UHGV virus genome: UHGV-0075053
Length of the DNA stretch: 26,455 bases
Strand: one strand, 5' to 3'
From: a virus
In this document: positions 1-26,455 of the stretch, one piece after another
How the letters are laid out: each line of letters starts with the position of its first letter
Numbering within the stretch: position 1 is the first letter of the stretch
Made by a program: the position numbers and the translations under genes
The notes under the pieces: model-generated
Seen by the model: the letters and a program-made list of their open reading frames with translations, nothing else
Told to the model about the DNA's origin: nothing
Database searches by the model: none

Positions 1-41
1 GTGGGCCACGGAACCGGTACACCAACAGGCAATGCAGAGCC

Positions 42-67
42 TTCCCCCAAACCAACGTTTATCTCTC
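42..67. other. putative gix/pix-type recombination crossover site upstream of the invertase gene
   Basis: 26-bp TTCCCCCAAACCAACGTTTATCTCTC resembles the gix pattern TTCC..AAACC-NN-GGTTT (left half 9/12 vs gixL from memory); sits directly 5' of the invertase as in Mu gin and e14 pin. Confidence 0.35.
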
Positions 68-121
68 AAATCCTCCCCACATTATCTCAGTACTTTAACC
101 ACTCAAAAGGGAGTATTTTTA

Positions 122-694
122 ATGCTGATTGGCTACATACGTGTGTCAACAAATGACCAAAACACAGATTTGCAACGCAAAGCATTAATGTGCGCAGGAT
201 GTGAACAGATTTTTGAGGACAAAATGAGCGGAACCAAGTCGGAACGTCCAGGCCTGAAACGCGCTTTAAAGTGCCTTAAAAGAGGGGATACATTGGTGGT
301 CTGGAAGCTGGATCGGTTGGGTAGAAGAATGAAACACCTCATTGCTCTCACAGAAGAGCTACGCGCAAAAGGTGTCAATTTTCGCAGTCTGACGGATTCA
401 ATCGATACCAGCACTCCGATGGGAAGGTTCTTTTTTCATATGATGGGTGCACTGGCAGAAATGGAGCGTGAACTGATAGTTGAGCGCACGCTGGCAGGAC
501 TGGCTGCTGCGCGAGCACAAGGGAGAGTTGGAGGACGTCGCCCGAAACTGACGAAGGAGCAGCATGAGCAGATCGCAAGATTGCTCCAGAAAGGGTATGA
601 CAGAAAGCGGCTGGCAATTATCTATGATATTGGACTGTCAACGATCTACCGCTACCACCCTGTTGGGACTGTCATAACGCAACCTGAAATGTAA
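122..694 (+). CDS. pin: serine recombinase, DNA invertase (Pin/Gin/Hin/Cin family)
   Basis: Translation from ATG 122 (MLIGYIRVSTNDQNTDLQR...GDTLVVWKLDRLGR...) closely matches the e14 PinE N-terminal resolvase domain with catalytic Ser in YIRVST; C-terminal HTH region diverges. The ORF-track start at 32 is an upstream extension across the crossover site. Confidence 0.9.
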   Translation: MLIGYIRVSTNDQNTDLQRKALMCAGCEQIFEDKMSGTKSERPGLKRALKCLKRGDTLVVWKLDRLGRRMKHLIALTEELRAKGVNFRSLTDSIDTSTPMGRFFFHMMGALAEMERELIVERTLAGLAAARAQGRVGGRRPKLTKEQHEQIARLLQKGYDRKRLAIIYDIGLSTIYRYHPVGTVITQPEM

Positions 695-834
695 TTCTTT
701 TTCAAATAATGAAACGCCGCGTGGATGCCATTTATCGCACAAGATAGAGTGCATTTATCGCGCGGCGCATCATACAGCCCTTTAGCCTCCAGTTCTTCCG
801 CTTTGCTGTCTTTAATCATGCTGTACCTCACTGC

Positions 835-1260
835 TTAAAACGGTATTCCGTCCCCGTACGGATCATCGTGCTGGCCTGTCTGTTGTTTTGCCCTGTTCAG
901 TGCGTCAGTAGCCTGGCCCTGCTGGCCTTTTTTGCCGCCCGGTCGCGCCGTTCGCGCACTGATTACGCTGTCTGCGATGACCTGCCAGCCCTGCCGCGTT
1001 TCGCCGTTCTGGCCTGTCCACTGGCTTACCTGCATGTTACCCGCCACGCTCACCAGTTCGCCTTTCTGGTGTTTTGCCAGTGCGTCGGCCTGTCTGCCAA
1101 ACGCCAGGACGGATAACCACATCGTCGCCGTTCCGTCATCTGCCTGGCTGCATGGCAGGGGAACCGCCATACTCGCCATCGCCATTTGTGTTCCCTTGCT
1201 GGTGGTCTTTAACTGCGGGTCAGCCACCAGCCGCCCGTAAGCCGCTATCTGTGCTGTCAT
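835..1260 (-). CDS. SSB-like single-stranded DNA-binding protein
   Basis: OB-fold-like pattern (GRLVADPQL...TMWLSVLAFGRQADALAKHQKGELVSVAG...W) and Gly/Gln-rich tail ending DDPYGDGIPF, resembling the SSB acidic C-terminal tip; ATG at 1260 with GGAGAA upstream. Confidence 0.6.
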   Translation of the reverse strand: MTAQIAAYGRLVADPQLKTTSKGTQMAMASMAVPLPCSQADDGTATMWLSVLAFGRQADALAKHQKGELVSVAGNMQVSQWTGQNGETRQGWQVIADSVISARTARPGGKKGQQGQATDALNRAKQQTGQHDDPYGDGIPF

Positions 1261-1323
1261 GCTGTCTGTTCTCCGGTTTTAACGTTGATTGTTACGCTTG
1301 TTTACACCCTTATGGTGAAATTC

Positions 1324-1470
1324 TGCGGGTTATAATCGCACTTTTGCGGGTTATAACTGCCGTTTTGCGGGTTATTTTGGGTATTTTACGGGTTACGATT
1401 TTCCTGCCATTCCTTTAATAATCATATGGATACTGATTTATCCACAGAAATAACCCGCATAACCCGCAAA
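1324..1470. repeat. putative replication origin iterons of the satellite element
   Basis: Direct repeats TGCGGGTTAT(A) at 1324, 1345, 1366 and a degenerate copy at 1388, with exact 21-bp phasing; inverted copies ATAACCCGCATAACCCGCAAA at 1450-1470; lies between the ssb and primase genes. Confidence 0.6.
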
Positions 1471-1496
1471 ATTTTCACCCTACACGCGAGAAAAAA

Positions 1497-3623
1497 TTAA
1501 TCTTCTTCGCTTTCTGGCTGGAACATCAGCACGTAAAAAACATGCTGCTTCCCCCCAATTTTGCCGAGCGCCTTTTTCTTGTAACGGCGATCGTTACCCG
1601 CTTCCAGCATTCCGGCAGCACTCAACGCGCGGGCAAAGTGAGACGGATTAAATCCCTGTGCTATCTCACCCTCAAATACATGCGGGAACGTGTAAAAACG
1701 GAACTCGTCATCTTCGTTTCTGATACTCCCCTTTCTGTATCCGGCAAGCTCTTTAATCGGTAAATCACGCTCGTCAGAGTTGGGCCAGGGAAGGTATCTG
1801 CTGAATCCGAACGACGCTAAAAAAGCCTCTGCCTGTTCAACCATCTGTTTAAACTCCCTGTTACCCGTGCCGAACTCCTTCACCCAGGCATTAAAATTAT
1901 GCTGTATGGCATCGCGGCATTCCTGCTCATCCCAGCCAGTAACATGACCTGAAAGCACAAGCGCGGCCTCCAGTATGGCAAATCGCTCCCCCACACGGTG
2001 AACCTGTTCGCCGTAGCTCTCCGGTATCAGGTTGCGCCACCGCTCACGGCATGTCCTTACCGTGTCCTTTGCCTCCTGCTGGTGTTCTGCCAGCCATTTA
2101 ACCCACTCACGACCCGCCGCCCCGTGATTTGCTGTCCAGGCATCCTTTAACGCGTCTGCGTGCGCCTTTCCGGTGCTGTATTCGTGAAATTGCGTGGCTT
2201 TTTCCATCGGAACGTTAAGCAGGCGGACAAGCTGCCCCGCTTTGACTTTTATCCCCTCCGTTTTGAGGAATGTCTCAACGTCCATTTCTCCGGTGCTGAT
2301 TGCCACCGTTCGCCAGTGTTTTATCTCCCTGTTGCCGCCGTCCTTTGCCCCCTGTAATTTCCCGGAACCGTTAAACAGCGTATAGGCTGACGTGGACACC
2401 TCCCGCGCGTTTCCGGCCTGGCCTATTTCATCCAGGGGTAAAAGCCCGTCATTGTGTGCCTCTGCTTCGTTGGCGATACCTAACGCTGTGCCGTACCAGG
2501 TCAGCCGCTGCGCGTCCGGCTCTCCCCATAAACTTGATGCGATGTTCTGCGTTGTGGTCTTACCTGCCGATGACTGTTCGAAAAGATGTACCCCGAAGCC
2601 GTCAGCGCCCACCAGCCCGATTAATGGTGCGGATAACGATACCGCCACCCCCAGCATCATGGACGGATTACCACCAGCCAGTCGCGCCACGGTGTCGCGC
2701 CAGCCCTCCGCCGTTCCTGCCACGGAATAGCCATTAACAGCAGCAGTTTTTCCGGTAAACAGGACTGGCTTTTCGCAATCACCAATGACCGAACCGTCCG
2801 GCATGATGTACGCGCCAAAATGCCAGCCCGTTGTTGTGCTTAACTGCCATTCCTCATGGCTTCCGCTTAACTGCATCCAGTCAGCCAGGATTGCCCTGTA
2901 TTTACCGTTGGTTGTTACGTTCAGTCCGTGGTCTTTCAGCAGCCGCCAGCCGTCACGGTCGCCAATGCCACCGCACGGAACCGCCATTGTGATGACTTCA
3001 TGATTTGCTGGCTTTTTCCAGCGCATCACGCGGTAATGTTCTTTGCCGATTGTCCCCGTTCCCAGCAGTTCAAGCGGGGAACATAACCACGTCTCAGGCC
3101 GGATAATTTCGCCTGACTGCTTGTCCACTTTTGGCGTAACCCAGAAAACACCATCGGCGCGGCTTTCAACGCGGGGCTTTAATTCATCATCACCCGGGCT
3201 TTCTGTGATTTTTTTCTTTAAGGGCAACACCAGACTTTCCCCGCGCTCGTATTCGTCTTTGAGGCGAGGCAACTGGTCGGATAAATCCGCCGGGCTGGTG
3301 TCAGTTATCCCCGCGTATTCGTATACGGTCTTCACGCCAGCCACAGCCAGCAACGTGACGATCTGTGTAAGGCTACGTTCAGTGATGTGCCCTGCGCGGT
3401 AAATACGCACACACTGACGGCTATCATCAATAATTTGATAACCGGTAATATCTTTCAGGTGTTCATCTGACAGAACGACAGGCGGCACATTGTCGGCGGC
3501 AATATGCTTACCTGCCCATTCCTGCCACTCTTTCGCATGGCTCCACGCATCACTACCCGCAAAGATGATAACCTCCGTCATTTTGTCGGCTGGCTGGTGC
3601 TTTAAGTTTGGTGCGCGCTTCAT
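1497..3623 (-). CDS. primase/helicase-type replication protein of mobile elements (DUF927-like with P-loop)
   Basis: 708 aa; Walker-A-like SSAGKTTTQ; overall resemblance to primase-helicase proteins of E. coli integrative elements (from memory); start ATG overlaps the upstream gene stop (ATGA). Confidence 0.7.
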   Translation of the reverse strand: MKRAPNLKHQPADKMTEVIIFAGSDAWSHAKEWQEWAGKHIAADNVPPVVLSDEHLKDITGYQIIDDSRQCVRIYRAGHITERSLTQIVTLLAVAGVKTVYEYAGITDTSPADLSDQLPRLKDEYERGESLVLPLKKKITESPGDDELKPRVESRADGVFWVTPKVDKQSGEIIRPETWLCSPLELLGTGTIGKEHYRVMRWKKPANHEVITMAVPCGGIGDRDGWRLLKDHGLNVTTNGKYRAILADWMQLSGSHEEWQLSTTTGWHFGAYIMPDGSVIGDCEKPVLFTGKTAAVNGYSVAGTAEGWRDTVARLAGGNPSMMLGVAVSLSAPLIGLVGADGFGVHLFEQSSAGKTTTQNIASSLWGEPDAQRLTWYGTALGIANEAEAHNDGLLPLDEIGQAGNAREVSTSAYTLFNGSGKLQGAKDGGNREIKHWRTVAISTGEMDVETFLKTEGIKVKAGQLVRLLNVPMEKATQFHEYSTGKAHADALKDAWTANHGAAGREWVKWLAEHQQEAKDTVRTCRERWRNLIPESYGEQVHRVGERFAILEAALVLSGHVTGWDEQECRDAIQHNFNAWVKEFGTGNREFKQMVEQAEAFLASFGFSRYLPWPNSDERDLPIKELAGYRKGSIRNEDDEFRFYTFPHVFEGEIAQGFNPSHFARALSAAGMLEAGNDRRYKKKALGKIGGKQHVFYVLMFQPESEED

Positions 3624-3934
3624 TTTGCCTTTCTCCGTTCACGAATAATTTCACGTACTGCCTTAATGCGTTCCATACCTGTAACGCGCATGATTCTGTC
3701 GATGTCGCTTAAGTTCGCTGGTGGTGCTTTGCTTACCAGGGTGAATTCACTCTCAAAACGCATATGTGACGACACGCAGGGATGCGCATAACCTTCGCGG
3801 ATATAGGTCACGCGAAAATCATCGACGGTTTTAATCGTTATCGTGCTGCCGTATTTATCCTGGAAAATATCGCCGGGGCGGATTTCAGGCCGAGCGGAGC
3901 CGCTGGCAGTAAAGCCAGAATTTTTCTTTTTCAT
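3620..3934 (-). CDS. hypothetical protein (104 aa), translationally coupled to the primase
   Basis: ORF with ATGA overlap onto the primase start; GGAG-type RBS; no recognisable motif. Confidence 0.5.
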   Translation of the reverse strand: MKKKNSGFTASGSARPEIRPGDIFQDKYGSTITIKTVDDFRVTYIREGYAHPCVSSHMRFESEFTLVSKAPPANLSDIDRIMRVTGMERIKAVREIIRERRKAK

Positions 3935-3940
3935 GTTTTT

Positions 3941-4159
3941 TTACTCCAGAGGCCGCTTTTTAGCGAAGAGTTCAATATCAGATGTCAGAGAAACCTGTGT
4001 ATTTGCCAGGTCTAACAACAAAGAAATAAGAATTTCCTCTCTGCTATCTGATTTATCGGTGCTAAGGCTGTTCATCCACATATTGACGACTTCCCTGATT
4101 TTTTTCGCAGAGTGCATGGCTTCAAATGCCAGGTCTTCAATATCATGTTTATTTCGCAT
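3941..4159 (-). CDS. hypothetical small protein (start uncertain, 72-94 aa)
   Basis: ORF in the same operon; internal Met at 4159 gives minimal overlap with the upstream gene. Confidence 0.4.
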   Translation of the reverse strand: MRNKHDIEDLAFEAMHSAKKIREVVNMWMNSLSTDKSDSREEILISLLLDLANTQVSLTSDIELFAKKRPLE

Positions 4160-4361
4160 AATCGCCCCCGCGTAACTGGTCTGCACTAACACCCGATTTA
4201 GTGAGCATTTCAGAAAATCCCGCAAGAGTGCTGATAAATTCGTTTTCCATTAAACGGCACTGGCATTTAACCCGGCCTTTTTCCAGATACACCAGTACGC
4301 ACCCCGTATAATCTGACGGCACATTCAGCACTACAGATAAGTGCGCTTCATTATTATTCAT
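4149..4361 (-). CDS. hypothetical small protein (70 aa)
   Basis: ORF in the minus-strand operon; start overlaps the stop of the upstream gene. Confidence 0.4.
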   Translation of the reverse strand: MNNNEAHLSVVLNVPSDYTGCVLVYLEKGRVKCQCRLMENEFISTLAGFSEMLTKSGVSADQLRGGDYAK

Positions 4362-4590
4362 GGCTCACCACCTCCATATCAGCCATGATAATTTTGCTGG
4401 CCTCATTCAGTGCCATATCAGCACTAAGTTGCATTACAGCCAGTGAATGAGGAACGAAAGCCCCGGCATATTCTGTTTCGCTGGTGGCGTGCTTATGCGC
4501 CTTGTCTGCGATAACAGAAATATCAATCAGCGCGTGCATCAGCGTTTTGATGGCTTCGGCGGCTGCGTCCGGACGGGTGTTATTGCACAT
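4354..4590 (-). CDS. hypothetical small protein (78 aa)
   Basis: ORF in the operon; its ATG at 4588-4590 overlaps the stop of the upstream 68-aa gene. Confidence 0.45.
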   Translation of the reverse strand: MCNNTRPDAAAEAIKTLMHALIDISVIADKAHKHATSETEYAGAFVPHSLAVMQLSADMALNEASKIIMADMEVVSHE

Positions 4591-4786
4591 GGAGCACCCC
4601 CTGACGAATACGGGCGGCGAATACCATCACGCAGCCAGCCGGGGATTGCTGGCGTGCTTCCTGTTCGCTGGTGGCCACGATGTGAATCACGCGCGGTTGT
4701 GCGGTGCTCAGGGCGATAAAACGCCAGATGTATTTATTCAGGTTGTGCGAGTCCCGCCCTTGCGGGTGTGTGGTATGATTTCTCAT
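4580..4786 (-). CDS. hypothetical small protein (68 aa), first gene of the leftward satellite operon
   Basis: ATG at 4786 preceded by GAGGT RBS; located just downstream of the palindromic operator region; the longer 301-aa ORF-track version is judged an artefact. Confidence 0.5.
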   Translation of the reverse strand: MRNHTTHPQGRDSHNLNKYIWRFIALSTAQPRVIHIVATSEQEARQQSPAGCVMVFAARIRQGVLHVQ

Positions 4787-4863
4787 AGCTACCTCGATAC
4801 TCTTGCTATCGTTGGTGGTTAGACGCCCTGCATGTGTTGCGAGCACTGCGGGGCGTTGCTTAA

Positions 4864-4964
4864 TTTGAGTGACAAAACTCAAACTGTGCGCACAGATTAA
4901 AATCATGTGTGCGCACATGTCAATACTTAACATCTCATTTTTTTTGCTGTATTGTGTGCGCCCA
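4864..4964. promoter_or_regulatory. divergent promoter/operator region with TGTGCGCACA palindromes
   Basis: 7-bp inverted repeat TTTGAGT-N6-ACTCAAA (4864-4883); 12-bp perfect palindrome CTGTGCGCACAG (4884-4895); second TGTGCGCACA core (4908-4917); degenerate copy TGTGTGCGCCCA (4953-4964); between divergent genes at 4786 and 4992. Confidence 0.6.
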
Positions 4965-4991
4965 TAAAGTCCATTTAAGTGAGGTGCATCA

Positions 4992-5189
4992 ATGTCTAGC
5001 GGTAACACAAACAACAAATCAGCAAAGAAAAATATTCGATTCCCACATGAGCTTATAGATGGGATTGATGCCAGCGTTGAACAAGAAAAATTAACTAATC
5101 CTAGTGCTAATTTTTCCGCATGGGTCTTAGATGCCTGTGGACGCAAATTAAAATATGAACAGCGCCGGAAGGCCAAAGAATCAGAATAA
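4992..5189 (+). CDS. ribbon-helix-helix (Arc/CopG-like) putative transcriptional regulator
   Basis: 65 aa; KNIRFPHELIDGIDASV...ANFSAWVLDAC fits a beta-strand plus two-helix RHH pattern; GTGAGGTG RBS 6 nt before ATG; directly downstream of the palindromic operators. Confidence 0.55.
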   Translation: MSSGNTNNKSAKKNIRFPHELIDGIDASVEQEKLTNPSANFSAWVLDACGRKLKYEQRRKAKESE

Positions 5190-5231
5190 TCACTATCAGC
5201 GCCGTGGTGTGAGTAACTACGGCGCATTGCT

Positions 5232-5420
5232 ATGCAGGACAACACAATGACCGATAAAGAATTGACCAAAACATTATCACCGACACGGAAAAGACGGCGC
5301 AGAAAGATAGAGCATGAATCAGAAAGATTCGCACCTTGTTCGTTTGCTCTTGAGAAATTCCTTAAAGAGCGCAGGAAAAAGCTCTCGTTGCAAACCTTGG
5401 AACGAACCAAATCTGACTGA
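5232..5420 (+). CDS. hypothetical small basic protein (start 5232 or 5247)
   Basis: ORF downstream of the RHH gene on the same strand; Arg/Lys-rich; no recognisable motif. Confidence 0.35.
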   Translation: MQDNTMTDKELTKTLSPTRKRRRRKIEHESERFAPCSFALEKFLKERRKKLSLQTLERTKSD

Positions 5421-5611
5421 TCACATTGCCCACCAGCCGCAAATGTGGCATTGTTGGTGATGCTTTTGTTTTCCCTTGTTCCCACTGGCTACCCTTTTGC
5501 GGTCGCCTTTGTTTTGCCTGTTATCCGGCAATAGTGGCGCTTCGTCACCTGTCTGATATAATTCCACTGCTTATATTCATTTTTTGCGCAGTAGGTTAAT
5601 TGTTCGCAAGG

Positions 5612-5642
5612 GCGCTCCGGCAACGGGGCGCTTTTTGTTTTT
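5612..5642 (+). terminator. rho-independent terminator
   Basis: Stem GCGCTCC/GGGGCGC with 6-nt loop followed by TTTTTGTTTTT. Confidence 0.55.
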
Positions 5643-5800
5643 ACCCACCAGCACAATAAAAATCTTCATTTTCCATTTTTGTAAAATTTCATGCTTTCCG
5701 GACGACTGGTCATATGTCATTTTTTAGCAGAAGATTTTGCCTTGCTGGTGGGTAGCTTCCCGGTCAACACGATGTACCGTATAATCAACACCGCGTGTGG

Positions 5801-6382
5801 TTACTGAATACGCTCACCAAAGTAAAACTCAGGCTGGTATTCACGTATCAGCCTTTTTTCTTCTTCCTCCAGCTCACGCTTTTTGCGCTTACATGCCTGT
5901 AGCTCCCTCCCCTTCTCGCTGGCACTTATCTGATATTGCTCTTTGCGGCGGGAAAAATCCTGTAATGCGCCCCACGGGATACCATAAGCCCCCGTTTTTC
6001 TGATACCCGGTATCACATTTCTGAATACCCAGTTACTGAAACGATGGGCGAACGTGCCAGGAGTAGCAGCTTTGCGACTTCTGGCAATCAGCTTGTAAAA
6101 GCCAGATTCAGAAACGACGCTATGATTTGGATTTCCGCGAATACCGTAAGTTAAAGTTACGGTATTACTTTCATCATCATCCAGAGCTTGCAACGCCATG
6201 CGTGAATTGGATAATTCAAGCGCCGCACAAACATCCTTTGCAACAAACCACGGATCGCCGTTCAGATACACCACACGAACATCCACGCCATCAAAACGTA
6301 GAACGACCTGATCACGAATATCGCAGAATTTTTTCACTGGACGTGCATTCCCCTTGCCCATCATGGCAATATTTTTATTCAT
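5801..6382 (-). CDS. Bro-N domain protein (phage antirepressor-like)
   Basis: N-terminal VRVVYLNGDPWFVAKDVCAALEL motif typical of the Bro-N family; ATG at 6382 with GAGGTAG RBS (ORF-track start at 6385 is GTG). Confidence 0.65.
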   Translation of the reverse strand: MNKNIAMMGKGNARPVKKFCDIRDQVVLRFDGVDVRVVYLNGDPWFVAKDVCAALELSNSRMALQALDDDESNTVTLTYGIRGNPNHSVVSESGFYKLIARSRKAATPGTFAHRFSNWVFRNVIPGIRKTGAYGIPWGALQDFSRRKEQYQISASEKGRELQACKRKKRELEEEEKRLIREYQPEFYFGERIQ

Positions 6383-6401
6383 CACTTTCTACCTCACATA
6401 C

Positions 6402-6429
6402 AAAAAACCCCGCATTGCGTGGTGCGGGG
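6402..6429 (-). terminator. rho-independent terminator (minus strand)
   Basis: Stem CCCCGCA/TGCGGGG with 8-nt loop; T-run on the minus strand (A-run 6402-6407 on plus). Confidence 0.55.
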
Positions 6430-6439
6430 TTGTCGGTAA

Positions 6440-6718
6440 TTACTTATTGGCGTTTTTGTATGGGCTGTTTACTTCCTTTACTCCTGGCGGATGCATAACC
6501 CACCAGAGCACATCAGAGAGCAACCAGGAAACAGACACTTTCCCTAAATGAGCACGAGCAGGAAATGCTCCCTCCTGTTCAAGTACCCAACGTCTGCTTC
6601 TTGAAAGCCCGGTACGATTGGCACACTCATGTTCGCGTATACGGCGATCATACGGTTCGCCATGCTCTTTCAGAATCTGAATGCGTTCTTCGGGTGTAGG
6701 ATAAATAAATTTTTGCAT
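6440..6718 (-). CDS. AlpA-family DNA-binding protein (second copy)
   Basis: ECANRTGLSRSRRWVLEQEGAFPARAHLGKVSVSWLLSDVLWWV resembles the AlpA/Phage_AlpA HTH pattern; start taken at ATG 6718 because the ORF-track start 6748 overlaps the upstream terminator. Confidence 0.55.
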   Translation of the reverse strand: MQKFIYPTPEERIQILKEHGEPYDRRIREHECANRTGLSRSRRWVLEQEGAFPARAHLGKVSVSWLLSDVLWWVMHPPGVKEVNSPYKNANK

Positions 6719-6730
6719 AAAAATATCACC

Positions 6731-6758
6731 TATAAAAAAACCCGCCAAAAGACGGGTT
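6731..6758 (-). terminator. rho-independent terminator (minus strand)
   Basis: Stem AACCCG/CGGGTT with 8-nt loop; T-run on the minus strand. Confidence 0.5.
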
Positions 6759-6781
6759 GATTATATCTCATTTAATTTAGC

Positions 6782-7015
6782 TCAGGGTTTCCATTCACCC
6801 TTTACCCATTCCAGCACCTCAGATAAGCGCCAGACTTTTGTTTGTGGGCCAATACATATTTTTCGTGGAAATTTTCCTTCCTTTTCAAGTAACGATCTGT
6901 GTCTCCTGCCAAGAGCGGTTAACCATGCACATTCATCTTCCTTAATCATCCTGTCGATTGTTTTATCATTTTCAAGTTCTTCACGCGTAACTATTTGAAT
7001 CATTACCGTCACCAC
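6782..7015 (-). CDS. AlpA-family regulator adjacent to the integrase (start uncertain: 7015, 7003 or 6949)
   Basis: ECAWLTALGRRHRSLLEKEGKFPRKICIGPQTKVWRLSEVLEWV matches the AlpA pattern; position immediately downstream of int as in P4-like islands. Confidence 0.6.
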   Translation of the reverse strand: MVTVMIQIVTREELENDKTIDRMIKEDECAWLTALGRRHRSLLEKEGKFPRKICIGPQTKVWRLSEVLEWVKGEWKP

Positions 7016-8204
7016 TAATTAGCTTATTCAGATAGTCATACCACCAATTCATAGCTTCTTTTTTTCTGTCCATATACTGGCTTCTGTTATAAACCCCGGC
7101 AACACCGCCTAATGTGTGCCCAAGCAACTGTTCAACCACATTATGTTCAAAACCATGATCACTTAGCTTTGTGGCAAACACTCTTCGCATATCATGCGCC
7201 GTCCATTTCTCCGAGTGTTTCATCCTTTTCCATGTCTTACCGATAGTTACGCTTGCCGTACACTGACGCATATCAAACCCAATCACATTTTCTTTGTTAC
7301 CTGTTATTTTTTTTAACGTAACTAACCAGTTAAACATGCCATCAGGAATCGGTCTGATTATTTCCCTGCCATTTTTGCTATGATCAGCGGGAACGCGCCA
7401 TAATTTCTTATCAAAATCCCACTCTCCCCAGGAGGACAGTAATACTTCTGACAGTCGACAACCAAAAACTACCAGGAAACGTAAAATAATTCGGTTTTCA
7501 TATGATAATTCGTGATTGTCATAATCAGTATTAATACTTCGCCATAAATCTCTGATTTCATCATCTGTTAAAACCCTGCTTCTTCGCGCAGACTTTTTTC
7601 CCACATCACAGACCTCAAGATCATCAATTTCATGACTAATCGCGTATTTTCTTACCCGACAAAATTTAAGCGCCTGTTTTGATATACGCAACAAAGCTCC
7701 GGCCTGTACAGGTGCTACTTTTTTTATTTTGTCAAAACACTTGATCCACATAGATATAGAGCAATCACTAAGTGGTACATGACCAATCACCGGATAAATA
7801 TGTTTACCAAAGCACTGCCTGATATGTTCTGCTCCCCTACGCTTATCCATTGCATAATTATCAAGCCAGTATTCAAGTGCCTCACGAACGGTAACAGGTT
7901 GCAAGGTGGCTTCCCGTTCAATTTTTATCTGAATCCGTGGATCTCTGCCCTCCGCAAGCCAGGTTCGACACTGATCGCGCATCTCTCTCGCTGATTTGAG
8001 ACTCAGATCAGGATATTTCCCAAGTGTCAGCCAGATGGGCGCGGTTCCCCTTCCCGCCAGTCTGTAAAAGAAAACAAAACTAACACATCCGTATTTACTG
8101 ACCCGTACCGAAAGCCCGTTACCATCAGCGATGGTTTCCTGCCTCTCACTCCTGCGCCCAAGCAGGGAACGAAGTTTTTTATCGCTCAGTTTGTTTAGCG
8201 CCAT
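6981..8204 (-). CDS. int: tyrosine integrase, P4-like
   Basis: N-terminal arm-binding pattern (LSDKKLRSL...GNGLSVRVSKYG...FVFFYR), C-terminal catalytic region with HxxR-like LLGH and conserved Tyr context; start set to ATG 8204 (MALNKLSDKK). Confidence 0.85.
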   Translation of the reverse strand: MALNKLSDKKLRSLLGRRSERQETIADGNGLSVRVSKYGCVSFVFFYRLAGRGTAPIWLTLGKYPDLSLKSAREMRDQCRTWLAEGRDPRIQIKIEREATLQPVTVREALEYWLDNYAMDKRRGAEHIRQCFGKHIYPVIGHVPLSDCSISMWIKCFDKIKKVAPVQAGALLRISKQALKFCRVRKYAISHEIDDLEVCDVGKKSARRSRVLTDDEIRDLWRSINTDYDNHELSYENRIILRFLVVFGCRLSEVLLSSWGEWDFDKKLWRVPADHSKNGREIIRPIPDGMFNWLVTLKKITGNKENVIGFDMRQCTASVTIGKTWKRMKHSEKWTAHDMRRVFATKLSDHGFEHNVVEQLLGHTLGGVAGVYNRSQYMDRKKEAMNWWYDYLNKLISGDGNDSNSYA

Positions 8205-8209
8205 GTGAT

Positions 8210-9403
8210 TTATAACCCGTTTTTGCAATACACAGTGCAATACACAAATGATGAAAACAGCCAGAACCTTCCAGAAAAAACAAAAACGACGAACAAGAAA
8301 AAATCTTTTTCTTTCATTTGGTTACTAAAAAAATCAGGACAGGTCGCACTGTTGTTACGGCGTGATGTTACTTTCTTGGTAAAAAAATTCACCCGCGCAG
8401 AGACCTGCTCCTTCGCTTTTTTCGCCAGACGACGCAGATCATCCCAGCGTTTACAGATGCCCAGGCCAGGATTCGCTTTCTGCCAGACCGTTTCATCAAA
8501 CGGATCATCTCCCTCATCAAGCGTGTAAATGATCGCAAAGTAAGAGTCGTCTTTTACAGCGCCCTCCACGTCGCTGTTATAGCCTCGCAATACCTTGATG
8601 GCGTAATCACGCTGCTCGTAACAAATCCCTTCCTTGTTAAAGCCAGCCGTGGTGATACCAAATAACAGGGACTGCAGACGGGCACCGGTTGCCGTTTCCA
8701 GAACGTCCCACACGTCGCGGGTTTTATGTGCATGCAGCTCATCAATAATGGCGCAGTGGATGTTCAGACCGTCCAGGTTGTTTGCATCCGAGGAAAGCGG
8801 TTCAAATTTTGATGCGCTCTGCTCCTGGTAAATCGCCAGCTTGTTGAAATCAAACAACCGCCCGAGTGTCGACCGGGCTTTTCTGACCATATTTTTGGCG
8901 TCTTCAAACACGATTCTGGCCTGGTCAAGCGTGGTTGCGGCTGAATACACCTCAGCTCCGCCTTCACTATCTGCCCCCGTCATATACAGACCGATACCCG
9001 ATGACAGGGTTGATTTTGCGTTTTTACGGGCAACTTCGTTGTATGCTGTCCGGAACCGGCGCACCATCACCGGGCGTCCACTGCCATCGCTGCGCATGAC
9101 AACTTCCCCGGTTTCTTCATTCACCAGCGGAATGACAAAACCAAAAATATTAATGAGGATAAACACATGCCAGTCCATCAACTCAATGGGCTGACCTGCC
9201 AGCGCCCCTTTCACATGGGGTACAAATTTGTAGAAATTAAGGATGTGCTGTGCACGAGGTTCACTGAAATAAATCCCCCGCTCTTCGCCGTACTTCAGAT
9301 CATCAAGAAAACGCTGGCAGGCCAGACGGACAAATTCGCCAGCAACAATTTCTCCTGCAACAACACGTTCGGCGTAGCGGATCCCGTCAGCCACTTTTGC
9401 CAT
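8210..9403 (-). pseudogene. terminase large subunit, N-terminal ATPase portion only (C-terminally truncated)
   Basis: N-terminal ~340 aa look terminase-like; the last ~55 aa (about 8210-8400) are low-complexity read-through; full-length TerL would be far longer; ends next to the integrase gene. Confidence 0.7.
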
Positions 9404-9885
9404 CAGTCTCTCGCTTTTAAAAGCTCTGCCAGCGGATCAACATCATCCGGTCCGGCGGTATTTACTTTCGCCCGGCTTGCCGGTGACATACCAAACTCTG
9501 CAAGCATCGCCCGAATCCGCTTCCAGGCATCAGCCTTCATCGCAGCAGCCGGGTGTGCCTTGATCAGCACATCGCCATTCTGCGTTTTCGTGCGGTAGGT
9601 ATAACCCTCAACATCGAGTATTTCGCAGTGATGCCGGTATTCGGTGTAGGCTTCCACCAGTAACTCGAGCGCACGTGCATCGAGCTGAGAAATGATCCCT
9701 TCCGCATTCAGCTCTTCCGCCATTCGCCTGAACCAGTACTTCCCCTGCGCCCCTAAATGTTGCGGAATTTTAGGGAGACCTTTTTCATCCTTTTTAGCGG
9801 TTTTTTTGAGGTCTTTAACTGGCCGCTTTGAGGGGTTGCCTCGTATCAAATGCAGGCGTGGCGGGATTTTCGGGGGTCCAGACAT
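9403..9885 (-). CDS. terminase small subunit (phage P27-family-like)
   Basis: 160 aa, position immediately upstream of and overlapping terL by 1 nt; basic N-terminus; family assigned from memory. Confidence 0.65.
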   Translation of the reverse strand: MSGPPKIPPRLHLIRGNPSKRPVKDLKKTAKKDEKGLPKIPQHLGAQGKYWFRRMAEELNAEGIISQLDARALELLVEAYTEYRHHCEILDVEGYTYRTKTQNGDVLIKAHPAAAMKADAWKRIRAMLAEFGMSPASRAKVNTAGPDDVDPLAELLKARD

Positions 9886-10032
9886 AATCGGTTTTACCTA
9901 TCAATCATTTAATCACATTCCAAAAAAAAGTTTTCGAACCTGCGGCGATGCGAGGAAAGGTCAGGCGGCGGTACTGAGCAGCCAGGGTTGCAGAGATTTG
10001 ACCTGCCCCTCCCCTACAGATGGGAACTGTTA

Positions 10033-10383
10033 TCAATTGATGCGTTCGCGCGCTGTTTTTGCTTTATGACAGGGCCAGCACAGACTCTGCAGGTTACTGT
10101 CTGCATCCGTGCCACCATGAGCTTTCGGAATGATGTGGTCCACAGTTCTGGCTTCAACGGCTCTCCCATTGCGCAGGCAGTTCTGACACAGATGATTATC
10201 ACGCTTCAGTATGCGCGCACGTATGGCATCCCATTTCGAGCCATAGCCACGCTGGTGGCGGCTCAGTCCGCGTTGATGCTGTACCCATCCTTCGCCACGA
10301 TGTTTATCGCAGTAACCAGAACTGTCTGTGGTTGTACCTGCACATCCACGCTTACGGCAGGCGCGTGGGATTCGTGGGGGCAT
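10033..10383 (-). CDS. phage HNH endonuclease
   Basis: CRKRGCAG...YCDKH...DHIIPKAHGGTDADSNLQSLCWPCHKAKT is a classic HNH motif; start set to ATG 10383 (MPPRIPRACRKRGC). Confidence 0.8.
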   Translation of the reverse strand: MPPRIPRACRKRGCAGTTTDSSGYCDKHRGEGWVQHQRGLSRHQRGYGSKWDAIRARILKRDNHLCQNCLRNGRAVEARTVDHIIPKAHGGTDADSNLQSLCWPCHKAKTARERIN

Positions 10384-10605
10384 ATGTACTCCAATGAAGA
10401 AGCCACCGACATAGCCTCCTCCATTCATAGTGAAACTATTTTCATCTACCCAGTAATGAATTCTTTGTAGAGTTGTGATCAATACAACTCACTAATGGAG
10501 AGGCTTGTCCAACACGTTGGACAAGTTTCCTGTTTGATTTACTGGACACTATAGAAGGACAGAATGCCTTCATCACTCGAATAACATCAATTAAGGAGGT
10601 TCAAC

Positions 10606-10728
10606 ATGTTTCATTCCACAAATCATCAGGCTGTAATTATGGCTGCATCAGCTTGTGCCACAGACCTTTTCCGCTTCACTTTGAGCCTGATTCATTTCTA
10701 CCTGACCGGCTCGCCTCTATCTTTTTAA
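10606..10728 (+). CDS. unannotated small ORF (40 aa) with a near-consensus Shine-Dalgarno
   Basis: TAAGGAGGT 6 nt upstream of ATG 10606; encodes MFHSTNHQAVIMAASACATDLFRFTLSLIHFYLTGSPLSF; below the 60-aa cut-off of the ORF track. Confidence 0.4.
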   Translation: MFHSTNHQAVIMAASACATDLFRFTLSLIHFYLTGSPLSF

Positions 10729-10908
10729 TCCCCGCTTTATCCAAATTGCATTGCCAGAATGCCGACAACAGACTGACATTCAAATCCTGACTACCTCCAA
10801 TAGGCTGAGCATCCACCTATATAGTTTTAATTTTCATCAATCCATTTAACTATCGTTTAATTGTTGTCACATAGGATTCTGCCATTTTTAACAATGCAGG
10901 ATAATAAG

Positions 10909-11202
10909 ATGAAAAAAATGTTGTTTTCTGCCGCTCTGGCAATGCTTATTACAGGATGTGCTCAACAGACGTTTACTGTTGGAAACAAACCGACAGCAGT
11001 AACACCAAAGGAAACCATCACCCATCATTTCTTCGTTTCGGGAATTGGACAGGAGAAAACTGTTGATGCAGCCAAAATTTGTGGCGGCGCAGAAAATGTT
11101 GTTAAAACAGAAACCCAGCAAACATTCGTAAATGGATTTCTCGGTTTTATTACTTTAGGCATTTATACTCCACTGGAAGCGCGTGTGTATTGCTCACAAT
11201 AA
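10909..11202 (+). CDS. bor: Bor/Iss-family outer-membrane lipoprotein
   Basis: MKKMLFSAALAMLITGCAQQTFTVGNKPTAV... matches lambda Bor essentially throughout (from memory); lipobox LITGC; opposite strand to the lysis genes as in lambda. Confidence 0.9.
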   Translation: MKKMLFSAALAMLITGCAQQTFTVGNKPTAVTPKETITHHFFVSGIGQEKTVDAAKICGGAENVVKTETQQTFVNGFLGFITLGIYTPLEARVYCSQ

Positions 11203-11233
11203 TTGCATGAGTTGCCCATCGATATGGGCAGCT

Positions 11234-11710
11234 CTATCTGCACTGCTCATTAATATACTTCTGGGTTCCTTCCAGTTGTTTTTGCATAGTGATCAGCCTC
11301 TCTCTGAGGGTGAAATAATCCCGTTCAGCGGTGTCTGCCAGTCGGGGGCTGGTTGCATTATCCACGCCGGAGGCGGTGGTGGCTTCACGCACTGACTGAC
11401 AGACTGCTTTGATGTGCAACCGACGACGACCAGCGGCAACATCAGCGCGCAGAGTTTCATTTTCAGCTTTCGCATTGGCTAATTCTCTCGAGTACTTTGC
11501 ATCGAGTGCAGCAACATCACGCTGACGCTGCTGCATGTCAGCGATGGTGGCGATCGCCTGCTTCAGCTCACTGACTTTTTTATCACGCTGTTCTTTGTAG
11601 GCGATGGCGTTATCACGGTAATGATTGACCGCCCACGACAGGCAGACGATGATGCAGATAACCAAAGCATAAATAATCGCGGCGACTCTGCTCACTGCTC
11701 TATCCCCCAA
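11234..11710 (-). CDS. Rz: i-spanin Rz
   Basis: Near-identical to lambda Rz over most of its length ([21 protein letters not shown]...[13 protein letters not shown]). Confidence 0.9.
11293..11475 (-). CDS. Rz1: o-spanin Rz1 (embedded in Rz in the +1 frame)
   Basis: [42 protein letters not shown]... matches lambda Rz1; lipobox VVGC and proline-rich region. Confidence 0.85.
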
Positions 11711-12225
11711 CAGGCTAATGCGCTTTCCTGGTCACGACGAATAACCTGTCCATAGCAGTTATTTGAACGTATGCGGCAATCGCGCCCACCATCTTTTATC
11801 CACCAGCGAATCGCCTCGCATGCGCCCTTACGATCACCGGCATTCAGCCGCTTATAAAACGTCGACGGGAAACACTTACCGGGGCCAATGTTATAGGGAC
11901 AAAATGACGCGATACCCGCTTTTTGTGGTTCGGTCAGTGGTACTTTAATATTGCGCTCCACCCATGCCAGCGCCTTATCACGCTCAATGGCGTTGACCTG
12001 GTCGCATTTTTCCTTCGACAGTTTCATACCGGGAAAAACGGGTTTTCCATCCACCATCGTGGCACCCCGACAGATGGTCCAGATGCCGGACCCATCGCGG
12101 TATGCCGTTGTGTGGTTACCTTCTTTTTCATCCAGAAACTGGTCGAGAATATCAGGCGCGGGCGCACCGACGGCAATCAGTGCCAGAACGGCAGCCGACA
12201 GGCCGTATCTGATTTTTGCGTTCAT
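11692..12225 (-). CDS. phage lysozyme, SAR-endolysin type
   Basis: N-terminal hydrophobic signal-anchor ([14 protein letters not shown]) followed by a lysozyme-like domain; position between holin and Rz. Confidence 0.8.
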
Positions 12226-12288
12226 GGATATTTATCAGGATTTATCGGTTTCTGCCCACGGACAGGTTTATCTGTTCCGGTCAGTGAC

Positions 12289-12639
12289 TTAAGGTTGTGA
12301 TTCCGGAGGAGTCTTCAGAGAACCAGTAATTCTTCCCGGTAGCTTTCCTTTGTAGGTTATCCATACATTCTGCGCCTCTAAAATTACGGGGCGCTTTTCC
12401 GGCGACTGCTCATCCCCTTCACATAACCCGGCAGCAACATCCAGGAAGACCTGTCTGATGCTCCTTCTGGCTGCTGCCTCATAAAACTCCAGCGCGGCAC
12501 CTTCAACACGGTCCAGCGAGATGTCCAGGTCAAAAATTTCACCGTCAAAGCGTTTTTTGTCCCGTAACGCTAAAGTTACCGTAACTTTATTCTCAAAATT
12601 GCGGATCCCTTTCACAATCAGTTCATAGTTTTGAGTCAT
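12289..12639 (-). CDS. DUF1327-family protein (YdfR-like)
   Basis: Position between holin and endolysin, as for ydfR in Qin; family assignment from memory. Confidence 0.55.
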   Translation of the reverse strand: MTQNYELIVKGIRNFENKVTVTLALRDKKRFDGEIFDLDISLDRVEGAALEFYEAAARRSIRQVFLDVAAGLCEGDEQSPEKRPVILEAQNVWITYKGKLPGRITGSLKTPPESQP

Positions 12640-12643
12640 TGAA

Positions 12644-12859
12644 TTACTCTCCCCGTGCAGCCTTACGCTTGTCTTCTCTGATTTTGAAGTACAGATTTGT
12701 CAGATAAGTCAGGAAGCCCAGAACCAGACTCCCAAGTACACCAATCGCAGCCCACTGTGACGGACTGACCTGATCAAGCCACTGTAAAAACCAGTAGCCA
12801 GCACTGCCTGCGGAGGTGCCGTAGGCAATGCCCGTTGAAATTTTGTCCATGGATTTCAT
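12644..12859 (-). CDS. class II holin, phage 21 S-type, with MKSM dual-start motif
   Basis: [71 protein letters not shown] is near-identical to S21 (from memory); dual starts M1 and M4. Confidence 0.9.
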
Positions 12860-12920
12860 AGCCTCACCTCCGCAAATAACGGATGGCGTAGTTTTACACT
12901 GAGAAATGAAAGGGATTTGA

Positions 12921-12942
12921 AAAGAAAAAACCGCAAAAGCGG
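12921..12942 (-). terminator. weak rho-independent terminator-like hairpin (minus strand)
   Basis: CCGC-tetraloop-GCGG followed by a T-run on the minus strand; only a 4-bp stem. Confidence 0.3.
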
Positions 12943-13019
12943 GCGAAACGATATATACAGAAAGGAAAGCACTCTATCCAACAAACCACCCACAGTTGAT
13001 CGGAATAAAAGCAGAGTGC

Positions 13020-13092
13020 TTATGAATGATCGCCTGCCCGAAGGTTAGTATTTCTGCACAGCAATTTTGCAAAAAAAGGCGATCATTCATAA
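13020..13092. repeat. 16-bp perfect inverted repeat with 41-nt spacer
   Basis: TTATGAATGATCGCCT (13020-13035) and AGGCGATCATTCATAA (13077-13092); adjacent 8-bp inverted repeat AGCACTCT/AGAGTGCT at 12969-13020. Confidence 0.6.
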
Positions 13093-13151
13093 CTTAAACG
13101 TCTTTCAGTCACTCCGGGATTTCCCATCATCGCAGACTGAAAGACTCTGAC

Positions 13152-13226
<75 letters not shown>

Positions 13227-13342
13227 ATCCTGGAACTCGGCTACCTGATTTTCATTCTGCACTGAATATCGAGAGAAGCTCTCTTTATTCGAGCCGGTAA
13301 GCGAACTTATCGTCTCGGGCTACGCCATCGCGTGGCCGAAAT

Positions 13343-13427
<85 letters not shown>

Positions 13428-13435
13428 GGACTTGA

Positions 13436-13511
<76 letters not shown>

Positions 13512-13513
13512 AC

Positions 13514-13590
13514 TGGACCGCCACCGGGGACTCGAACCTCGCACACTCAACTTAAAGGGTTGACGCTCTTTCCTGATGAGCTAGTGGCGG
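13514..13590 (-). tRNA. atypical tRNA-like gene, anticodon UUU (Lys-like) with unusual anticodon loop CCUUUAA
   Basis: Cloverleaf can be drawn: acceptor CCGCCAC/GTGGCGG, D-arm GCTC/GAGC, anticodon stem TCAAC/GTTGA, T-loop TTCGAGT, 3' CCA; but C at position 33 and an A-C mismatch in the T-stem are non-canonical. Confidence 0.45.
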
Positions 13591-13591
13591 T

Positions 13592-13667
13592 TGGTGGCCC
13601 TTGCTGGATTTGAACCAGCGACCTGGCGATTATGAGTCGCTCGCTCTCACCACTGAGCTAAAGGGCC
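13592..13667 (-). tRNA. tRNA with CAU anticodon, ileX/ileY-like (tRNA-Ile2 type; Met not excluded)
   Basis: Reverse complement GGCCCTTTAGCTCAGTGGTGAGAGCGAGCGACTCATAATCGCCAGGTCGCTGGTTCAAATCCAGCAAGGGCCACCA resembles E. coli ileX from memory. Confidence 0.7.
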
Positions 13668-13787
13668 GGGCGCAGGATAATAACGTTACGAAATCAATGT
13701 TGCAAGCATTCAAAAATCACCTGGTTAAAAATCACCCTTATCTCCTCCACCAGCGCATTCACCATGTCTATCCGAGATAAGTGACAC

Positions 13788-13811
13788 AAAAAAACCGCTT
13801 GATGCGGGTTT
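13788..13811 (-). terminator. rho-independent terminator upstream of the tRNA cluster (possible tR'-like)
   Basis: Hairpin CCGC-TTGAT-GCGGG flanked by a T-run on the minus strand (AAAAAAA on plus). Confidence 0.4.
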
Positions 13812-13931
13812 AAGTTGTGTGGCGAAGCGACCACTCTTAACAGATTAAGATAGTTTTTGCGTACGCGTTAGTGATTTTTTCATAATTATCTGTATCCTGT
13901 GGCTATTTCTCTTGCGCAAAGGATGCTTTTG

Positions 13932-14810
13932 ATGACGCAGCAACTCGAAAACATGCCAATAACAGAAATCGAAATTGCCTACGGTGGAGAGGCATACGCA
14001 GATAATCAGATCGACGCGAAAACATTAGGCGAAGCCTTAACCTCTCTTAGTGCCCTGATTGAACACGCCGAAAAAATAATTAATGGCGAAACAGCAGAGC
14101 CGAAAGTCAACATCAAGGCAACAAAAGAAGGTTCATTTACTTTGCTTGTTGCTGTGATGGGGAGCATAAAAACTATTAACGCCCTTGGCCTCGTTGCAGG
14201 TGGTGGAGTTGCCGCAGGTGGCGTACTCGGGATAATCGAATGGCTCAAAGGGCGTAAAATCAGCTCCATTGTCGTCGATGAACAAAAAGATACAGCAGAA
14301 ATCGAAGTGGATGGTGAGAAGGTTAAATGCAGTAACGACATTCAAAAATTAATAACCAGTCCAATCATCCGAAAAGAACTGGATAAATTAATCTATAAAC
14401 CCCTGCAGACTGAAAAACCATCCACGTTCTCAGTTTCACAGCAGAAGCATAAGGTAGTCAGGGTGACGCAAGCTGAAGCAGTAAGTTTTAAAACTGCAAA
14501 ATCCACCTTTGTCGAGAAAACGCACGTAACGACACGCCAAGCTAATGTACATTTTGCTAATGTTCGATTCAAGCAAGGCAAAAGCTGGGATATCATCCTG
14601 CCAAATGGCGAAGAAGTTAGCGCATCTATGAAAGATGAGGCTTTTCTTGAACGGGTTGAACACAACCAAGCAGCATTCTGTAAGGGTGATCTTTTTGTTG
14701 TAGAACTGACAGAAACAACAAAAGAAACAAATGGCGCGCTGTCTAAACCACGCTATAGTATTACTAAGGTTATACGCCACAGAGCGGCGGCAGATAGGAA
14801 ACTACTTTAA
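13932..14810 (+). CDS. hypothetical protein (292 aa) with central Gly-rich hydrophobic hairpin; first gene of a three-gene cassette
   Basis: ATG 13932 with AAAGGA RBS 8 nt upstream; candidate promoter TTGCGT-18-CATAAT at 13857-13886; hydrophobic segment FTLLVAVMGSIKTINALGLVAGGGVAAGGVLGIIEWL; no recognised catalytic motif. Confidence 0.6.
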   Translation: MTQQLENMPITEIEIAYGGEAYADNQIDAKTLGEALTSLSALIEHAEKIINGETAEPKVNIKATKEGSFTLLVAVMGSIKTINALGLVAGGGVAAGGVLGIIEWLKGRKISSIVVDEQKDTAEIEVDGEKVKCSNDIQKLITSPIIRKELDKLIYKPLQTEKPSTFSVSQQKHKVVRVTQAEAVSFKTAKSTFVEKTHVTTRQANVHFANVRFKQGKSWDIILPNGEEVSASMKDEAFLERVEHNQAAFCKGDLFVVELTETTKETNGALSKPRYSITKVIRHRAAADRKLL

Positions 14811-14813
14811 ATC

Positions 14814-15059
14814 ATGTCAATCCTAAGCATTATGCTTTACATCACTGTATTCATGGCTGTCGCAGCGACGGTCAGATATGCTGTGCTTAGGTTCTTGGTT
14901 TGGGTAAAGCCGAATGCGTATATTGAACTAACCTACACCGATCCTGAAGGCAGAACCGCTAAAAGGAAAGTCAGCGTTAGAAACGAAAATGACGCAGAAG
15001 AGTTGGCGCTACTGCTACGCGAACTCAAAACTCGCAACGAAGCAAGTGCAGGAAGGTGA
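14814..15059 (+). CDS. small membrane protein (81 aa, one N-terminal TM helix)
   Basis: Starts 4 nt after the upstream stop; N-terminal hydrophobic helix SILSIMLYITVFMAVAATV; charged C-terminal tail. Confidence 0.55.
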   Translation: MSILSIMLYITVFMAVAATVRYAVLRFLVWVKPNAYIELTYTDPEGRTAKRKVSVRNENDAEELALLLRELKTRNEASAGR

Positions 15060-15446
15060 ATGGCGAACACTAAATCCTACCTGGCAATGCAGGCATGGTT
15101 TACCACCCTTATCACTGCGGGATTGAATTTCCTTTTTGACTGGCTTCCTCAATTAGCCTTCTTCAAATCATTGGCGCCTGGAGCTGCTGTCGGCTTATCT
15201 CATGTGGTAATTCTTCTTATCGCTTACATAGGTTTGCCTACGCTTAATGATGTAAGAATGAAAAGGGAAATAAAAACGGCCAGAAAATTCATCACGAACT
15301 GCCTGGCCAACCCTAACCTAACACCAGACCAAATTGCGCACTACAACCAATGTCTTATCGATCTAGACAATAAGCTATTAAAAAACATAAATATTCGTAT
15401 TGATGCTTTATCTGACGCCGAATCGAAAGCTCAAGCAAACGAGTAG
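15060..15446 (+). CDS. small membrane protein (128 aa, two predicted TM helices)
   Basis: ATG immediately follows the upstream TGA; GGAAGG RBS; hydrophobic segments AWFTTLITAGLNFLFDWL and AAVGLSHVVILLIAYIGL. Confidence 0.55.
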   Translation: MANTKSYLAMQAWFTTLITAGLNFLFDWLPQLAFFKSLAPGAAVGLSHVVILLIAYIGLPTLNDVRMKREIKTARKFITNCLANPNLTPDQIAHYNQCLIDLDNKLLKNINIRIDALSDAESKAQANE

Positions 15447-15459
15447 TAACAGTCATAAC

Positions 15460-15819
15460 TTATGATAGAATCAAGCATATACATCCATCAATAAAGCCTA
15501 ATGCAGTTTGCAGCTCCTTTCTTATAGTTCCATCTGAGCACCTGCGTTTCTTCGCGATTGAGCGTAGAGAAACACCAATAACAAAGTGAGCTATGAGCAG
15601 CTCATATTCCTCTGGTTTATACTTTCGCAACCGAGCCACACAACCGTCTATCATGATGCCTTCATCATCATCACACTGGAGACGTGACTTTTTGCCATGT
15701 GGCAAAAGCCCCTTGAAGCCCGCTGCTATCGGTTGCCAATCGACACCGCTATTTTCTGCTGCAGCCCATGCCCCCCAGCGATCTAAAACCTCATACATAT
15801 CACGCCCCATTACCATCAC
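15460..15819 (-). CDS. late antiterminator Q (Qin QuuQ / phage 82 type); start probably an internal Met
   Basis: YEVLDRWGAWAA...WQPIAAGFKGLLP...SRLQCDDD resembles E. coli QuuD/QuuQ (from memory); directly downstream of rusA. Confidence 0.75.
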   Translation of the reverse strand: MMVMGRDMYEVLDRWGAWAAAENSGVDWQPIAAGFKGLLPHGKKSRLQCDDDEGIMIDGCVARLRKYKPEEYELLIAHFVIGVSLRSIAKKRRCSDGTIRKELQTALGFIDGCICLILS

Positions 15820-16177
15820 CTCTGATTTCGCAAATCTTCACGCCCAGTCGCCCACCAGGAACGAGCTGACCGCGCACAATATTGATTTCATCAAACTGCT
15901 CGTCGTCTATAAGTAGTCCGGCATGCGTCAGCGCATCCAGTGGTGCCTTCAGGATATTGTCCAGGTCACGACGGCGCTTATCCGGTGGCTCTGCAATAAT
16001 CTTTATCGCCAGCCTTCCGGACAGGTTTAATTTCAGCCGCTGCTGGCGAACAATTAGCGCCACATCACGGCGATAACGCTTTCCGGCCTCCGAGATGAAA
16101 TACGTATTGCCATGACGTCGCCAGTAGGTATTCACCGTCGGCGGGTAAGGCAAAACAAATTCTATGCGTTCAGTCAT
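15800..16177 (-). CDS. rusA: Holliday junction resolvase RusA
   Basis: PPDKRRRDLDNILKAPLDALTHAGLLIDDEQ matches the RusA catalytic core. Confidence 0.85.
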   Translation of the reverse strand: MTERIEFVLPYPPTVNTYWRRHGNTYFISEAGKRYRRDVALIVRQQRLKLNLSGRLAIKIIAEPPDKRRRDLDNILKAPLDALTHAGLLIDDEQFDEINIVRGQLVPGGRLGVKICEIRGDGNGA

Positions 16178-17305
16178 TCATGCTTTCCACTTCAGAACAC
16201 CCGAATTTCTCGCGTGCATTAAAAAACGAATCAGCAACAACAGCTGGCTGCCGTGTTTTTCTTCAAAATCTTTTACCCCGGCGTGCAGTTCGTTATGACA
16301 TTTACGGCACAGCGGAATAACAAACAAATCATCAGCCTTTGTTCCCATACCTCCCAGGCCATGACCAATGATGTGATGCGGATCATCTGCCTGATTACCG
16401 CACGTCATGCATTTCTGCGTTTTTACCCAGCGCGTGTATACAGGCATCTCTTCCCGTTGTGGTTTCTGGCGCTGGAGATACTGAACCGGAGACTCCGGAT
16501 CAACGGCAATGCTGACCACCGTCTTTTCCTGTGGCGGGTTTTGCTGGTGGGCATGAGGCAACGGCGCAAGATTTTTTGTGCGCTGCTTCAGTATGCTGGT
16601 GGCGGTCTGCTCTCCCGGTACGATATCGCTTTCGCGGTACAAGGAGCGGATTTTTTCCGCACGTAACCCCAGAGAACGACGTAATACTGCCTCCGGAAGC
16701 GCGTCCGCCACCTGATTGCAGACCGCCCACCAGGATAATTCAGCCAGCGACAATTCCCGCTCCTGCGTGCCATTCATTGCATGGCGTATGACGTCAATCA
16801 TCCATGCTGACAGGTTTTGATGAGCAAGCTGCCCGAGTGATTCGGATGTCTGGTCACGCAACTGGTTGTCGCAGTGCCAGCACAACACCATCGCGCCGGT
16901 ACCGTAACGATGTATGACGATTTCACTGTGATGATAGTCACCATGAGGCCACTGGCAGGATTTGACATGACGCAACAGCCAGTCAGACAGTGCCCCAGCG
17001 CCGCCAGCAGCACGAATCACCCGCTCATCGCTGAAAAATGGCAGTAATGATTTATCCTCCGCCAGCGGCTGGCGAACGGCAGGGACGACTCCGGACGGCA
17101 GACCGCGCATGCTTTTCGGTTCAGGCTCCACCAGCACTCGAGGGTTATGAAATACTTGCATGGATTCACGGCCCGGCCTAAGGACCACCAGCCCAAGTTC
17201 CGGTACCAGAACAGGTCGAAGTAATATCCGCACGTTACCTCCAGATCCGTTGCTGGTATGTGCGGGATGGGCGCGGTGGGCGTTCGGAATAAGGGAGCCT
17301 GACAT
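16178..17305 (-). CDS. DUF968-family protein (YdfU-like) with C-terminal HNH-like zinc motif; true start possibly ATG 17161
   Basis: C-terminus CMTCGNQADDPHHIIGHGLGGMGTKADDLFVIPLCRKCHNELH; position between rusA and hok region as in Qin. Confidence 0.65.
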   Translation of the reverse strand: MSGSLIPNAHRAHPAHTSNGSGGNVRILLRPVLVPELGLVVLRPGRESMQVFHNPRVLVEPEPKSMRGLPSGVVPAVRQPLAEDKSLLPFFSDERVIRAAGGAGALSDWLLRHVKSCQWPHGDYHHSEIVIHRYGTGAMVLCWHCDNQLRDQTSESLGQLAHQNLSAWMIDVIRHAMNGTQERELSLAELSWWAVCNQVADALPEAVLRRSLGLRAEKIRSLYRESDIVPGEQTATSILKQRTKNLAPLPHAHQQNPPQEKTVVSIAVDPESPVQYLQRQKPQREEMPVYTRWVKTQKCMTCGNQADDPHHIIGHGLGGMGTKADDLFVIPLCRKCHNELHAGVKDFEEKHGSQLLLLIRFLMHARNSGVLKWKA

Positions 17306-17513
17306 AGATTATCCAGTGACGATAATCGAGGCTGAGGGCTTTCTTAATCTCGTATCCGCGTCTGCGATAGTTATGAATTAGCCATTCGGCCTGTTCTTCA
17401 GTACATGGGTCATGCTGGAACCAGTCAGATTTGAAAGTGCGGGAACGCCGCCCGCGCCTGCTGGCAAAGACGGCAGAATCATCAGAATTGTGTAATTTGG
17501 TATCGTGCGCCAT
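17235..17513 (-). CDS. hypothetical protein (92 aa from ATG 17513)
   Basis: ORF in the nin-like region; the ORF-track N-terminal extension starts with TTG inside a terminator T-run and is rejected. Confidence 0.4.
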   Translation of the reverse strand: MAHDTKLHNSDDSAVFASRRGRRSRTFKSDWFQHDPCTEEQAEWLIHNYRRRGYEIKKALSLDYRHWIIYVRLPYSERPPRPSRTYQQRIWR

Positions 17514-17585
17514 CGGTTGTCTCTGCTGGCGCAGCAGGTGCCAGTTGTTCAGGCTGGCGTGCGAATTGTAAACCAGAATGCCAGG

Positions 17586-17610
17586 AAAAAACAAAACCCG
17601 CCGAAGCGGG
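17586..17610 (-). terminator. rho-independent terminator (minus strand)
   Basis: CCCGC-CGAA-GCGGG hairpin followed by a T-run on the minus strand. Confidence 0.6.
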
Positions 17611-17809
17611 TATGCTAAAACAAACTGAAAGTAATATACCGGACTTGTAAAGGAACGATAGAATAATTATTGGATTAAACCCTGACTCAATCCAGATTTC
17701 ATAGGCAACAACTACGGACTAATCATCACAGTCATGTTTGATAGGCTTAGTCCACATTGGGTGAGGGTTTACGGCGTTTTCACTAATAATTTATCGTCCA
17801 AGCTATACA

Positions 17810-18202
17810 CTACTGCCCTGTTTTAACGAAGTTTTTAAAGGAAACAACTGCCTGATAGGGGTTTGGTTGACAGCCAAACATATTATCGCAAAAAGGCTTG
17901 ATGAAAATTCTTGAGGATCCATCTTCATTTGGCATTTTACTCACTTGATAAGCGAGGAATGGACTATTTGGAGAGGGATTATAAGTGGAAATTAGCGTGT
18001 CTGTCGCCGTTTGAATTTTCCATGAGGAATTATTAGCCAACCAGAATTGCGCTCGTTTCCAATAAAAGTCACATTGCTTTTCATCATTACATGTTAGTGG
18101 CTTCATTGCTTCTGCTTTCAACGCTGGATCGATCTTTGCTGCACACCCTCCCAACATTACTGTTGCAATCATTACACCTGCGACTAAAACAAGTTTCTTC
18201 AT
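17810..18202 (-). CDS. putative secreted lipoprotein (130 aa), moron-like
   Basis: Signal peptide with lipobox-like MLGGC; four further Cys in the mature part; AGGGAG RBS; flanked by AT-rich DNA and its own terminator. Confidence 0.6.
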   Translation of the reverse strand: MKKLVLVAGVMIATVMLGGCAAKIDPALKAEAMKPLTCNDEKQCDFYWKRAQFWLANNSSWKIQTATDTLISTYNPSPNSPFLAYQVSKMPNEDGSSRIFIKPFCDNMFGCQPNPYQAVVSFKNFVKTGQ

Positions 18203-18345
18203 CTCCCTGCCCCATCAATAAAAGTTCGGTTCTCTAATAACTAGAGTTAATCAACGGAAAAAACGCCGAAGCGGGTTAAGTGCGGGTGCGTTGAGGATGC
18301 CTGACACATCAGAGGTGGCGAGGGATTTCTCCCCCGCCAGGTCTC

Positions 18346-18501
18346 TTACTCCTCAGGTTCGTAAGCTGTGAAGACAGCGACCTCCGTCTGGCCGGTTCGG
18401 ATTCGTACCTCGCAGAGGTCTTTCCTCGTTACCAGTGCCGTCACTATGACGGTTAAACAGATGACGATCAGGGCGATTAACATCGCCTTTTGCTGCTTCA
18501 T
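18346..18501 (-). CDS. hokD: Hok/Gef-family small membrane toxin (HokD/RelF-like)
   Basis: MKQQKAMLIALIVICLTVIVTALVTRKDLCEVRIRTGQTEVAVFTAYEPEE matches E. coli HokD from memory; start set to ATG 18501. Confidence 0.9.
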   Translation of the reverse strand: MKQQKAMLIALIVICLTVIVTALVTRKDLCEVRIRTGQTEVAVFTAYEPEE

Positions 18502-19125
18502 AGCCTGCTTCTCCTTGCCTTTCGGCACGTAAGAGGCTAACCTAGATTTGCCGTTCATAGATTGAGCCTCAGATTAATGTTAAGCGTCTTGCAGGACGCG
18601 TAATGTTAACTGGGGCTTTTCTCTATCTGCCTTTGGTGTTCATGCCTGAGACAGATAGCCTCAAGCACCCGCAGCCATTCTACTTAACTCCCGTTACCTC
18701 GCCAATATAAAATCAATCAGAAAAGCGATCCATAAGAACAACAGCAAGACAATAAATTGCCATTACAGCTGCAATAGCCAGCGCACATTTGAGAACCAGC
18801 ACGACAACCTCCTGTATTGGACGTACACCAGTTCTGATAAATATGAGGCTGTCTCATCATTGATGAGATACAACTATTGGGTATAGTTTCTGTGATTTTG
18901 TTCTGTAGAAATGGAACACAACAACCAGTCACCACCAGCACTTCTTTAAATACGCCAAGTCCGACGCAAGCTAACCTTCTAGTCCGCTTTGAGCGAAAAG
19001 CAGACTGTCACGCGTTGAAGTTAATTGTATTACTTAGATAAACACTATCATTTTCCTGACGTTAAGTTGTATCTTTGATAGGATTAAAAAACGTATAGAT
19101 AGCTTATGCTACTGAGGGAATAAAA

Positions 19126-19935
19126 ATGACGAAAATTAGTGAACGATGGAAGCACAATGGCATTACTGAAGGTTATTGCAATATTTGTGGGAAATATGGC
19201 TTGCTCACAAAAGATCATGTTCCTCCAAAGTGCGCCATAACCTTAGGCCCTGTTTTGCAGAAAACAGTTAGCGAATTTTTTGGTATTCAGGAACCAGTTA
19301 AACCATTAAATGCTAAAAATGGCTCTTATTTCAGAACCATTTGCAGCCACTGTAACAATAAGGTATTAGGTGGGCTCGATGTTGCAATTGAAAATGTAAC
19401 AAAGTCCTTTAAAGAACAGTTAAGTCGATATATGAATGGTATGAATGTATATCCATTCATTAGAATACCTTTTGATAGCATATCTTTCACTAAGGCTATG
19501 ATTGGGCACGTGCTATCAGCAACTTCAGTTGAAGATTGTAAAAAAGAACCCGTAGATAGCCCCTTCTATACACCTTTAAAGGATTATGTTTTGGGTAAAA
19601 ATTCAAGTTTTGAGGAAACTCATGATATTTACTACTGGTTTTACCCACACAGAATGCACATATCCGCTCAAAGTGTAGCATTTATGAACGAAGGACATGT
19701 GGCATTTATTTGTGCTTTACATTTTTTTCCTATCGGTTTTATTATCACAATGAAAAATGAAGGAACATACCCTGCCCACTCTACAAAATTAGAACTTGAG
19801 GATAAATTCCTTACATTTAATATGACCTCTATAAATTATGAGTATACGACATTTCCATTTGTAAATCTTAAGGGAAACCAAATGTATGCGATAAGCAACG
19901 GTCATACTTGTGTGAGTTATCCAATAATTAAGTGA
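19126..19935 (+). CDS. hypothetical protein with N-terminal HNH/His-Me-finger-like motif and ~190-aa C-terminal domain of unknown function
   Basis: CNICGKYGLLTKDHVPPK...CSHCNN resembles the CxxC...DHxxP...CxxCN HNH pattern; GAGGGA RBS; AT-rich coding region; lone gene on the strand opposite its neighbours. Confidence 0.6.
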   Translation: MTKISERWKHNGITEGYCNICGKYGLLTKDHVPPKCAITLGPVLQKTVSEFFGIQEPVKPLNAKNGSYFRTICSHCNNKVLGGLDVAIENVTKSFKEQLSRYMNGMNVYPFIRIPFDSISFTKAMIGHVLSATSVEDCKKEPVDSPFYTPLKDYVLGKNSSFEETHDIYYWFYPHRMHISAQSVAFMNEGHVAFICALHFFPIGFIITMKNEGTYPAHSTKLELEDKFLTFNMTSINYEYTTFPFVNLKGNQMYAISNGHTCVSYPIIK

Positions 19936-20081
19936 CGGCTAAATCATACAATCTACGCATGTTCACTTTCTACATATACCATCTATAATGTCCGCTGTTG
20001 GCACAAAGCGGACAACCACGCTAGCTCTACCCTGTGCCACAAAATGTCAATTTGCATCTGAACTAATGCACTTTAATCTCG

Positions 20082-20504
20082 TCACTTCAATAAATACCGA
20101 ACATCACCCTGATAAAACGACAATATGCGCTGCATAACTTCACTCTTCCGGCACTCGCGACAGATTATGTTCTGACGCCTGTCGTAGCGACGTATTTCTC
20201 CGTCAGGTAATGGCCAGATAAGGTCCGGATCAACCGCAGATGGTTTCTTCAGCTTTGCCCTTGAGAGCTTTTTACGGGCATTTTGCCAGTCCTTACGCGC
20301 CTGTTCAGACGGGAATAACCCGTAACCAGAGTTGTATACATCGCCGCTGGCAACCAGCTCTCTTGCGAGAACGCTCATCAGATATCTTGTCGCACCTGTC
20401 TTGACTTCCAGTTGCCGTAACGTCTCACGCCCACTCTGGCGTACGAGTTCAACAACCTGTCCTTTAATTTTTTCCCGCTCTTCTTGTGTAAAAACTTTTG
20501 CCAC
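20082..20504 (-). CDS. hypothetical protein (140 aa) downstream of the replication gene
   Basis: GTG start at 20504 with AGGAGG RBS 5 nt upstream; no Walker motif, so not a DnaC-type loader. Confidence 0.5.
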   Translation of the reverse strand: MAKVFTQEEREKIKGQVVELVRQSGRETLRQLEVKTGATRYLMSVLARELVASGDVYNSGYGLFPSEQARKDWQNARKKLSRAKLKKPSAVDPDLIWPLPDGEIRRYDRRQNIICRECRKSEVMQRILSFYQGDVRYLLK

Positions 20505-20544
20505 AAGCCCTCCTGAAAATTACCTCATGACCAGAAATTAACAC

Positions 20545-21615
20545 TTACCCCCTGAAGCCCGGCGGAATTTCGTTATCCGGTTCAGAAATATGATTCACAC
20601 AACGCTGGTTGTTCGTGCCGCTTACCGGGAGCAACCAGGGGTTCTCAAAATTCCGGTCCGGTCCAAAAAACGTCGTCGCTCGCTGAACAAATTCCGTTCC
20701 CGTTTTCCCGGTAGCCGCCAAGTATCTTGCGTAACGCCTCACGCCATCCAGCATGGCCTCTGGTGGCACCCCCTCGCGTAATCTGGCCTTCCAGGCACTG
20801 AAAGCGGATTTCTTCGGGTTTGCTCCGGCACGCAACGGGTACTCCCGCCAGACCTGTTCGAACGCATCCGGATAATCCACTCGTCCCACAGACAGCCCGG
20901 TGTTTTCCGGGACTACCCGATCGGCTTTCCGCTGAATGGCGGAATCGGCTTCAGGCTGCTGCAGTTGGTGTGATTGCTCCGGCCTTGGGGTCATCACCTG
21001 CTGCACAGCGCCCGAATCGGCTTTCAGCGCATACGCTGAATCGGCTTCCGGTGTCGTGCCTGCTGGCTGACCAGGATTGACGGTCTGAACATCCCCTGCC
21101 TGGTTCGTGGCGTTTTTTACGCCATGGACCATAGTGTTTTGATCTTCTTGATCTGTATCTTTATCTGTATCTTTATCTGTCGTGACTCGTCGTGACATGT
21201 GCGTGACATTTCGTGACGCGCCGTGACAATCGCCATTTTGTTCCCGCTTTCTTTCCCTCTCTCGCTGCGCCCTCTTGCGCTCTGCAGGAGATTTTGCGGT
21301 TTGCGAAATATTGCCGTTGTCCTCTTTAAGCACCTGGCGTTTTTCCCATCCAGTGATTAAATCACCATCAAGTACCCGCCCCTGCATCGTCTGCAAAATT
21401 GAATCAATTACCTCTTCTGTCACGTCGAGCGCACTTGCCAAATCTTCTGTCGTGACATCAATGTGACCTCGCGTGACATTTCGTGACGCGCTCACCAGGA
21501 GGTGGATATACACTGCCATCACTGTTGCAATTGGCTGCCCTGACACCCTGGCAATTGTTCGCCACTTAGGGTCATTTGGCATGTCATGCCATAATCTGAG
21601 CCAGGCGTTAGCCAT
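20545..21615 (-). CDS. phage replication initiation / replisome organiser protein (lambda O-like role)
   Basis: N-terminal domain (ANAWLRLWHDMPNDPKWRTIARVSGQP...) typical of prophage replication proteins from memory; iteron clusters inside the coding sequence; ATG 21615 with strong RBS. Confidence 0.6.
   Translation of the reverse strand: MANAWLRLWHDMPNDPKWRTIARVSGQPIATVMAVYIHLLVSASRNVTRGHIDVTTEDLASALDVTEEVIDSILQTMQGRVLDGDLITGWEKRQVLKEDNGNISQTAKSPAERKRAQRERERKREQNGDCHGASRNVTHMSRRVTTDKDTDKDTDQEDQNTMVHGVKNATNQAGDVQTVNPGQPAGTTPEADSAYALKADSGAVQQVMTPRPEQSHQLQQPEADSAIQRKADRVVPENTGLSVGRVDYPDAFEQVWREYPLRAGANPKKSAFSAWKARLREGVPPEAMLDGVRRYARYLAATGKTGTEFVQRATTFFGPDRNFENPWLLPVSGTNNQRCVNHISEPDNEIPPGFRG
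21151..21230. repeat. iteron cluster 1 inside the replication gene (putative ori)
   Basis: Tandem 12-mer ATCTGTATCTTT x2.5 (21151-21180) followed by five CGTGAC motifs at about 10-bp spacing (21181, 21191, 21202, 21212, 21222). Confidence 0.6.
21451..21490. repeat. iteron cluster 2 inside the replication gene
   Basis: CGTGAC motifs at 21451, 21472, 21482; the 20-mer GCGTGACATTTCGTGACGCG (21471-21490) is an exact copy of 21201-21220. Confidence 0.6.
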
Positions 21616-21686
21616 ACTCACCTCTTCTGATACCGAATCTTTTTACTCACGAGTTGCCGGAAGCGATTCGATATGGCTATTATCAC

Positions 21687-22112
21687 TCAATGCACTGCCA
21701 CAGCATTTCCTGCCGGGCCACCACGGTTCATCTGATTGAAACCGGCGATTGCCACTGCGACAAAATCATCAGCGTCTCTCACCAGTCGCTCCCGCGTCTC
21801 CACCAGCTCCCGAAAATAAGCTGAACTGTGGCTGCGCATTCTGGCCACCAGCAAAGGTGGCATTGCCTTTTCGATCGCTGGTAACAACGCCTGAATTTTT
21901 TCAACTGCATCAGGGGTGTCTTTCTCTACCCAGCGGAAAATTTTCTGGGTATTGCGAGCCAGGGCTTCCGGATGGCTGTCGTCATACAGTTCCGGGAACG
22001 TCATACCCAACTCAAAATAAGCCTGGGTTATTCCAGCTGCTGGAACTTTTTCGCCATCAGGACGCGCCCAGGCATTCATCGCCATGCGGATGTGTTCATG
22101 CTTGATTTTCAT
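21687..22112 (-). CDS. YdaT-like regulatory protein (CII-position)
   Basis: Begins MKIKHEHI as remembered for Rac YdaT; 141 aa; sits between the Cro-like and replication genes. Confidence 0.5.
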   Translation of the reverse strand: MKIKHEHIRMAMNAWARPDGEKVPAAGITQAYFELGMTFPELYDDSHPEALARNTQKIFRWVEKDTPDAVEKIQALLPAIEKAMPPLLVARMRSHSSAYFRELVETRERLVRDADDFVAVAIAGFNQMNRGGPAGNAVAVH

Positions 22113-22324
22113 GAATCATTCTTTCCTTCGTTCGAGGTGCTATCCTGCTTCTTGTAAAGTTCTGGGTTGTATTTCAATTCACCGTTAGTAATTTCATCCA
22201 GTTCCATTGCGCGAAGTTTGGGAATAACTGCTTTCCACCGCACAACAGCCACATGTGAAATTCCAAGAGCCTCAGCTACTAGTCGCTTTTTTTTGAAATA
22301 GCGCAGAACATCATCTTTGAACAT
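22109..22324 (-). CDS. Cro/YdaS-like HTH regulator
   Basis: 71 aa; HTH-like RLVAEALGISHVAVVRW; divergent from the repressor gene; ATGA overlap with the downstream gene. Confidence 0.6.
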   Translation of the reverse strand: MFKDDVLRYFKKKRLVAEALGISHVAVVRWKAVIPKLRAMELDEITNGELKYNPELYKKQDSTSNEGKNDS

Positions 22325-22353
22325 AAAACTCTCCTGTTATTTCGAGCAGGAGG

Positions 22354-22415
22354 GTAACAATAGTTACATAGCAATGTCAACCATAGCAACATCACTTGGT
22401 AGTAACATTGGTTAC
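22354..22415. promoter_or_regulatory. immunity-region operator sites (GTAAC-N4-GTTAC)
   Basis: GTAACAATAGTTAC (22354-22367) and GTAACATTGGTTAC (22402-22415) between the divergent Cro-like and repressor genes. Confidence 0.55.
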
Positions 22416-23090
22416 ATGAAAAACACTATCAGCGAACGTATTCGGAATCGTCGAAAAGACGTTGGATTAACCCAACAGCAGGTTGCGAAAGCAATCGGCA
22501 TATCTCGTGTATCCGTAACAAAATGGGAAAATGGCTCTTCAAAACCTGACGGTGAGAATTTGCATCTACTGTCAAAATTGCTTTCCAAATCTCCTGAATG
22601 GATTCTTTATGGAAAGGACGGTCACGATAAAACCGATGATCTGCGTCTGAATCAGTATCTTTACATTAGTGACAACATCGCCCGGTTGCCCGTTTTAACG
22701 TGGGAACAGGCTGGTTATTGGGATATGAGTTGTCCAGTAACCGAGATTCCTGGCATTAAGAATTGGGTTGATGTCATGACAAAAACCGCTGAAAACTCTT
22801 TTTTATTGCATGTTGAGGGAGATGCGATGACAAACTCTAACGGCCTCCCAACCATCCCCGATGGATCTACCGTGCTGATCACACCATGCTCAAGTAACAT
22901 TAGAGAACTGGTGGGAAAAATAATCTTAATCCAATTGGAAGGAACGCCAAACGTAACACTAAAAAAAGTTGCGATTGACGGACCAAACATCTATCTGTTG
23001 TCACTGAATCCGCTTTACAAACCCATCGAACTGAATGGTGGTTACACCATTAAAGGTAAAGTTTCACAAATACATCAATACTTAGACTGA
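22416..23090 (+). CDS. CI-like prophage repressor (XRE-type HTH plus S24 LexA-like peptidase domain)
   Basis: N-terminal HTH (GLTQQQVAKAIGISRVSVTKWENG) and C-terminal S24-like domain (EGDAM...LKKV); start at ATG 22416 would be leaderless-like, ATG 22374 is the alternative; ORF-track start 22317 is TTG. Confidence 0.8.
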   Translation: MKNTISERIRNRRKDVGLTQQQVAKAIGISRVSVTKWENGSSKPDGENLHLLSKLLSKSPEWILYGKDGHDKTDDLRLNQYLYISDNIARLPVLTWEQAGYWDMSCPVTEIPGIKNWVDVMTKTAENSFLLHVEGDAMTNSNGLPTIPDGSTVLITPCSSNIRELVGKIILIQLEGTPNVTLKKVAIDGPNIYLLSLNPLYKPIELNGGYTIKGKVSQIHQYLD

Positions 23091-23094
23091 GTCA

Positions 23095-23119
23095 GAACCC
23101 GCATTCATTGCGGGTTTTT
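23095..23119 (+). terminator. rho-independent terminator after the repressor gene
   Basis: AACCCGC-ATTCATT-GCGGGTT hairpin followed by TTT. Confidence 0.65.
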
Positions 23120-23152
23120 CACGCCCTCAAATGTACCTTTTGCAACATCGTA

Positions 23153-23178
23153 TTGACTCGAAAGGTAACTCTTGTTAC
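23153..23178 (+). promoter_or_regulatory. putative early-left promoter with a third GTAAC-N4-GTTAC operator
   Basis: TTGACT -35-like hexamer (23153-23158) followed by operator GTAACTCTTGTTAC (23165-23178); precedes the plus-strand ydfC/dicF/dicB operon. Confidence 0.45.
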
Positions 23179-23501
23179 CTTAACGGCATACCAACCCACC
23201 CCGCCCCACAGAATGCAGGGCAATACTTCGAGTTACCAGGCAGTGGTCAGGGGTTAAGTAGCCAGCCCGAGGCGTAAGAACATGACGGCAGGGTTCAACT
23301 TTAATAACTATGCAGCAGGTTTTTGTTCCGCTACCCCGGCGTTAAGGGGAAACAGAGGATTTCTCAGTGGGCGAAGTCAAACATCAGAATGGAAGGCATC
23401 CCGGGATCGGCAAAGAAGCAGCAATGGCGCTTTATATTGACATCAGCGCCATTGCCGGACAGGTAAGAATTATCAGAGCGGTAACTAAGCGGTATGCGCC
23501 T

Positions 23502-23708
23502 TTACTTCAGAAAGTCTCTGGTGAGTGCACCGAAGATATTGTCAACGATTTCGTCATCGAACTGCGAGGACTCATCTTCAGTTACAAGGTGACCACAATT
23601 TTTGCAGATGGCTCCCGCGAAACTGTCAGAGCCCTGCGGCTTAAAGGATGTGTCAAAGACTTCGCCACCACATTCTGGGCAAGAAAACTTGATTGTACTC
23701 ATAACCAA
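23502..23708 (-). CDS. small zinc-ribbon protein (68 aa)
   Basis: Two CxxC pairs (CPEC...CKNC) about 25 residues apart; GAGAGGAAA RBS before ATG 23708; conflicts with a plus-strand 118-aa ORF that has a GTG start and no motif. Confidence 0.45.
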   Translation of the reverse strand: MVMSTIKFSCPECGGEVFDTSFKPQGSDSFAGAICKNCGHLVTEDESSQFDDEIVDNIFGALTRDFLK

Positions 23709-23794
23709 TTTCCTCTCGAGTAACAGACCCCTCAGAGGATACCACCTCGCCTGACGTGGTTAAAAGCAGGCAACGCTAACCACAAGGAGCCGAC

Positions 23795-24013
23795 ATGCAG
23801 AAACGAGAACCCGTCATCATCGCGCCAGACTATACCGATGATGAACTTTATGAGTGGATGCGCCAGAAAATTAATGCAGCGCAGGATCTGAAATGGGCTA
23901 ATGAAGCCAGGGCTAAGCAGGCTGAAAATCTGTCCGCTCTGGAGCAGGATATCACCAATCTGGAAAAAGCAGCGGCATTAAGCATTGCCAGAATGATTAC
24001 ATACCCGCGTTAA
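23795..24013 (+). CDS. YdfC-like small protein of the dicB operon
   Basis: 72 aa; AAGGAG RBS 6 nt before the ATG; position upstream of DicF as for ydfC in Qin. Confidence 0.55.
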   Translation: MQKREPVIIAPDYTDDELYEWMRQKINAAQDLKWANEARAKQAENLSALEQDITNLEKAAALSIARMITYPR

Positions 24014-24342
24014 TAGCTAACCAACGAAGCTAAGGTTGGTAATTAAGGAGTTCTCCACGGGTGAAGTGGAGTGCGTGCGCCGGACACGGGTGAACATCCG
24101 GCACTGACAGTTTACTGAAAGGATATTTCTCTGAAAAGTCAGAGCATAACGCGAAAGTACACGGAGAAGCTCGTCTCTCTGTACTTTGTCGTTAAATTTA
24201 ATTCGACCGTGCGCTTCCGGTTGTGGCAATCCGCGAAATGGCGCGGCGGTAAGTATGGCGGGGTTATTCCTTCCCCTTGAGGACACCGGGTTGTCAGGCT
24301 GACCATACGCTTAAGTGACAGCCCCGCCACAATATCCATGTG

Positions 24343-24393
24343 TAGTCTTTGGTGGCATCAGTTCTACTCCGTGACTGCTCTGCCGCCCTTTTT
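24343..24393 (+). ncRNA. dicF: DicF small RNA (ends approximate)
   Basis: GGTGGCATCAGTTCTACTCCGTGACTGCTCTGCCGCCCTTTTT matches the 3' part of E. coli DicF including its terminator hairpin (from memory); about 175 nt upstream of dicB. Confidence 0.65.
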
Positions 24394-24568
24394 AAAGTGA
24401 ATTTTGTGATGCGGTGAATGCGGCTCAGCGCACGCGGAACAGTTAAAACAAGCGGTCTTTTACGGGCGTAACGGGAATGCTCTGTATCCGGCGTTAATTG
24501 TTAACTGGTTAACGTCACCTGGAGGCACCAGGCACTGCATCACAAAATTCATTGTTGAGGACGCGATA

Positions 24569-24757
24569 ATGGAAACGTTATTACCAAACGTTAATACGTC
24601 TGAAGGTTGTTTTGATATTGGTGTTCTGCTCAGTAACCGGGAGTTTACGGAAGATGCCATTAAGATGAGAAAATATGAACCTTATCTTCTCAATGATAAT
24701 TCCATACTTTCCAGAATTGCCCTTCTTGAACTTGGTATTATCGGAGAACAGCAGTGA
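24569..24757 (+). CDS. dicB: cell-division inhibitor DicB
   Basis: METLLPNVNTSEGCFDIGVLLSNREFTEDAIKMRKYEP... matches the DicB N-terminus (MKTLLPNVNTSEGCFEIGV..., from memory); 62 aa. Confidence 0.8.
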   Translation: METLLPNVNTSEGCFDIGVLLSNREFTEDAIKMRKYEPYLLNDNSILSRIALLELGIIGEQQ

Positions 24758-24942
24758 CTTCAGCATTTGCGCTGGTGATGACCGTTTTTCTTATAACGGG
24801 TGAGCCACAAAATGTGATTACCGGAATTTATGACAGTAAGTCATCCTGCATTCAGGTAAGGGACGAACAAAAAATCCCCGGTGAATGCCTCCCGTTAAAA
24901 AAAGTATCGCTGAACCTGAATAACGAAATACCGGCTGGATAA
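24754..24942 (+). CDS. YdfD-like small membrane protein
   Basis: 62 aa with N-terminal hydrophobic helix; GTG start overlaps the dicB stop; same position as ydfD in Qin. Confidence 0.5.
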   Translation: MTSAFALVMTVFLITGEPQNVITGIYDSKSSCIQVRDEQKIPGECLPLKKVSLNLNNEIPAG

Positions 24943-25037
24943 CCCGCCAGCCATATTAACGCCATACCAACGGATTAAAAATGCCAGCAATGGCAGGGAT
25001 TCGTTCACCCTGAAATCTGTAATGAGGTTAAAACACA

Positions 25038-26455
25038 ATGAGTAAAATCTTTATTTGCGCTGCTATTCCTGACGAACAGGCCATAAAAGAAGATAGCGCT
25101 GTTGCGGTGGCCACTGCCATTGAAGCCGGTGATGAACGTCGCGCCCGCGCAAAATTTCACTGGCAATTCCTGGAACATTATCCGGCTGCTCAGGACTGCG
25201 CTTATAAATTTCTTGTTTGCGAGGATAAACCCGGTATACCCCGCCCTGCCCTCGATTCCTGGGATGCTGAATATATGCAGGAAAACCGCTGGGATGAGGA
25301 GTCTGCTTCCTTTGTCCCGGTTGAGACTGAATCCGATCCGATGAACGTCACTTTTGACAAGCTGGCCCCTGAAGTACAGAACGCTGTCATGGTTAAGTTC
25401 GACACATGTGAAAACATCACCGTTGATATGGTTATTAGCGCACAGGAATTGTTGCAGGAAGACATGGCAACATTCGACGGACATATCGTTGAAGCGTTGA
25501 TGAAAATGCCAGAAGTTAACGCCATGTATCCGGAGCTTAAGCTGCATGCCATCGGGTGGGTTAAGCATAAATGTAAGCCTGGTGCCAAATGGCCCGAAAT
25601 TCAGGCAGAGATGCGCATCTGGAAAAAACGTCGCGAAGGTGAACGTAAGGAAACCGGAAAATACACGTCTGTTATTGATCTCGCCCGCGCCAGAACCAAT
25701 CAACAGCACAGTGAAAATTCAACAGGAAAAATCAGCCCGGTCATTGCTGCCATTCATCGCGAATACAAGCAGACATGGAAAACACTGGATGACGAACTGG
25801 CCTACGCTCTCTGGCCTGGTGATGTGGATGCCGGAAACATTGACGGCAGCATCCATCGCTGGGCAAAAAATGAAGTTATCGACAACGACCGCGAAGACTG
25901 GAAGCGTATCTCGGCATCAATGCGCAAACAGCCTGATGCCCTTCGCTACGACCGCCAAACTATTTTTGGCCTTGTCCGTGAGCGTCCGATCGACATTCAC
26001 AAAGATCCCGTAGCACTGAACAAATACATCACTGAATACCTGACTACCAAGGGCGTGTTTGAAGATGACGAAGGAACAAATCAGGGCACAGCTGGTACTC
26101 TCCCGTCACCAGTACCAGAAACTGATGCAGTGGAAACGGCAATGCCGGACAACGAAAAAACCGAATGCGAAGTGGAAGACGAACCATCTGTAGAGCGTGA
26201 GGGACCGTTCTACTTCCTTTTCACCGATAAGGACGGCGAAAAATACGGTCGCGCAAACAAACTTTCTGGTCTGGAAAAAGCACTGGCCCTGGGAGCTACG
26301 GAAATCACAAAAGAGGAATACTTCGCACGTAAAAACGGCACGTACTCAGGTTCACAACAAAATACTGGTGCATCTGACACGATCGCACAACCAGAGCCGG
26401 TAAAAGTTACCGCTGACGAAGTAAACAAAATTATGCAGGCAGCCAATATCAGCCA
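25038..26455 (+). CDS. RecE/YdfE-like protein, 5' partial (runs off the window end)
   Basis: Uninterrupted reading frame from ATG 25038 to the window end (more than 470 codons), not in the ORF track for lack of a stop; acidic; early-left position after dicB/ydfD; family assignment from memory only. Confidence 0.5.
   Translation, partial: MSKIFICAAIPDEQAIKEDSAVAVATAIEAGDERRARAKFHWQFLEHYPAAQDCAYKFLVCEDKPGIPRPALDSWDAEYMQENRWDEESASFVPVETESDPMNVTFDKLAPEVQNAVMVKFDTCENITVDMVISAQELLQEDMATFDGHIVEALMKMPEVNAMYPELKLHAIGWVKHKCKPGAKWPEIQAEMRIWKKRREGERKETGKYTSVIDLARARTNQQHSENSTGKISPVIAAIHREYKQTWKTLDDELAYALWPGDVDAGNIDGSIHRWAKNEVIDNDREDWKRISASMRKQPDALRYDRQTIFGLVRERPIDIHKDPVALNKYITEYLTTKGVFEDDEGTNQGTAGTLPSPVPETDAVETAMPDNEKTECEVEDEPSVEREGPFYFLFTDKDGEKYGRANKLSGLEKALALGATEITKEEYFARKNGTYSGSQQNTGASDTIAQPEPVKVTADEVNKIMQAANIS

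What the first reader, a model, noticed from the sequence alone, without database searches (positions are those of the whole stretch)
18502..20081. AT-rich single-gene island encoding an HNH-motif fusion protein beside an orphan hokD
A 269-aa protein with an N-terminal CxxC...DHVPP...CxxCN motif (HNH/His-Me finger-like) and an unrecognised C-terminal domain sits alone on the plus strand in conspicuously AT-rich DNA, with a strong RBS and a hairpin after the stop. It occupies the position where relBE lies next to hokD in K-12 Qin. A stand-alone nuclease-like gene in a prophage accessory slot is a typical defence or exclusion candidate.
Basis: partly seen in the sequence, partly recalled or inferred. 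Interest (0 to 1): 0.7.

Follow-up and report, generated by a model that had tools for sequence, protein, structure and literature searches.

The report
Stand-alone HNH nuclease cargo gene
A real, AT-rich, single-gene cassette in an E. coli lambdoid prophage encodes an uncharacterised zinc-dependent HNH-type nuclease; it travels between phage cargo slots, plasmids and defence islands and is probably an immunity or exclusion nuclease, though a close relative failed a phage-defence test.

Summary
The ORF is real: 19126-19935 (+), 269 aa, 35% GC against about 50% in the flanks, dN/dS 0.05-0.17. Its N-terminus is a divergent His-Me (HNH) finger. C18/C21/C73/C76, H31 and N77 are invariant, and D30 nearly so, across 77 distant relatives. 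HNH_5 is the top Pfam family, and one relative passes Pfam's curated cut-off. The C-terminal two thirds match no Pfam family and no PDB or BFVD fold. The architecture is constant across about 1,800 50%-identity clusters from many phyla, so this is one family, not a fusion. No partner gene is conserved.

The roughly 1-kb cassette recurs in unrelated settings:
- the tail-gene cargo slot of P2-like prophages (94-99.9% nt identity);
- beside IS26 on conjugative multidrug-resistance plasmids;
- relatives sit in defence islands and other mobile elements.

hok is not an orphan, because sok RNA is present.

Best reading: a single-gene defence or exclusion nuclease (confidence 0.45). Two E. coli paralogues (51-53% identical) were predicted to be defence genes by DefensePredictor. 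One of them, PDP1, gave no protection against 24 phages.

Verdict: an uncharacterised variant of a known kind, of moderate interest.

The parts
19126..19935 (+). ORF of 269 aa plus stop codon (identical to RefSeq WP_000161640.1, named 'hypothetical protein' or 'chaperonin'). Member of an uncharacterised family of about 270 aa.
   Evidence: dN/dS is 0.05-0.17 against orthologues.
19114..19119 (+). Shine-Dalgarno sequence GAGGGA, 6 nt upstream of the ATG.
   Evidence: Read from the sequence. Conserved in all four cassette contexts aligned.
19171..19380 (+). Residues 16-85, the Zn-stabilised His-Me (HNH_5-like) finger. It comprises C18xxC21, a strand ending in D30-H31, an insertion of about 35 aa, a second strand, and a helix carrying C73xxC76-N77; D85 begins the next predicted helix (85-103).
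   Evidence: Residue invariance. Pfam HNH_5. The only PDB sequence hit is the HNH endonuclease 4h9d, colinear but not significant. AF2 secondary structure.
19438..19932 (+). Residues about 105-269, a family-specific alpha/beta domain with invariant G127-H128, W171 and P202. It matches no Pfam family and no solved or viral predicted fold.
18982..19005 (.). Left flanking palindromic hairpin, GTCCGCTTTGAGCGAAAAGCAGAC.
   Evidence: It marks the left end of identity with the P2-like prophage of strain d1-58 and with the plasmid copies. It is also present in phage Tritos at the end of the hok module.
19990..20013 (.). Right flanking palindromic hairpin, GTCCGCTGTTGGCACAAAGCGGAC. It lies 55 nt after the HNH gene's stop and 68 nt after the stop of the convergent DUF977 gene.
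   Evidence: The same hairpin lies 3' of DUF977 in 32 of 80 viral contigs read and 3' of the P2 tail-fibre-assembly gene in 19 of 80.
18982..20013 (+). The mobile cassette: hairpin, leader, gene, hairpin. The core 19040-20013 is shared at 94% with P2-like phage pro147 and strain E148. The full span is shared at about 99.9% with the P2-like prophage of strain d1-58.
18346..18558 (-). mok/hok reading frame (70-aa ORF). The hok CDS proper is 18346-18501.
   Evidence: Window 18258-18515 is 98% identical to K-12 hokD.
18496..18670 (-). sok antitoxin RNA (Rfam RF01794).
   Evidence: 110 bits against a gathering score of 59, E = 1.9e-25.
20082..20504 (-). DUF977 (LygF-like, also called 'Ren-like') gene. 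It forms the right border of the variable cargo slot.

Best explanation
The gene encodes a self-contained, zinc-stabilised His-Me (HNH) nuclease carried as a cargo cassette.

Shown here:
- It is an intact gene under purifying selection.
- Four invariant cysteines would hold a structural zinc. The D30-H31...N77 set matches the metal-ligand and general-base residues of HNH enzymes such as T4 endonuclease VII (D40/H41/N62) and Cas9 (D839/H840/N863); that equivalence is from established knowledge.
- A family-specific C-terminal domain is always attached.
- No partner gene is conserved.
- The cassette sits in cargo hot spots of temperate phages, on plasmids and in defence islands.

Inferred:
- The protein cuts DNA of an invading element (a competing phage, satellite or plasmid), benefiting the mobile element that carries it.
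- There is no methylase, antitoxin or immunity partner. Self-sparing must therefore be intrinsic.
- The C-terminal domain, perhaps with the 35-aa insertion in the finger, would either restrict cutting to a feature that host DNA lacks (a modification or a DNA structure) or hold the nuclease off until an infection cue arrives.
For: Gene and fold:
- HNH_5 hits 41 of 77 diverse relatives, and one relative passes the curated cut-off.
- C18, C21, H31, C73, C76, N77, D85 and H128 are invariant, and D30 is present in 74 of 77.
- The AF2 model is confident, with pLDDT 84 and pTM 0.86.
- dN/dS is 0.05-0.17.

Stand-alone unit:
- No neighbour is conserved across 80 species. The largest neighbour cluster occurs in 7 loci.

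Cargo and defence context:
- The hok-DUF977 slot holds different genes in related lambdoid phages.
- The same cassette lies between the tail-sheath and tail-fibre genes of P2-like prophages. PMC13586616 describes this tail-gene region as a defence and accessory hot spot.
- It lies beside IS26 on conjugative multidrug-resistance plasmids. 48 plasmid records encode the protein at 99% identity or more, nearly all of those listed at 100%, across E. coli, Klebsiella and Shigella.
- Relatives sit at the end of a Vibrio inovirus prophage beside a DUF2726 protein, in a Pseudomonas serine-recombinase island, and in a Plesiomonas array with AbiU2, Shedu and PLD genes.
- The 150 ORFs adjacent to relatives include integrases, resolvases and transposases, and also Mrr_cat, ResIII, AbiTii, nSTAND3, PD-T4-2, HerA and pAgo-TIR.

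Independent prediction:
- E. coli paralogues that are 53% and 51% identical lie beside SLATT-SMODS genes. One lies directly upstream of the validated system DS-13.
- DefensePredictor scored them as novel defence genes, with log-odds 7.5 and 8.4 against a threshold of 4.

Absence from isolated phages:
- Only 2 distinct phages among 50,697 records, both prophage-derived, carry the gene.
Against: - The only experimental test of the family was negative. Paralogue PDP1 (WP_001609855.1), under its native promoter on a low-copy plasmid in MG1655, gave no protection against 24 phages (PMC13092281 Table S6).
- Neither the window protein nor its relatives give a convincing PADLOC match. The few weak hits are Cas8c, PDC-M01B and PtuB, best E = 1.7e-4.
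- The window protein itself reaches only 11.6 bits on HNH_5.
- No reader or sensor fold was recognised in the C-terminal domain.
- Nuclease activity is untested.
- The neighbourhood enrichment was not compared with a formal background.
Confidence: 0.45

Rival explanations
1. It is a selfish, structure-specific nuclease that promotes its own cassette's spread. Like T4 endonuclease VII, the enzyme would cut cruciform or branched DNA at the palindromic hairpins that bound cargo slots. That would stimulate recombination and copy the cassette into new slots, as a homing-like drive.
For: - Weak Endonuclease_7 matches occur in several relatives. The best is 21.8 bits against a 23.6-bit cut-off, spanning profile positions 21-81.
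- The cassette is flanked by two related 24-nt palindromes.
- The same palindrome bounds other cargo cassettes and is native to both the P2 and the lambdoid slot borders.
- A near-identical cassette occurs in unrelated backbones.
Against: - The hairpin also flanks cassettes that lack this gene (DUF2254 plus BCCT, and a DJ-1-like gene).
- In most of the 80 viral contigs read the hairpin occurs without the gene; only 10 of 80 carry both.
- Distant relatives lie in chromosomal islands, and no shared border element was looked for there.
- Ordinary homologous recombination at the shared hairpin would explain the shuffling without a dedicated nuclease.
- The Endonuclease_7 match is below threshold.
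Confidence: 0.12
2. It is a type IV (modification-dependent) restriction enzyme like McrA. The HNH domain cuts, and the C-terminal domain reads a DNA modification absent from the host. This is a specific sub-case of the defence reading.
For: - It is a single HNH gene with no methylase or immunity partner.
- It is prophage-borne. McrA is likewise an HNH enzyme of the e14 prophage (established knowledge; McrA is listed in His-Me group 1 in PMC5714182).
- The identical protein persists across many strains and plasmids, which suggests low self-toxicity.
Against: - Paralogue PDP1 gave no protection against a panel the authors diverse E. coli phages. The panel's composition, including any phages with modified DNA, was not checked here.
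Confidence: 0.15
3. It is not a nuclease. On this reading it is a zinc-binding structural or regulatory protein ('metal-binding protein' or 'chaperonin' in NCBI names) that has kept an HNH-like scaffold, or a moron with a host-physiology role.
For: - The database names are 'chaperonin' and 'metal-binding protein'.
- The window protein is sub-threshold on every HNH profile.
- The canonical middle Asn of HNH is not at its usual spacing. N65 is present in only 39 of 77 relatives.
- The defence test of the paralogue was negative.
Against: - Invariance extends beyond the zinc ligands to H31, N77 and D85, with D30 near-invariant. These are exactly the catalytic and metal positions. A purely structural zinc site would not require them.
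- The database names have no traceable experimental basis. No paper cites WP_000161640.
Confidence: 0.1

Closest known systems
Pfam HNH_5 (PF14279), His-Me finger superfamily groups 1 and 8 of Jablonska et al. 2017 (PMC5714182)
   Same: - It has the CxxC ... DH ... CxxC-N zinc-stabilised beta-beta-alpha-metal motif.
- HNH_5 is the top Pfam family for the N-terminus throughout the family.
- The only PDB sequence hit, colinear but not significant, is the HNH endonuclease 4h9d.
   Different: - An insertion of about 35 aa, longer in some relatives, splits the two strands. Most members, including the window protein, therefore fall below the curated cut-off.
- The metal-site residue after the second CxxC is Asn rather than His.
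- An obligatory C-terminal domain of about 165 aa with no known fold is attached.
PDP1 (WP_001609855.1) and WP_187183634.1, predicted novel defence genes of DefensePredictor (PMC13092281)
   Same: - They belong to the same family, at 53% and 51% identity over the full length, with E = 9e-106 and 8e-107.
- All catalytic and zinc residues are kept.
- They are stand-alone genes in mobile and defence contexts.
   Different: - They are different alleles in a different location: chromosomal islands beside SLATT-SMODS and DS-13, rather than phage cargo slots.
- PDP1 was tested and scored as not defensive. The window allele has not been tested.
P2 cargo genes of the tail-gene slot, and the Z/fun gene of phage P2
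   Same: - The cassette occupies the slot between the tail-sheath and tail-fibre(-assembly) genes in P2-like prophages.
- It is AT-rich and non-essential cargo.
- The slot is reported as a defence and accessory hot spot (PMC13586616).
- From my own knowledge, not checked here, this is the Z/fun locus, whose product blocks T5.
   Different: - No sequence comparison with Fun was made.
- This cassette also occurs in lambdoid prophages and on plasmids.
McrA, an HNH type IV restriction enzyme of prophage e14
   Same: It is a prophage-borne, single-gene HNH nuclease without a methylase.
   Different: - McrA carries a known 5mC-binding domain. Here the non-catalytic domain has no recognisable fold.
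- There is no detectable sequence similarity beyond the HNH motif.
Sirona and Nemetona, single-gene integron-cassette defence systems of V. cholerae that are distantly HNH-like (bioRxiv 10.1101/2024.07.02.601686)
   Same: - They are small single genes with a distant His-Me finger, validated against phages.
- A V. cholerae homologue of this family lies on a 969-bp contig the size of a cassette.
   Different: - Their sequences could not be obtained, so relatedness is untested.
- They are described as resembling a type II restriction domain and lambda NinG, not HNH_5 or endonuclease VII.
- The family's V. cholerae members are rare, which argues against their being cassettes of strain N16961.

Membership tests
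His-Me finger / HNH (Pfam HNH_5, PF14279) | Profile match at or above Pfam's curated cut-off (27.5 bits). | tested here: met
   - The window protein alone does not reach it: 11.6 bits, E = 0.29, first half of the profile only.
- A bona fide family member with a short insertion scores 31.9 bits, E = 1.3e-7, over profile positions 1-45.
- HNH_5 is the top family in all 10 N-termini scanned. It hits 41 of 77 members.
- Membership therefore rests on transitive homology.
His-Me finger / HNH (Pfam HNH_5, PF14279) | Catalytic set: Asp-His at the end of strand 1 (metal ligand and general base) and Asn or His on the helix (metal ligand). | tested here: met
   D30 is present in 74 of 77 relatives, H31 in 77 of 77 and N77 in 77 of 77. 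D85 is also invariant.
His-Me finger / HNH (Pfam HNH_5, PF14279) | Two CxxC pairs forming the structural zinc site that brackets the finger. | tested here: met
   C18, C21, C73 and C76 are invariant in 77 of 77 relatives.
His-Me finger / HNH (Pfam HNH_5, PF14279) | Beta-beta-alpha topology, with the His on strand 1 and the metal ligand on the helix. | tested here: inconclusive
   - AF2 secondary structure gives strand 24-32 (ending D30-H31-V32), strand 67-73 and helix 74-81 (carrying C76-N77), which fits the order expected.
- Model coordinates could not be inspected.
His-Me finger / HNH (Pfam HNH_5, PF14279) | Metal-dependent nuclease activity. | not testable with these tools
   This needs biochemistry.
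Anti-phage defence system | Expression reduces phage plating or plaque size. | not testable with these tools
   From the literature only: paralogue PDP1 (53% identical) was scored as not defensive against 24 phages in MG1655 (PMC13092281 Table S6). The window allele is untested.
Anti-phage defence system | Match to a model of a known or candidate defence protein (PADLOC-DB 2.0). | tested here: not met
   The window protein gives no hit at E <= 10. The 77 relatives give only weak, scattered hits.
Anti-phage defence system | Location in cargo hot spots of mobile elements or beside known defence genes. | tested here: met
   - P2 tail-gene hot spot.
- Variable hok-DUF977 slot in lambdoid phages.
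- Neighbours include SLATT-SMODS, DS-13, AbiU2, Shedu, Mrr_cat, ResIII, AbiTii and nSTAND3.
- The assessment is qualitative, without a formal background.
Free-standing HNH homing endonuclease | Widespread in phage genomes, inserted next to a conserved target gene, and carrying DNA-binding modules such as NUMOD or IENR. | tested here: not met
   - It occurs in only 2 distinct phages among 50,697 records, both prophage-derived.
- It sits in variable cargo slots, on plasmids and in chromosomal islands.
- No Pfam DNA-binding module was found.
Type IV restriction enzyme (McrA-like) | A nuclease domain plus a recognisable modified-base reader domain. | tested here: inconclusive
   The HNH part is met. 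The C-terminal domain has no fold or profile match of any kind, so a new kind of reader cannot be excluded.
T4 endonuclease VII family (PF02945) | Profile match above the cut-off (23.6 bits). | tested here: not met
   The best relative scores 21.8 bits, E = 1.8e-4, over profile positions 21-81 of 82. The window protein has no hit.
Type I toxin-antitoxin hok/sok (the neighbouring locus) | The hok toxin ORF together with the antisense sok RNA. | tested here: met
   The sok RNA scores 110 bits, E = 1.9e-25. The locus is therefore not an orphan.
Sirona / Nemetona integron-cassette systems | Sequence homology to the validated V. cholerae cassettes. | not tested
   The sequences were not retrievable. 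The supplement is truncated in storage.

The most novel reading that the evidence does not exclude
The family is a new single-protein immune nuclease. An HNH finger would be gated or targeted by a domain of previously unseen fold. The gene is shuttled as a hairpin-bounded cassette between the cargo hot spots of unrelated temperate phages (P2-like and lambdoid) and onto IS26 multidrug-resistance plasmids. Its target would be something ordinary lytic-phage panels miss, such as temperate phages, satellites or plasmids. The more radical variant is that the nuclease itself acts on the palindromic slot borders to drive cassette exchange.
Probability: 0.3. Interest if true: 0.7.

Novelty: new variant of a known kind. 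Interest (0 to 1): 0.5.

Why it matters
- The family is large and spans many phyla. It has about 1,800 clusters at 50% identity, yet no Pfam or NCBIfam model and misleading database names ('chaperonin', 'metal-binding protein').
- It would add a new non-catalytic domain to the repertoire of HNH effectors.
- The identical protein is spreading on conjugative multidrug-resistance plasmids of E. coli, Klebsiella and Shigella. Any exclusion or defence activity could therefore affect phage therapy and plasmid ecology.
- The hairpin-bounded cassette offers a concrete, testable route by which cargo genes move between unrelated temperate phages.
- If the negative PDP1 result generalises, the family is a useful test case of a confident context-based and machine-learning defence call that is wrong, or that needs a different class of target.

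Tried and rejected
- The afdb50 library was not available, so AlphaFold DB was not searched.
- PDB sequence and profile searches found only a spurious dethiobiotin synthetase hit and a non-significant hit to the HNH endonuclease 4h9d.
- No NCBIfam or PADLOC hit was found for the window protein. The only PHROG match is phrog_21495, of unknown function.
- A search for a conserved partner gene across 80 species found none.
- A search for informative domain fusions in longer homologues found only low-complexity extensions, probably mis-called starts.
- I tried to test identity with Sirona and Nemetona and with Rousset's P2/P4 systems. The accession is absent and the supplements are truncated.
- No paper cites WP_000161640.
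- Brenes & Laub 2025 is not held in the library.
- The search for related loci with the 77-sequence alignment failed because it is too diverse. It was rerun with the 34-sequence alignment.
- The homing-endonuclease reading was rejected on distribution.
- The 'terminator' reading of the 3' hairpin was weakened, because there is no T-run.
- No sigma-70-like promoter was found within the shared leader 19040-19125. The nearest plus-strand match is at 18860-18887, outside the cassette.
Full report
**1. What is in the sequence**

The window is a lambdoid (Qin/Rac-like) E. coli prophage. It is about 97% identical across this region to a prophage of strain O157:H16 Santai, and 98.8-98.9% identical over the 2.4-kb locus to the best-matching E. 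coli genomes.

Between the hok gene (18346-18558, minus strand) and a DUF977 gene (20082-20504, minus strand) lies a single plus-strand ORF, 19126-19935, of 269 aa.
- The Shine-Dalgarno sequence GAGGGA lies at 19114-19119.
- The ORF is 35.1% GC, against 49.9% and 51.1% in the flanks.
- An 8-9 bp stem-loop lies at 19990-20013. It has no T-run, and the simple terminator scan does not pick it up.
- dN/dS against orthologues is 0.05-0.17, so the gene is under purifying selection.

Two descriptors in the finding are wrong.
- hok is not an orphan. Rfam finds a full-length sok RNA at 18496-18670 (minus strand), E = 1.9e-25.
- The protein is not a fusion in any evolutionary sense (section 2).

The relBE comparison holds only by position. 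K-12 Qin shares window 18258-18515 (hokD) and then diverges, with relE and relB abutting hokD there.

**2. The protein family**

A word-indexed search found 93 relatives, nearly all about 270 aa, named 'chaperonin', 'metal-binding protein' or 'hypothetical'. An exhaustive profile search found 1,812 cluster representatives at E <= 0.001, 823 at 1e-10 and 360 at 1e-30. Apart from truncated fragments, the 150 listed match over essentially their full length.

A pattern scan of one genome per species confirmed 140 relatives and kept the best 80 loci. These are mostly Gammaproteobacteria and Betaproteobacteria. Cyanobacteria, Nitrospirota, Planctomycetota, Bacillota, Bacteroidota, Actinomycetota and a CPR bacterium are also represented.

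Across 77 members that are 18-45% identical to the window protein, the invariant residues are C18, C21, H31, P33, P34, C73, C76, N77, D85, G127, H128, W171 and P202. D30 is present in 74 of 77. The few longer members carry only low-complexity N-terminal extensions.

There is no Pfam, NCBIfam or PADLOC model for the family. The only profile match is phrog_21495, of unknown function.

**3. Is the N-terminus an HNH finger? Yes, by transitive homology**

- The window protein alone scores 11.6 bits on HNH_5, against a 27.5-bit cut-off.
- HNH_5 is by far the most frequent Pfam hit among relatives, matching 23 of 34 and 41 of 77.
- I scanned ten N-termini separately. HNH_5 was the top family in every one. 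It matched the CxxC-DH half, the CxxCN half, or both.
- One member with a short insertion matched both halves at once: 31.9 bits, E = 1.3e-7, profile positions 1-45, above the curated cut-off.
- Endonuclease_7 reached 21.8 bits against a 23.6-bit cut-off in another member.
- The only PDB sequence hit of an N-terminal profile was the HNH endonuclease 4h9d. Both motif halves aligned in the correct order, but the hit is not significant (E = 5.6).
- The AF2 model (pLDDT 84.4, pTM 0.86) places D30-H31 at the end of strand 24-32 and C76-N77 on helix 74-81, after strand 67-73. This is the strand-strand-helix order of the fold. It is interrupted by a poorly predicted insertion of about 35 aa.
- D-H...N is the catalytic and metal-binding set of enzymes such as T4 endonuclease VII and the Cas9 HNH domain (established knowledge).

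**4. The rest of the protein**

Residues from about 105 to 269 are predicted with high confidence. Even so, they match nothing.
- Foldseek against PDB and BFVD gives nothing at E <= 0.001.
- No Pfam family matches this part in any of 77 relatives.
- AlphaFold DB could not be searched.

The high pTM and the invariant G127-H128 suggest that the two parts form one globule. The C-terminal part may contribute to the active site.

**5. A mobile single-gene cassette**

The gene occurs in 149 of 5,426 complete E. coli genomes, 136 of them at full length. Of these, 62 have it in this hok-DUF977 slot.

The same cassette also occurs in three other settings.
- In P2-like phage pro147 and strain E148 it lies between the tail-sheath and tail-fibre(-assembly) genes, at 94% nt identity. 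In strain d1-58 it lies in the same slot at 99.9%. This tail-gene region is a reported accessory and defence hot spot of P2 (PMC13586616).
- It lies next to IS26 on conjugative multidrug-resistance plasmids.
- In the plasmid collection, 48 records encode the protein at 99% identity or more, nearly all of those listed at 100%, across E. coli, Klebsiella and Shigella.

The plasmid copies carry the same DUF2254 and BCCT-transporter neighbours as the P2-like prophage of strain d1-58. They therefore look like a captured piece of that slot.

The hok-DUF977 slot holds different cargo in related lambdoid phages:
- an acetyltransferase plus a regulator in phage Evi;
- a methyltransferase and others in phage HannyBb;
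- small ORFs in phage 813R8;
- relBE, ydfV and flxA in K-12 Qin.

More distant relatives occur in other mobile or variable settings:
- at the end of a Vibrio inovirus prophage, beside a DUF2726 protein;
- in a Pseudomonas serine-recombinase island;
- in a Plesiomonas array with AbiU2, Shedu and PLD genes;
- in a toxin-rich islet within the Motilimonas his operon;
- beside the terminase gene of an Enterobacter prophage.

Across 80 species no neighbour is conserved. The largest neighbour cluster occurs in 7 loci. The 150 flanking ORFs include integrases, resolvases and transposases. They also include Mrr_cat, ResIII, AbiTii, nSTAND3, PD-T4-2, HerA and pAgo-associated TIR proteins.

Only 2 distinct phages among 50,697 phage records carry the gene, and both are prophage-derived. 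This argues against a homing endonuclease or a core phage function.

**6. What is already known about the family**

No paper cites WP_000161640. E. coli does have divergent paralogues of the window gene.
- WP_001609855.1 (267 aa) is 53% identical to the window protein, E = 9e-106. In strain 55989 it lies beside SLATT and SMODS genes and directly upstream of WP_000387046 plus WP_001022716.
- WP_187183634.1 ('chaperonin', 268 aa) is 51% identical. It lies beside SMODS-SLATT, a KAP NTPase and a recombinase.

In the DefensePredictor study (PMC13092281) both are 'predicted novel defense genes', with log-odds 7.5 and 8.4 against a threshold of 4. The adjacent gene pair is the study's validated system DS-13.

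WP_001609855.1 was cloned as 'PDP1' with its native promoter on a low-copy plasmid in MG1655. It was challenged with 24 phages and is listed as defensive = FALSE. The authors note that systems which failed to validate may need other phages, another host or different gene boundaries.

Two HNH-like single-gene integron-cassette systems, Sirona and Nemetona, have been validated in V. cholerae. Their sequences were not retrievable, so relatedness is untested.

**7. Interpretation**

Shown here:
- a real gene under purifying selection;
- an HNH finger with intact catalytic and zinc residues;
- an obligatory domain of unknown fold;
- no conserved partner gene;
- location in cargo hot spots, on plasmids and in defence islands.

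Inferred:
- The protein is a nuclease used by its carrier element against competing DNA.
- With no methylase, antitoxin or immunity gene, self-sparing must be built in. It could come from target restriction (a modification or a DNA structure) or from trigger gating by the C-terminal domain.

I put this reading at 0.45, because the only wet-lab test of a family member was negative.

The rivals are:
- a type IV restriction enzyme, as a specific sub-case of the defence reading (0.15);
- a selfish, endonuclease-VII-like nuclease acting on the palindromic slot borders (0.12);
- a non-catalytic zinc-binding protein (0.10), which the invariance of H31, N77 and D85 and the near-invariance of D30 disfavours.

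**8. Side finding: the hairpin**

The cassette is flanked by two related 24-nt palindromes of the form GTCYGCT-N10-AGCRGAC, at 18982-19005 and 19990-20013.
- The P2-like prophage of strain d1-58 has three copies. They delimit the HNH gene and, separately, the DUF2254 plus BCCT pair.
- In Erwinia aeris, two identical copies bracket a 247-aa ORF that I judged DJ-1/PfpI-like by eye.
- The palindrome occurs in more than 120 IMG/VR contigs.
- I read 80 of these contigs. It lies about 69 nt 3' of the lambdoid DUF977 gene in 32. It lies about 62 nt 3' of the P2 tail-fibre-assembly gene in 19. It lies about 55 nt 3' of this HNH gene in 10.
- In 19 of 20 contigs that have both P2 marker genes, the palindrome sits inside the cargo slot.

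The palindrome is thus native to the borders of both hot spots. It could supply the short homology that lets cargo cassettes move between unrelated temperate phages.

**9. Verdict**

- The HNH call is supported.
- The defence reading is plausible but unproven, and one related allele tested negative.
- This is an uncharacterised variant of a known kind, an HNH-effector cargo gene. Interest is moderate, at 0.5.

Noticed in passing
window 18982-19005 and 19990-20013; L099 4943, 5951, 9624; L015 9260, 10229; L102-L181: A 24-nt palindromic hairpin (GTCYGCT-N10-AGCRGAC) bounds cargo cassettes. It is native to the 3' ends of the lambdoid DUF977 gene and of the P2 tail-fibre-assembly gene, which are the borders of two unrelated cargo hot spots. 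It is a likely recombination point for cassette exchange.
   Followed up: partly
window 18713-18802 (-): An unannotated 29-codon hydrophobic ORF (MLVLKCALAIAAVMAIYCLAVVLMDRFSD) has a near-perfect Shine-Dalgarno sequence (AGGAGG). It lies on the hok strand, between the sok region and the left hairpin. It is conserved with one substitution (F27L) in strain Santai and in phages Evi and Tritos. It may be a small membrane peptide or toxin.
   Followed up: partly
window 18496-18670 (-): A full-length sok antisense RNA is present (Rfam RF01794, 110 bits). This prophage's hok locus is therefore complete, unlike K-12 hokD, which is fused behind relBE.
   Followed up: yes
L011 and L012 (plasmids), L098, L099: The trio of HNH gene, DUF2254 protein and BCCT transporter found in the cargo slot of a P2-like prophage recurs next to IS26 in the multidrug-resistance regions of conjugative plasmids. 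It also recurs in a chromosomal resistance island with mph(A). Part of a phage cargo slot seems to have been captured by IS26.
   Followed up: partly
L100 (E. coli 55989) 4079-8876; L101 5560-7747: Both divergent E. coli paralogues of the gene lie within 1.5 kb of a SLATT plus SMODS nucleotidyltransferase pair, in different orientations. One lies directly upstream of the validated two-gene system DS-13.
   Followed up: partly
L013 (V. cholerae contig of 969 bp): A V. cholerae homologue fills a 969-bp contig that was seen in 12 samples. This is what a collapsed integron cassette would look like. No attC site was looked for.
   Followed up: no
window 16178-17305 (-): The neighbouring DUF968/YdfU-like ORF (375 aa) carries its own Cys/His motifs of the His-Me type (CxxC...HH...CxxCH). 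The prophage therefore encodes at least two unrelated His-Me finger proteins within 3 kb (DUF968 is His-Me group 7 in PMC5714182).
   Followed up: no

Follow-up and report, generated by a model that had tools for sequence, protein, structure and literature searches.

A candidate replication origin of hexamer arrays inside the initiator gene of a lambdoid Escherichia coli prophage

In phage lambda the origin lies inside gene O, with an AT-rich tract placed after the iterons, and Stx phage origins have been described that carry two extra iterons together with 13 extra residues in O (PMC7466680). In oriL of phage SPP1, AB-box direct repeats and a DNA unwinding element (DUE) are located within gene 38 and are bound by G38P (PMC5737612, PMC6316719). 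The Rep origins of SaPIs combine 6-12 penta- or hexanucleotide iterons, arranged in two sets, with a winged-helix reader and an AT-rich region (PMC9371898).

Here we analysed a stretch of 26,455 nucleotides of viral DNA (UHGV virus genome UHGV-0075053, hereafter the window) and propose that two arrays of a short hexamer, together with an AT-rich tract, form the replication origin of a lambdoid E. coli prophage inside its own initiator gene, a reading to which we assign a probability of about three in four. Full-text searches of the literature on this initiator family returned no binding or replication experiment and no published origin. As the kind of element is well known, an origin within an initiator gene having been described for lambda and SPP1, we regard the finding, which concerns a common gene family lacking a published origin, as useful rather than surprising.

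The initiator gene and its place in the prophage

The gene that contains the repeats follows cI, cro and a cII-like gene, which is the position of lambda O. Its start is likely the ATG at codon 3 (21615); the same gene in phage Tritos is annotated 6 nt shorter, and the relatives of the protein begin with MAN. The encoded protein matches PHROG 3729, 'replication initiation protein', with an E-value of 4e-255 and the PHROG 'replisome organizer' families with E-values of 5.6e-6 and 2e-4, while its N-terminal domain aligns with positions 1-119 of the 121 of the model PF09681 (Phage_rep_org_N, the SPP1 G38P domain) at 16.5 bits (E 0.0089), a score below the cut-off of 23.3. Proteins of this family are named 'phage replisome organizer' by NCBI. 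Judged by sequence, the gene is a replication initiator, probably one of the "replisome organizer" type, and not a lambda O. Homology to lambda O had been considered as well and was rejected, PF04492 giving no match even at E <= 10 and an hhalign comparison of the profile with lambda O a probability of 0.1%.

The AlphaFold model divides the protein into an N-terminal module, a linker and a C-terminal module (Table 1). A PDB fold search with this model returned the winged-helix regulators MepR/MarR and CAP, all at non-significant scores (E > 0.6), so the winged-helix assignment is drawn solely from the secondary-structure pattern. Pfam searches and the model revealed no ATPase domain, and the family is modular, combining a DNA-binding part at the N-terminus with a C-terminal part that binds partners and is exchangeable.

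The next gene downstream of the initiator is DUF977/Ren-like. In relatives, a lambda-P-type loader, a DnaC-type loader or a DnaB-type helicase is found downstream, as exemplified by the PF06992 P-type gene 3' of the homologue in E. albertii. The early operon of the window prophage encodes no helicase loader and the prophage has no G39P/G40P-type genes, so the host DnaB-DnaC is presumably used.

Of 5426 complete E. coli genomes, 2078 contained the initiator module, at up to four copies per genome, and it was also found in O157:H7 prophages, in Pseudomonas and Aeromonas, and in many beta- and gamma-proteobacterial prophages. Its usual annotation is 'hypothetical protein', or it is misnamed 'protein O'. 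A plasmid search for a small replicon relying on the initiator gene alone gave large plasmids and chromosomes filed as plasmids; the same search also matched two records of ~51 kb from P. aeruginosa that resemble phage genomes.

Table 1. Features of the initiator locus, in positions of the window or in residues (aa) of the initiator.
Feature	Position	Strand	Description
Predicted replication initiator gene	20545..21621	minus	ORF; 358 codons counted from first GTG
Initiator, N-terminal module	aa 1-~130		winged-helix-like, putative origin-binding (AlphaFold model)
Initiator, linker	aa 133-245		disordered (AlphaFold model)
Initiator, C-terminal module	aa 251-318		helical, then DnaT-like C-terminal tail (AlphaFold model)
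Array A, second array	21451..21487	minus	GTCACG at + strand 21451, 21472, 21482, plus degenerate copy at 21462-21467 (TGTGAC on + strand, GTCACA on coding strand; one mismatch, 11/10/10-bp phasing kept); encodes A45-T57 (ASRNVTRGHIDVT)
Single inverted hexamer	21419..21424	plus	GTCACG on + strand, CGTGAC on coding strand; 26 bp from array A; encodes D66-V67-T68
Array B, proposed core origin array	21181..21227	minus	five GTCACG on coding strand (CGTGAC, + strand starts 21181, 21191, 21202, 21212, 21222; spacings 10, 11, 10, 10 bp); gene nt 395-441; encodes C132-T148
Exact 20-mer, copy 1	21201..21220		GCGTGACATTTCGTGACGCG; spans two iterons, encodes (A)SRNVT
Exact 20-mer, copy 2	21471..21490		GCGTGACATTTCGTGACGCG; 270 bp from copy 1
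AT-rich tract, candidate DUE	21120..21180		purine-rich on coding strand, GC 0.37; encodes DKDTDKDTDQEDQN
12-mer tandem	21146..21181		three units, inside AT-rich tract, abutting array B
Imperfect 13-pair inverted repeat	21101..21131		TGGTTCGTGGCGT/ACGCCATGGACCA, just past AT-rich tract

Hexamer arrays, AT-rich tract and their constraint as DNA

Because the initiator gene lies on the minus strand, the coding-strand form of the CGTGAC motif is GTCACG, and in gene order array A comes first and array B second. A preliminary description of this DNA had reported five CGTGAC copies at a spacing of about 10 bp beside a 12-mer tandem, a second cluster 270 bp away that repeats a 20-mer exactly, and the location of both clusters within the coding sequence of the replication initiator, all of which our analysis confirms (Table 1). 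The window contains 19 copies of CGTGAC against 9.7 +/- 2.9 expected, a number reached in 0 of 100 shuffles, and nine of the 19 fall within 310 bp (21181-21487), where they are 10-11 bp apart within the arrays; no other cluster of the hexamer is present in the 26-kb window. The 20-mer occurs exactly twice, with 0 occurrences expected. In a promoter scan the match overlapping array B was weak, with the total number of matches falling below the shuffle expectation, and Rfam had no match at the locus. According to the AlphaFold model the repeats encode structurally tolerant segments: array A covers a helix end plus the loop that precedes helix 2 of the DNA-binding domain, and array B the disordered linker. 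The inverted hexamer encodes the start of the putative recognition helix.

We compared 49 homologous loci from other species, whose genomes range from 34 to 69% GC, and followed codons and spacing in 20 gamma- and beta-proteobacterial loci of the same GC range. Across this range, the hexamers are found at the same gene positions. When codon columns were restricted to 4- or 6-fold-degenerate residues whose majority residue was shared by 17 or more of the 20 sequences, the most frequent codon accounted for a fraction of 0.95 in the 10 iteron columns versus 0.45 in the 37 others (Mann-Whitney p = 2e-6). In array B the codons TCA and GTC are frozen in 20 of 20 loci, as are GTC, ACG, GGT and CAC in array A, where TCA is kept in 19 of 20; invariant flanking residues outside the motif, by comparison, use 4-6 codons freely. 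The inverted hexamer is present at the equivalent position in about half of the GTCACG-class loci, and among sequences with the majority residue its Val codon is GTG in 18/18 and its Asp codon GAC in 14/20.

The spacing is conserved as well. Over 116 intervals it is 10 bp in 85 and 11 bp in 28 (113/116). Three to five hexamers stand at the array B position in each of the 20 loci, and the 10/10/11-bp pattern of array A is present in all 20, at the same gene offsets in 19 (0-based 134, 144, 154 and 165 in 17 loci, and 144/154/165 in two more). E. albertii (L003) has a 21-bp insertion by which the last two copies of array A are shifted 21 nt further along, and in both arrays the iteron number varies in steps of 21 bp, equal to seven codons and two iterons. 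We interpret these patterns as constraint on the repeats at the level of DNA.

These data also bear on the notion that the DNA repeats simply follow from repetition or conservation of a peptide (SRNVT, VTT, DKD), or arose by chance. The peptides ASRNVTRGHxDVT and CHxESRNVTTDKD are indeed conserved in the family, and the two copies of the 20-mer are read in one frame and yield an identical peptide. However, the hexamer is read in three frames (tgT CAC Gg, gcG TCA CGa and aat GTC ACG), synonymous sites are frozen inside the motif only, the AT-rich tract is maintained when read in another frame, and chance is excluded by the shuffling; a peptide by-product, which the codon analysis already contradicts, is thus extremely improbable.

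The AT-rich tract is the lowest-GC stretch of the initiator gene (0.37 versus 0.55-0.63 around it), adjoins array B on one side only and contains two GATC sites (21141 and 21150). The peptide DKDTDKDTD, which the preliminary description had assigned to the first hexamer cluster, turned out to be encoded by the 12-mer tandem and AT-rich tract, the product of the hexamer array being CHGASRNVTHMSRRVTT. In 20 of 20 loci the sequence AGAT(A/T) begins exactly 2 nt past the last hexamer of array B. Asp is encoded by GAT in 64 of 68 cases inside the tract versus 83 of 164 elsewhere, and Lys by AAA in 63 of 71 versus 40 of 92. Where the frame differs, the tract is kept as DNA and reads QIREE or LDKIREE, not DKDK. 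We take the tract to be constrained as DNA, and its AT-richness to be under selection. A GATC-containing, 13-mer-like element in the tract, AAGATAnAGATC, was found in 6 of 52 loci, all of them from Enterobacterales, and was for this reason rejected as a feature of the family.

The inverted repeat just past the tract folds with z = -3.1, a stability reached by 0 of 200 shuffles. In relatives, hairpins that are unrelated in sequence recur at this place (mean z -1.68 versus -0.85 for the control, paired p = 3e-4). In lambda, a palindrome is located beside the AT-rich region, and the inverted repeat of the window is placed likewise. As such, these observations are suggestive of a possible third origin element.

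Specificity classes and the proposed mechanism

A de novo count returned the same top hexamer for both arrays of a locus, namely GTCACG in at least 22 loci and, in diverged homologues, GTAACG (4 loci) or GAACGC (about 11). Enterobacter has an initiator of the GTAACG class and Janthinobacterium one of the GAACGC class. On the protein tree GTAACG arose three or more times, in both arrays on every occasion, and it is barred from the G-TAA-CG frame by the stop codon TAA. Sites located within the initiator gene are inevitably inherited along with the protein, and linkage is no argument for a common reader; it is the concerted change of the two arrays, and nothing else here, that argues for one, and gene conversion between the arrays could have contributed to it. 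A fourth iteron class, 'TACGTA' (L039 and L049), was considered and discarded, as TAC GTA encodes Tyr-Val within a Tyr-Val-rich peptide (YYVYFV...) and has no matching array A.

The iterons track the N-terminal module and not the C-terminal one: Stx phage 75/02, which shares the C-terminal module but differs in the N-terminal one, lacks the GTCACG array. In addition, within one Entomomonas metagenome-assembled genome (MAG) the locus L005 has full GTCACG arrays and the homologue L030 does not, which indicates that the arrays are a property of the element and not of the host. The Entomomonas loci speak against recognition of the repeats by a host factor, and the loss of the arrays upon exchange of the N-terminal module speaks both against this and against a function in RNA, where GUCACG would be recognised by a regulator that binds RNA or would contribute to mRNA structure. 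The orientation of the hexamers, almost all of which are repeated directly on the coding strand, is that expected of an RNA element, and GUCACG could pair with the inverted CGUGAC, but the folds of the two arrays are no stabler than those of shuffles (z = +0.13 and -0.49), the period of 10-11 nt is the helical repeat of DNA, and the inverted copy is conserved although it is a different sequence on RNA. We therefore consider an RNA or host-factor role very unlikely.

For the origin, we propose that the initiator is the reader of the hexamers. Its N-terminal winged-helix-like 'replisome organizer' domain would bind the GTCACG sites, one per helical turn (10-11 bp), which would align the monomers on one face of the DNA. 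Array B, with its five sites, would be joined to the purine-skewed AT-rich tract at the fixed 2-nt junction, oligomerisation of the initiator would open the tract, and the hairpin-forming inverted repeat would come after it. The C-terminal module might then recruit the helicase, although helicase loading is speculative here because the early operon encodes no loader. Array A, counted with the inverted site as four direct and one inverted hexamer (21419-21487), lies in codons of the DNA-binding domain 230-270 bp upstream of array B, and would form a second binding array for the same protein, which may cooperate with array B by looping, or may autoregulate the gene or block transcription through it. 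Measured between the final copies of the two arrays, their separation varies (249-270 bp) and does not follow multiples of 10.5, and hence a fixed looped geometry is unsupported. Three homologues have array B only (L028, L030 and L038) and none has array A only, which points to array B and the AT-rich tract as the core.

Array A is also central to another explanation, in which the arrays are regulatory sites for the initiator or another phage protein and the true origin lies elsewhere, their function being autoregulation or a transcription block of the initiator gene, or replication control by handcuffing. Such a function would be in line with the location of array A early in the coding region and distant from any AT-rich tract, with the variable spacing between the arrays, with the lack of array A in some homologues, which makes it dispensable for a core function, and with SPP1, where the second G38P binding region, oriR, may stall forks instead of firing (PMC3485210). 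It is difficult to reconcile, however, with the invariant 2-nt junction between array B and the DNA-constrained AT-rich tract in 20 of 20 loci, with the position of array B, which corresponds in relative terms to that of the iterons and AT-rich tract of lambda, and with the lack of a further hexamer cluster in the 26-kb window, and a purely regulatory role would leave the AT-rich tract and the recurrent hairpin unexplained. We thus judge a regulatory function of the arrays with an origin elsewhere to be unlikely, and a regulatory role of array A alone to be plausible.

Since the sites are codons of the DNA-binding domain, any change in iteron specificity necessarily alters the initiator. Residue 53 is His in the GTCACG class, Asn in the GTAACG class and Arg in the GAACGC class, and in one subclade an iteron lies in the codons of the putative recognition helix, where His has changed to Asn together with a C-to-A change. 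Here we speculate that dual coding might couple the origin to its reader, the same nucleotides serving as binding sites and as DNA-binding-domain codons whose forced residues take part in base recognition, but we hold this to be quite improbable. If it were true, site and reader would switch together in a single step, which would open an inherent path to new replication specificities, as well as to incompatibility or cross-firing between co-resident prophages, up to four of which carry this module in an E. coli genome.

The signature of (GTCACG N4-5) three to five times, NN and AGATAAAGATA could be used for annotating prophage origins from sequence. Moreover, the origin reading predicts that cross-firing between co-resident prophages is possible where they share an iteron class, and GTCACG, GTAACG and GAACGC represent a natural series for the evolution of initiator-origin specificity under protein-coding constraint.

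Comparison with known systems

The preliminary description had proposed iteron clusters in a lambda-like arrangement with the origin inside the initiator gene, an interpretation that our analysis supports. As in lambda, the proposed origin is located within the initiator gene in the pR operon, 3' of cro and cII, the repeats are placed at about one third of the gene (nt 349-433 in lambda O, 395-441 in the window), and a purine-rich AT tract follows them directly in gene direction. Repeats and AT tract encode the inter-domain linker in both systems, and changes in iteron number add residues to the protein (PMC7466680). The likeness does not extend to the initiator, which is not an O homologue, nor to the repeats, which are 6-bp direct cores every 10-11 bp, whereas lambda has annotated iterons of 18 bp about 20-24 bp apart; the window repeats are not iterons of ~18-19 bp with internal dyad symmetry. 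Unlike lambda, the window has a second array in codons of the DNA-binding domain, and it lacks a P-type loader 3' of the initiator, although the E. albertii relative has one.

The C-terminal part of the initiator recalls E. coli DnaT. The family profile matched the DnaT structures 6aep, 2ru8 and 9zbt with E-values of 6e-9 to 1e-7, and PF17948, the ssDNA-binding domain at the C-terminus of DnaT, is present in many family members, among them P0013 and P0027. The window initiator ends in SEPDNEIPPGFRG and DnaT in SEPDNHIPPGFRG. PF17948 gave no match to the window initiator, the C-terminal module of which is without any Pfam match, and NF002770 aligned with the last 24 residues only, at 19 bits versus a cut-off of 201. 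The C-terminal module is thus not a DnaT domain, and DnaT, for its part, has no sequence-specific origin-binding domain.

The alpha protein of phage P4 binds short direct-repeat iterons in two separate clusters, ori and crr, an arrangement similar to the two arrays described here. In P4, unlike here, kilobases separate the two clusters, a primase-helicase serves as initiator, and its sites are not known to lie in codons of the DNA-binding domain. The SaPI origins share with the window short iterons in two sets and an AT-rich region, and their winged-helix reader has a putative counterpart in the window initiator. [quoted passage not shown]

SPP1 differs from the present family in its host, being a Bacillus phage whereas the hosts of the window family are Proteobacteria, and in the distance of its second binding region, oriR lying ~13 kb away on a circular genome and the second array of the window 230-270 bp away in the same gene. 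The C-terminal modules of the window family, DnaT-like and others, and the absence of cognate loader or helicase genes of the G39P/G40P type beside the window initiator are further differences. [quoted passage not shown]

Hexamer arrays within the replication initiator gene

The window has 19 copies of the hexamer CGTGAC; 100 dinucleotide-preserving shuffles averaged 9.7 ± 2.9, and none had as many as 19. Nine of the 19 fall within 21181-21487, the stretch that holds arrays A and B. Because the ORF is on the minus strand, the hexamer reads GTCACG on the coding strand and array A precedes array B, while a one-mismatch copy at 21462 gives array A a spacing of 11/10/10. An exact 20-mer, GCGTGACATTTCGTGACGCG, has two occurrences only, at 21201 and 21471, and a 12-mer tandem (21146-21181) lies where the gene is poorest in GC (0.37), within the AT tract (21120-21180) that follows array B and is proposed as a DNA unwinding element. 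The preliminary description had reported the two clusters, the repeated 20-mer and the tandem 12-mer, all of which are present in 21140-21490, and it correctly placed the clusters within the coding sequence of a replication initiator, whose product aligns over its full length with PHROG 3729, 'replication initiation protein' (E 4e-255).

Features of the initiator gene and its surroundings
Feature	Position	Strand	Remarks
Array A hexamers	starts 21451, 21472, 21482		CGTGAC, three exact copies
Array B hexamers	starts 21181, 21191, 21202, 21212, 21222		CGTGAC, five copies
Inverted hexamer copy	21419		single
Initiator ORF	20545-21621	minus	holds both arrays and the 12-mer tandem
Divergent cI-type repressor	22317-23090		S24 peptidase and HTH
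sok antitoxin RNA	18496-18670	minus	Rfam RF01794, 110 bits
269-aa ORF	19126-19935	plus	opposite strand, between replication genes and hok/sok; paired CxxC motifs
Five tRNA genes, clustered	13155-13667	minus	late-regulatory region of the prophage
DicF antisense sRNA	24337-24388	plus	Rfam RF00039, 58 bits; cI side of the immunity region

Pfam gave no match for the protein at default thresholds; at relaxed thresholds, its N-terminal 130 residues align with the full length of Phage_rep_org_N (PF09681, the domain of SPP1 G38P), below the gathering score. The AlphaFold model has a confident N-terminal domain (residues 1-99), whose predicted helix-loop-helix-helix-hairpin pattern is typical of winged-helix DNA binders, followed by a basic helix (112-129), a disordered segment (133-245) and a helical C-terminal domain (251-318); a fold search with this model returned no significant match. 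Array A codes for residues 45-57, a helix end and the next loop of the model, and array B and the AT tract for the start of the disordered linker, so that the repeats sit where the protein best tolerates sequence constraint.

Along transcription, the divergent cI-type gene is followed by P22-Cro-type, cII-like/YdaT-like, initiator and DUF977/Ren-like genes, which is the lambda immunity-replication layout, and further downstream by a DUF968/HNH-type gene, rusA, a Q-type antiterminator and lysis genes. The window is 98-99% identical to the E. coli temperate phages Tritos, Evi and vB_EcoS-689R5, in whose records the initiator gene is labelled 'protein O', 'primosomal protein I' or 'replisome organiser'. 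The sok RNA points to a toxin-antitoxin locus of the hok/sok type downstream of the replication region, and HokD is annotated at the equivalent place in Tritos. The 269-aa ORF, which matched only PHROG 21495 of unknown function and nothing in Pfam or NCBIfam, looks like a moron. DicF, an ftsZ inhibitor, has the same placement in Qin-like prophages.

Conservation and concerted change of the arrays

With the N-terminal 170 residues as query, 1160 proteins were retrieved, in whose alignment the N-terminal module is strongly conserved and the C-terminal modules are exchangeable, many of the latter being the DnaT C-terminal ssDNA-binding domain. Among 49 homologous loci taken from different species, about 24, with GC contents of 0.34-0.69, have both GTCACG arrays in the same places within the gene (Escherichia, Serratia, Rahnella, Pseudomonas, Bordetella, Acidovorax, Chromobacterium, Pseudothauera, Entomomonas and others). 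A closer analysis of 20 loci placed the starts of the array A copies at 0-based gene offsets 134/144/154/165 in 17 of them and at 144/154/165 in another two; hexamer intervals are 10 or 11 bp in 113 of 116 cases, and AGAT(A/T) stands exactly 2 nt after the last array B iteron in every locus. In E. albertii (L003), a 21-bp insertion shifts the last two array A copies 21 nt further along; such insertions (7 codons, two iterons) in either array distinguish E. coli and E. albertii variants. This resembles Stx-phage origins, where extra iterons add residues to the O proteins (PMC7466680).

The arrays could be a by-product of a protein-level repeat, or chance, an explanation that is excluded by reading frame and codon choice. 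The hexamer occurs in three reading frames (tgT CAC Gg, gcG TCA CGa and aat GTC ACG), and at four- and six-fold-degenerate positions where at least 17 of 20 sequences have the majority residue, the top codon has a share of 0.95 in 10 iteron columns versus 0.45 in 37 others (p = 2e-6), invariant Arg, Leu, Pro and Thr flanking the iterons having four to six codons in free use. Within the AT tract, Asp is GAT in 64 of 68 cases and Lys AAA in 63 of 71, elsewhere in about half, and in several loci AGATAAGAGAAGA-type DNA is read in a different frame, as QIREE or LDKIREE. Action at the RNA level is not supported, as the RNA folds of the arrays do not stand out from those of shuffled sequences (z = +0.13 and -0.49), the hexamer period fits the DNA helical repeat and the inverted copy is conserved.

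Distant homologues without GTCACG carry GTAACG (Pantoea, Enterobacter hormaechei, Marinobacter, Sphingomonas) or (C)GAACGC (Janthinobacterium, Massilia, Collimonas, Acidovorax, several MAGs), and arrays A and B of these genomes, analysed separately, share the same top repeated hexamer. On a tree of the N-domain minus the iteron-encoded residues, GAACGC loci form one clade, which also takes in L037 (GTAACG) and five loci that lack recognisable arrays, and GTAACG appears independently at least three times, in both arrays every time; Erwinia (GTCACG) differs from its sisters Pantoea and Enterobacter (GTAACG) by one base at roughly ten sites each. GTAACG is absent from the frame in which it would read TAA, a visible dual-coding constraint. 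Stx phage 75/02 has the window's C-terminal module at 82% nucleotide identity with an unrelated N-terminal module, and no GTCACG array. Linkage of sites inside a gene with its protein is automatic and in itself no argument, yet the concerted switching together with this module swap argues for a common reader of both arrays. Three loci (L028, L030, L038) have array B and the AT tract without array A, and none of the compared homologues has array A alone. It is possible that the arrays, especially array A, are regulatory rather than part of an origin.

Elements of different iteron classes occur in one host, an Entomomonas MAG (L005, L030), and single E. coli genomes hold up to four copies of the same N-terminal module, raising possible cross-activation or incompatibility among co-resident prophages. 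The beta-proteobacterial MAG Day6-1_bin-090 has four N-domain homologues (L041, L042, L045, L048) with neither hexamer array nor AT tract, the contigs of L045 and L048 ending before the array-B position; there, L041 and L042 have GC-rich DNA coding for a Val/Pro-rich (VPVP) peptide, with a short GTGCCC tandem in L041. The origin of these homologues, if any, must be organised differently.

Further elements in the gene and helicase recruitment

At its far end (21141-21162), the AT tract has two GATC (Dam) sites. The plus-strand sequence there, GATCTGTATCTTT, is similar to the 13-mer consensus of oriC, GATCTnTTnTTTT; a related pattern, AAGATAnAGATC, occurs in only 6 of 52 loci, all Enterobacterales. 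A second repeat system, at 20920-21051, has four copies of (A)AGCCGAT on the coding strand in two 36-nt units 96 bp apart, each enclosing a short palindrome (CCGC..GCGG, TCAGCG..CGCTGA) and encoding PEADSA/KADS peptides. As the homologous part of the Stx phage 75/02 gene has copies too, these repeats belong to the C-terminal module, either as a DNA element or as a mere peptide duplication.

No helicase loader or helicase gene was found after the initiator or elsewhere in the early operon, the DUF977/Ren-like gene (20082-20504) standing there instead. In relatives, the next gene encodes a lambda-P-type loader (PF06992), a DnaC/IstB-type AAA+ loader or a DnaB-type helicase, the pair being a classic initiator-plus-loader module. 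The last 13 residues of the initiator, SEPDNEIPPGFRG, are a near copy of the C-terminal tail of E. coli DnaT. In the preprimosome, the C-terminal domain of DnaT assembles into filaments on ssDNA (PMC13377028). Together with the absent loader, the DnaT-like tail of the initiator hints that host primosome partners might be used directly.

Comparison with the origins of lambda and SPP1

Origins with iterons and an AT-rich tract embedded in the initiator gene are textbook, and the present arrangement matches two precedents that were established by experiment. Lambda has four iterons at nt 349-433 of the O gene with a purine-rich AT tract after them (PMC7466680), and here array B, at gene nt 395-441, likewise has one after it. 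In SPP1, G38P binds direct repeats adjoining the DUE, all within gene 38 (PMC5737612, PMC6316719), and the N-domain encoded in the window is a marginal member of the G38P domain family. The lambda-like placement of ori within the initiator gene suggested earlier is supported; the initiator itself showed no relationship to lambda O.

This match, with the loader and helicase genes of relatives, makes it likely that array B, the AT tract and possibly a hairpin at 21101-21131 form the origin core, array A being a candidate second initiator-binding array. The spacing of one hexamer per turn suggests that initiator monomers may line up on one face of the helix. We found no description of an origin for this family in the searchable literature, and the origin of a module present in 38% of complete E. 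coli genomes thus appears undescribed so far. It differs from both precedents in its short hexamers, one per helical turn, in having two arrays, one of them inside DNA-binding-domain codons, in its three natural specificity classes and in its visible dual-coding constraints.
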